A stretch of DNA of 64,000 bases, from positions 302,560,001 to 302,624,000 of the forward strand of contig JBNRSN020000006.1 in NCBI GenBank assembly GCA_051313645.2, written 5' to 3'. The DNA comes from Centroscyllium fabricii (taxonomy: Eukaryota). Made by a program: the position numbers and the translations under genes. Below the pieces are notes generated by a model. It had not been told where the DNA came from and did no database searches. It was given only the letters and a program-made list of their open reading frames with translations. Of the stretch, positions 1 through 64,000 are shown one piece after another (position 1 is the stretch's first letter; every line of letters starts with the position of its first letter).

Positions 1-450
1 GGGCCGGGAGCTGCGAGGCCGTCGGGGGCCGGGAGCTGCGAGGCCGTCGGGGGCCGGGAGCTGCGAGGCCGTCGGGGGCCGGGAGCTGCGAGGCCGTCGG
101 GGGCCGGGAGCTGCGAGGCCGTCGGGGGCCGGGAGCTGCGAGGCCGTCGGGGGCCGGGAGCTGCGAGGCCGTCGGGGGCCGGGAGCTGCGAGGCCGTCGG
201 GGGCCGGGAGCTGCGAGGCCGTCGGGGGCCGGGAGCTGCGAGGCCGTCGTGGCCGGAGCGCCAGGGTCTGCGTGGCCGGGCACCGGGCGCATCGTGGCTG
301 CAGCGCCGGGTGGTCCTGGTGGGATGGAATGGATCAGACTGGGACTAACGGACATTTTGATGATTTGGGAGATTGCACGTTTGCATTTCGTTGTTTTGTG
401 CATGTTCACTTTACAATGACAATAAATAGAATTGTATTGAATTGAATTGA
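1..450 (+). mobile_element. Non-autonomous LINE derivative (3' part) with an expanded 25-bp minisatellite; same family as 18241-18747
   Basis: About 10 copies of GGGCCGGGAGCTGCGAGGCCGTCGG (1-249). The following body is nearly identical to 18560-18747 and ends ATGACAATAAA + (TTGAA)n. Rex1/Babar affinity of the tail is an inference. Confidence 0.7.
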
Positions 451-476
451 GTGCTAGGATGTCACTGTCCTGGGGC

Positions 477-2031
477 TGGTTGTTACCAGTAGTGTTAGTA
501 GTTACTCCGCTAAGCTGGTTGTTACCAGTAGTGTTAGTAGTTACTCCGCTAAGTTGGTTGTTACCAGTAGTGTTAGTAGTTACTTCGCTAAGCTGATTGT
601 TACCAGTAGTGTTAGTAGTTACTCCGCTAAGCTGGTTGTTACCAGTAGTGTTAGTAGTTACTCCGCTAAGTTGGTTGTTACCAGTAGTGTTAGTAGTTAC
701 TCCGCTAAGTTGGTTGTTACCAGTAGTGTTAGTAGTTACTCCGCTAAGCTGGTTGTTACCAGTAGTGTTAGTAGTTACTCCGCTAAGTTGGTTGTTACCA
801 GTAGTGTTAGTAGTTACTCCGCTAAGTTGGTTGTTACCAGTAGTGTTAGTAGTTACTCCGCTAAGCTGGTTGTTACCAGTAGTGTTAGTAGTTACTCCGC
901 TAAGCTGGTTGTTACCAGTAGTGTTAGTAGTTACTCCGCTAAGCTGGTTGTTACCAGTAGTGTTAGTAGTTACTCCGCTAAGTTGGTTGTTACCAGTAGT
1001 GTTAGTAGTTACTCCGCTAAGCTGTTTGTTACCAGTAGTGTTAGTAGTTACTTCACTAAGCTGGTTGTTACCAGTAGTGTTAGTAGTTACTCCGCTAAGC
1101 TGGTTGTTACCAGTAGTGTTAGTAGTTACTTCACTAAGCTGGTTGTTACCAGTAGTGTTAGTAGTTACTCCGCTAAGTTGGTTGTTACCAGTAGTGTTAG
1201 TAGTTACTTCACTAAGCTGGTTGTTACCAGTAGTGTTAGTAGTTACTCCGCTAAGCTGGTTGTTACCAGTAGTGTTAGTAGTTACTCCGCTAAGTTGGTT
1301 GTTACCAGTAGTGTAAGTAGTTACTCCGCTAAGCTGTTTGTTACCAGTAGTGTTAGTAGTTACTTCACTAAGCTGGTTGTTACCAGTAGTGTTAGTAGTT
1401 ACTCCGCTAAGCTGGTTGTTACCAGTAGTGTTAGTAGTTACTTCACTAAGCTGGTTGTTACCAGTAGTGTTAGTAGTTACTCCGCTAAGTTGGTTGTTAC
1501 CAGTAGTGTTAGTAGTTACTTCACTAAGCTGGTTGTTACCAGTAGTGTTAGTAGTTACTCCGCTAAGCTGGTTGTTACCAGTAGTGTTAGTAGTTACTCC
1601 GCTCAGCTGGTTGTTACCAGTAGTGTTAGTAGTTACTCCGCTAAGCTGGTTGTTACCAGTAGTGTTAGTAGTTACTCCGCTAAGTTGGTTGTTACCAGTA
1701 GTGTAAGTAGTTACTCCGCTAAGCTGTTTGTTACCAGTAGTGTTAGTAGTTACTCCGCTAAGTTGGTTGTTACCAGTAGTGTAAGTAGTTACTCCGCTAA
1801 GCTGGTTGTTACCAGTAGTGTAAGTAGTTACTCCGCTAAGCTGTTTGTTACCAGTAGTGTTAGTAGTTACTCCGCTCAGCTGGTTGTTACCAGTAGTGTA
1901 AGTAGTTACTCCGCTAAGCTGTTTGTTACCAGTAGTGTTAGTAGTTACTTCACTAAGCTGGTTGTTACCAGTAGTGTTAGTAGTTACTCCGCTAAGCTGG
2001 TTGTTACCAGTAGTGTTAGTAGTTACTCCGC
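477..2031. repeat. 39-bp tandem array (~40 copies) in PSMA8 intron 1
   Basis: Unit CTGGTTGTTACCAGTAGTGTTAGTAGTTACTCCGCTAAG with a few recurring variants (TTCACTAAG, GTAAGT, CTGTTT). Confidence 0.97.
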
Positions 2032-2050
2032 CGAGTCTCATACTCTCTCA

Positions 2051-2660
<610 letters not shown>

Positions 2661-3778
2661 CCATTCAATGTCAGCCACAACACAACCACTGAAGCCCAAG
2701 CTTCTCACACAGCTCTATCTCTATTTGTAAAGTCTATTCCATTCATTTTGCCCCGCCCCTCACAAATTTGCATATGTATGGATATTTTATTCCTTTCAGC
2801 TTATGAACCCCTGACCCCCGCTGACCAGCTGCCTTGGTCTGTTCCGCGCGGGGGGGGGCAGGCTTTGGGCTGGAAGGAACCACAGCGCAGAGAGGGGGGA
2901 TTGATAGGCAGACGGTTCACAAATAGAGGATTGTGTGGCACTGCCTGACCACCATTGATTTACCGCATCGTAGATGATGAAAAAAAAAAAATCATTCTTT
3001 CAAAATCCCAAAGACACGCCAGTTAATTGAATTATTGTGTCCATGGCTAGGTGTTCCCCACCGTTTAATTTGAACTGTTCCAAGCTCTGGTTGAGGAGAA
3101 TAAACCACTGGGTGAGTTATGAAGGGGGAACACTTAATATCAGAGAAAAAAATTACACGGTGCCGAATGGTTTAGTTTATTGCTTTAAAAAATAAACAGA
3201 GAAATATTACATATGCATTTGGATATTGCAGTATATCCTAACTTTATTTGTTAGTTTGCATTTTCCAAGAATTGTGTCTGAGAGCAACCCCCAATTCTCA
3301 ATTGAATTCTCCGACTCTCCCAGACTGGGAGAGTTTAACAGGAACTGTTCATTCATTGATGGGGAGATCCCAGTTTTCTGAGTTGCAATAAATAGCACCC
3401 AAACACTGGCCCATCCTCCCAGTCAGTACAAATGCATGAATTCTAACAGTGCATGCACCACTTCTCTCTGATTTATGTTGCTATAAACCTGCTTACAACT
3501 TCTTCCCAGAGCCCAGTTAGGATTCCGCACCCCCTTTAGCTGGGGGGGGAAGCCATCTCCCCTCCCTCTCTCAGCAACCATACTGGAGAGTTTGGCAGGA
3601 AATCCAGGTTTTTTTTGCTCTCTTTCTGTAAAAGCATTGCCTGTGTCAAAGGAGGAGGAGTTAATATATATCTGTGTGCTCCTGAATTGTGTGTGTGTGT
3701 GTGGAGGGAAAGGGGGAGAAAATAAGAGAAGTAGAAGAAAAGAAAATCCCCTGCACACACACACCGCGAAAGCACACC

Positions 3779-3847
3779 ATGTCGGTTGCATTTGCTACTC
3801 CGCGGCAGCGCGGGAAAGGTGAAATTACACCTGCCGCCATTCAGAAG
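3779..3847 (+). CDS. SS18: SS18 (BAF complex subunit) coding exon 1
   Basis: MSVAFATPRQRGKGEITPAAIQK, then a GTAAAG donor. Matches the SS18 N-terminus. Confidence 0.95.
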
Positions 3848-3852
3848 GTAAA

Positions 3853-4228
3853 GTATCGAGTGAATGGAATGTTGTGACAATGTAACTGCGTGAATGGAAC
3901 GTTCGTAAAATGTATCCGAGTGACTGAAACGTCCATACAATGTATCTGAGTGAATGGAACGTTCGTACAGTGTAACTGCGTGAGTTGGAACGTTCATACA
4001 ATGTATCTGAGTGAATGGAACGTTCATACAGTGTAACTGCGTGAGTTGGAACGTTCATATAATGTATCCGAGTGAATGGAACGTTCAGACAGTGTAACTG
4101 CGTGAGTTGGAACGTTCATACAATGTATCTGAGTGAATTGGAACGTTGACACAGTGTAACTGCGTGATTTGGAACGTTCACACAATGTATCCGAGTGAAT
4201 GGAACGTTCAGACAGTGTATCCGCTGAG
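3853..4228. repeat. 30/31-bp tandem repeat (61-bp dimer, ~12 monomers) at the start of SS18 intron 1
   Basis: Alternating GAGTGAATGGAACGTTCA.ACAGTGTAACT and GCGTGAGTTGGAACGTTCA.ACAATGTATC units. Confidence 0.9.
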
Positions 4229-5089
4229 TGTTCCAATGTAACAGACGGTGGTGCTGGCCAGGGGCCTGCAGATGGATTCTTTTTGTGTCTGTGCCTCTTA
4301 TTAAAGCTTCTTTCTCTTCCGCAAATGTTAAGCTTAAGCAGGGAGGAGGAGGAGGGGGGGGTAATATCTTTTGTTTTCTCTGCAGATATTTAAAAAATAA
4401 TGTTTGGTCCATTTTACACTGAATCTATTCTTTGTCCAGAGAGAGCGAGGTTGCTCCAGCGGCCATGATCGAGCTCTCTGAGCTGTGGAAGATTTTTTTT
4501 CTTTCTGTGCTGCAACGCTTGGGGGGGTTTCCCAGCCTTTCTCAAACTGCAACCTCTCTCCAGCAAAACCACAGGCGCGGGTATTCTGGTAACACAACTT
4601 AGATAACTTTTAATCCGCCACCAGTTTTAGGTTTTACAATGGCTCGGTGGATATGAATTATTCACCCTTATATATATTTTAAAACTTTTGATCTCCTTTA
4701 TTGTGGAGTAGTTTGGGTGTTTAACGTTTTCTTTTAAATCCACTTTAAAAGTTTTGCATGCAATCTTTTGACGAGTAACAAAGATGTGTGAATTTCACCG
4801 ATTTTATTGTAAGGCTTCTTTTTGATTCAAGGTCTTTCGACTATTTTTTTTTGGGGGGTGGGGAGGGTTCCGAGATGAAATGTATCACCAGTTCCCACTT
4901 CCGTTTTTAGTGGCAGATTTAGTGCTTTTTTTAAGTATTGAGAATTTCTAGCGATGTCTACTGGTGGGAATCTGGTACTGGATTTGATGAGGTTATTTTA
5001 CCCGTTTGTAACTGGTCCTCCGAACTGTGCTCACAGTTTCAAAATGTGATTGGCCTGTCTTTCTTAAAACTAACTCCACTCATGAGTAT

Positions 5090-5232
5090 TCAGTGGAGAG
5101 AGAAACACAGTTAACGTTCCTCGACCTGAAACGTTGCCTCTGCTCCTCTCTCCACCGATGCTGCCTGGCCTGCTGAGTTTCTCCAGCGTTTTCTGTTATT
5201 TCAGATTTCCAGCATCGACAGTATTTTGCTAT
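5090..5232 (+). mobile_element. Penelope-like element terminal fragment
   Basis: GACCTGAAACGTT...GATGCTGCCTGGCCTGCTGAGTTTCTCCAGC motif; related copies at 38945-39040 and 53445-54090. Confidence 0.5.
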
Positions 5233-5404
5233 CCCAAGTTTTCCAGCGGGTTTGCAAGTTGAGTCCGCCTTTATCATGTCACGAAACAACTGAAGCTTTA
5301 CTTGGTACTCCTCCCTCGAGAGAAAGACCTCCCGACACTCAAACAGGCCAAAAGTGGAGGCAACTGAGTTAGAATTTTACAAGTTTCAATGAGATTCCCT
5401 CTAA

Positions 5405-5777
5405 GGCGGTAGTGTAGTGGTTATGTCACTAGACTAGTAAGCCAGAGGCTCAGTCAAATGCTCTGAGGATATGGGTTCAAATCCCACCACGGCAGCTGGT
5501 GGAATTTAAATTCAATTCAATTTAATTCTGGAATTAAATGTTAGTCTTAGCAATGGCGACCATGATACCATTGTCAATTGTTGCAAAAACCCATCTGGTT
5601 CACGAATGGCCTTTAGGGAAGGAAATCTGCCGTCCTCACCTGGTCTGGCCTACATGTGACTCCAGACCCACAGCAATGTGGTTGACTCTTAATGCCCTCT
5701 CAAGGGCAATTAGGGATGGGCACTAATTGCAGGCCCAGCCAGCCAGCGACGCCCACATCCCATCAATGAAAAAAAAT
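5405..5777 (+). mobile_element. tRNA-headed SINE with a LINE-derived tail
   Basis: A-box TAGTGTAGTGG and B-box GGTTCAAATCC. The tail CTCAAGGGCAATTAGGGATGGGC is shared with the LINE at 40450-42347. Second copy at 10875-11368. Confidence 0.75.
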
Positions 5778-5809
5778 CGACCCAATCTCTCCTCATACAT
5801 CATTCCTGC

Positions 5810-6156
5810 CATAGAAACATGGAGCAGGAGTAGGCCATTCGGCCCTTTGAGCCTGCTCCCCCATTCAATGAGATCATGGCTGATCATCCAAACCCAGTAC
5901 CCCCCCCATCCCCAATCGACACCCTATCCCCACATATTTAATCCCCCTAACACTAAGGGTCAATTTATCCTGGCCAATCAACCTAACCCGCACATCTTTG
6001 GACTGTGGGAGGAAACCGGAGCACCTGGAGGAAACCCATGCAGACACGGGGAGAATGGGCAAACTCCACACACATAGTCACCCGAGGCTGGATTTGAACC
6101 CGGGTCTCCAGTGCTGTGAGACAACAATGCTAACCACTGTGCCACCGTGCCATCCC
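5810..6156 (-). mobile_element. HE1/V-SINE-like SINE
   Basis: tRNA-like head, V-domain GTTTCCTCC.GGTGCTCCGGTTTCCTCCCACAGTCCAAAGA, and CR1-type tail. Confidence 0.85.
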
Positions 6157-6340
6157 AGGTATCAGCCTGGTGAATCTTCACTGCACTCCCTCCATGGCAA
6201 GAACATCCTTCCTCCGATAAGGCGACCAGAACTGCACACCGTACTCAAGGTGCGGTCTCACCAAGGCCCTGTGCAACTGCAGCAAGACAATTTTGAGGGA
6301 AAATGGGGAACCGATAAGAGGGGAGTAATTGGGTCCTGGC

Positions 6341-6468
6341 CAATGTCCCCTCTTAATTTTTTGCGACCTCCCCCTTGAATGGGCTAGGCGGCCCATTCAC
6401 AAATCCGCGCATTTAAAAACCGGTTCCGCGGGTGATCCGGAGCCCTGCTTAGCTTAAAGAAAACGTTG
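6341..6468. mobile_element. hAT-type MITE
   Basis: Ends CAATGTCCCCTCTTAA / TTAAAGAAAACGTTG; degenerate 8-bp TSD GTCCTGGC/GTGGTGGC. Confidence 0.5.
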
Positions 6469-6816
6469 GTGGTGGCATTGGGGAATCGTAGAGAGGAACC
6501 TGATTTAGCAGGGATAACTGAAACCTGGCTGCATGAAGAATAGGATTGGTTGTTAAATACTGCAATAAGTAGACAAATGTATGAAATGAGTGAACGATAT
6601 ATAGAATAATAATAATGGGAGATTTCACCATCCCCCCCCCCCCCTCCCCCCATAATTAACTGGCAAGTACAGGGAGTGAAGAGGGGATGGAGTTTTGACT
6701 GTTTTACAGCTCTCGTTTCTCACCCAGTGCTTAAGAAGCCCAACAAGGAGCTGGCTCGAGTAATGGGAAATTAACCAGAGCAGATAAGAGAAGTTGGCAT
6801 AGGGGAGTTTCTAGAC

Positions 6817-7865
6817 AATAGTTGGAATAAACGGGTCTTTTTCCGAGTGACAGGCAATGACTAGTGGGGTACCGCAGGGATCGGTCCTTGGACCCCAGCT
6901 ATTCACAATATATATTAATAATCTAGTCGAGGGAACTAGATTTAATATCTCCAAGTTTGCAGATGACACAAAGCTGGGTGGGCGTGTGTGCTGTGAGGAG
7001 GATGCCGAGAAACTCCAGGATGATTTGGACAGGTTGGGTGATTGGGCAGAAGCATAGTGGATGCACTATAATGTGGATAAATGCGAGGTTATCCACTTTG
7101 GTGGCAAAAACAGGAAGGCAGATTATTATCTGAATGGCAATAGATTGGGAGACGGGGAAGTGCAACGAGACCTCGGCGTCCTTGTGCACCAGTTACTGAA
7201 GGTAAGCATGCAGGTGCAACAGGCGGTTAAGAAGGCAAATGGTATGTTGGCCTCCTAGCGAGAGGGTTCGAGTGCAGGAACAAGGAGGTCTTGCTGCAGT
7301 TGTACAGGGCCTTGGTGAGACCACACCTTGAGTATTGTGTGCAGTTTTGGTCACCTTATCCAAGGAAGGATGTTCTTGCCATGGAAGGAGGGCAGCGAAG
7401 ATTCACCAGACTGATACCTGGGATGGCAGGAATGACGTATGAGGAGAGATTGGGTCGATTGGGCTTATACTCGCTGGAGTTTAGAAGAATGAGAGGGGAT
7501 CTCATCGAAACTTATAAAATTCTAACAGGACTAGATGCAGGAAGAACGTTCCCGATGGTCGGGGAGTCCAGAACCAGGGGTCACAGTCGAAGAAGAAGAA
7601 GGTAAGCCATTTAGGACAGAGATGAGGAGGAATTTCTTCACCCAGAGAGTGGTGAACCTGTGGAATTCTCTACCACAGAAGGCAATAGAGGCCAATTCAT
7701 TAAATATATTCAGGAAGCAGTTGGATATATCCTAAAGGCTAAAGGGATATGGGGAGAAGGCAGGGACAGTGTACTGGGTTTGGATGATTAGCCATGATCT
7801 CATCGAATGGCGGAACAGGCTCGAGGGGCCGAATGGCCTACTCCTGCTCCTATCTTCTATGTGTC
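6817..7865 (+). mobile_element. CR1 (HER1-like) LINE, 5'-truncated and degenerate
   Basis: RT motifs [17 protein letters not shown] and YRALVRPHLEYCVQFW, with in-frame stops; CR1 3' tail. Confidence 0.92.
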
Positions 7866-7869
7866 TATA

Positions 7870-9652
7870 GAAAAGGGTAACAGTGCCACAGGTTAGTAGA
7901 CCGCTAATGTGATTCTTATATTCAAAGGCGATCGAACAAATTCAGGGAACGATAAACCAGTTAGCAGAAGTTGGTGGTAGGAAAGATAATGGAATCTTTA
8001 CTCAGATGTAATAGAAAAAAATCAAGAAATACAAAATGTAAAACCGCACAGATTCCAAAAGTGAAGGTCGTGCTTAACCAATGTTATTGAAATTATTTGA
8101 AGTATAGAAAGAGTAGACAAGGGTAATGCACTGGATGTGATATACATGGACTTTCAAAAGGGCTTCGATAAGATACCGCGTTGTAAACTCGTGGCCAAGG
8201 TCAGAGCATGTGGAGTCGGGGCAAGTAGCAGAATGGACAGCAAGCTGGCTACAAAGCAGAGTTTACCGGTCGTTACAGACTGGTGGAAGGTGGGAAGCGG
8301 CATTCCACAGGGACTGGAGCTGGGACCACTGTTGTTGCAGCAGGCGGTTAAGAAGGCAAATGGTATGTTGGCCTTCATAGCGAAAGGGTTGGAGTACAGG
8401 AACAGGGAGGTCTTGCTGCAGTTGTACAGGGCCTTGGTGAGACCACACCTTGAGTATTGTGTGCAGTTTTGGTCTCCTTATCTAAGGAAGGACGTTCTTG
8501 CCATGGAGGGAGTGCAGAGGAGATTCACCAGGCTGAGGAGAGACTGGGTTTGTACTCTCTGGAGTTTAGAAGATTGAGAGGGGATCTCATCGAAACGTAT
8601 AAAATTCTAACTGGTCTGGACAAACTTGATGCAGGAAGGATGTTCCCGATGGTCGGAGAGTCCAGAACCAGGGGTCCTAGTCTAAGGATAAGGGGTAACT
8701 CATTTAGGACAGAGATGAGGAGGAATTTCTTCACCCAGAGAGTGGTGAACCTGTGGAATTCTCTACCACAGAGGGCGGTGGAGGCTAGTTCATTGAATAT
8801 ATTCAAGGAGGAGCTGGATGTATTTCTTAAGGCTAGAGGGATCAAGTGATATCATAGAATCATAGAATCATAGAAACTTTACAGTGCGGATAAAGGCCAT
8901 TCGGCCCATCCAGTCCGCACCGGCCCAGGAAACTCCTCACTATACTAACCCCATTTGCCCGCACCTGGCCCATAACCTTGTATGTTACGGTCCTTCATGT
9001 GCTGGTCCAAATATTTTTTAAATGTTGCGATGGTTTCTGCCTCCACCACCCTTACAGGCAGGGAGTTCCACACTTCCACCACCCTCTGAGTAAATAAATT
9101 TTTCCTTACCTCCCCCCTAAACCTCCCCCCCCTAATCTTGAATCTATGTCCCCTAGTATTTGACTCTCCCACCAAGGGAAACAATGCCCCTTTATCCACC
9201 CTATCGTGTCCTCTCATGATCCTGTACACCTCAATCATGTCACCCCTCAATCTTCTCTTCTCCAAGGCAAACAACCCCAGCCTGTCCAGCCTTTCCTCGT
9301 AGCATAAGTCCCCCAGACCAGGTATCATCCTGGTAAACCTTCTCTGCACCCTCTCCAGGGCAACCACATCCTTCCTGAAGTGCGGTGACCAGAATTGCAC
9401 ACAGTACTCTAGCTGAGGTCTCACCAGCGTGTTATACAAGTTTAACATTACCTCCCTACTTTTGTATACTATGCCCTGGTTAATAAAGGCCAGAATTCCG
9501 TATGCCTTCTTAACCACCTTGTTTACGTGTCCAGCAACCTTCAGGATATGGGGACAAGGCAGGGGCAGGGTCCTGGGTTTGGATGATCAGCCATGATCTC
9601 ATTGAATGGGTCGAGGGGCCGAATGGCCTACTCCTGCTCCTATCTTCTATGT
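7870..9652 (+). mobile_element. Composite CR1 fragments interrupted by an antisense CR1
   Basis: IYMDFQKGFDKIP and RPHLEYCVQFW motifs; the 3' tail resumes at ~9545. Confidence 0.8.
8852..9543 (-). mobile_element. CR1 LINE 3' fragment
   Basis: ORF 8945-9517 (LVRPQLEYCVQFWSPH) ending in a (CTATGATT)n tail. Confidence 0.9.
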
Positions 9653-10185
9653 TCACCATTCACCAATGATTTGGGCTCTGGGATCATAAGTACAATATTG
9701 AAATTTCTGAGACACCAAGTTGGAGGGTGCAGTTGATACAGGAGAGGACTGTGATAACATACAGGAGGAAGTTAATAAACGTGCAGAATGGATGTGTAAA
9801 TGGCAAATGAATTTCAATATATGTGAGGTGGTGCATTTTGGAAGGAAGAATAATGAGGCCACAGACTCCTTGGATTGTCGAGGTTTAATTGCGGTCGTGG
9901 AGCAGAGGGATCGAGGGGTACATATTCACAAATCACTTAAAGTAGTGACACAGGTTGTCAAAGCTACAAAGTGCAAACCCAGCACCGGGATTCATTTTCT
10001 ACAGGAGTAGAGTTCAAAGCAGAGAAGTTATGTTAAACTTGTGTTGAATCTTGGTTAGACCACGTTTGGCGGTCTGTGCACAGTCCTGGTCTCCGTGCTA
10101 CAAAGGGGGGTATCGAGGCACTGGAGAAGGTGCAGAAAAGATGCACAAGGATAGCAAAGCTGAGGGCGTCTGACTGTCGGGGAAC

Positions 10186-10586
10186 GGCGGCACGGTGTCA
10201 TAATGGTTAGCACTGTTGCCTCACAGCACTGGAGACCCGGGTTCAAATCCAGCCTCGGGTACTATCTGTGTGGAGTTTGCACATTCTCCCCGTGTCTGCG
10301 TGGGTTTCCTCCGGGTGCTCCGGTTTCCTCCCACAGTCCAAAGATGGGCGGGTTAGGTTGATTGGCCAGGATAAAATTGACCCTTAGTGTTAGGGGGATT
10401 GAATATGTGGGGTTACGGGGATAGGATGGGATATGTGTCGGGGCAGGCTCGATAGGGATATGGGGGATATGGGGACAAGGCAGGGACAGGGTACTGGGTT
10501 TGGATGATCAGCCATGATCTCATTGAATGGTGGAGCAGGCTCGAGGGGCCGAATGGCCGACTCCTGCTCCTAGTTTCTATGTTTCT
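10186..10586 (+). mobile_element. HE1/V-SINE-like SINE inserted in an older CR1 (9680-11465)
   Basis: Full head, V-domain and tail; CR1 sequence continues on both sides. Confidence 0.85.
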
Positions 10587-10874
10587 GCAGAAAGGAGACG
10601 GCTGAAGGGTGACCTGATGGTTTTCAAAATTATGAAAGGGTTTGGTAGGGTAGACGCAGAGAAGATGTTTCCACTTGTGGGGGCAGACCAGAACTAGGGG
10701 CCATCAATTTAAGATAATCACTAATATATCCAACAGGCAATTCAGGAGAAATTTCTTTGCCCAGAGAGTGGTGAGAATGTGGAACTCGCTGCCACGGAGT
10801 GGTTGAGGCGAATAGTGCTGATGCATTTAAGGGGAAGCTGGATAAACACATGAGGGAGAAAGGATGAGAGGGGA

Positions 10875-11368
10875 GGCACTGGCGTAGTGGTTATGTCACT
10901 AGACTAGTAAGCCAGAGGCTCAGTCAAATGCTCTGAGGATATGGGTTCAAATCCCACCACGGCAGCTGGTGGAATTTCAATTCAATTCAATTTAATTCTG
11001 GAATTAAATGTTAGTCTTAGTAATGGCGACCATGATACCATTGTCAATTGTTGCAAAAACTCATCTGGTTCACTAATGTCCTTTAGGGACGGGAATCTGC
11101 CGTCCTTACCTGGTCTGGCCGACATGTGACTCCAGACTCACAGCAATGTGGTTGACTCTTAATGCCCTCTGAAATGGCCCAGCAAGCCACTCAGTTGTAA
11201 ACAACCGCTACGCAACATTGTGGGTGTACCGACACCATATGGACTGCAGCGGTTCAAGAAGGCAGCTCACCACCATCTTCTCAAGGGCAATTAGGGATGG
11301 GCACTAAATGCAGGCCTCGCCATCCAGAGACGCCCACATCCCATCAACGAATAGAAAAAAAAGAAAAA
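10875..11368 (+). mobile_element. tRNA-headed SINE with a LINE-derived tail (second copy)
   Basis: Near-identical to 5405-5777, with a longer tail. Confidence 0.75.
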
Positions 11369-12246
11369 TGAGAACCATATGCTAGTAGGGTGGGAGGAGG
11401 CTCATGTGGAGCACACAACACCGGCTCCTGTTGGGCCCAGTGTCCTGTTGCTGTGCTGAACACTGAATGCAATGGTGAGGGTGACACCAGATCTTTGCCC
11501 ACTTATGCACCTTTGTTTGAAATCACAAGCATTCGGAGCGCTGCCCCTTCCTCTGGTGTTGTTGTGACTTCTTACAATTGTCCACCCCATTCCAACACCG
11601 GCACCTCCACATCATCTCTTCTGCACCTGCCATTGGCCAGCAGAAATGTCTACCGTGCCCAAGGTGATGTCCATTACTTGGTTCAATCACGCATCCCATT
11701 TTCTGGCAATCTATCTTCATTTACACTCAATGACAGGAGGATAAAACTGGCACCGTTGCTCAGCACTGCATTGAAGGTGGAAGAGAATTTGAAGCGACTG
11801 GATCAAAATTTCTCAGTGCTGTTTAAAAAAAACTCTTTGCCTTTGTGCTGTTCCCAGCTGTGTCCCCCCCCCCCCCCTTTTTTCAGACAGAATGCAATGG
11901 GATTCCCATTGTGAAAGAGGAGGAGGTGGGGGAGCAATGGGAGAAGGCTGGGTTGCTGAGGCACCAGCTCAGTTGCAACCCCCACACCAGATGGTAGAGT
12001 CCTGCCTGCATTGGATTGTGGAGCAGTGGACACATGGAGGTTTTGCTTTCACGAAGCTGTCTCGGACTCGAGCCACGTGTGTGAAGGCAGAACTGCCTTT
12101 CACCCCTGCTGTATACCGCACTATTCCAGTGGCTGGTAAGGTAACGACCACCCTTAGCGTCTATTTCCTGGATCGTTCCAGATGGCCGCTGAGGACATTT
12201 AGTAACCTGCTCAAACATAAGAAATAGGAGCAGGAGTCGGCCACCC

Positions 12247-12523
12247 AGCCCCTCGAGCCCGCTCCGCCACCCGGCCCCTCGAGCCCGCTCCGGCCCCTCG
12301 AGCCCGCTCCGCCACCCGGCCCCTCGAGCCCGCTCCGCCACCCGGCCCCTCGAGCCCGCTCCGCCACCCGGCCCCTCGAGCCCGCTCCGCCACCCGGCCC
12401 CTCGAGCCCGCTCCGCCACCCGGCCCCTCGAGCCCGCTCCGCCACCCGGCCCCTCGAGCCCGCTCCGCCACCCGGCCCCTCGAGCCCGCTCCGCCACCCG
12501 GCCCCTCGAGCCCGCTCCGCCAC
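12247..12523 (-). repeat. 26-bp GC-rich minisatellite within a CR1 3' tail (CR1 at 12213-12900)
   Basis: About 10 copies of CCGGCCCCTCGAGCCCGCTCCGCCAC. Confidence 0.92.
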
Positions 12524-13150
12524 CCAATAAGGTCATGGCTGATCTTCAACCTCAACTCCACTTTCCCGCCTGATCCCCATATCCCTTGGAACAACTGGAT
12601 GGATGCATTCGGTAGTGCGAACCTGGATGCAAGTTGCACATTCTCCCCACTCTGGGTAAAGAAGTTTCTCCTGAATTCCCTGTTGGATTTATCAGTGACT
12701 ATCTTATATTGATGGCCCCCAGTTCTGGTCTCCCCCACAAGTGGAAACATCTTCTCGACGTCTACCCTGTCGAACCCTTTCATAATTTTGAAGACCTCGA
12801 GCAGGTCACCCCTCTGTTCTGGAGGAAAGAGCCCCAGCCTGTTGAGTCTTTCCTGATGGCTATAGCCTCTCAGATTTGGTATCGTGTTGTAAATCCTTGC
12901 AAAGGTAGGTCAGCATCTGTGAAGAAAAGACAGTTTCATGTTTCAGGTCAAATCACGAACCTGTCCATTCCCTCGACAGATGCTGTGCACCTCCGGCATC
13001 CCCTGCTTTTTTGTGTCACATTTATTTACTAAACTAAGTAACTGGACAGCTTGTGTCTATCCGACTAGGCCCATGGTGCCCAGTTCAAACTCTTCATTCT
13101 TCCTTCTGTTCACTTGCGACATCTGATCCTTAATTAACCATTTGAGGTGA

Positions 13151-13702
13151 ATGCAAGAAGTCACACAACACCAGGTGATAGTCCAACAGTTTTATTTTAA
13201 ATCACAAGCTTTCGGAGCGTCTGCTCCTTCCTCGGGTGGAAGAGAAGTTGATCCAAAGATCGCACATATGCAAGGGAGAGAGAAATCTGATCTCTCCCAC
13301 ATCTCACCGTAGCAAAGAGACAAACAGAGCAGACAAAGGTGTGTTAACATATTTTAACATATCAGTCTGAGATCAATGAGGCACAGTCACAAGGGGTCAA
13401 ATGCTGCAGTCCTCTGTGCATTTGACCCTTTGTGACTGTGCCTCATTGATCTCAGACTGATATGTTAAAATATGTTAATACACCTTTGTGTGCTCTGTCT
13501 CTTTGCTAAGGTGAGATGTGGGAGATATCAGATTTCTCTCTCCCTTCCATATGTGCGTTCTTTAACTCAGCTTCTCTTTCACCTGACGAAGGGGCAGGCG
13601 CTCCGAAAGCTTGTGATTTAAAATAAAACTGTTGGACTATAACCTGGTGTTGTGTGACTTCTTGCAATTGTCCACCCCAGTCCAACACCGGCACCTCCAC
13701 AT
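13151..13702 (+). mobile_element. Penelope-like fold-back (inverted pseudo-LTR) insertion
   Basis: ~250-bp inverted arms centred near 13410, an unpaired 3' tail ATTGTCCACCCCAGTCCAACACCGGCACCTCCACAT, and TSD CATTTGAGG[T/C]GA. Confidence 0.75.
13579..13616 (+). ncRNA. Minimal type-I hammerhead-ribozyme-like motif
   Basis: TCAC-CTGACGA-AGGGGCAGGCGCTCC-GAAA-GCTT-GTGA: core CUGANGA and GAAA, stem I TCAC/GTGA, stem II, and palindromic AAGCTT. Confidence 0.5.
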
Positions 13703-13807
13703 CATTTGAGGCGAGACTTCAGAGCGGTGAACATGTTGGTGTGCAGCAGCTGTGTAAACAGGAGCAAAGTTATGCCTGTCTGACTGAACTCTTATCTATT
13801 CTTGCAG

Positions 13808-13884
13808 TTACTGGATGAAAACCATCAGCTTATCCAATGCATAATGGACTACCAGAGCAAAGGGAAAGCTGCCGAATGCTCCCA
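13808..13884 (+). CDS. SS18: SS18 coding exon 2 (SNH domain)
   Basis: TTCTTGCAG acceptor; LLDENHQLIQCIMDYQSKGKAAECS(Q); GTAAGT donor; 77 nt, in phase with exon 3. Confidence 0.95.
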
Positions 13885-13950
13885 GTAAGTTGATCTTTCT
13901 GCTTTGTGATTTGGCAATTTGTCAGTAAAATGTTGCCTGGCCACATTAAG

Positions 13951-14345
13951 AGGCACGGTGGCATAGTGGTTAGCACTGTTGCCTTACAGCACTAGAGACC
14001 TGGGTTCAAATCCAGCCTCTGGTACTATCTGTGGAGTTTGCAAATTCTCCCCGTGTCTGCGTGGGTTTCCTCCGGGTGCTCCGGTTTTCTCCCACAGTCC
14101 AAAGATGTGCGGGTTAGGTTGATTGGCCATGATAAATTGACCCTTAGTGTCAGGGGGATTGAATATGTGGGGTTACGGGGATAGGGTGGGATATGTGTCG
14201 GTGCAGGCTTGATAGGGATTGAGGGATACGGGGAGAGGGCAGGGGCGGGGTACTGGGTTTGGATGATCAGCCATGATCTCATTGAATGGCGGAGCAGGCT
14301 CGAGGGGCCGAATGGCCTACTCCTGCTCCTATCTTCTATGTTTCT
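13951..14345 (+). mobile_element. HE1/V-SINE-like SINE
   Basis: Head, V-domain and tail as in the other copies. Confidence 0.85.
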
Positions 14346-14349
14346 ATTA

Positions 14350-14860
14350 CAGGAAGGATGTGATTGCACCAGAGAGTGTACAGATGAGACTTAACCAGGA
14401 TGTTGCCTGGACTGGAGAATTTTAGCTGTGAGTAAAGATTGGAGAGGCTGGATTTGTTTTCTTTGGAACAGAGGAGGTTGAGGGGAGATTTAATTGAGGT
14501 GTATAAAACTATGAGGGGCCGAGAAAGAGTCGACAGGAAGGACCTATTTCCCTTAGCAGAGAGGTCAATAACCAGGGGGCACAGATTTAAAGTAACTGGT
14601 AGAAGGATTAGAGGGGAGTTGAGGAGAACTTTGTTCACCCAGAGGGTGGTGGGGGTCTGGAACTCACTGCCTGAAAGGGTGGGAGAGGCAGAAACCCTCA
14701 TCACATTTAAAAAGTGCTTGGATATGCCCTTGAAGTGCCGGAACCTACAGGGCTACGGACCAAGAGCTGGAAAGTGGGATTGGGCTGGAGAGCTTTTTGT
14801 CGGCCGGCACGGACAGGATGGGCCGAATGGCCGCCTCATGCTGTAAATTTCTGTGATTCT
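14350..14860 (+). mobile_element. CR1 LINE 3' fragment
   Basis: LEQRRLRGDLIEVYK...FTQRVVGVWNSLP. Confidence 0.85.
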
Positions 14861-15334
14861 TTGAACTATTTCAGTTATTGAATCTACTTTGGAAAAGTAG
14901 GTAAAATTGCAAATGCTTATTCATCCCGTGTGAAGGCACCGATACCGAAAGCAAAGCACACATGAAAGATTGAACATTTGCACGTCTGCATTTGAATGGG
15001 GAAGGTGCGTTCAGGTCTTGGGCAGAATTCTGATGCAAGGTGTCCGTCCGCCAGCAGCGTGAACCTGTCTGGTTCCCTTTCAGGTGCCACTGAAACCTGC
15101 TGTGTATATACAGTGGTGTAGGCTGAGGGGTGGCAATTGGCCGGGTTGGATTTGTCCTGCTTTTTGTGGACAGGACATTCCTGGGCAGTTTTCCATTTAA
15201 ACATCTTAAGCACGTCAATTATTTAATTTCACTATACATAACTGGACAGGCTGGGGTTGTTTTCCTTGGAGCAGAAGAGGCTGAGGGGGGATCTGATTGA
15301 GGTGTACAAAATCATGAGGGGCATAGATAAGGTG

Positions 15335-15345
15335 TGTGGTAAACC

Positions 15346-15402
<57 letters not shown>

Positions 15403-15668
15403 TATATATATATGTTGTTTATTTTTATATATATTACCAACGGCCTGTAACTCTATATAGTTCTTTGTGTATTGCTTCCCTGGCCATGCCCATGCTAACA
15501 CCGCCTGTGACTCCTCCTCCCAGGACAGGTATATAAGCGACTGTCTCCCTCCCCCCATTCATTCCGGGAGCAGTCGACTAGCTGGTGCATGCCCAACCTT
15601 TTAGCTAATAAAAGCCTTTTGTTCACCTCGTAACTTCTCGTCTCCGAGGTCATTGGTAAGCACATCAA
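15335..15668 (+). mobile_element. Solo LTR related to the outer Gypsy LTR, containing (TG)n(TA)n
   Basis: Starts TGTGGTAA, has TATATAAG and AATAAAAGCC, and ends ATCAA, like the 19993/29146 LTRs. Flanked by a 128-bp direct repeat. Confidence 0.65.
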
Positions 15669-16668
15669 TTATTTAATTTCACTATACATAACTGGACAGG
15701 CTGGGGTTGTTTTCCTTGGAGCAGAGGAGGCTGAGGGGGGACCTGATTGAGGTGTACAAAATTATGAGGGGAATAGATAAGGTGGATGGAGTGGAACTTT
15801 TCCCCTTTTGTAGAGGGGTCAATAACTAGGGGGCATCATTTCAGGGTAAAGGGCAGGAGGTATCGTGGGGATGTGAGGAAGAACCTTTTCACCCAGAGGG
15901 TGGTTGGAGTCTGCAACTTACTGCGTGAAAGGGTGGTAGAGGTGGGAACCCTCAACGTTCAAGAAGCATTTGGATGAGCACTTGAAATGCCATAGCAGAC
16001 AAGGCTACGGACCAAATGCGGGAAAATGGGAGTAGTGTAGACTGGGATTGATGGGCGGCATGGACACGATGGGCCGAAGGGCCTCTATCTGTGCTGTATT
16101 ACTCTATGACTCTATAACGAATTACAGAGTAGGCGCAAGCATTGATGGTCATGTACACCTGATTTTACTGGTATCCACGCGGTTATTAATATCTCTGCCT
16201 GCAGTCCTGTTAACATTAACATTTTAAAGATATGCTGCTTTATAATGGCAGGGGTTTCTTTTTTTAATTCATTTATGTGATGTGGGCGTCGCTGGCAAGG
16301 CCCAGCATTTATTGCCCATCCCTTATCGCCCTCGAGAAGGTGGTGGTGAGCCGCCGCCTTGAACCGCTGCAGTCCGTGTGGTGAAGGTGCTCCCACAGTG
16401 CTGTTCGGGAGGGAGTTCCAGGAATTAGACCCAGCGACAATGAAGGATCGTAGGCAACGTGTTATTTTGCTGTTAGATGGTGGTGTACTTAAGCTGGTCT
16501 GTCCCATAAAGGCTAGGAAGTTTAATTGCAATAAGTGAACACAGCCGTAAGTCTCTCTGAATTTAACTGTTGTTTGGTGAGATACCTTTGAGGTTGGGTA
16601 TATATTAACTCCCTCATTTCTCTGTAAATTCTTAGTGTTGTTGACTTGTATTTGCCTCAAATTGTATA

Positions 16669-17087
16669 CAGGTACACAATCCCTTAACCGCGCATCCGAA
16701 AAGCTCCGAAAAGCGTTTTGGAGCACAAACCTAAATTTAATCGAGGCCTGAGGCCGACACTGGGTTTCCAGCCCACCCGCGGGTACAATTCCTCCCCAAG
16801 CCCACAATCTCCAACCGCCTCCCGGGAGCGTCTCTTCCATTGCAGAGGACGGCAGTGCGCCTGCTCAGAGCGCCGTTCTGCGCACTGGGCCGCCAACACA
16901 GCAATGCGCATGCGCAGAGCGCCGTTCCGCGCCTGCGCACTGGCCCGCCAACTCGGCAATGCTCCTGTGCATGTGCAGAGTGCCGTTCCACGCCTGCACA
17001 CTGGGCCGCCAACACGATCATCCAAAAACTGAAAATATCCGAGACCCATCCGGTCCCAAGGGTTTCGGATAAATGATTGTGTACCTG
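16669..17087. mobile_element. Tc1/mariner (Tigger-like) MITE
   Basis: TIR CAGGTACACAATC / GATTGTGTACCTG, with TA on both sides. Confidence 0.85.
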
Positions 17088-17431
17088 TACCAAAATAATT
17101 TAATATTTCCTTAAAAAAAAGTCATTCTTTTCTTGAAATACTTCACAAAGAAATATCGATGAGCACTCAAAACCCGTTTTGTATAATGTGTGCAAATTTT
17201 ACTTGAGTTTTAGGACAATGATTAATGCTCCCCTCAAATTTCTGTTGCAGTAGTTATACTAAATAGTCAGTAGGCAGGTATTGCTAACAGTACTTTGTTT
17301 TTAAAAAAAAAAAACTATTTTAATTCTTAGTCAGAAAGTTGTGAGTTCAAGTCCCGCTCCAGAGACTTGAGCGCAATCCACAGGAAGAAAGGAACAAGCC
17401 ATCCTCCGTCTCGATCGATCTCTCTCCTCTC

Positions 17432-17893
17432 AGAACACAGGAACTGGAGGAGGCCATTCAGCCCATCGAGCCTGTTCCGCCATTCAATGAGATCATGGCT
17501 GATCTGTGACCTAACTCCACATACCCGCCTTTGCCCCATACCCCTTAATACCTTTGGTTAATAAAAATCGATCAATCTCCGATTTAATAACAATTGATCT
17601 AACATCAATTGCAGTTTGCAGAAGTGAGTTCCAAACTTCTCCCACCCTTTGTGTGTCGAAGTGTTTCCTAATTTCACTCCTGAAAGGTCTGGCTCTAATT
17701 TTTAGACTCTGCCCCGAGTCCTAGAATCCCCAACCAGAGGAGATAGTTTCTCTCTATCTACCCTCTCTGTTCCCCTTAATATCTTGAAAACTTCGATCAG
17801 ATCACCCCTTAATCTTCTAAATTCCAGGGACTACAACCCTAGTTTGTGAAATCTCTCCTCGTAATTTAACCTTTGGAGCCTGTGTATCATTCT
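17432..17893 (-). mobile_element. CR1 3' fragment inside a DeuSINE
   Basis: Reverse CR1 tail and C-terminal ORF2 motifs; DeuSINE pieces at ~17330-17380, 17895-18160 and 18980-19055. Confidence 0.75.
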
Positions 17894-18162
17894 GGCTGAC
17901 ACTCCCCTGGTGCCAGTCCTGAGGGAGTGCTGCACTGTCGGAGGTGCCGTCTTTGGCTGAGACATAAGTCTCAAGTGGACGTATGCGGCACTATTTTGAA
18001 GAAGAGCAGGGGGCGTTCTCCCCGGTGTCCTGGGGCCAATATTTATCCCTCAATCAACATCACTAAAAAACAAACACATAATCTGGCCATTATCACATTG
18101 CTGTTTGTGGGAGCTTGCTGTGCACAAATTAGCTGCCGCGTTTCCCACATTACAACAGTGAC

Positions 18163-18978
18163 GGGGCGGCATGGTGGCATAGTGGTTAGCACTGTTGCCT
18201 CACAGCGCCAGTGACCCGGGTTCAAATCCAGCCTCGGGTGCAAGATGGCGGCGCGCATATACGCAGCGGCTTTGCGTCTCCCGAATTTGTAGTGTCCCTG
18301 GTTCCCGCACTGTTCCTGGAGAGGACGGTGGGGTCGGTGGAGTAGAGCACCGGTGCTCCTCAATCGGGGCACCGGTGTTGACGCACCAAGCCGTCGTGGT
18401 CGTCGGAGCGCCGGGGTGCTGAGAGCTGCGAGGCCGTCGAGCGCTGAGAGCTGCGAGGCCCGGGAGCTGTGGGGCCATCGGGCGCTGAGAGCTGCGAGGC
18501 CCGGGAGCTGTGGGGCCGTCGGGCGCTGAGAGCTGCGAGGCCCGGGAGCTGCGAGGCCGTCGTGGCCAGAGCGCCAGGGCCTGTGTGGCCGGGCATCGGG
18601 CGCATCGTGGCTGCAGCGCCGGGTGGTCCTGGTGGGATGGAATGGATCAGACTGGGACTAAAGGACATTTTAATAATTTGGGAGATTGCATGTTTGCATT
18701 TTGTTGTTTTGTGTATGTTCACTTTACAATGACAATAAATTGAATCTTATCTGTGTGGTGTTTGCACATTCTCCCCGTGTCTGCGTGGGTTTCCTCCGGG
18801 TGCTCCGGTTTCCTCCCACAGTCCAAAGATGTGCGGGTTAGGTTGATTGGCCAGGATAAATTGACCCTTAGTGTTAGGGAGATTGAATATGTGGGGTTAC
18901 GGGGATAGGGTGGGATATGTGTCGGTGCAGGCTCGATGGGCCGAAATGGCCTCTATCTGCACTGTAGGGATTCTATGA
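18163..18978 (+). mobile_element. HE1/V-SINE-like SINE split by the 18241-18747 insertion
   Basis: ...CCTCGGGTG | insert | TATCTGTGTGG... reconstitutes the SINE. Confidence 0.8.
18241..18747 (+). mobile_element. Short non-autonomous LINE derivative
   Basis: Begins CAAGATGGCGGC (YY1-like), has internal GAGCTGCGAGGCC repeats, and ends ATGACAATAAATTGAATCT. Homologous to 1-450. Confidence 0.7.
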
Positions 18979-19705
18979 ACACACTTCAAAAAGTACTTCA
19001 TTGGCTGTAAAGTGCTTTGGACGTCTGGTGGTCGTGAAAGGCGCTGTAGGAATGCGAGCACTGTGTCCCCCTCAGGTGCACGGGCATCAGTCGGGAGATC
19101 CCACATGGGCCGCTCACATGCGGTTGCCGATGGAAGACACGTGCATGCGCGGCAAATTTAAAGGGACCACGCTAACACAAAAATTGGAGGCAACGCCGAA
19201 GACAAGTTTTGTTTTTTACTTTTTTGACTTGATATTTGCAAACCTCTTGCATTTGTTGGCCAGTTTCGAGAGTGACAGATTTGAGCCATTTTTTGTGACT
19301 CGCCGCAAGAAGCGTCGAAGCAAATCCAGTCGCGAAATCGTCGAGCGAAAGCTTGTCGTGGCAAAGTCCTTAATGTCATTGCACCTGCGATCTCCAAGGA
19401 GTGAGCGCCTGATGCTGAGACTCCGTCCATCAGGCAGATAATTGCACAGTAATCTGAGTGCTATCTTCAAAAGTTTAACAATGATTGCTTATTTTATTTT
19501 ACTCCGTGTACCCTATATTATCTGCTTTGCGTGGGGTAAATAAATGTAGAACTCTCCAGACTATAACCGAAACTGCTGGAAACGTTCAGCAGGTCAGGCA
19601 GCGTCTGCAGAAGGTGCAGAAGAGTTCCTGTCTTTGGTGTGGAGCCTTCCCGTAAACTGGAGGATGTTGCAGACGAGCAGCTTTCAAAAGGGGACAGAAA
19701 TGGAA

Positions 19706-19992
19706 ACCGTGGCTCAGTGGGCAGCACTCGTGCCTCGGAGTCAGAAGGTCATGGGTTCAAGTTCCACCCCAGAGACTTGAGCAGAAAAATCTAGGCTGAC
19801 ACTCCAGTGCAGTACTGAGGTAGCGCCGCACTGTCTGAGGGGCAGTACTGAGGGAGCGCCGCACTGTCGGAGGAGCAGTACTGAGGGAGTGCCGCACTGT
19901 CGGAGTGTCAATACTGAGGGAGTGCCGCACTGTCGGAGGGGCAATACTGAGGGAGCGCCGCACTGTCGGAGGGGCAGGACTGAGGGAGTGCC
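19706..19992 (+). mobile_element. DeuSINE (SacSINE1-like), 5' part, with a 33-bp minisatellite
   Basis: CCGTGGCTCAGTGG...GGTTCAAGT...AATCTAGGCTGACACTCCAGTGCAGTACTGAG; continues at 29426-30445. Confidence 0.8.
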
Positions 19993-20267
19993 TGTGGTAA
20001 CCCATAATGTTATGTATACCACTGTATTCTTGTTGCCAATAATTGGCTGTGTATGTGTGATACACAGCCCTGTAACACTGTCGGGAGCCTGGTCCGCCAC
20101 ACCTCTAACTCTTCCCCCAGGTGAGGCCTTTATAGGTGGAGACTGACTGAGGCTCCCTCATTCCTGCTTAGATGTTCGTTCGGAGGGTAGCTCCTAAGTA
20201 AGTGATTAAAAGCCTATAGTTACGGTAACTACTCGTTGAGTCTTTTACTCTGAGATATCGACGATAC

Positions 20268-23200
20268 TGTAGAGGCATGCAGGCCTAAAGAACCACGCTG
20301 GACACAGAGGATTCGGAAAACAATCATTTAATGTTAACACAACTGGGGCCAGGTAGCAAAGAGACTGACCCACCTGGAACCAAGGTATTTAAAGGACCCA
20401 CGGTTGGTGACGTCACTGCCGGGTGTCCACCTGGCGACGTCATCACGCAGGAAGTCGCGGTGACGTCATCACGCCGCCCGGCGGGCGGGGCCGTCTCGCA
20501 GTACTCCTGAGGCGGATTCGATGGTCCTGGTGGGCGTGTCGCCACACAGCTCCCCCCCAGAATCTGTGAGGGAGAGCGAAGTTTAAGCTAAAGTAGAAAG
20601 GAGCATAAAGTAAAATAAAAAAATGGAGCATAAAAGTTGAGCCTCAGGCGAGGTGTTGAGGTGGCCTGATGATGCGGCCCGCCCGTGTAGTCTCAGGCGA
20701 GGCGTTGAGGTGGCCTGATGATGCGGCCAGCATGTGTCGTGCGCTGCTCCTTGTTCTGCGTGGGAGTGTGGGCGGGCTTTGGTGCGGTAGGGCGTCCGCG
20801 CTTTGGTGGCTGCGCGGGGACTGTTGTCTCACCCGCCATTACATGTGCCGGTTTGAGCCGGTCGATTGAGACAGTCTCGGCTCTGTTGCCCATTTTAATC
20901 TGGAACGTTTTAGGTCCCGCCTGAAGCACTCTGTACGGTCCGTCGTACGGTGGCTGTAGTGGTGTTCGATGTGCGTAGTGGCGGACAAACACATATTTGG
21001 CATTTTCGATGCCGTCTGGAATGCGTGCTGCCGGCTCTCCGTGCCGGGCCACCGGAAGTGGTTTGAACGCCGCTGCCTGGTTATTGAAGTCTTTGAGGCA
21101 GCGGTCGGCTGACCAGGGGGCGTTGGTTTCTGCGACGAACTCGCCTGGTACGGTTAGGGGTTGGCCATAGACAAGTTCCGCCGCTGAGGCGTGCAGGTCT
21201 TCCTTGGCCGCTGAACGCAGGCCGAGCATTACCCAGGGCAGGCGGTCGGTCCAGGTCGCGTCTTTGAGGCTGGCCCGCAAGGAAGCTTTGATGGAGCGGT
21301 GGAACCGTTCGCAGAGGCCATTGGCCTGTGGGTGGTAGGCGGTGGTTCGGTGCAGGGTTGCCCCGAGGTCGTGGGCGATGGTTGCCCATAGGGTTGAGGT
21401 AAATTGGGGGCCCCTGTCTGATGTGATGTCGGTGGGGACGCCGAAACGTGCGACCCAGGTGGCAATGAAGGCCCTGGCCAGGTCCGCGGTGGTGGTAGCG
21501 GTGAGGGGGACCGCTTCTGGCCAGCGGGTGCTGCGGTCGACCATGGTCATGACGTGTATGTCCCCGTGATGGTGGTAGTGGTCCAACCAGGTTGATGTGG
21601 ACGTGGCTGAAGCGTCTAGCTGGGATGGCGATCGTTTCTACTGGTGCCTTGATGTGCTTGTGCACCTAGGCGCGCTGGCAGGCATTGCAGGTGTTGGTTC
21701 AGGCGCGGACATCCTTGCGCAGGCCGCGCCAAACGAATCGCGCAGAGATCAGCTTTGTGGACGCGCGGACACCGGGGTGGGACAGGTCATGGAGGGTCTG
21801 GAAGATGTGTCGCCTCCATGCGTGGGGGACGATGGGTCTGGGCTGCGGGAGGGAGACGTCGCAGCGGACCTCCGTGGCTGTGGGCCCGTGTGCTACGGTG
21901 GCCAAGAGCAGGCCGGGGAGGTTGGTAGCTGGGTCGAGCAGATTGGGGTTGGTCAGTTGGTCGGCCGCCAGTTTGGCGTAGTCGACGGCCGTTTGAACGG
22001 AGTTGATGGTGGGGCGTGAGAGGCAGTCAGCGACCACGTTGTCGCGGCCGGCGATGTGCTGTATGTCGGTGGTAAACTCCGACACAGCCGCGAGCTGGCG
22101 CTGCTGCCTGGCCGACCAGGGTTCAGAGATCTTGGCCATTGCGGACACAAGTGGCTTGTGATCCACGAAGGATGTGAAGTGGCGGCCCTCTAGGAGGAAG
22201 CGAAAGTGGCGCACCGCGAGGCAGAGAGCGAGTAGCTCCCTATCGAAGACGCTGTACTTGACCTCCGGCGGCCGGAGTTGTCGGCTGAAAAAGGCCAGGG
22301 GTTGCCAGGAGTCGCCTGTCCACTGCTCAAAGACTGCTCCGATGGCGCGGTCGGAGGCGTCGGTGGTGAGGGCTACTCTGGCGTTGGACCTAGTGTGGCT
22401 GAGGAGCGTGGCGTTGGCCAGGGCGGTTTTGGTTGCGGTAAAGGCGGTGGACGCTTCGGCCGTCCACTCGACCGCAGCCTTGTTGGACTGCCCGCGGGTG
22501 GCCTGATAGAGGGGTGCCATGAGAGCGGCTGCTCCTGGGATGAAGCAGTTATAGAAGTTAACCATCCCGAGGAATTCCTGCAGCCCCTTGATGGAGTGCG
22601 GGCGGGGGAATTCCTGAACCGCCTGCACCTTGGAGGGCAGGGGTATGGCACCGGTCTGGGAGATGTGGTGGCCGAGGAAGTCGATCGTCTCGAGGCCGAA
22701 TCGACATTTGGAGGGGCTTAATATAAGGCCGTGTTCGGCCAGGCGGTTGAAAAGGGCCCTGAGATGGAGGAGGTGTTCCTGGGGGGGAGGTGCTGGCCAC
22801 GAGGATGTCGTCTAGGTAGACGAACGTGAACTGCAAGTCCTGCAGGACTGAGTCCATGAGGCGTTGGAAGGCCTGGGTCGCGTTTTTGAGTCCGAAGGGC
22901 ATTCGGAAAAATTCAAATAATCCAAATGGGGTAATGACAGCTGTCTTAGGGACGTCCGCCGGGTGCACTGGTACCTGGTGGTAGCCCCGTACCAGGTCGA
23001 TCTTGGAAAAGACCGTGCAGCCGGCTAGCCTTGCTGAGAAATCTTGGATGTGGGGGACGGGGTACCTGTCCGGGGTGGTGGCGTTGTTGAGGCGGCGGTA
23101 GTCTCCGCAGGGGCGCCAGCCGCCGCCGGGTTTGGGGGCAATGTGGAGGGGAGAGGCCCAGGGGCTGCTGGAGCGGCGGATTATGCCGAGTTGTTCCATG

Positions 23201-24893
23201 ATGTGGAACTCGGCGCGCGCAATCTCCAGCTTGGCCGGGTCCAGCCTGCGTGCGTGGGCATGGACTGGGTGGCCTGTGGTGGTGATGTGGTGCTCCACCC
23301 CGTGCTTGGCCGTGCGGGCTGTGAAGGTGGGGTTGGTTAGGGCTGGGAACGCCGCGAGGAGCGTGGCGTACGTGTCGGAGTTCCGGGCTCGGCAGTGGGA
23401 CGCTGCGTGGGTCTGGTGTGCCGGCCCTGTGGAGCATGGGATGGTCGACATGTTGTGGATGTCGACCAGGCCGCGTCGGGTAACGTCGACCAGGAGGCCA
23501 TGGGCGCACAGAAAGTCGGCCCCGAGTAGGGGTATTTTGACTTGGGCTGTGATGAAATCCCACTTGTACGTGTGGCCTGCTAGCTTGATGGTAAGCTGGC
23601 GGGTGCCGAACGTAACTATCTCGGAGCCGTTTGCGGCTTCGAGTGGTGGGCCTTGGGTGCATTGCTTGGTTTCTGCGGGGGAGGCTGGCACGATGCTGTG
23701 CTGCGCGCCTGTGTCGCAGAGGAAGCGGAGGCCTGAGCCACTGTCCGTGACGAAGAGCAGTGCTCCGGAGCGGCCTACGGACATGGTGGGGCTTGGGCTG
23801 GTTTGGAGTTTGAAGGTGCAGGGCTGGACGCAGCGCTGCGCTTTAGGTTCAAACCTGGTGTGGTAGTAGCACCAGCCGGGGCCTGTGGTGCGTGGCTTTT
23901 TACGGGTCCGCACCGGTCTGGGTTGGGACCTGGGGCCGGGCCTGGGGTGCGCGTAGTACTGCTCCGGTGGAGCGGCGGTCGGTTGGCACGTGGCGGCTCG
24001 GGTGCGCTCGGCCCTCATCAGCTTGTTGGCCTCCTGAGCCAGTTGCTCCTTGGTATAGTGCTCAAGGACCGTCAGAGCCGGTCTGACGGAGGGGGGCAGT
24101 TTAAGGAGGAACAAGGCGCGCTTAATGGTGGCCGGGTCGCAATTGAGCGCTTCCATTTGGGCCCAGAGGTCCGATGGGTCTGCGTCCCCGAGTTCGGGGA
24201 GGTTAATGAGCTGGCAGTCGCGCTCAAATTGGGTGGGGGTGAATTTTTGTAGCAGCGCGGCCTTAAGCGGTTCATACCTGCCAGCGGTTGGTTCGTGCTG
24301 TATGGATGACCACATTCGGTCGATCGTGGGCTGTGAAAGGGCCGCGAAGAGCAGGCTGTATCGATCGTCCCCCTGCACGCCATGGATGCGGTAGGTGTTC
24401 TCTGTGTTGAGGAACCAGGCCGCTGGACGGAGTTCCCAGAACTCTGGTAAGTTTGGGATTTGGCCGTAGTTCTGGCCCCGTCTGTGGAGTCGTGCTGTTT
24501 GGCTCCCTGCTGGCATGGTGGTTGTGATTCAACTGAGGCAGCTTGGCCCTCAGTCCTGCAGCAACTGCTTCATTATGTTCCCTTGGAATTCGTTCCAAGT
24601 ATCGAGGTCACCACTGTAGAGGCATGCAGACCTGAAGAACCACGCTGGACACAGAGGATTCGGAAAACAATCATTTAATGTTAACACAACTAGGGCCAGG
24701 TAGCAAAGAGACTGAGCCACCTGGAACCAAGGTATTTAAAGGACCCGCGGTTGGTGACGTCACTGCCGGGTGTCCACCTGGCGACGTCATCACGCCGGAA
24801 GTCGCGGTGACGTCATCACGCAGCCCGGCGGGCGGGGCCGTCTCGCAGTACTCCCGAGGCGGATTCGATGGTCCTGGTGGGCGTGTCGCCACA
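20268..24893 (-). mobile_element. Ty3/Gypsy LTR retrotransposon, CsRn1-like (inner element), nested in the outer 5' LTR
   Basis: 279-bp TG...CA LTRs at 20268-20546 and 24615-24893 with 8 differences; TSD ATAC; tRNA-Trp-type PBS TGGTGACCTCGA; PPT CTGGGGGGGAG; gag CHCC motif CYYHTRF..AQRCVQPC. Confidence 0.95.
20693..24516 (-). pseudogene. Disrupted gag-pol of the inner Gypsy
   Basis: PR (LCDTGA), RT (YLDDILV), RNase H (TDASD), and integrase (VDRSTRWPEA, SDRGPQF, GPY). Frameshifts at ~22780 and ~21570; stops at ~21699 and ~21667. Confidence 0.92.
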
Positions 24894-24927
24894 ATACGTC
24901 AATTTTAATCACTTAAAGTTTTTTAAA

Positions 24928-27900
24928 ATGGAGAGCGGTGCAGTAAAGCCAGAAAAGCTGGACATCAGTCCACAGGACCCTGCCGCCGCCACCACGTTCG
25001 AACACTGGTTCGGTCTCCTGGAGGCCTATATGGACGCCGCCAAGGCTACAACCGACGGGAACAAGCTACAGGTTCTCCGGTCCAGGATCTCCAGCCGAGT
25101 ATTCTCCCTCATCCGAGATGCCAAAACCTACCCAGGGGCAGTGGAAAAGCTGAGGAAATGCTAGAGTGCCCGGTCCATTCGGTCTACGCCAGACATGTGC
25201 TCGCGACCAGACCACAACTACCGGGTGAGACTAATGAACAATTTGAGCAAGCGCTCCAGGCCCTGGTACGGGTCTGTGGCTGCCAAGCCCGGACAGCAGA
25301 AGAGGAGGCGAACCTCCTCGTCCGAGACGCGTATGTAACTGGACTAAGGTGCGTGGAGGCCCGCCAGCGGCTGCTCGAAAAAGACACTTTGTCCCTCGAA
25401 GACGCGATTGCTATATCTAACTCCGTGGAAGGAGCACGCAACAAACTACAAGCTTACAGCGGCACAAACCTGCAGGCCTACGACATGTGGGCCGCGCCAC
25501 AACGGACCCAGGCCTGGGCAGCACCACAACGGGTTGAGACCCCCACGATGGCTGCGACAGCCACAAAAGACAAACGCTGCTACTTCTGCAGCCAGGGACT
25601 GCACCCGAGAGCGAGATGCCCAGCAAGGACCGCGACCTGTGAGAGGTGCACCAAGAAGGGACATTACGCAAAGGCTTGCAGATCAGCACCAACAGCGCCC
25701 AACTCCAGGTACAACAGCGCAGCCTGTGAAAGCGACAGACCTCAGGTAAGCTGCAATAGCAGCGCGATCCAGCGACGGTCCGGGCGTAGGAGGAAAGCGC
25801 CCCCATCTCCCACCCCGAGGCGGCAAAGGCCGGCCAAGCGCGACCCCCCAACGCCAGCAGCAGACCCAATGCGGCCGGCTGCGTGCGAATCACGGGCACC
25901 GCCAACCCGACCACCGCGGCTCGCTGCGTGCGAACCACGGGCACCGCCAACCCAGCCACCGCGGCCCGCTGCGTGCGAACCACGGGCGCCGCCAGCGCGC
26001 TCACCGCGGTCAGCCGCGTGCGAACCACGGGCGCCGCCATCTCGCCCCCGGCGGCCCACCATGTGCGACCCCTCGGCGCCGCCATTTTGTCCCCAGGGCC
26101 CCACCATGTGCGAGCCAGGGGCGCCGCCATTTTGTCTACAGGGCCCCACCATGTGCGAGCCAGGGGCGCCGCCATTTTGTGTACAGCCCCAACCAGCCGG
26201 GGGCCCACACACACAAAAGCACACGTCTGCTTCAGCCATACCCAGAGTGGACCAGGACAGGCCACACACCCTGTCTAACTCAATAATGCCCATCAAAATA
26301 AACGGCCATACTACTAATTGCCTATTTGACACTGGAAGCACGGAGAGCTTTGTGCACCCCGATACAGTGCAGCGCTGCGGACTGCAGATCCTGCCCACAA
26401 ACTATCAAGTCTCCCTTGCTTCAAAGTCCCACACCGCGGACGTCACCGGCTACTGCTCCGTCACGCTCACAGTCAAGGGGTGCGTGTACCGTAATTTTAA
26501 ATGGTACACCCTCCAGCAGTTGTGTGCCCCAGCCTTACTAGGTCTGGATTTCCAGTGCCACCTCAAGAGCGTGACAATGGAGTTCGGCGGGACCTTGCCC
26601 CCCCTCACCGTCAGTAGCCGGGACAGTCCCTTCCCAAAGCGGAGCCCAGCCGGCGGCTTCTCCACCCTGAAAATCGACCCCCCCTCACTGTTCGCCAACA
26701 TCGACCCCAAGTGCAAACCTATTGCTACCAAGAGTCGGCGGTACAGTGTGGGGGATCGCACGTTTATCAGGTCGGAGGTCGGGCGTATGCTGAAGGAGGG
26801 GATAATTGAAGCCAGCACCAGCCCCTGGCGCGCCCAGGTTGTAGTGGTAAAGTCTGGCGAGAAACAACGGCTGGTGATCGATTACAGCCAGACCATCAAC
26901 CGCGACACCGGGCTTGACGCCTACCCCCTTCCCCGCATCTCGGAAATGGTCAATCAGATCGCCCAGTACAAGGTGTTCTCTACGATCGACCTTAAGTCAG
27001 CGTATCACCAACTCCCGATCCGGAAAGCCGACCGCCCCATCACCGCCTTCGAGGCGAACGGTCGGCTCTACCACTTCCTCCGGGTCCCCTTCGGCGTGAC
27101 CACGGAGTGTCAGTGTTCCAGCGGGAGATGGACCGCATGGTTGACCAGAACGAGTTGCAGGCCACTTTCCCCTACCTGGACAACGTGACCATCTGCGGCC
27201 ACGACCAGCAGGACAACGATGCCAATCTGGCCAAATTTCTCGACACGGCGGATAAGCTGGACCTCACGTATAACAAAGACAAATGTGTCTTTAATACAGA
27301 CCGGCTCGCCATCCTCGGATACGTGGTGGAGAACGGGGTCCTCGGCCCCGACCCACAGCGTATGCGACCCCTTCAAGAACTGCCCCTACCTCACAACCCT
27401 AAAGCCTTGAGATGCCTAGGATTTTTCTCCTATTACGCACAATGGGTCCCACAGTTCGCGGACAAGGCTAGACCACTCCTCAAGGCTGCCGTTTTCCCCC
27501 TTTCGGTAGAAGCCCAAACGGCATTCGCCCGGATAAAGGAAGACATCATCAAGGCGACCATGCTCGCTGTTGATGAATCTATTCCCTTCCAGGTGGAGAG
27601 CGACGCTTCGGACTTCACCCTTGCTGCCACCCTGAATCAGGCAGGCAGGCCCGTAGCGTTTTTCTCCCGCACCCTACAGGGACCCGAAACTCGCCACTCA
27701 GCAGTGGAAAAAGAGGCCCAGGCCATCGTGGAGGCCATGCGCTACTGGCGTCATTACCTGGCCGGTAAGCGTTTTACCCTTCGCACCGACCAACGGTCGG
27801 TGGCGTGTATGTTTAATAATAAACAGAAGGGTAAGATCAAGAATGATAAGATCATGCAGTGGCGGATCGAACTCTCGACTTACGAGTATGACATTCTTTA

Positions 27901-29160
27901 CCGACCAGGGAAACTTAATGAACCCCCGGACGCACTGTCCAGCTGGACCGGCTGAAGGACCTCCACGACCGCCTCTGCCACCCGGGTGTCACCAGACTCG
28001 CCCACTTCGTCAGATCCCGTAGCCTCCCCTACTCCATCACGGAGATCAAGGCTATGACCCGAGAGTGCCCTGTTTGCGCCGAGTGCAAACCCCAATTTTT
28101 CCGGCCAGACACGGTGCTCCTCATCAAGGCCACCCGCCCCTTTGAACGTCTCAACGTGGACTTCAAAGGCCCCCTCCCCACCACCGACCGCAACTCATAC
28201 TTCCTCACGGTCGTAGATGAGTTCTCCCGCTTCCCCTTCGCCTTCCCCTGCGCAGATATGACGAGCGCAACGGTGATAAAACACTTCACCACGCTGTTCA
28301 CCATTTTCGGTCTCCCCAGCTACATCCATAGCGACCGAGGGTCATCGTTCATGAGCGATGAACTGCGTCAGTTTCTGCTCCAGAAAGGGGTTGCCACGAG
28401 CAGAACGACCAGTTATAACCCCCGGGGGAACGGCCAGGTAGAAAGGGAGAATGGGATCATCTGGAAGGCGGTCACCCTGGCTCTGAAGTCCAGAGGCCTT
28501 CCAGTGGCCCATTGGCAGGCAGTCCTCCCAGATGCGCTGCATTCTATACGCTCTCTCCTATGTACGGCCACTAACGCAACTCCTCATGATTTGATTTTTG
28601 CTTTTCCCAGGAAGTCGACTTCGGGGACAGCTCTTCCTCCATGGCTCACGACACCGGGGCCGGTCTTCCTTAGAAGACACGTCCGTGGCCACAAGACCGA
28701 CCCCCTGGTGGACAAGGTGCAGCTCCTGCATGTGAACCCGCAATACGCATTCGTGCAGTTCCCGGACGGGCGTGAGGACGCCGTATCTATCAGGGACCTG
28801 GCGCCCGCAGGAAGCACCGCAGAGCCCCTGGTCGGCCAGCAGGCCGCTCAGCCACAGTATCCAGAACACCCCCTACACCTACAATGGCCTCCGAGTTTTC
28901 CAGAGCCCCAGCGGTGGCCAACCCACGACCACTCCGATAGCTCGGACCAGCGGAGACCATCACCACCCGAAACCATGGCACCAGGGCAACTGTCACCACC
29001 AGCGGACTCGAGCAGCACGGACCATGAAGGATCATCACCGGAACTCCGGCGGTCCTCCAGGCTGGCACGACCACCGGATAGGCTGATATTGAACTGCTCG
29101 GTCCATTCACCCCCCCCGGACTTAAAATTTTCAAGAAGGGGTGTATGTGGTAACCCATAA
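24928..29160 (+). pseudogene. Disrupted gag-pol of the outer Gypsy
   Basis: Two zinc knuckles (CYFC..H...C; CERC..GHYAKAC), PR (LFDTGS), RT (YLDNVTI), RNase H (ESDASD), and integrase (HHCC, DFKGP, SDRG). Frameshifts at ~25160, ~27105 and ~27940. Confidence 0.92.
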
Positions 29161-29425
29161 TGTTATGTATACCACTGTATTCTTGTTGCCAATAATTGGC
29201 GCTGTATGTGTGATACACAGCCCTGTAACACTGTCGGGAGCCAGGTCAGCCACACCTCTAACTCCTCCCCCAGGTGAGGCCTTTATAGGTGGAGACTGAC
29301 TGAGGCTCCCTCATTCCTGCTTAGATGTTCGTTCGGAGGGTAGTTCCTAAGTAAGTGATTAAAAGCCTATAGTTACGGTAACTACTCGTTGAGTCTTTTA
29401 CTCTGAGATATCGACGATACGTCAA

Positions 29426-30115
29426 TGCCGCACTGTCGAAGGGGCAGTGCTGAGGGAGCGCCGCACTGTCGGAGGGGCAGTAGTGAGGGAGCGCCGCACT
29501 GTCGGAGGGGCAGGACTGAGGGAGCGCCGTACTGTCGGAGGGGCAATACTGAGGGAGCGCCGCACTGTTGGAGGCGCAGGACTAAGGGAGTGCCGCACTG
29601 TCGCAGGGGCAGTACTGAGGGAGTGCTGCACTGTCGGAGGATCAGTACTGAGGGAGCGCCATACTGAGGAGCACCGCAGTGTCGGAGGGACAGTATTGAG
29701 GGAGCGCCGCACTGTAGGAGGGGCAATACTGAGGGAGCGCCGCACTATTGGATGGGCAGGACTGAGGGAGTGCCGCACTGTCGGAGGGGCAGTACTGAGG
29801 GAGCGCCGCACTGTCGGAGGGGCAGTACTGAGGGAGGGCCGCACTGTCGGAGGGGCAGTACTGAGGGAGCGCCGCACTGTCGGAGGGGCAGTACTGAGGG
29901 AGCCCCGCACTGTCGGAGGGGCAGTACGGAGGGAGCGCCGCACTGTCGGAGGTGCAGTACTGAGGGAGCGCCGCACTGTCGGAGGGGCAGTACTGAGGGA
30001 GCGCCGCACTGTCGGAGGGTCAGTACTGAGGGAACGCCGCACTGTCGGAGGGGCAGTACTGAGGGAGCGCCCCACTGTCGGAGGGGCAGTACTGAGGGAG
30101 TGCCGCACTGTCTGA
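29426..30115. repeat. 33-bp minisatellite derived from the DeuSINE body (~20 copies)
   Basis: Unit GCACTGTCGGAGGGGCAGTACTGAGGGAGCGCC; the DeuSINE resumes at 30120-30445. Confidence 0.93.
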
Positions 30116-31255
30116 GCTACCATCTTTCAGATGAGAAGTTAATCTGAGGCCCCATCTGTTCTCTCCGGTATAAAGATCCCGTGGCACTATTTCGAAGAAT
30201 ACCAGGGGGGAGTTCTCCCCGGTGTCCTGGGGCCAATATTTATCCCTCAACCAACATCACTAAAACAGATTATCTGGTCATTATCACATTGCTGTTTGCG
30301 GGAGCTTGCTGTGCAAAAAATGGTTGCCGCACTGCCTGCATTACAACAGTGACGGCACTTCAAAAAGTACTTCAGTGGCTGTGAAGCGCTTTGGTATGTT
30401 CTGAGGTTGTGAAAGGCGCTATAGAAATGCAAGCCTGTCTTTCTTTCAATAATAAAACTAATAAAGCCAATGAGGAATTCAGGAGAAACTTCTTTACTCA
30501 GAGTGGTGAGAATGTGAGGTTGAGGTGAAATGTATAGATACTTTTAAGGGGAAGTGAGGTAAACACATGAGGGAGAAAGGAATAGAAGGATTTACTGATA
30601 GGGTGAGATGAAGAGGGTGGGAGGAGGCTCGTGTGGAGCATAAACCCCGGCACGGACTAGTGGGGCCACTTGACCTGTTCCTGTGCTGTAAGCAGACAAT
30701 GCTGGAAACGCTCCAAGCTGGTTTGATTCTCCGTGTATATATCGTGCATTTGCAACTTCTGCAGTATGTGACTCCTGTTGCACATTGAAATGTTTCCAAG
30801 TCTGGTCTGTTGGGCCTGGATAGTCTGGAATTCTCTTATCTGGCAGCATGAGTTGGTACTGGGCCACGCGGGACACCCTCGTGTTGTCGGCTAGTCTGGC
30901 TAGACCAAGTTAAGAGGCGTGTTTCAGATGCAATTATACGTGCTGCTGTGAACAGCCTCTCGGCTTCAAAAACATTTTAACACGGCATTGACAGCAGGGG
31001 CTCCAACCCCTCCCAAGATTGCCCTGGAGTCTCCCAAGAATTAAAGATTAATCACCAGGACTCTGCTCTGAGCAAACTGGAGCAAAATCTGGAGGGGGCA
31101 TTTAAAAAAATATTTTTTTGTTTCATATTATTAGAACACTTTTTGATAACTTGAGATGGGGAAAATGTCTTTGACTTTAGCAAGTGGTTGGAGGTTGTGT
31201 GATGGAACCTCCCAGGAATATGTCCAACCACAATTGGCAGCCCTACCACTTAGAA

Positions 31256-31716
31256 CAGCGGTCTCCAACCGCCGGTCCGCGGACTGGCAGAGGGCCGCGG
31301 GACAGTTTTACCGGTCCGCGGACGATTTTGAGAACCCGCGCATGCGCAGATACAACGCCCTTGCCGCGGACCTTTGGTTAATGTTCGGCGCATGCGCCGA
31401 ATCACAGACCCTGCTGCGGGCCGTTGTGAAGTGATCGACACTGGCCGAGGCAATGTCTGTGAATCTGTGAAGGCAGCAAATTCGCCGGTAACATTTGAAA
31501 ACTCCGTCCTCCTCCTATCCTGCTGAGAATAAAAATGAGTGTCACCCCCGCCCCCCCGCCGATTAGAAAATTTTTAGTCAGCACCCCCCCCCCCCCCCCC
31601 CCGCTGAGAGTAAAAATCTCCGTCAGCAACCCCCCCCCCCCCCCCCCCTCTGAGAGTAAAAATCTCCACCAGGAGCTCAAAACGGGCCGCGAACGCACAA
31701 AGGTTGGGGACCGCTG
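31256..31716. mobile_element. hAT (Charlie-like) MITE inserted in a LINE 3' end
   Basis: TIR CAGCGGTCTCCAACC / GGTTGGGGACCGCTG; 8-bp TSD ACTTAGAA/ACTCAGAA. Confidence 0.85.
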
Positions 31717-32346
31717 ACTCAGAAGGACAAGGGCAGCAGATGCCTGGGAACAGCACCACCTACAAGTTGCCCTCCAAGCCACACACCATCCTGACTTGGA
31801 CCTGTATCGCCGCTCCTTCACTGTCGCTGGGCCAAAATCCTGGAACTCCCTTCCTAACAACATTGTGGGTGTACCTACACCATATGGACTGCAGCGGTTC
31901 AAGAAGGTGGCTCACCACCATCTTCTCTAGAGCAATTAGGGATGGGCACTAAATGCAGGCCTAGCCAGCCAGCGACGCCCACATCCCATCAATGGCTAAA
32001 AAATAAATTGAGGCAGATCTGTGCAGTGTGAAGAGTTGTCATCTTGTTTCGTTCTGTTCCTCTCGCCCTCGCCGTCACAGCCTGATTCTCTCTCTCGTTC
32101 GTTGCAGGTTTGATTTTAACTTGTGATCTTGGCGTTTTGAGCTTGGTGCAAATAAGTAACGGTTTTGTCCGTCTCGTTGGTGCTCGTCTGTAGCGAGGGC
32201 CGCTGCCACCAAGGTTTCTTTGTTCTTGCCAACTGACTCTTGAAGGGTTCTGTTCAACCTGCCCATTGGTTGCGTTTACGCTTAAGGAACCAATAGTAAA
32301 GGTGTTTTGATATCTCCCAGCTCTGCTTCTCCCCCAGCCCCACAGC

Positions 32347-32515
32347 CAACGGTCCCTGTAATTCTTGCTGTGGGCTGCACAGCCCCTTGCGGTCCATTCA
32401 AAATACTGTGCAGACGCGTTTTTTTTCTATTTAAAAGCCCGCTGCGCGGGACTCTTGGAATGCTGCACGGGACCCTTGGAGGGCCACGTGGCTGTGCAGC
32501 TTGAAGGGAACATTG
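32347..32515. mobile_element. hAT-type MITE (degenerate)
   Basis: Ends CAACGGTCCCTGTAA / TTGAAGGGAACATTG. Confidence 0.45.
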
Positions 32516-32568
32516 CCTACGACCCTCGGAGTTCTCTGTGCACCTCCAGGTCTGGCCTCTTGTGCATC

Positions 32569-32966
32569 GGTGGCACGGTGGCATAGTGGTTAGCACTGTT
32601 GCCTCACAGCTCTGGAGACCGGGTTCAAATCCAGCCTCGGGTATTATCTGTGTGGAGTTTGCACATTCTCCCCGTGTCTGCGTGGGTTTCCTCCGGGTGC
32701 TCTGGTTTCCTCCCACAGTCCAAAGATGTGCGGGTTAGGTTGATTGGCCAGGATAAATTGATCCTTAGTGTTAGGGGGATTGAGTATGTGGGGTTACGGG
32801 GATAGGGTGGGGTATGTTTTGATGCAGACTCTTTTGGGATTGAGGGATATGGGGACAAGGCAGGGGCGGGGTGCTGGGTTTGGATGATCAGCCATGATCT
32901 CATTGAATGGCGGCGCAGGCTCGAAGGGCCGAATGGCCTACTCCTGCTCCTATCTTCTATGTTTCT
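32569..32966 (+). mobile_element. HE1/V-SINE-like SINE, followed by an L2-like 3' fragment to ~33225
   Basis: Head, V-domain and tail. Confidence 0.85.
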
Positions 32967-34506
32967 GTGTATCCCCGATTTCCTTGGCTTCACCCTTGGT
33001 GGCCGTGCCTTCATCTGTTTTTGCCCTGAGCTCTGGAATTCCCCCTCTAATCCTCTCCACTTCTCTCCTCCTCCTCTAAGACGCTCCTTAAAATCTCCCT
33101 TCGCCCAAGATTCCTGTCCTAATATCACCTTGCATGGCTTGGTGCCAAATTTTGTTTCTTAATCGTTCCTGTGAACTTCCTTGTGAAGTTTTACCATGTT
33201 AAAGGCACTGTATAAATGCAAGTTAGTGTGGTGTTGTGTGATTAACGGTCATGTCAGTTTGTTGGTCAGAAATCACTGTGTAAACTTTTCCTTTAAAAGT
33301 AAATAAAATAAAAACCGCCTTTGGGACAGATTTATCTCACGATATTGACCCAGAAACTCGGGTTGGAGCGCGAGTGTCCGCCTCCAACCTATGCTTACCG
33401 GCCGTTGAGCAGTGCCCCCGCATGGAATCAAGATGCGGGGCCTTCCTGAACTGCTGGCGCGCTGTGCTCCCAGATCCGAACGGCGCAGTTAGTGCGGGGG
33501 ATCACGTGGGCCGCGGAGAGCCCATCGGAGCACAGAATGCTCCATTCATAAGCTTGACAGGAAGACCTGCCAAACCTATGAATATTACAACCGTAAAACG
33601 TCAGTAAATCATCAAATAATATTTTTTAAAATCTCATTAATAAAAAAAAATAACTCAATTACATAAACAAAAATTTAAAATTTTGAAAAAAATAATATAA
33701 GTATTTAACGGGGCTAATGGGGCTGTCACACCTTGACGTTTTAGCCAGCGTATGCAAATTTGGCGAATACGCTGGTACACGTCGAATACGTTATGGGTAA
33801 GTTTTGTATACGTTAAGAGCACGCTGAAGCATGCTGGCATACGTCGTTGTACTCCGAGTAAGTCGAGAAATTTTGAGCATGCACAAAATTTCTCGACTTA
33901 TCCAGCGTATGACTCTCACGTTCCGCATACGCTGGCCATAAGTTGTAGGCACGTTAGGCGATCGTTGACACACGTCGACACACGTTACTTGTAAGTTAGT
34001 CATAAGTCAAAATACGTCGAGATAATGTCTAGCGTACCCGGAACTTATTTCTAACCTATGAGTAACGTGCTTTGAACCTATGTGTAACGTATCTCCAACG
34101 CATATTGACGTATGTAGACGTATTTGACGTCTTCCGGACGACCACAGAACTTACTGAACGTGTTTCTAACTTACAGCTCCTGAAATGAACATCTTATAAA
34201 AAGCCTTTTTTTCAATTATCCACTTTTCAATATACATGTACATTATATTATTATACCTTTTTCAAAGTGTATGAATTTATTATTGTTAATTATTGTTTAT
34301 GAATTAAATATTAAAACAATAACATCAACAAACATCAAGAGTTTGCTCAACTTTTATTAAATAATGAAACATGATAACAATGGTCTAAAAACGTATATAC
34401 AAAATGGCACATGGCCAAAACAATGTCAACTTTTATTCAGTGCTCTGAAAAATAATGGAACATCAAACGTATATACAAACATGGCCAAAACAATGTCAAC
34501 TTTTAT

Positions 34507-35175
34507 TCAGTGCTCTGATGGTGGAGGTGTCTTCAGCTCCCCAGACGGGCTGCTTGCAGCATCAGGACCGCTGGACATGTTGAGCACTCCTGAGAATCCA
34601 GAGATGTTATCGCCAGTGTCAAAGGTGCTTTGGCTCTGGTTCAGTACCTGGCCAGCCGAGCCTATAGCAGCAGATGCAGAGGCGAAGCTTGGCTGCTGCG
34701 TGATCAGAGGAGGAGGAGGCTGGAACACATGCTGAGGGGGAGGAGGCATTATCTGCTGGTACTGAGGCTGCTGCTGTTGGTACTGTGGCTGCAGTGGCAC
34801 GGAAGCAGGAGCAGGAAAGGTGGGGACTATGGGGGGTTCTTCATCAATCTCCTCATCTATCAGCTCAGTGAGGATGGTGTTGATGCGCGACCTTGCCTTC
34901 CGGAAGTTGCGCATCGACATGCTGACCAGGCTGTCACGCACGTAGTTGGCGAAGGCTGAGGTGGCTGTGATGGGCTGAGGCTGTGCGAGACCTTTGAGCA
35001 GCTCCACAGACTCGTGCACCCTCTTCTGGAGTGACTGCAGCTGGTCATCGTCCTGGCCACGCTTCCCCTTGGGGACAGGGGAGGGTGTGCTGTCGTCAGT
35101 AACCAACACCATCTCTGCACAGGCAGCCTCGCCAGCCTCGAGGTCCCCGCTGTGTGCTGCAATGGTTTCCTTTAC
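34507..35175 (-). CDS. Harbinger MADF protein, exon 2
   Basis: TACTAAT branch point and TGCAG acceptor; 222 in-frame codons with a BESS-like helix (FANYVRDSLVSM...ARSRINTIL) and a Q/P-rich tail; AATAAA sites downstream. Confidence 0.75.
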   Translation of the reverse strand, partial: VKETIAAHSGDLEAGEAACAEMVLVTDDSTPSPVPKGKRGQDDDQLQSLQKRVHESVELLKGLAQPQPITATSAFANYVRDSLVSMSMRNFRKARSRINTILTELIDEEIDEEPPIVPTFPAPASVPLQPQYQQQQPQYQQIMPPPPQHVFQPPPPLITQQPSFASASAAIGSAGQVLNQSQSTFDTGDNISGFSGVLNMSSGPDAASSPSGELKTPPPSEH

Positions 35176-35287
35176 CTGCAATTATGACAATTGATTAGTA
35201 AAATACAATGCAAAAATACGAGGCAAAGTACAGTAAAACTAATATAAATAAATATTAGTATTGATATTAATATGTGTTTATACTTAC

Positions 35288-35833
35288 ACTGTTGACGGAC
35301 TCAGCACGATGGCGGACCACAGTCTTGAGGAAGCCGAACTTTGCCTTCACCCACTGCTCCCTCTCTGTCAGTTCCGGGGCGCCATCACTGCTCTTCTTCT
35401 TGTCGAGACGGGTGTGGGTGTCTCGCAGGGACTTGAGCCACCCTTGAAGGTGCTCGACAGTCTTCCCCATGGCCTTTGCTTGATCCTCCCAGAGCTTTGC
35501 CTTCTTGTCCACCCTCCGGTAGTCAGTCTTCTTGATGTCCCAGAGGATGGCGTTCTCGCGAAGGAAATCGCACATGAGCTGCTCGTCTTGAACATCAAGA
35601 CAAAACGGTGTCTTCTTGGCCCTCTTCTTCGCAAGGGTTGGCTGAGCGGAGGTGGAGGCCACGGACGCAGCTATCAATGCCACCGACGATGCCCGAGAGG
35701 CGTTGGAACCAGCATCCTCTCCGTCAGAGGGTGAGCGTGATGGGGAGGGTGTGGGTGATGATGGATCCTCCATGCGTCCACGGCCACGGCCAGGAGACTT
35801 CTTGGCAGCATTCTTAGAACTTTTCCTAGGCAT
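35288..35833 (-). CDS. Harbinger Myb/SANT-like (MADF) protein, exon 1
   Basis: ATG at 35833. LMCDFLRENAILWD...YRRVDKKAKLWEDQA...WLKSLRD fits the MADF pattern. Phase-0 GTAAGT donor. Confidence 0.8.
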
Positions 35834-36570
35834 GATGGTGATGTTGTAGAGACTTGGCAAGGCAGATTGTGATGTAGAACTGGAATCAGTTTGGGTGGGT
35901 GGAGCTGCACTTCGATGTCTAGTGTTATGATTTGAATCGTCCAGTGACAGCCTTTGAATAGGCTACGCCAAGTGATCGTCGGCGAATCGCATAAGTTAGA
36001 CTATCGTTGGGCATAAGTTGTGAACGCCGACAACACGCTAAGCATTCGTTGGTATAAGTTATCTAAGTTATCGATACGTTCTGTGTACGTTACTAATACG
36101 TTATGCATACGTCCAACTCGTTATGAATACGCTATTATACGGCCAAAACTGAAAAAAACATCGATAGTTCAGCGAACGCCAGCGTTTTAGATAAATTTGC
36201 ATACGTCGGCATGCGCTAGCTAATTCGTCAAGGTGTGACAGGGCCTTAAAAATCAATTTACCTTTTAAAGTATTTAAAAGTGGAAAACCTGTGGAATTTT
36301 TTTTTTGAAATGAATTAATTCACCCCTTACCTGCTGAAAAGGGGCTTTGCGCTTGAAAAAAGGAGACGTATCTTTCTCCGTACTTACCTGGATAAAATCC
36401 TGTTTAAAACCCCCCCCCCCCAAAAAAACGCAAGTGCATTGCGCAAGCATTGCCGCGCACGCACGTGCGTTCCGACCCCTGACCCCTTCTATCAGGGGAT
36501 TGGAAGTGCCGGTTTTGCGCGCATGCGCTGTGCATGCACGAAACCGGTACTTCGGATGGGCCTACGGGTG

Positions 36571-36950
36571 AAACACAGAAACACAGAAGATAGGAGCAGG
36601 AGTCGGCCATTCGGCCCTTCGAGCCTGCTCCGCCATTTTTGATGAGATCATGGCTGATCATCCAAACCCAGCACCCCCCCTCCTACCCTCTCGCCACATC
36701 CTCAGACACCCCCAACTCTAAGAACTATATCTCACACACATACTCATGGGCAATTTTTAGTATCTCCAATTCACCTAACCTGCATGTCTTTGGGTGGTGG
36801 GAGGAAACCGGAGTACCCGGAGGAAACTCACATGAAAACGGGGAGAACATGCAAACTCTACGCAGAGGTGTCCCGTGCCAAGCAGGATTCGAACCCAGGA
36901 GCTCCTTATTGCGAGGCAGCAGTGCTAACCACTGCGCCACCGGGTCGTCC
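36571..36950 (-). mobile_element. V-SINE-like SINE (divergent subfamily)
   Basis: Head GGTGGCGCAGTGGTTAGCAC, B-box GGTTCGAATCC, V-domain and tail. Confidence 0.8.
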
Positions 36951-37617
36951 CAGCGCGTACTCACGCGGGGCGATCGGAATTTCTGGGCCATTATGACATT
37001 AGCCACAGCCCGCACTGCAGATGTATATCACCAGATAAGTAAATTTCAGGCTATCCAGTACAAGACACCCAGTCTGGGAAACCTTTCAACCTGCAGTAGA
37101 GATCACTCGCTCCAAAAGTTAGGAAAATACAGCATGCATTGTTTCTAATATTACAAAGTGCTTAAGCACAGAAACAGGCCATTCTGCCCAACTGGTCTGT
37201 GCTCCACATGAGCCTCCTCCCACCCAGTCATCATAACCTTCTATTCCTTTCTCTCTCGTGTGTTTATCCAGCTTCCCCTTGAACGCATCGATACTATTCG
37301 CCTCAACCACTCCCTGTGAGAGCGAGTTCCACATTCTCACCACTCTCTGGGTAAAGGAGTTTCTCCTGAATTGGTTGTTGGATTTATTAGTGACTATCTT
37401 ATATTGATGGCCCCTCGTTCTGGTCTCGCCCACAAGTGGAAACATCTTCTCTTCGTCTGTCCTAGCGAACCCCCTTCATAATTTTAAAGGCCTCTGTCAG
37501 GTCACCCCTCAGCGTCCTCTTTTCTGGCGAAAAGAGCCCCTGCCCGTTCAATCTTTCCTGACGGGTTTAACATCAACGTTCTGGTATCATTCTAGTAAAT
37601 CTTTTCTGCGCCTTCTC

Positions 37618-38145
37618 CAATGTTGGCTGCAATGGTTTTTTGTGCGCGGTCCCTTTATAGAAACATAGAAGATAGGAGCAGGAGTAGGCCATTCGGCCCC
37701 TTGAGCCTGCTCCGCCATTCAATGAGATCATGGCTGATCATCCAAACCAGTACCCTGTCCTGCCCTCTCCCCATATCCCTCGATCCCTATCGAGCCTGCA
37801 CCGACACATATCCCACCCTATCCCCGTAACCCCACACATTCAATCCCCCTAACACGAAGGGTCAATTTACCCTGGCCAATCAACCTAACCCGCACATCTT
37901 TGGACTGTGGGAGGAAACCGGAGCACCCGGAGGAAACCCACGCAGACACTGGGAGAATGTGCAAACTCCACACAGACAGTCACCCGAGGCCGGATTTGAA
38001 ACCGGGTGTCCAGTGCTGTAAGGCAACAGTGCTAACCACAAAGCCACCTTTAACTGGCTGCGCGGCCTACTCAAATTTGCTCGCAGACACGGTTATTCCC
38101 ACCGTAAAGCCGGTGAGCGGCCGTCGCAGCTTAGCGGGAATGTTG
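37618..38145. mobile_element. hAT-type MITE inside an antisense CR1 (37160-38290), itself interrupted by an HE1-like SINE (37657-38049, minus)
   Basis: Ends CAATGTTG / TTAGCGGGAATGTTG; the SINE is flanked by CCTTTA. Confidence 0.6.
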
Positions 38146-39673
38146 ACCGCCTCCTGCGCCTCTGCATCCTTTAAAAAAATAATAATACGGAGACTAGAAC
38201 TGTTCAGCGCTCCCAAGTGTGGTCTAACCAAGGTTCGACAAGTTTAACACAACTGCTCTGCTTTTTAAAATTCCATCCCCTTAGAAATGACTCTTTCCTT
38301 GTAACTGCGTGTGACTGCCGAGTGACTCATCATGCTGTCTCCTCCTCCTGACTCGACCTTTCTCGGCAGCGTCAGATCCTCCCTCAGTCACCAGCTGTTT
38401 GAATCAGCAGACTTTGACTATCCTAGCTCAGCGTCACCGAACCACTGCTTCCCTCCTCTCTCCTGCGTGGGTGATGGTCGGCAACGTGACTCCTTTGGTG
38501 CTGCAGTTTTGTTTTTCACTTTGAAAAGTCAAGTAGCAATTCAGAGTTGTGCAAAGTGCCGGCAGTGTTCATAATTTACTCCATGTTTTAACACTGCGAC
38601 ATCCTAAAACATCTGGTGCAGACGCCACTCCTGAATTAGCATGGTTCGGTACAACAACAACAACGTTGCCTTTTATTTAGCGCCTTCAAATGTTCCAAGG
38701 GGCTTCACAGGAGCGATTATCCACACCTTTTATTTTGGCCTTTTGTTTCTCTCTCTCGTGGCAGCCGCCTCCCATTCTGCCGGTGCTTTTCACACCTAAT
38801 CTATAGCTGTCTCCTGTCCACAGCCCCATTAGCATCTCGTCTCATTTTGAAAACCTCTTCATGTCTTTTCTCTTTTGTTTTCTCTTCCCTTTAGTTCCCT
38901 CCCAGCTTCCTCGGCCTTCTCACCTGTTTCATTTCCTGGCTTTAGTTTTGACAAAGGGTCCTAACCCGAAACGTTGACTCTATTTCTCCACGGATGTTGC
39001 CTAGCCTGCTGAGTTTTCCCAGCATTTTCTGTTATTTCGATTTTTCAAACCGAGTTTGACACCGAGCCACATGAGATATTAGGACAGGCTTGGTCAAAGA
39101 GTGAGGTTTTAAGGAGCATCTTAAAGGAGGAGAGCGAGGCGGCAAGGTTTAGGGCGGGCATTCCAGCGCTTTGGGCCCAGGCAGCTGAAGGCACGGACAA
39201 CACTGGAAATCGGCGATGCTCAGGAGGCCAGAAACGCAGGAGTGCACAGATCTCGGAGAGTTGTAGGGCTGGAGGAGGTTACAGAGGTAGGGAGGGGCGA
39301 GGCCATGAAGGGATTTGAACACGACAGAGGTTTTTCAATTTGAGGGTTTGCCGTACCAGGAGCTAATATGGGCCAGCGAGCACAGGGGCGATGGACGAAT
39401 GGGACTTGGTGCGAGTTAGGATACGGCAGTGGAACTTTCGTTGAGCTCAAGTTTACAGAAGGTGGGAGGTCGGCCGGGAGAGCGCTGTAGAAATACTGTT
39501 CCAGAATCTGGTCATTCCTCCCTCCCCCGCTTTTTCTAAGAGTTATATTTTATAGTTTAAATTATTCACTGTTTTATTGTATCTGGGTAGTCACTAGTGT
39601 ATGTGCTGGCAGAATGTTACGGTACATTCTAAAACTGGAGAGACTGGAGAATCTGGGGTGGTTCTCCTTGGAG

Positions 39674-40065
39674 CATAGAAACATAGAAACGAGGAGCAGG
39701 AGTCGGCCATTCGGCCTCTCGAGCCTGCTCCGCCATTCAATGAGATCATGGCTGATCATCCAAACCCAGCACCCCGCCCCTGCCTTCTCCCCATATCCCT
39801 ATCGAGCCTACATCAACACATATCCCACCCTATCCCCGTAACCCCACATATTCAATCCCCCTAACACTAAGGGTCAATTTATCCTGGCCAACCTAACCCG
39901 CACATCTTTGGACTGTGGGAGGAAACCGGAGCACCCGGAGGAAACCCACGCAGACACGGGGAGAATGTGCAAACTCCACACAGATAGTCACCCGAGGCTG
40001 GATTTGAACCCGGGTCTCCAGTGCTGTGAGACAACAGTGCTAACCACTGTGCCACCGTGCCGCCC
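39674..40065 (-). mobile_element. HE1/V-SINE-like SINE inside a CR1 fragment (39630-40440)
   Basis: Head, V-domain and tail. Confidence 0.85.
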
Positions 40066-40449
40066 AGGTTAAGAGGAGATTTGATAGAGGTGTTCAAAAT
40101 CATGAAGGGTTTAGACCGAGTAAATGAGGAGAAATTGTTTCCAGTGGCTGAAGGATCGATAACGAGGGGGCTCAGATTTAAGGTGATTGGCAAAAGAACC
40201 AGAGGCGACACGAGGGGAAACATTTTGTGCAACGAGTGGTTGGGATTTGGAATGCGCTGCCGGATAGGGCGGTGGATACAGGTTCAATAGTGGCCTTCAA
40301 AAGAGAATTGGATAAATACAGGGAAGAGAAAATATTGCAGGGATCTGGTCAAAGAGCGGGGGGAGTGGGACTGACTGGATCTCTCTTCGAAAGAGCCGGC
40401 GCAGACTGGATGGGCCGAATGGCCTCCTGTGCTGTACTACATGCATACT

Positions 40450-42347
40450 AAAAAGTGGAAGCAGCATGCTATAGACGGGGCTAAGCGATCCCACAATCAA
40501 CAGATCAAATCAAAGCTCTGCAGTCCTGCCATATCCAGTCATGAATGGCGGTGAACCATTCAACAACTAACTGGAGGAGGAGGCTCCGTGAATATCCCCA
40601 TCCTCAATAATGGTGGAGCCCAGCACGTGAGTGCAAAAGACAAGGCTGAAGCGTTTGCAACCATCTTCAGCCAGAAGTGCCAAGCGGATGATCCATATCG
40701 GCCTCCTCCTGAGGCCCCCACCATCACAGAAGCCAGTCTTCAGCCAATTCGACTCACTCCACGTGATATCAAGAAATAGCTGAGCGCACTGGATATAGCA
40801 AAGGCTATGGGCCTCAAAAAATCCCGGTTATCGTGCTGAAGACTTGTGCTCCAGAACTAGCCGCGCCTCCAGCCAAGCTGTTCAAGTACAGCTACAACAC
40901 TGACACCTACCCAGCAATGTGAAAGATTGCCCAAGTATATCCTGTCCACAAAAAGCAGGACAAATCCGACCTGGCCAATTACCGCCCCATCAGTCTACAA
41001 TCAATCATCAGCAAAGTGACGGCAGGTGTCATCGACAGTGCTATCAAGCGGCACTTACTCACCAATAACCTGCTAACTGACGCCCAGTTTGGGTTCCGCC
41101 AGGACCACTTGGCTCCTGACCTCATTACAGCCTTGGTCCAAACATGGACAAAGGATCTGAATTCCAGGTGAGGTGAGAGTGACTGCCCTTGACATCAAGG
41201 CAGCATTTGACCGAGTGCGGCATCAAGGAGCCCTGGTAAAACTGAAGTCAACGGGAATCGGGGGGGGAAAACTCTCCACTGGCTGGAGTCATACCTAGCA
41301 CAGAGGAAGATGGTTGTGGGGGTTGGAAGTCAATCATCACAGCCCCAGGACATCGCTGCAGGAGTTCCTCAGGGCAGTGTCCTAGGCCCAACCATCTTCA
41401 GCTGCTTCATCAATGACCTTCCCTCCATCATAAGGTCAGAAATGGGGATGTTCACTGATGACTGCAGAGTGTTCAGCGCCATTCACAACTCCTCAGATAA
41501 TGAAGCAGTCCATGCCCCCGTGCAGCAAGACCTGGATGACATTCAGGTTTGGGCTGATAAGTGGCAGGGAACATTCGCACCACACAAGTGCCAGACAATG
41601 ACTATCTCCAACAACTGAGAGTCTAACCACCACCCCTTGACATTCAATGGCAATACCATCACCGAATCCCCCACCATCAGCATATGGGGGGTAACCATTG
41701 ACCAGAAACTTAACTGGACCAGCGACATAAATACTGTGGTAAAGAGCAGGCCAGAGGCTGGGAATTCTGTGGCGAGTGTCTCACCTCCTGACTCCCCAAA
41801 GCCTTTCCACCATCTACAAGGCACAAGTCAGGAGTGTGATGGAATACTCTCCACTTGCCTGGATGAGTGCAGCTCCAACAACACTCAAGAAGCTCGACCC
41901 CATCCAGGATAAAGCAGGCCGCTTGATTGGCACTCCATCCACCACCTCCAACATTCACTCTCTCCACCACCGGCGCACTGTGGCTGCAGTGTGTACCATC
42001 TACAAGATGCACTGCAGCAACTCGCCAAAACATCTTCAGCAGCACCTCCCAAACCCACAACCTCTACCACCTAGAAGGACAAGGGCAGCAGGCGCATGGG
42101 AACACCAGCACCTCCAAGTTCCCCTCCACACATCATCCTGACTTGGAAGTATATCATCGATCCTTTATCGTCGCTGGGTCAAAATCCTGGAACTCCCTCC
42201 CTAACAGCACTGTGGGAGCATCTTCACCACACGGACTGCAGCGGTTCAAGAAGGCGGCTCACCACCACCTTCCCGAGGGCAATTAGGGATGGGCAATAAA
42301 TGTTGGCCTTGCCAGCAACGCCCACATCCCAGGAATGAATGAAAAAA
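40450..42347 (+). mobile_element. CR1-group LINE (second family), degenerate ORF2 3' part
   Basis: [31 protein letters not shown] and YKAQVRSVMEY motifs; tail AGGGCAATTAGGGATGGGCAATAAA. Confidence 0.88.
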
Positions 42348-42759
42348 ACCTATTCGATGAGTCCAAGTGTTTTTTCTCTTTTTTTCTTTGCATTTGAGGT
42401 TTGTTTTTTCCTTTTTCCTTAAGTTCTGGTCTGCCATTTTTCTCGATTTCAATCTTTTTGATTTTAATATAAAAAATGTGCAAGCAGCAGGTAATTTTTA
42501 ATTTGCGGGCTTGGATGTAAAACCTATTTTAATGCAGGATGTAAATAGTGTTCGGATATGGCTCCTTCTTGTTCAAGGTCATCGCTTTAAGGTGACTGAA
42601 TAAGTCAATTTCTGGTTTTAACTATACGCGATTCCAGAGTGTTTTGGGGTCTCATTCTGCGAATCTGCCTGTTGTACCATGAAAAGGGAATATCTGTTAC
42701 CTTGCCTAAAAGGACTTGCATGTTTTACTGTGACTTGCATGAGTCAAGTTATCTTATTA

Positions 42760-43440
42760 CAGGTTGTGCACCGTTAATCCGGCACCCGATAATTCGGCAC
42801 CTTCAGTGGTCCAGCACGAATCCCGCTGGCCGGCCCACGTGATCCCAGGGATGCTCGCGATGCGCGGGCCTCTCCCCAACTGGTCTGTGCCTGCGCGGTG
42901 GCCATTTTGAATGGGCTGCGCCTGCGCGGTGGCCATTTTGAATGGGCTGCGCCTGCGCGGTGGCCATTTTGAATGGGCTGCGCCTGCGCGGTGGCCATTT
43001 TGAATGGGCTGCGCCTGCGCGGTGGCCATTTTGAATGGGCTGCGCCTGCGCGGTGGCCATTTTGAATAGAAACATAGAAAATAGGTGCAGGAGTAGACCA
43101 TTCGGCCCTTCGAGCCTGCACCGCCATTCAACACGTTCATGGCTGAACATGCTATATCAGTACCCCATTCCTGCTTTCTCGCCATATCCCTTGATCCCCC
43201 TAGTTGTAATTATTACACATAACTCTCTTTTGAATATATTTAGCGAACTGGCCTCAACAACTTTCTGTGGTAGAGAATTCCACAGGTTCACCACTGTCTG
43301 GGTGAAGAATGGGCTGCGCCTGCGCGGCGGCCATTTTGAATGGGCTGCGCCTGCGCTCCCCGGACCTTCAGTGGTACTGATTTTTCAGTAGTCCGGCACC
43401 GGCCTGTCCCGCCGGTGCCGGATTAACGGTGCACAACCTA
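42760..43440. mobile_element. Tc1/mariner MITE with a 31-bp internal minisatellite and a nested CR1 tail (43068-43306)
   Basis: TIR CAGGTTGTGCACCGTTAATCCGGCACC; TA flanks; unit GCCTGCGCGGTGGCCATTTTGAATGGGCTGC. Confidence 0.85.
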
Positions 43441-43890
43441 TATATGGAACGTACATCAGAGAAACTGGCCATTCAGCCGAACTGGTGTTTATGATCCACA
43501 CGAGCCTCCTCCCACCCCTCTTCATCTCACCCTATCCGCATAGCCTTCTATTCCTTTCGTCCTCCTGCGCATCCCTTTAAATGCAAAACATAATCACTTC
43601 TGATGCCGCTGACCTAAGTCGTTTGTGGTTGTGAATGACATAGAATGCACAGAAAGAGGCCATTCGGCCCAACTGGTCCGTGCCGGCGTTTATGTTCCAC
43701 ACGAGCCTCTTCATCTCACCCTATCACCGTGTCCTTCTATTCCTTTCTCCCTGATGTGTTTATCCAGCTTCCCCTTAAATGCATCGATACTATTTGCCTC
43801 AACCACTCCCGGTGGGAGCGAGTTCCACATTCTCGCCACTCTCTGGGTAAAGAAGTTCCTCCTGAATTCCCTACTGGATTTATTTGTGAC

Positions 43891-44022
43891 CAATGTTTTC
43901 CCTAATTTTTCTTGGTGTGCAGTCCCTTTGACAGACTGCATGGCCTGTTCAAAATTTCACACGTGCTCAAAATCTCCCATTCGGAGCCGCTAAACCGCCT
44001 GTGCCGCTTAGCGGCAACGTTG
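43891..44022. mobile_element. hAT-type MITE
   Basis: Ends CAATGTTTTCCCTAA / TTAGCGGCAACGTTG; TSD TTTGTGAC/TTGGTGAC. Confidence 0.65.
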
Positions 44023-44731
44023 TTGGTGACTAACTTGTATTTATGGACCCTAGTTTTTGAACTCCCACCACGTTACATAGAGATTCTTGAATTTTTACCT
44101 CGCTTTTAGGATGCACACTTAACTTTTTTTTTTTAAAGTGCCCTTTGTCATGTCAGGACGATCCCCGCTCCCTCCCAGCCCCTGGTCTGTAAAAGACTTG
44201 CAGCAAATGCTCTTTGTCGTGAGACCAGCAAGAAACGGATGAAGAGAAACGTATCACCCCCAAGTTCATCAGACAGCTGTGCTTCCCGTGTAGCCTGTTG
44301 TTCAGCCATGTCGGTATTGGTCACAGCTGCCATATCGTCTCCAACATTTTCACTCGTCTGTTACTATGGGCCCACAGTTCCCACAGACAATGTGTAACTT
44401 GTTCCCTCAACATGTGATGCGACAATACAAAATCTCTGTACCACAATATCCTTGTAAGAGTGAAACTCGGCAAGGCCGAGTCCAACAGAGAGGCAATTCT
44501 GCAAGCAAGCCCCTAGGAATGGTTCTCTTCCAGCACCATTTTAAAACTTGAAACAAGCAACTGTTTAACCCAAGCATTTTGTGTTATTTTAATAAAGACT
44601 GAGAATTGGGAATTGCAATTTTAAATGGCTGAATTTTACTTTAAAAACAATAAAGAGTCATAGAGTTTTACAGCACAGAAAGAGCCCCTTCGGCCCATCG
44701 TGTCCACGCCGGCCATCAAACCCTTTCTATT

Positions 44732-45100
44732 TGGGCGGCACGGTGGCATAGTGGTTAGCACTGTTGCCTCACAGCGCCAGGGGCCCGGGTTCAAATCCGG
44801 CCTCGGGTGACTATCTGTGTGGAGTTTGCACATTCTCCCCGTGTCTGCGTGGGTTTCCTCCGGGTGCTCCGGTTTCCTCCCACAGTCCAAAGATGTGAGG
44901 GTTAGGTTGATTGGCCATGATAAATTGACACTTAGTGTTGGGGGGGATTGAATATGTGGGGGTTACGGGGATAGGGTGGGATATGTCGGTGTGGGGACGG
45001 GGCAGGGACGGGGTGCTGGGTTTGGATGATCAGCCATGATCTCATTGAATGGCGGAGCAGGGCCGAATGGCCTACTCCTGCTCCTATCTTCTATGTTTCT
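44732..45100 (+). mobile_element. HE1/V-SINE-like SINE
   Basis: Head, V-domain and tail. Confidence 0.85.
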
Positions 45101-45184
45101 ATTCTAAACCCATTTTCCAGCACTTGGTCCTTAAATAGACTTAGATTTATATATATTTTAAATAATAGTGCAATGTATCCAGGT

Positions 45185-47512
45185 TTGCTGACTGTACAAA
45201 GCTAGGTGGGACAGTGAGCTGTGAGGAGAACAGAGTCTGCAAAGGGATATAGATAGACTGAGTGAGTGGGCAGTAAGGTGGAAGATGGATTATAATATGG
45301 GCAAATGTCAGGTTAGTCACTTTGCTAGGAAGAATAGAAAAACAGTTTTTAAATCATGAGGAACTATTAAATGTTGGTGCTCAGAGATTTAGGTGTCCTC
45401 GTACAGGAAACTCAACGTTCACAAGCAGGTACAGCAAGCAATTAGGAAGGCAAATGGTATGTTGGCCTTTATTGCAAGAGGCTTGGAGTATAAGAGTGAG
45501 GAAGTCTTGCTACAATTGTACAGGGCCTTGGTGAGACCACACCTGGAGTACTGGGCACAGTTTTGGTCTCCTTATCTAAGGAAGGATATACTTGCCTCGG
45601 AGGCGGTGCAACAAAGGTTCACCAGATTGATTCCTGGGATGAGAGGGTTGTCCTGTGATGAGAGATTGTGTAGAATGGGCCGATACTCTCTGGAGTTTAG
45701 AAGAATGAGAGGTGATCGCATTGAAACATATAAGATTCTGAGGGCGATTGACAGGGTCGATGCTGAGAGGATGTTTTCCCCGGGCTGGAGAGTCTAGAAC
45801 CAGGGGTCACAGTCTCAGGATAAGGGGTCGGCCATTTAGGACTGAGATGAGGAGGAATTTCTTCACTCAGAGTGGGGTGGATCTTTGTAATTCTCTACCC
45901 CAGAGGCCTGTGGATGCTCAGTCATTGAGTATATTCAAGGCTGAGATCGATAGATTTTTGGACTCTAGGGGAATCGAGGGATATGGAGATCGGGCGGGAA
46001 AGTGGAGACCAGGTCGAAGATCAGCCGTGATTTTACTGAATGGCGGAGCAGGCTCGAGGGGCCGTGTGGCGGAGCGGGCTCGAGGGGCCGTGTGGCGGAG
46101 CGGGCTTGAGGGGCCGTGTGGCGGAGCGGGCTCGAGGGGCCGTGTGGCGGAGCGGGCTCGAGGGGCCGTGTGGCGGAGCGGGCTCGAGGGGCCGTGTGGC
46201 GGAGCGGGCTCGAGGGGCCGTGTGGCGGAGCGGGCTCGAGGGGCCGTGTGGCGGAGCGGGCTCGAGGGGCCGTGTGGCGGAGCGGGCTCGAGGGGCCGTG
46301 TGGCGGAGCGGGCTCGAGGGGCCGTGTGGCGGAGCGGGCTCGAGGGGCCGTGTGGCGGAGCGGGCTCGAGGGGCCGTGTGGCGGAGCGGGCTCGAGGGGC
46401 GGTGTGGCGGAGCGGGCTCGAGGGGCGGTGTGGCGGAGCGGGCTCGAGGGGCGGTGTGGCGGAGCGGGCTCGCGGGGCCGTGTGGCGGAGCGGGCTCGAG
46501 GGGCCGTGTGGCGGAGCGGGGCCGTGTGGCGGAGCGGGCTCGAGGGGCCGTGTGGCGGAGCGGGGCCGTGTGGCGGAGCGGGCTCGAGGGGCCGTGTGGC
46601 GGAGCGGGCTCGAGGGGCCGTGTGGCGGAGCGGGGCCGTGTGGCGGAGCGGGCTCGAGGGGCCGTGTGGCGGAGCGGGGCCGTGTGGCGGAGCGGGCTCG
46701 AGGGGCCATGTGGCGGAGCGGGGCCGTGTGGCGGAGCGGGCTCGAGGGGCCGTGTGGCGGAGCGGGGCCGTGTGGCGGAGCGGGCTCGAGGGGCCGTGTG
46801 GCGGAGCGGGCTCGAGGGGCCGTGTGGCGGAGCGGGCTCGAGGGGCCGTGTGGCGGAGCGGGCTCGAGGGGCCGTGTGGCGGAGCGGGCCCGTGTGGCGG
46901 AGCGGGGCCGTGTGGCGGAGCGGGCTCGAGGGGCCGTGTGGCGGAGCGGGCTCGAGGGGCCGTGTGGCGGAGCGGGCTCGGGGGGCCGTGTGGCGGAGCG
47001 GGCTCGAGGGGCCGTGTGGCGGAGCGGGCTCGAGGGGCCGTGTGGCGGAGCGGGCTCGGGGGGCCGTGTGGCGGAGCGGGCTCGAGGGGCCGTGTGGCGG
47101 AGCGGGCTCGGGGGGCCGTGTGGCGGAGCGGGCTCGGGGGGCCGTGTGGCGGAGCGGGCTCGGGGGGCCGTGTGGCGGAGCGGGCTCGGGGGGCCGTGTG
47201 GCGGAGCGGGCTCGGGGGGCCGTGTGGCGGAGCGGGCTCGGGGGGCCGTGTGGCGGAGCGGGCTCGAGGGGCCGTGTGGCGGAGCGGGCTCGGGGGGCCG
47301 TGTGGCGAAGCGGGCTCGGGGGGCCGTGTGGCGGAGCGGGCTCGGGGGGCCGTGTGGCGGAGCGGGCTCGGGGGGCCGTGTGGCGGAGCGGGCTCGGGGG
47401 GCCGTGTGGCGGAGCGGGCTCGGGGGGCCGTGTGGCGGAGCGGGCTCGGGGGGCCGTGTGGCGCAGCGGGCTCGAGGGGCCGTGTGGCCTATTCCTGCTC
47501 CTTCTTATTTCT
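45185..47512 (+). mobile_element. CR1 LINE 3' fragment whose tail carries a large minisatellite
   Basis: RT C-terminal motifs; the tail resumes after 47487. Confidence 0.88.
46040..47487 (+). repeat. 26-bp GC-rich minisatellite (~55 copies, some shortened units)
   Basis: Unit GTGTGGCGGAGCGGGCTCGAGGGGCC. Confidence 0.96.
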
Positions 47513-47950
47513 ATCACTGATCTACATTGTAGGAATGTGAATGGTATAATTGCACAGGCAGGGGAGCTGAGATTGTTCTCCTCTTGAGTCGAGTAAGTTA
47601 AGGGGAGATTTAATAGAGTTGTTCAAAATCATGAAGGGTTTTGATGCAGTAAATGAGAAACTGTTGCCAGTGGCAGGAGGATCAGTAACCAGGGGCCACA
47701 GATTGAAGGTTATTGGCAAAACAACCAGAGGGGAATCAAGGGGATATGGGGATCGGGCGGGAAAGTGAAGCTGAGGTGGAAGATCAGCCTTGATCTTTAT
47801 AATGGGGGAGCAGGCTTGAGGGGCCCTGAATGGCTGCCTCCTGCTCCTATTTGTTTTGCTCTTATGAGATGAGAAGTTTTTCTGAGATGAGAATTTTTTT
47901 ACACAGCGAGTTGTTGTGATCTGGAATGCGCTGCCTGAAAGGATGGTCAA

Positions 47951-48150
47951 ATGCAAGAAGTCACACAACACCAGGTTATAGTCCAACAGTTTTATTTGAA
48001 ATCACAAGCTTTTGGAGCGCTGCTCCACCTGACAAAGGAGCAGCGCTCTGAAAGCTTGTGATTTAAAATAAAGCTGTTGGACTATAATCTGGTGTTGTGT
48101 GACTTCTTACAATTGTCCACCCCAGTCCAACACCGGCTCCTCCACATCAT
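47951..48150 (+). mobile_element. Penelope-like fold-back insertion
   Basis: Same start (ATGCAAGAAGTCACAC) and same tail as 13151-13702, with shorter arms. Confidence 0.72.
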
Positions 48151-48369
48151 GAAGGGGCGGTGGAAGCAGATTCACTGGTAACATTCAAAATTGGATAAAT
48201 ACTTGGAAGGACAAAGATTTGCAGAGCTGTGAGGGAAGAGCTGGGGGAGTGGGACTAATTGGAGAGCTCTTTCCAAGAGTCTGTGCAGTATAGTAACTCC
48301 TGGAAAGAGTGTGTGTGCAGACATCAAGTGATGGCTTCAATGACCTGAAAATGAAGAAATTTCTCCAGC

Positions 48370-48810
48370 GTCTTTCATGACCTCTGGGCGTCCCAGAACA
48401 ATTTACAGCCAATGAAGTACTTTTTGAAGTGTAGTCACTGTTGTAATGTAGGAAACACGGCAGCCAATTTATGCACAGCAAGCTCCCACAAACAGCAATG
48501 TGATAATGGCCAGATCATCTAGTTTTTAGTGATGTTTGAGGGATAAATATTGTGTCAGGACACCAGGGATAACCCTCCCCCCCCCCCCCCCCCCCGCTTC
48601 TCTTTGAGATAGTGGCCATGGGGTCTTTTATGTCCACCTGAGAGGGCAGGTTTAACGTCTCATTCGAAAGACGGCACCTCCGACAGTGCAGCACTCCCTC
48701 AGCACTGCACTGGGAGTGTCAGCCTCGATTTCTGTGCTCCAGTCTCTGGAGTGGGTCTCGAACCCACAACCTTCTGACTCGGAGGTGAGGGTGCTGCCCA
48801 CTGAGGTCAC
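48370..48810 (-). mobile_element. DeuSINE (SacSINE1-like)
   Basis: Reverse complement of the 19706/52590 family. Confidence 0.78.
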
Positions 48811-49008
48811 TGCGGCCACAGTGATTGAATAGGCCTGTTCACATTTACATACATGTTCACCAAAATCTGGCAGGAATCAAAGCTTTCCGAGAAAAGGAGA
48901 CAAAACAAAGGAATATTTGTTTGGTTGTGGAATCACGGTTACCGTGCCAAGTAGATAAACAAGTACAGGAATTGATTTTTGTTGCAACGATTTTCTTTGC
49001 TCTCCCAG

Positions 49009-49093
49009 GTACCAACAAATGCTTCACAGAAATCTGGTCTACCTAGCAACAATAGCCGATTCCAATCAGAATATGCAGTCACTCTTGCCGGCT
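49009..49093 (+). CDS. SS18: SS18 coding exon 3
   Basis: CTCCCAG acceptor; (Q)YQQMLHRNLVYLATIADSNQNMQSLLPA; GTAAGT donor; 85 nt. Confidence 0.96.
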
Positions 49094-49662
49094 GTAAGTA
49101 TTCTTTTTAAATGTAATATTTAGAAAGTTTAAACGTTCAAACTTGCAGAATTTCTGATGCGCAGGTGACAGTTAATCGGCACCTGCAACGCTCGACCCGA
49201 GAAGGTGCTGGAAGCTGGTTCCAGAAATCGAGTTGGACGAGTACTGGAGGGTGAAGAGCTCACAGGGTTACGGACAAGAAGCGAGGATGTGGGACTGAGC
49301 GCGACTGATCTTTCAGCGAGCCAGCACGAGCTCGACGGGCCGAATGGCGGCCTCTTGTGCTGTGTGATTCTATGAATCTATTCTATTTCAATCACAAAAC
49401 CATATCAGAAGATGAAGTCAGTAGAAGTAGCAATTTCGGGGCTATCTATTTCGGTTTTCAAATGTGTATATTTAGCAACTTAAAAAAGAAAACAGTCAAC
49501 AATTTCAGAATTATAGAAAGTTACAGCACAGAAGGAGGCCATTCGGCCCATCGTGTCCGTGCCAGCCAACAAACATCTCTCCGGCCTAATCCCACTTTCC
49601 AGCTCTTGGTCCGTAGCCCTGCAGGTTACGGCACTTCAAGGGCAGATCCAAGTACTTTTTAA

Positions 49663-49831
49663 ATGTAAGAAGTCCCACAACACCAGGTTATAGTCCCAAC
49701 AGTTTTATTTGAAATCACAAGCTTTCGAAATGGAAAGCTTGTGATTTCAAATAACACTGTTGGACTATAATCTGGTGTTGTGTGACTTCTTACAATTGTC
49801 CACCCCAGTCCAACACCGGCACCTCCACATC
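49663..49831 (+). mobile_element. Penelope-like fold-back insertion inside an antisense CR1 (49510-50130)
   Basis: Same start and tail as the other fold-backs; ~65-bp arms. Confidence 0.72.
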
Positions 49832-50820
49832 ATGGCTTTTTGAATGTGATGAGGGTTTCTGCCTCTCCCACCCTTTCAGGCAGTGAGTTCCAGACCCCCA
49901 CCACCCTCTGGGTGAACAAAGTTCTCCTCAACTCCCCTCTAATCCTTCCACCAATTACTTTAAATCTCTGCCCCCTGGTTATTGACCTCTCTGCTAAGGG
50001 AAATAGGTCCTTCCTATCCACTCTATCTAGGCCCCTCATAATTTTATACACCTCAATTAAATCTCCCCTCAGCCTCCTCTGGTCCAAAGAAAATAACCCC
50101 ATCCTATCATAGCTAAAATTCTCCAGTCCTGATGAGAGTTTAATGGAACTGGTTGGCAAGTCACTGATTCCTCTCCCTGCCCCGCAGGGCCACGGTCTGA
50201 GCTTGGAACCAGATCGTTTGTAATCTCTGCGCCCTATTTGACCCTGAGCTGAGCTTCTGACCCCATAGCCTCCCCCCTCACCAGGACGGCCTGCTTTCGC
50301 CTCTAACATCACCCAAGTCATAGTCATAGAGTCATTAGAGTTGCACAGCCCAGAAAAAGGCCCTTCGGCCCATCGTGTCTGCGCCGGAATAGCTGACCGG
50401 CTTCATACGGTTTAAGTGGTGTCCTTCTAATTGACGTCTATGTAAATGACATAGCAACAGGAGGAGGCCGTTCAGCCCCTCCAGCTTGTTCCGCCATTCA
50501 ATGAGATCACAGCTGATCTGTGTCTTAACTCCATCCACCCACCTTCGTTCCATATCCCCTGATACCCTTAACCAACAAAAATCTTATCAATCTCAAAGCT
50601 TTTAAACTATCAACTGACCCTCTCCTCCCCTTCTTTAATCATCTTAAACACCTCAATTAGATCGGCCCTTAATCTTCTATAAGTGAGGGAATACGAGCCT
50701 GGTCTGCAACCTGCCCTCATACCCTTTTTAGCCCTTTGACAAGTGGTCTGTGTCACTTGCCCAATGTGGGTGCTTGTGCGGAATAAGTGGGGACGGTGTG
50801 AGTATTGAGGACCGTAACTA

Positions 50821-51456
50821 CAGGTTGAAGTTCGTTAATCCGGCACGGGCGGGACCAAGCCCGTACCGGACAAGTGAAAATTCTGAACGATTGAAGTTTC
50901 GGCGAGCACATGCGCAGACCATTTAAAATGGCCGCCGCAAAAGGCCGGCAGACATTTTGAGTGGTCTGCGCATGCGCTGATCGTTCGGGGAGACCCGGCT
51001 CTGGGAAGCTCGCAGCGGCCAGGCTCTGGGAAGCTCGCAGCGGCCAGGCTCGGGGAAGCTCGCAGCGGCCAGGCTCGGGGAAGCTCGCAGCGGCCAGGCT
51101 CGGGGAGGCTCGCAGCGGCCAGGCTCGGGGAGGCTCGCAGCGGCCAGGCTCGGGGAGGCTCGCAGCGGCCAGGCTCGGGAAAGCTCGCAGCAGCCAGGCT
51201 CGGGGAGGCTCGCAGCGGCCAGGCTCGGGGAGGCTCGCAGCGGCCAGGCTCGGGGAGGCTCGCAGCGGCCAGGCTCGGGGAGGCTCGCAGCGGCCAGGCT
51301 CGGGAAAGGTCGCAGCGGCTCGGCTTGGGATCGGCTCGGCCATTGTGAATGATCTGCGCAAGCATCGATCGCGGTGGCCATTTTGCGCATGCGCAGGGCA
51401 GTCGGGGAAATTATTGCCGTATGTTCGAAGCTGCCGGATTAACTAATTTCAACCTG
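50821..51456. mobile_element. Tc1/mariner MITE with a 25-bp internal minisatellite
   Basis: TIR CAGGTTGAA.TT.GTTAATCCGGCA; TA flanks; ~13 copies of AGGCTCGGGGAGGCTCGCAGCGGCC. Confidence 0.85.
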
Positions 51457-51544
51457 TACTTGCACTGAAGTGTGAAAGCGAGAGCTAACCAGGGGCGATT
51501 CTTGAGTTTTCGATTAACTTTCGCTCTTCTCTGTCCTGCTTTAG

Positions 51545-51698
51545 CCTCCCACACAGACCATGCCAATGGGACCAGGGGGCATGAACCAGAGCGGAATGAA
51601 CCAGCTCCCTCACGCACACGCCATGGCTGCGGACAGTATGGTAGGAGGGGGCCCCCCTGCCTCTCTCATGCAAAACCAGATGAACGGGCAGATGCCTG
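51545..51698 (+). CDS. SS18: SS18 coding exon 4
   Basis: CTTTAG acceptor; PPTQTMPMGPGGMNQSG...MVGGGPPASLMQNQMNGQMP(G); GTGAGT donor; 154 nt. Confidence 0.95.
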
Positions 51699-52589
51699 GT
51701 GAGTTCTTAAAGCATGCTTATTGGGCGTCCTTGTCACTTAGCAGCCGAATGACCTCGTGGGGCAAGCCTGAGGGAAAGTCTTGCGTCCCAAGGGTTCCAG
51801 AACCTTCTGGCCTGCGTTGGTGTTGATCAAACTGCCCTCCAGCTTTGCTCCAGCTCCGACAGTATTTGTGCAAGGAACATGCTAAACCGAGCCAGTTGAC
51901 TAACTTTGCATGAGATGCAAAGTGAAAGTCTTGTACGCCCTCTGGTCAGGTAGTGTTGGAAGTTCCTCCCTAGAATGCTGCACTGCCTACCACGACTTTG
52001 GTTGTGTGGAGAAGCTGGGATTTAGCTCCTTAAAGCAGAGAAGGTTATGGGGAGATTTAATTGGGGTGTTCAAAACCATTCAAAAATATGGAGTAACGGT
52101 TTCCAGTGGCAGGAGGATCAGTAACCAGAGGACACAGATTGAAGGCAATTGGCAAAAGAACCAGAGGGGGAGATGAGAATTTTTTTTCACACAGCAAGTT
52201 GTTGTGATCTGGAACGCGCTGCCTGAAAGGGCGGAGGAAGCAGATTCAATAGTAACTTTCAAAAGGGAAATTGGAGAAATACTTGAAACGGAAAAAAATT
52301 AGAGCTATGGGTAAAGAGCAGGAGGGAGTGGGACTGATTGGAGAGCTCGTTCAAAGAGCCGGCACAGGCACGATGGGCCGAATGGCTGCCTCCTGTGCTG
52401 TAACTGCGTCAGGTTTCTCGCCATCTCTCCGAAAGGCACTAATGTGTGTTTACACCGGTGCCTGCAGTCTCCCAGTGCTCCGTCAACCAGGTAGCCAGTT
52501 TGCATGTGTCAAATGGGCTATGATGCAGGGAACATCGTAGCGGAGCCCAGTCTCTATCTCGGTGTGCCTGCACACGATCCCGAAAGTGT

Positions 52590-52945
52590 CAGCCGTGGCT
52601 CAGTGGGCAGCGCCCTCGCCTCTTGAGTCAGAAGGTCGTGGGTTCAAGTCCCACTCCAGAGACTTGAGCACAAAAATCTAGGCTGACACTCCCAGTGCAG
52701 TGCTGAGGGAGTGCCGCACTGTCGGAGGAGCCGTCTTTCGGGCGAGACGTTAACCAGAGGCCTCGTCTGCTCTCAGGTGGACGTAAAAGTACCCACGGCC
52801 ACTATTTCGAAGAAGAGAGGGGGGGGGGGGTGCGGAGTTCTCCCCGGTGTCCTGGGCGAATATTTATCTCTCAATCAACATCACAAATATAGATCATCTG
52901 GCCGTTATCACATTGCTGTTTGTGGGAGCTTGCTGTGCGCAAATT
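52590..52945 (+). mobile_element. DeuSINE (SacSINE1-like)
   Basis: tRNA-like head and Deu core; contains one unexpanded copy of the 33-bp unit. Confidence 0.8.
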
Positions 52946-53539
52946 GAAGAGCGGGGGTGGGGGGCGGCCCCAGGCAGCTGAAGGCACGGCCGCCAATGGT
53001 GGGTCGATGGAAGGGGGATGCGCAAGAGGCCGGAATTGGAGGAGCTCAGATATCTCGGAGTGGGGGCGGGGGGGGGGGGAGGTGGTGGTTGTGGTGAGAC
53101 TGGAGAAGGCTACAGAGATGGGGAGGAGCCAGGCCGTGGGGCGATTTTGAAAGAGGATGAGAATGTTTAAATCGAGGAGTTGTGGGCACAGGTGCGACGG
53201 GTGAACGGGACTTGGTGCGAGTTAGGATTAGGGCAGCAGAGTTTTGGATAAGTTCAAGCCTTTGGAGGGTGAAAGTATTCGAGAAGGACTCGGACGTCTG
53301 AAATTGCTGCTCTGTTGAGTCAGGCCTAAATCTGGCTCCGTGACTTTTCACTGGCCTCGTCCCACCAGAGAGAGTACGTCAGTTCTGCCTCTTGGGAGAT
53401 TGACATGTGCGAGTTTACAGCGAGCAGTTGATATGACGAGGGCAAAAGCAAAATACTGAGGATGCTGGAAATCGGAAATAGAAACAGAGAATGCTGGAAA
53501 TACTCAGCAGGTCAGGCAACATCTGTAAAGAGAGAAACA

Positions 53540-53828
53540 CCAATAATAATTCAACTTTATTGTCATTATACAATGTACAAGTACATGAACAACGAAATGT
53601 GATCTTGCAAGCTCCCAAGAGTCTCGCAAAGCCGCTGCATCTCTGCGCGCCGCCATTCCATCTTTCCATCATTCCGACAATCTTCAGCCAACCGCCCCTC
53701 CCCGGGGCTCCTTTCGTGACACTCTGCACCTGGTATTCCCTGGTGGTCACCCATCCAAGTACTAACCAGGCCTGGCTCTGCTTAGCTTCCAAGCCTTGCC
53801 AGTGACCCTGTCCCTAGTCCCAGGAACG
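53540..53828 (-). mobile_element. 5S-rRNA-derived SINE-like chimera inserted in a Penelope-like fragment
   Basis: The minus strand at 53793-53726 reads CTTGGAAGCTAAGCAGAGCCAGGCCTGGTTAGTACTTGGATGGGTGACCACCAGGGAATACCAGGTGC (5S internal control region), followed by segments shared with 18241-18747. Confidence 0.7.
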
Positions 53829-54205
53829 GTTAACGTTTCAGCTTGCTGACCCTTCGTCAGCACTGGAAAAAGTTGGAGATGGAACAGGTGTTTAAGCCAG
53901 TGTAGGGGCAGGGAAAGGGGGGAGGGAGGAAAGAACAAAAGGGAAGGTCTGTGATAGGATGGAAAGCAGGAGAGATTAAATGACAAAAGGGATGATGGTG
54001 TGAGGCAAAAGGAGATGGTAACGGAACAAGTAAAGAAACAAGATGGGTCTAGAGGAGATGTAAATGGCAATGGCAGAATCATCAACAGCTGCCGATATGA
54101 CTAGGACGTTCTCTTGTTCCGCCTCTCAGGAACGCTCTGTTGTTGCCTGACCCGATCTTTAACAGTAACGGTAAACATTTGATGACCGCAGATGTGGAAT
54201 CCCCT

Positions 54206-54802
54206 TGTTAACTCACTCACTCTGTGAGGAGGACCCACCCTAGCCTGGGGATCTGGGTTCTTACTTTAGGAGACTAAACACGTCGGTCAGTCTGTCACTT
54301 TCTCAGTAATACACAAAGTCAGAGACTGTAAAATAATTAAAGTTTATTACCCAGTACCGGTACTTCACTCTGAGAGACCCCTTGTGTTTGCACACAAGCA
54401 TAGCAACCCAGAAGTGCGCCGGTCGCTCTGAGACTGCAATTATTTATACAATACATAAATGCAAAAAAAAACCTTGCAACGTACATGCTCAGTGAATAAT
54501 TCTGAAAAACGAAAACAACCAATGAAAAAAATATATAGAAACAATACAAATCCAATTAAATGTCAACATCTTGTGTTGACTCCTCCTTACCTTGCAGCTG
54601 CAGCTATTGTTATGAGAACGAGATCTCCAGACAGAATGTCTCTATATTTTACCTCTTTGCTACCAAGCTTTTAACCCATGTTAAACTATAGTAAAGCAAT
54701 CTAGAATTAGCCAAAGTTTATCACCCTTACAGGGGAAATCACTGAGCAGAACCTGAGCGAGAACATCAAGAACACGTCTAAAATTTGTAACTGTTGGTAA
54801 CA
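54206..54802 (-). mobile_element. Putative solo LTR
   Basis: TGTTA...TAACA termini; minus-strand TATAAA (~54448) upstream of AATAAA (~54348); only CCT is duplicated in the flanks. Confidence 0.45.
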
Positions 54803-54949
54803 CCTACTTGGATTACTGATGACAATGGCAGTTTAACATGTTTAATTGAACTGAAGAAAGAACAAACTTGCATTACTATAGCGCCTTTCAACCTCAGGAC
54901 ATCCCAAATCGCTTCACAGCCAATCAAGTACTTTTTGCAGTGTTGTCAA

Positions 54950-55512
54950 AAGGTTGAGAAAGCAGTTAAAAGAGCTTACGGGATCCTGGGCTTCATGAAT
55001 AGCGGCATAGAGTACAAAAGTGTGGAAATGATAATGAGCCTGTATAAAACACTGGTTTGGCCTTAGCTGGAGTATGGTGTCCAATTCTGGGCACCGCTCT
55101 TTAGGAAGGATGTGAAGGCCTTAGAGAGGGTGCAGGAAAGATTTACTGGAATGGTTCCAGGGATGAGAGATTTCAGTTATGTGGATAGACTGGAGAAGCT
55201 GGGGTTGTTCTCCTTGGAGCAGAGAAGGCTGAGAGGAGATTTGATCGAGGTGTTCAAAATCACGAGGGGTCTGGACAGGATAGTTAGAGAGAAACTGTTC
55301 CCATTGGCAGAAGGGTCGAGAACCAGAGGGACACAGATTTTGGTGATTGGCAGAAGAACCGAAGGCGACATGAGGAAAAACCTTTTTACTCAGCGAGTGG
55401 TGAGGATCTGGAATGCGCTGCCTGAAAGGGTGATGGAGGCAGATTCAATCGTGGCTTTCAAAAGGGAGTTGGAGAAGTACCTGAAGGAAAAAAATTTGAA
55501 GGGCTACGGGAA
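54950..55512 (+). mobile_element. CR1 LINE 3' fragment
   Basis: LEQRRLRGDLIEVFKI motifs. Confidence 0.85.
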
Positions 55513-55516
55513 ATGG

Positions 55517-56210
55517 CCAGTGGTGGAGGGAGTGAATGTTTAAGGTGGTGGATGGGGTGCCAATCAAACAGGCTGCTTTGTCCTGAATGATGTCGAGCTT
55601 CTTGAGTGTTGTTGGAGCTGCACTCATCCAGGCAAGTGGAGAATATTCCATCACACTCCCAACTTGTGCCTTGTAGATGATGGAAAGGCTTTGGGGAGTC
55701 AGGAGGTGAGACACTCTCCACAGAATTCCCAGCTTCTGAACTGCTCTTGTTGCCACAGTATTTATGTGACTGGTCCAGTTAAGTTTCTGGTCAATGGTGA
55801 CCCCAGGATGTTGATGGTGGGGGATTTGACGATGTAATGTCAAGGGGCGGAGGTTAGACTCTCGCTTGTTGGAGATAGTCATTGCCTGGCACTTGTGTGG
55901 CGCGAATGTTACCTGCCACTTATCAGCCCAAGCCTGAATGTCGGCCAGATCTTGCAGCTTGTGGGCATGGATTGCTTCATTATCTGTGGAGTTGTGAATG
56001 GCGCTGAACACTGTGCAGTCATCAGCGAACATCCCCATTTCTGACCTTATGATGTCGGGAAGGTCATTGATGTCGGGAAGGTCATTGATGAAGCAGCTGA
56101 AGATGGTTGGGCCTCGGACCCTGCCCTGAGGAACTCCTGCAGCGATGTCCTGGGGCTGAGACGATTGACCTTCAACAGCTACAACCATCTTTCTTTGTGC
56201 TCGGTATGAC
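55517..56210 (-). mobile_element. CR1-group LINE (second family) RT fragment
   Basis: ORF 55445-56188: GVPQG, FINDLP, MFADDC. Confidence 0.85.
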
Positions 56211-56429
56211 TACAGGCGATTGCATGAGTACCCAGTCACCACAGTGAATGGACCCCGACTCATGGCTTCATTCGCGGGAAGGTGCTTAAAGCGGTTTCTC
56301 ATAACCGTCCATCCGATAATGTAAACTGCAGTGTTGCACAACACGCTGTTCCTGATGTTTCTGAATTAACTCCTGAAGTCTGCAGGCAAAAGTTTAGGCA
56401 ACTCCGGAAATATTCATTTGGTAAATAAT

Positions 56430-56985
56430 GTATAGAATGTACAGCGCAGAGACAGGCCATTCGGCCCAACTGGTCCGTGCCGGTGTTTGACACGAGCCTC
56501 CACCCGCCCCTCTTCACCTCACCCTGTCATCATATCCTTCTATTCCTTTCTCCCTGATGTGTTTATCCAGCCTCCCCTTAAGTGCATCGATACTATTCGC
56601 CTCAACCACTCCCTGTGGGAGCGAGTTCCACATTCTCACCACTCTGTGGGTGAAGAAGTTTCTCCTGAATTCCATATTGGATTTCTTGGTGACTATCTTA
56701 TATTGATGGCCTCCAGTTTTGGACGCCCCCACAAGTGCAAACACTCTCTCTGTATCCACTTTATCGAAGCCCTTCATAATTTTCAAGGCCTCCAGGTCAC
56801 CCCTCAGCTTTCACTTTTCTAAAGAAAGGAGCCCCCGCCTGTTCATCCTTTCCTGATAGGTGGAACCTCGCAGCTCTGGTATCCTGCTTGTAAATCCTTT
56901 TTTGCACCTTCTCCAGTACTTCTATATCGTTTTTGTAATCTGGGGACCAGAACTGTTGAAGTACTCCAGAGTGTGGTCGAACCAA
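56430..56985 (-). mobile_element. CR1 LINE 3' fragment
   Basis: RRNFFTHRVVRMWNSLP. Confidence 0.8.
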
Positions 56986-57294
56986 TCTGCATTGCTGTGT
57001 GACTGCTGAACTTTGGTTCAAGTTTTATATTGTAATATCTGCAACAGCAGGACTTGCGTTGAAATGATTCCTCTCAATCTTCCTATACCACTTGAAGCAA
57101 AAAGATTTTGCAACATGATAGAATCATAGAATCACTACAGTGCAGATAGAGGCCATTTCGGCCCATCGAGCCTGCACCGACACATATCCCACCCTATCAG
57201 AGTTGTGCCAGTGAGAGTTTGCATGGCCGTTTGACTTTTTTGATATTGTTAACTGGTCATAAGTACTGCTAAAGGTCCATAACGTTTTTGTATT

Positions 57295-58305
57295 TGAGGC
57301 TGGTCCAGTAAAGCTTCTGGTCAATGGTGACCCCCAGGATGTTGATGGTGGGGGATTCGGCGATGGTAATGCCGTTGAATATCAAGGGGTTGTGGTTAGA
57401 CTCTCACTTGTTGGAGATAGTCATTGCCTGGCACTTATGTGGTACAAATGTTACCTGCCACTTATCAGCTCAAACCTGAATGTCGTCCAGCTCTTGTTGC
57501 ATGTGGGCATGGACTGCTTCATTATCTGAGGAGTTGTGAATGGCGCTGAACACTGCAGTCATCAGCGAACATCCCCACTTCTGACCTTGTGATGGAGGGA
57601 AGGTCATTGATGAAGCAGCTGAAGATGGTTGGGCCTGGGACACTGCCCTGAGGAACTTTTGCAGCGATGTCCTGGGGCTGTGATGATTGACCTCCAACCA
57701 CCACAACTATCTTCCTTTGTGCTAGGTATGACTCCAGCCAGTGGAGAGTTTTCCCCCCGATTCCCATTGACTTCAGTCTTACTCGGGCTCCTGGGTGACA
57801 CACTCGGTCAAATGCTGCCTTGATGTAAAGGGCAGTCACTCTCACCTCACCTCTGGAATTCAGCTCCTTGTCCATGTTTGGACCAAGGCTGTAATAAGGT
57901 CTTGAGCCAAGTGGTCTTGGCGGAACCCAAACTGGGCATCAGTGAGCAGGTTGTTGGTGAGTAAGTGCCGCTTGATAGCACTGTCGATGACACCTTCCAT
58001 CACTTTGCTGATGATTTGAGAGTAGACTGATGGGGCAGGAATTGGCTGGGTTGGATTTGTCCTGCTCTTCGTGGACAGAACACACCTGGGTAGTTTTCAA
58101 CATTGTCGGGTAGTTGCCAGTGTTGTAGCTATCCTGGAACAGCTTGGCTAGAGGCGCGGCTAGTTCTGTTGCACAAGTTTTCAGCATGACCGTGAGATGT
58201 CGTCACGGCACACAGCCTTTGCTGTATCCAGTGCGCTCAGCCATTTCTTCATATCCCGTGGAGTGAATCGAACTGGCTGAAGACTGGCTTCTGTGATGGT
58301 GAGGA
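57295..58305 (-). mobile_element. CR1-group LINE (second family) RT fragment
   Basis: IKAAFDRV, VPQGSV and FINDLP; homologous to 40720-41720. Confidence 0.85.
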
Positions 58306-58309
58306 TCTC

Positions 58310-58915
58310 AGAGACAGGGACCATGTACAGCAGTCACCTCAAAGCACTGGAGAGGTACCACCAATGCTGCCTCCGCAAGATCCTGCAAATCTAATGGCAG
58401 GATCGGCGCACCAACGTCCGTGTTCTCGCTCAGGCCAACATCCCCAGCATCGAAGCTTTGACCACGCTTGATCAGCTCTGATGGACGGGTCACATTGTCC
58501 GCATGCCCGATACGAGACTCCCAAAACAAGCGCTCTACTCGGAGCTCCGGCACGGCAAGAGAGCCCCAGGTGGGCAGAGGAAACGCTTCAAGGACACCCT
58601 CAAAGCCTCTTGAAAAGTGCAACATCCCCACCGACACCTGGGAATCCCTGGCCCAAGACCGCACAAAGTGGAGGAGAAGCATCCGGGAAGGCGGCGAACA
58701 CCTTGAGTCTCTGCGCCGGGAGCAAGCGGAAGCCGAGCGCAGGCAGCGGAAGGAGCGCACGTCAACCCAAGCACCCCACCCACCCGCCCCTTCAACCATC
58801 GTCTGCCCCACATGTGACCGAGACTGTCAGTCCCGCATTGGACTCATCAGTCACCTGAGAACTCATTTTTAAGGTGGAAGCAAGTCGTCCTCGGTTCCGA
58901 GGGACTGCCTACGAA
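58310..58915 (+). mobile_element. RTE-type LINE 3' end
   Basis: GHIVRMPDTRLPKQALYSEL, WESLAQDRTKWRRSI and a C2H2-like CPTCDRDC...LISHLRTH, with stops and frameshifts. Confidence 0.85.
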
Positions 58916-59198
58916 GGTGGCCGATATGGATCATCCACTCAGCACTTCTGGCTGAAGATGATTGCAAACCATCTCCTCCTCCCGTTAGTTGTTTAATGAT
59001 GGCGCGGTTATGTAGTCGGAAGCTTGTCTCGGGGTCAAATATGACCCCAAAGTTGCGAACCGTGTGGTTCAGCCTCCGACTGTTGCCAGGGAGAGAGATG
59101 GAGTCGATGGTTCGTGAACGGAGTTTGTGGCGGGGCCTGAGGAGAATGGCTTCAGTCTTCCCAATATTTAGTTGGGGGAAATTTCTGCTCCTCCAGTA

Positions 59199-59646
59199 CA
59201 GGTCTGACACCGTTAATCCGGCATCGGCGGGGCTAGGCCGGTGCCGGATTCGTGAAAAATCCGAACGATTGAAGCTTCGGCGAGCGCGTGCGCAGACCAT
59301 TCAAAATGGCCGCCGTGTAGGCCGGTGGCCATTTTGAATGGTCTGCGCATGCGCTCGCCGGAGCATCAATCGTTCTGGTAGAGGCCTGGGCATGCGCAGC
59401 CAAGTGCGGTGGCCATTTTGCGCATGCGCAGACCAGTCGGGGAGAGGCCCGGGCATGCGCAGCCAAGCACGGTGGCCATTTTGCGCGTGCGCAGACCAGT
59501 CTGGCAGTCGGGCAAAGGCCCGGGCCTGCGCAGCCAGGCGCGGCAGCCATTTTGCGCATGCGCAGACCAGTCGGCCAGATTCGTTCCGGACGACTGAAGT
59601 TTCCGGATTTACGGTGTCCGGATTAACGGTGCCGGACTTTGTACTG
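59199..59646. mobile_element. Tc1/mariner MITE related to the 50821 copy
   Basis: CACCGTTAATCCGG inverted at both ends; internal ~62-bp repeats containing GCCATTTTGCGCATGCGCA. Confidence 0.7.
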
Positions 59647-59819
59647 TAAACTATATTCAGATTGAGGTCCACTCTGGGTTACTCCATGCAACTCTAGATA
59701 GTAAAATGTGCAAGTGGGTTTAACGAAACTCGAGTACAAACGTGTTACTTTCGAAGAGGGATAAAAAATAATACTGATCAGTTTCTGTAATGGTTGTTTG
59801 TTTTTTCCGCATCTACCAG

Positions 59820-60035
59820 GACCAAACCACATACCGGTGCAAGGACCAGGCCAAGCCAGCATGGCCAATGCCTCAGTCAACATGCCAACGAGTAGCCACG
59901 GCTCCATGGGAGGCTACAACCATTCAGTGCCATCTTCGCAGGGCATACCAGTGCAGAACCAAATGAATGTGAGCCAAGGGCAGTCGATGGGTAACTATGG
60001 CCCCCGAACAAACATGAACATGCAGCCAAGCCAAG
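59820..60035 (+). CDS. SS18: SS18 coding exon 5
   Basis: CTACCAG acceptor; (G)PNHIPVQGPG...SSHGSMGGYNHSVPSSQ...MGNYGPRTNMNMQPSQ(G); GTACTT donor; 216 nt. Confidence 0.95.
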
Positions 60036-60536
60036 GTACTTAAAACGCTCTTATAGCCAACTTAACTGCAACTAGAATACGGCAACAGCAATAACCGCTG
60101 GTATTTATGCAGCACTTTTAATGTAGTAACACATTCCCGAGGTGCTTCACAGGAGCGATTATCAGACACAATTTGATGCGGAGACACATGAGGCGGCATT
60201 AGGGCAGGTGACCAAAAGCTTGGTCAAAGAGGGAGATTTTAGGGAGCATCTTGGAGGAGGAGAGAGAGGCGGAGAGGTTTAGGGAGGGAATTCCACAGCT
60301 CGGGGGCCCAGGCAGCTGAAGGCACGGCCGCCAATGGTGGAGCGATTAAAATCGAGGCTGCTCAAGAGGCCGTAATTGGAGCAGCGCAGAGATCTGAGGG
60401 ATTGTGGGGCTGGAGGAGGTTACAGAGATGGGGGGGAGGGGGGGGCAAGGCCAAGGCAGGATTGGAACACAAGGATGAGAATTTTTAGATCGAAGCGTTG
60501 CCGGACCAGCGTGGCAATATCGATCAGTGAGCACAG

Positions 60537-61154
60537 CAATTTTCCTGTTATGCTGCAAGGTCCCGCGGGGCCGCTTGGCGGCTTTCGCATTGGCATGTGT
60601 AAAATTTGAATGAGCCGCGCAATGTTTGGGGGTGAGGGGAGGCCGCGCAGTGGGTTGGGATAGACCGCGCGGGGGCGGGTGGAGGGGACGCTGCGCAGTG
60701 TTTGGGGGCGGGGGGAGGTGGCGCGGTGTTTGGGGGTGGGGGAGGCTGCGCGGTGTTGGGGGGAGAGGGTGCGGGGGGAGGCTGCATGGTGTTTGGGGGC
60801 GGTGGTAGGCCGCAGGGGGGTGGGGGAGGCGGTGCAGTGTTTGAGGGCGGGGGGAGGCTGCGCGGTGTTGGGGGGAGAGGGGGCGGGGGGAGGCGGCGCG
60901 GTGTTTGGGGGTGGGGGAGGCTGCGCAGTGTTGGGGGGGAGGTGGCGCGGGGTTGGGGGAGGCGGCGCGGTGTTTGGGGGGAGAGGGGGCGGCTGCGTGG
61001 TGTTGGGGGGAGAGGGGAGGCTGCACGGTGTTGGGAGGAGAGGGGGCAGGGGGAGGCTGAGCAGTGTTTAGGGGTGGGGGGAAGCTGCGCGGTGTCGGGG
61101 GGAGAGGGGGCGGGGGGAGGCCGCGCAGGAGGCAGAGCGACTCGCGGGATGTTG
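60537..61154. mobile_element. hAT-type MITE with a G-rich minisatellite, inserted in an antisense L2-like fragment
   Basis: Perfect 8-bp TSD GAGCACAG; ends CAATTTTCC / GCGGGATGTTG. Confidence 0.75.
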
Positions 61155-61461
61155 GAGCACAGGGTTGCTGGGAGAATGGGACTTGTTGAGGGTTGGGATA
61201 CAGGCAGCAGAGTGTTGGATCAGTTCAAGTTTACAGAGGGGGGCAAGATGGGAGACTGGCTGGCCAGAGGACCGTTGGAATGGTCGAGTACCGAGGTAAC
61301 ACAGGCACGGATGAGGGTTTCAGCCGAAGATGAGCTGAGGCAGCAGCAGTGGGCAGCACCTCACCGATGAGTCACATGGTTGTGGCTTCAAGCTTTACTC
61401 CAGAGATTTCAACACTCCCAGCGCCGTGCTGAGGGAGTGCTGAACTGGTGCTGAAGGGAAG

Positions 61462-62390
61462 GCCCAAGTCAGGAGTGTGATGGAATACTCTCCACTTGCC
61501 TGGATGAGTGCAGCTCCAACAACACTCAAGAAGCTCGACACCATTCAGGATAAAGCAGGCCGCTTGATTGGCACTCCATCCACCACCTTCAACATTCACT
61601 CCCTCCACCACCGACGCGCCGTGGCTGCAGTGTGTACCATCTACAAGATGCACTGCAGCAACTCGCCAAAGCTCCTTCAACAGCACCTTCCAAACCGCGA
61701 CCTGTACCACTTAGAAGGACAAGGGCAGCAGACGCATGGGAACATCACCACCTACAAGTTCCCCTCCAAGCCACACACCATCCTGACTTGGACCTGTATC
61801 GCTGCTCCTTCACTGTCGCTGGGCCAAAATCCTGGAACTCCCTTCCTAACAATATTGTGGGTGTACCTACACCATATGGACTGCAGCGGTTCAAGAAGGT
61901 GGCTCACCACCACCGGGTGGCACGGTGGCATAGTGGTTAGCACTGTTGCCTCACAGCGCCAGGGGCCTGGGTTCAAATCCAGCCTCGGGTGACTATCTGT
62001 GTGGAGTTTGCACATTCTCCTCGTGTCTGCGTGGGTTTCCTCCGGGTGCTCCGGTTTCCTCCCACAGTCCAAAGATGTGCGGGTTAGGTTGATTGGCCAG
62101 GATAAATTGACCCTTAGTTGTTAGGGGGATTGAATATGTGGGGTTACAGGGATAGGGTGGGATATGTGTCGGTGCGGGATCGATAGGGATCGAGGGATAT
62201 GGGGAGAGGCCAGGGGCGGGGTGCTGGGTTTGGAGGATCAGCCATGATCTCATCGAACGGCGGAGCAGGCTCGAAGGGCCGAATGGCCTACTCCTGCTCG
62301 TATCTTCTGTTTCTCAAGGGCAATTAGGGATGGGCACTAAATGCAGGCCTAGCCAGCCAGCGACGCCCACATCCCATCAATGGATAAAAA
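61462..62390 (+). mobile_element. CR1-group LINE 3' end split by an HE1-like SINE (61916-62312)
   Basis: MEYSPLAWM motif; the tail resumes at ~62313. Confidence 0.85.
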
Positions 62391-62984
62391 AAATTTTTTT
62401 TTTTTTTTAAAGGTGCTGTATTTCAGGTGAGACATTAACCCAAGGGCCCGTCTGTCCTCTCGTGTGGACATAAGAGCCTGTGGCACTATTTCAAAGAGGA
62501 GCCGGGGAACTCTATAAAGCGCTTTGGGACATCCTGAGGTTGTGAAAGGCGCCATGCAAATGAAAGTCTTTTCTTTTTGTACTGTTGGGAGAGACGAAAC
62601 CTGAGCATTGAATTTTCTTGCCTGCATGACTTGGATGGCACCGTGCAGTAGTGGTCTCCAGTCCGGCTCTCCAGTTATAAAGGGTTTTGATTGAGTAAAT
62701 AAGGGCCGATTGCTTCCAGTGGTGGAGGAACCAGGTGCAAGATAATTGGCAAAAAATCCAGTGGTGGGGAGGGGGGGGATGGTTTTTTACGTGGCAAGTT
62801 CTTGTGATCTGGAAGTGGAAGCGGATTCCGCTTTCAAAAGGGAATTGGCTACATAGTCGAAAAGGCGCAAAATCACAAATAAATCCAACGTGGAAGTCGC
62901 TCCCACAGGGAGTGGTTGAGGTGAATAGTATCGATGCGTTTAAGGGGAAGCTGGATAAACACAGGAGGGAGAAGGGAATGGAAG

Positions 62985-63975
62985 GACATAGGAAGGATGT
63001 GATTGCTTTGGAGAGGGTGCAGAGGAGATTCACCAGGATGTTACCTGGGCTGGAGCGCTTCAGCTATGAAGAGAGACTGGACAGGCTGGGGTTGTTTTCC
63101 TTCGAGCAGAGAAGGCTGAGGGGGGACCTGATTGAGGTGTACAAAATTATGAGGGACATAGATAGGGTAGATAGAAAGGAGCTTTTTCCCTTAGTAGAGG
63201 GGTCAATAACAAGGGGGCATAGTTTCAAGGTAAGGGGCGAGAGGTTTAGAGGGGATTTGAGGATGAAGTTATACATTTTGGAAAAAAAAAAATCATAGAG
63301 CAAGTTATTTTCTAAATGGGGAGGAGCTGCGTGGTAATACAATGCAAAGGGACCTGGGGGTACGAGTGCATGAATCATAAAAAGTTAGTATGCAGGTGCA
63401 GCAAGTGATTAGGAAGGCCAATGGAGTCTTAGCCTTTATTGCTAGGGGGATAGAGTATAAAAGCAGGGAGGTTTTGCTGCAGCTGTATACAGTATTGGTG
63501 AGACCGCATTTGGAATACTGTGTGCAGTTTTGCTGTCCATATTTAAGAAAGGATGTACTTGCTCTGGAGGCAGTGCAGAGAAGGTTTACACGGTTAATTC
63601 CAGGGATGAGGGGGTTGACATATGAGGAAAGGTTAAGTAGGTTGGGACTTTACTCATTAGAGTTCAGAAGAATGAGAGGCGATCTTATTGAAACGTATAA
63701 GATCGTGAGGGGCCTTGATCGGGTGGATGCGCTAAAGATGTTTCCAATGATCGGGGAGACCAGAACTAGGGGGCATAGTCTTAGAATAAGGGGGGGCTCT
63801 TTTAAAACTGAGATGAGGAGAAACTTCTTCACTCAGAGGGTGGTTAATCTATGGAATTCGCTGCCTCGGAGCTGTGGAAGCGGGAACGTTAAATAAATTT
63901 AAAACGGAAATAGACTTTTTTAACAGACAAGGGAATTAGGGGTTACGGGGAGCGGGCAGGGAAGTGGACCTGAGC
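62985..63975 (+). mobile_element. Two adjacent CR1 LINE 3' fragments
   Basis: LVRPHLEYCVQF and RRMRGDLIETYK motifs. Confidence 0.88.
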
Positions 63976-64000
63976 TATTGTTAGTATAGTAAGACCTGAG

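Follow-up and report, generated by a model that had tools for sequence, protein, structure and literature searches.

The self-primer of the LTR retrotransposon Tf1 is 11 nt long. Tf1, Tf2 and Tj1 of the Tf1/sushi chromoviruses are described as having no tRNA site and a primer site complementary to R, with a cut by RNase H proposed (10.1101/2022.12.06.519325, PMC4600332, PMC5341516, PMC11042837). For Tf1, one of these reports includes an account of a retained self-primer that was copied into DNA (PMC11042837). Self-priming in animal Gypsy elements has been described for Tf1/sushi chromoviruses; the element analysed here would represent a second large clade, seemingly of separate origin. It is the outer of two nested elements in a window of 64,000 nt from Centroscyllium fabricii, that is, the whole stretch of DNA that was analysed (Table 1).

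Architecture of the outer element

The outer element possesses TG...CA LTRs, a target duplication and a polypurine tract, and its domain order PR-RT-RH-IN is that of a Ty3/Gypsy LTR retrotransposon. The best match among solved structures was Ty3 Gag-Pol. The two LTRs differ at 6 positions in 275 nt, and the nested element, which we take to be CsRn1-like, interrupts the 5' LTR 4 nt from its end. No Rfam match was obtained across 19900-29500.

Positions 20199-20211 and 29352-29364 both carry the exact reverse complement of 24903-24915, and no match beyond these three sites occurs in the window, even with two mismatches allowed. An earlier note on this DNA had recognized the 13/13 complement of the element's own LTR at the primer position, which we could confirm in the window and throughout the family. 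It had also remarked on the missing TGG after the 5' LTR; this is the case here, and none of 20 leaders begins with TGG. The TATA-like box it had placed upstream of the motif is found 70 nt before it. Its reading of the LTR as TG...AA, however, has to be corrected to TG...CA, followed by a 5-bp duplication at the outer ends and by one spacer A on the inner side. The misreading arose because the duplication in the window carries one mismatch. A 5-bp duplication after ...GTCA was perfect in 6 of 7 end pairs and matched at 4/5 positions in the seventh, and the base after the LTR end was A (5), C (4) or G (1) in the 10 host-flanked cases among 30 unbiased LTR ends. A24902 is the spacer base of the internal region and lies outside the LTR; in 20/20 leaders the complement begins exactly one base past the LTR end.

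Table 1. Features of the outer element and its surroundings in the 64,000-nt window
Feature	Position	Strand	Evidence or remark
Lone LTR, second family of the same clade, damaged end; motif at 15600-15613	15335..15660	+	
Left target-site duplication of outer element, 5 bp	19988..19992	+	Partner 29425-29429, one mismatch; family rule
Outer 5' LTR, main part (U3, R, most of U5)	19993..20267	+	Sequence
TATA-like box	20129..20135	+	Sequence; clearer TATA with equal spacing in second family
Initiator-type motif; A20160 is the putative transcription start (+1)	20158..20164	+	General initiator consensus; inverted-arm ends cluster at equivalent base
Putative primer RNA, 52 nt (+1 to +52)	20160..20211	+	
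13-nt segment complementary to primer site; ATTAAA at 20205-20210; putative cut after 20211	20199..20211	+	
Nested second Gypsy element, other clade; TGG-type primer site	20268..24893	-	4-bp duplication (20264-20267, 24894-24897)
Last four bases of outer 5' LTR, CA end	24898..24901	+	
Single spacer A between LTR end and primer site	24902..24902	+	A in 19/20 leaders
Primer-binding site, complementary to the element's own R region	24903..24915	+	Sequence
gag-pol: two zinc knuckles, protease, RT, RNase H, integrase	24928..29095	+	Frame broken at several places
Polypurine tract	29133..29141	+	
Outer 3' LTR, TG...CA; motif at 29352-29364	29146..29424	+	
Right target-site duplication of outer element	29425..29429	+	

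Covariation of the primer site with the LTR motif

The covariation between the post-LTR 13-mer and the LTR motif, which the earlier note had proposed as a check, held both in the own genome and in leaders from metagenomes. Among 20 unbiased 5' junctions of the own genome, which comprise six motif types, 14 match their own LTR motif at 13/13 positions and 19 at 12 or more. When one insertion-bearing copy is left out, 14 of 19 are perfect, whereas 20,000 permutations gave 3.0 on average and never more than 9. In a set of 20 leaders (7 from the own genome, 13 from metagenomes), 16 match at 13, two at 12 and two at 11 positions, while none of the 380 cross pairs reaches 13 matches. The six subfamilies, the second family and the 13 leaders from other animals all show the primer site changing together with the LTR motif of the same element. 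Exact matches to the LTR ends in the C. fabricii genome number about 37,700. No relatives were found in viral contigs, and a DNA search of the own genome and a short peptide search returned no match.

The lone LTR at 15335 offered a further case, since relatives with its variant motif had been predicted to begin their internal region with the corresponding complement. Its damaged end is unique in the genome, so the second family was reached via the LTR motif instead: 30 loci picked by this motif, and not by the primer site, yielded 15 5' junctions. Twelve of them read CA-A-TTTTATTAGC, as anticipated, and the other three are damaged.

The primer-site duplex forms in all 8 leaders that were folded, with z-scores of -3.2 to -5.6 for segments trimmed to the duplex ends; the fold of the whole 152-nt leader is unexceptional (z -1.6). 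AATAAA or ATTAAA lies inside the motif in 13 of 20 cases, and in two of the seven others a hexamer is present further downstream. The suggestion that a hairpin hides the 5' poly(A) signal is thus not the conserved core of the arrangement, as 7/20 motifs have no hexamer, but it may describe a side effect in the family of the outer element. We found no poly(A)-tailed genomic copies.

Inverted arms in aberrant copies

In aberrant genomic copies, the primer site extends as an inverted copy of the LTR. We counted 183 exact matches of this kind for the family of the outer element (family A) and 106 for the second family (family B), with 0 in the controls, and read 99 and 30 arm loci, respectively. 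These are the arms that copying through an untrimmed primer would be predicted to leave behind. In both families their ends pile up at an initiator-type A that lies about 30 nt past the TATA box; from this A to the primer 3' end it is 52-53 nt. Arm ends and TATA/initiator spacing together place the putative start 39-40 nt ahead of the paired segment, again in both families.

In family A, 38 of 99 arms stop at the initiator A or one nucleotide from it, 29 of them exactly at the A. Of these 38 arms, 27 have the same joint in gag, where a short stretch matches, and may therefore go back to few events. With shared joints merged, 8 of 40 remain (p = 6e-4 against 25 surrounding positions). In family B, 14 of 26 internal arm ends belong to this class, all with different joints (p = 4e-8). 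The start-site arms follow a host-flanked LTR in 35/38 (A) and 9/14 (B) cases and never one preceded by a polypurine tract, the remainder having no readable LTR start. Most differ from their own LTR at two positions or fewer (33/38 and 11/14); three or more differences, in an ungapped count, were seen in 5/38 and 3/14. Graded shorter arms of 26-50 nt are also present.

Another 28 arms of the 99 read in family A, and 4 of the 30 in family B, reach the outer end of the LTR, and four of those in family A continue into the polypurine tract. A 5' fragment alone offers no template for such arms, so that fold-back or a 3' template is needed. Arms that end at the LTR TG form palindromes, and seven of the eight with host DNA on both sides carry a perfect 5-bp duplication. 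Host-level rearrangement as source of the arms is disfavoured, as they break off at +1 or the LTR terminus and 5-bp duplications frame the palindromes.

The arms had come to light through a test of position 14. As evidence for primer copying, this test was discarded: C occupies the position in 65 of the 81 copies without A, but of the 22 such loci that were read, 13 fall into one sublineage, and in 10 of these 13 the own LTR has A at that position.

Proposed priming mechanism and alternatives

The earlier note had suggested priming that needs no tRNA, with a partner in the element itself that lies far beyond the start, and both the covariation and the arms ending at the predicted start support this. 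Judging from these sequence comparisons, it is very probable that the elements prime with their own R sequence. The primer is probably the predicted first 52 nt (52-53) of the own transcript, of which only the last 13 would be paired, and which is likely cut by RNase H. Transcription would start at A20160, as TATA/initiator spacing and arm ends suggest, and +40 to +52 would pair with the primer site, closing a predicted loop of 60 nt; the pairing is shown by covariation. Where a poly(A) hexamer is present at the 5' end, the pairing would cover it as well. A cut after +52, with the enzyme assigned by analogy with Tf1, would free a 3'-OH and leave the 39 nt in front unpaired. DNA synthesis would then begin opposite the spacer A, the position of which is seen directly, and so set the LTR end at CA+A. 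Once strand transfer has taken place, the unpaired stretch of the primer would normally be removed or not be fixed in the product. In at most about 1% of events, the plus strand may copy the whole primer to its 5' end and then rejoin elsewhere or fold back on its own LTR, which would give rise to the observed inverted arms.

The 13-nt segment might also be cut out on both sides, before priming or in its course, and serve as a short primer, the long arms then coming from plus-strand DNA annealed to the uncut 5' end of a second packaged RNA. As a rule, each particle holds two RNA copies, normal copies show only 13-14 complementary bases, and arms ending at +1 are predicted here too. However, this would take a further cut and a partner RNA that is still intact at a late stage of the cycle, and the graded arms suit a partly degraded long primer. 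We regard this variant as unlikely. Somewhat less likely still is a primer from the 3' copy of R, with the RNA tail trimmed to the motif and the genome priming itself as a circle. Such a primer could account for the arms that traverse U3 and enter the polypurine tract, but gives no reason for the pile-up at +1 in two families; arms ending at the LTR TG can be accounted for if a self-complementary plus strand folded back prior to integration, in line with the duplications around the palindromes.

A regulatory hairpin over the 5' poly(A) signal, combined with priming by a host RNA, for instance one half of a tRNA, is highly improbable. Copia lineages that prime with half tRNAs are known (PMC6317226), and the frequent hexamers in the motif would fit. 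The best match in our half-tRNA test was 9/13 against 27 distinct tRNAs of only 2 types, a scan too narrow to exclude halves. The covariation, however, argues against internal-tRNA priming: one host RNA cannot follow six motif variants here and 13 in other animals. As the motifs without hexamer, the constant position of the complement and the copying of element RNA into the arms also speak against it, this explanation is largely refuted. We give no more credit to a trans-acting source of the same 5' fragment, namely short RNAs made from other LTRs, whether these are solo LTRs or the transcripts terminate early. The genome holds tens of thousands of LTRs, and the few arms with at least three differences from their own LTR would be compatible with such a source; most arms, however, are within two bases of their own LTR, and primer site and motif are matched by subfamily.

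Relation to known elements

In a tree of RT-RH-IN without named references, the clade of the outer element forms one branch (99/99, 23 rows), separate from the one chromodomain-bearing row, which is long-branched and only 48% filled. The nested element falls outside this clade, as do two elements of the own genome that we take to be Mag-like by their motifs. The spacing of the double zinc knuckle in the outer element's Gag is presumably similar to that of the Mag lineage. In the RT YXDD motif of the clade, Asn mostly replaces the second Asp. A chromodomain at the integrase C-terminus was detected in 0/6 integrase-bearing proteins (E 0.1), and one was found in a control element of the same genome. 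No name for the clade was matched in the paper supplements searched, and no earlier description of such elements was found in searches of the published literature.

We lean slightly towards a broader reading, in which an animal-wide, non-chromodomain Gypsy clade would have acquired self-priming independently of Tf1/sushi. The primer of its members would be a capped 5' fragment, some 52 nt long and paired over its last 13 nt only, released at a conserved AAA|GCC-like cut; many would mask the 5' poly(A) signal, and hundreds of failed replication products in the host genome would record the full primer length. A second clade with a long and partly paired primer is relevant to the order in which tRNA and hairpin priming arose, and to the silencing of the 5' poly(A) signal in LTR elements. 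Annotation based on tRNAs would label such elements as 'no PBS'. The fossil arms offer a means of locating both start sites and primers of LTR elements using DNA sequence only.

Among other lineages, the TAR (Houba/Osr-1) Copia lineage and the Tcn1 chromoviruses of plants are likewise predicted to self-prime from LTR complementarity; they are plant lineages, TAR belongs to Copia, and the part of the report available describes no primer with an unpaired 5' portion (PMC6317226). The Skipper elements of dictyostelids also have no TGG at the primer position, but they are chromoviruses and are reported to have no complement in their own LTR (PMC5006619). The Saci2/lennie and CsRn1 Gypsy clades share the short single gag-pol with the outer element, and no chromodomain is mentioned for them. 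Saci2 has 4-bp duplications and tRNA-assigned primer sites, in contrast to the 5-bp duplication and missing tRNA site here, and our three tapeworm hits do not appear in the table of the Saci2 paper (PMC12471100). The closest parallel is Tf1/sushi, which shares with this clade a primer site complementary to the own LTR and the lack of a tRNA site. Those elements bear a chromodomain, whereas none was found here. Pairing in the clade, unlike in Tf1, often lies over the poly(A) hexamer, and its loop is predicted to hold local hairpins. The Tf1/sushi self-primer, as described there, corresponds to the 5' terminus of the RNA, set in a three-duplex 'pretzel', whereas the paired segment of the outer element would lie 39 nt inside its transcript.

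Structure of the outer and nested elements

The outer element is a Gypsy retrotransposon whose gene order, in broken frames of the internal region, is Gag (with a pair of zinc knuckles), protease, RT, RNase H and integrase. Its 5' LTR is interrupted, 4 nt short of the LTR end, by a nested Gypsy element of another clade, and the outer LTR pair shows 6 differences in 275 common positions. Named hosts of relatives are sharks, rays, a sea anemone, a sea slug, shrimps, a ctenophore and a tapeworm. In the window copy the RT catalytic motif reads YLDN instead of YXDD; among 54 relatives (alignment A1) the second Asp position is Asn in 42, Asp in 11 and misaligned in one. Our literature search on YXDN/YLDN in retrotransposons found no report.

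Features of the outer and nested elements and their surroundings (window positions)
Feature	Position	Strand	Remark
Outer element	19993-29424	+	Gypsy retrotransposon
Nested Gypsy element	20268-24893	-	4-bp duplication, TGG-type primer site
Nested element location	20264-20267		loop of small hairpin at outer LTR end
Inferred transcription start (+1)	20160	+	A
LTR motif, 5' and 3' copies	20199-20211; 29352-29364		13 nt
Spacer A	24902		single base
Primer site	24903-24915		13 nt
RT region with YLDN	26996-27955
33-nt minisatellite	19725-19992; 29425-30209		target of outer element
Copies of host segment (~125 nt)	15209-15334; 15657-15783		on both sides of lone LTR at 15335

The four bases that hold the nested element are occupied at another locus (L007, near 1500) by a different-looking LTR of the same family, and the two cases suggest that this family has inserted recurrently at one site. 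The lone LTR at 15335, which represents a second family of the outer element's clade (family B; the outer element's own is family A), has lost its normal end. At L116, L217 and L224 a polypurine tract precedes the LTR and a primer site follows it, i.e. these are tandem elements with one common LTR, an arrangement reported for Tf1/Tf2 (PMC11042837).

The primer site follows the LTR

The earlier note had described the primer site as a 13/13 complement of the LTR motif, and the match is indeed exact for both LTRs; no further match to the 13-mer was found in the window with up to 2 mismatches permitted. Exact genome-wide counts are 4,746 for the junction (0 for the control) and 37,719 for the LTR end. 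The proposed TG...AA terminus did not survive: among 30 LTR ends picked irrespective of the downstream bases, the 10 that are host-flanked continue with A (5), C (4) or G (1). The real order at the junction is LTR ...CA, a single A and then the primer site. The 5-bp target duplication is perfect in 6 of 7 LTR end pairs, with 4 of 5 bases in the seventh, and has one mismatch in the window copy.

The other 20 ends are 5' junctions with six motif types. The primer site covaries with its own LTR motif: 14 junctions match at 13/13 and 19 at 12 or more, although shared ancestry means that these are not 19 independent events. Permuted pairs (omitting one insertion-bearing copy) gave a mean of 3.0 perfect matches and a maximum of 9. 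Primer site and motif change in coordination at positions 8, 9 and 12. The motif of the second family has 6,016 matches in the genome, and the internal-region start that the earlier note predicted for relatives of its LTR was seen in 12 of 15 junctions.

From the metagenome set, 80 loci yielded 49 screened for LTR pairs and 18 leaders that were read; 13 were retained after leaving out 3 near-copies and 2 without a readable junction. Among 20 leaders, own pairs reach 13/13 in 16, 12 in 2 and 11 in 2, which is partly circular for three (L033, L035, L089) whose LTR end was placed with the junction pattern. All 380 cross pairs score below 13, and at most 14 of 2,000 base shuffles attained the observed pairing score. 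The loop measures 20-65 nt, GCC lies directly 3' of the motif in 14/20, and a canonical poly(A) hexamer lies inside the motif in only 13/20. The duplex was predicted in 8/8 leaders trimmed to the duplex ends; it also appears in the predicted fold of the whole 152-nt leader, whose stability is unexceptional (z -1.6). The complementarity is real and family-wide.

Inverted arms in aberrant copies

The base-14 test failed as a sign of primer copying; it exposed copies whose primer site runs on into an inverted LTR, here called the arm. Exact arm matches numbered 183 (family A) and 106 (family B), with none in controls, and 99 and 30 of them were read. A20160 had been proposed as the start from TATA and initiator spacing ahead of the arm analysis. 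Of the 99 family A arms, 38 stop no more than 1 base from the equivalent of this A (29 exactly there), 28 at or near the LTR outer end, 24 short of the start and 9 in between. Of the 26 internal ends in family B, 14 fall no more than 1 base from that family's initiator A, all with different joints (p 4e-8); the LTR of this family contains two overlapping motifs of initiator type, and the ends pile up at the second. Arm length is 52-53 nt in both families despite their differing sequences.

One gag joint is common to 27 of the 38 family A arms ending at the start. These copies, L206, L210, L213 and 24 others, come from at least two subfamilies and have the full arm joined at one site ~160 nt into the internal region, reflecting either a hot spot or the spread of non-autonomous sublineages. 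The last arm base is retained in 23 of the 27, while the other 4 and an unrearranged copy carry a different base there. With shared joints merged, 8/40 family A arms still end at the start (p 6e-4 vs the surrounding 25 positions).

The LTR preceding start-ending arms is host-flanked in 35/38 (A) and 9/14 (B), never with a polypurine tract before it, and these arms differ from their own LTR by at most 2 bases in 33/38 and 11/14. Past the arm, own-sense element DNA follows in 32/41 family A joints and 10/26 family B joints; 12 of the latter map to no element copy. Read on the opposite strand, an arm copy is the transcript from +1 to +52 followed by minus strand beginning opposite spacer A, which is the form expected of a primer joined to nascent DNA. 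Arms reaching the LTR end with host DNA on both sides carry a 5-bp duplication in 7/8 and so appear to have formed before integration. Four family A arms extend beyond the LTR and enter the polypurine tract, so some room would remain for a 3' template. Seven loci (L204, L215, L218, L223, L267, L284, L249) hold short palindromic insertions of LTR, primer site and inverted U3-R with perfect 5-bp duplications; these are gene-free integrated products that have U3 at both ends.

Proposed mechanism

Primer-site position, covariation and the arms with their end points were observed directly, and self-priming is very likely. The transcript would start at +1, the cut after +52 would be made by RNase H, as in Tf1, and the primer would probably be a 5' fragment of roughly 52 nt. 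Its unpaired 39 nt would usually be removed, possibly as their complement comes to be present later in the minus strand, and fold-back would produce the arms running to the LTR end. The arms fix the RNA 5' end better than the primer length, because a copy of a 13-nt primer could pair with a second RNA. Arm-forming events amount to about 1% or less, a rough figure as the counts compared come from different patterns.

Comparison with known self-primed elements

Tf1 is an established case of self-priming, and the Tf1/sushi chromoviruses are described as self-primed too; their primer is the RNA 5' end within a three-duplex structure (10.1101/2022.12.06.519325; PMC4600332; PMC5341516). For the plant elements Tcn1 and TAR, self-priming is a prediction (PMC6317226). 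In Tf1, about half of the cDNA contains the primer as a DNA copy (PMC11042837). Saci2 elements have a duplication of another length and a different type of primer than the clade (PMC12471100). The present arrangement is not described in the accessible text of PMC3601003, PMC13524379, PMC2871265 and PMC5006619 or in the supplements of PMC6238403, and our literature search, with Repbase, GyDB and most subscription papers outside its scope, found no description.

The clade operates like Tf1. We do not file it under the Tf1/sushi chromoviruses: no chromodomain was found in any of the six integrase-bearing proteins, while a control element of the same genome has one and sits outside the branch. The clade forms a single branch (support 99/99, 23 of 31 tree rows). 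Independent origin of its self-priming is likely rather than shown, because the tree is midpoint-rooted, contains no named reference sequences and includes four rows (L015, L076, L248, L342) that combine pieces of nested elements. The priming of this clade would be a variant of the known mechanism; what is added here is the arm population and the agreement of arm ends between two families.
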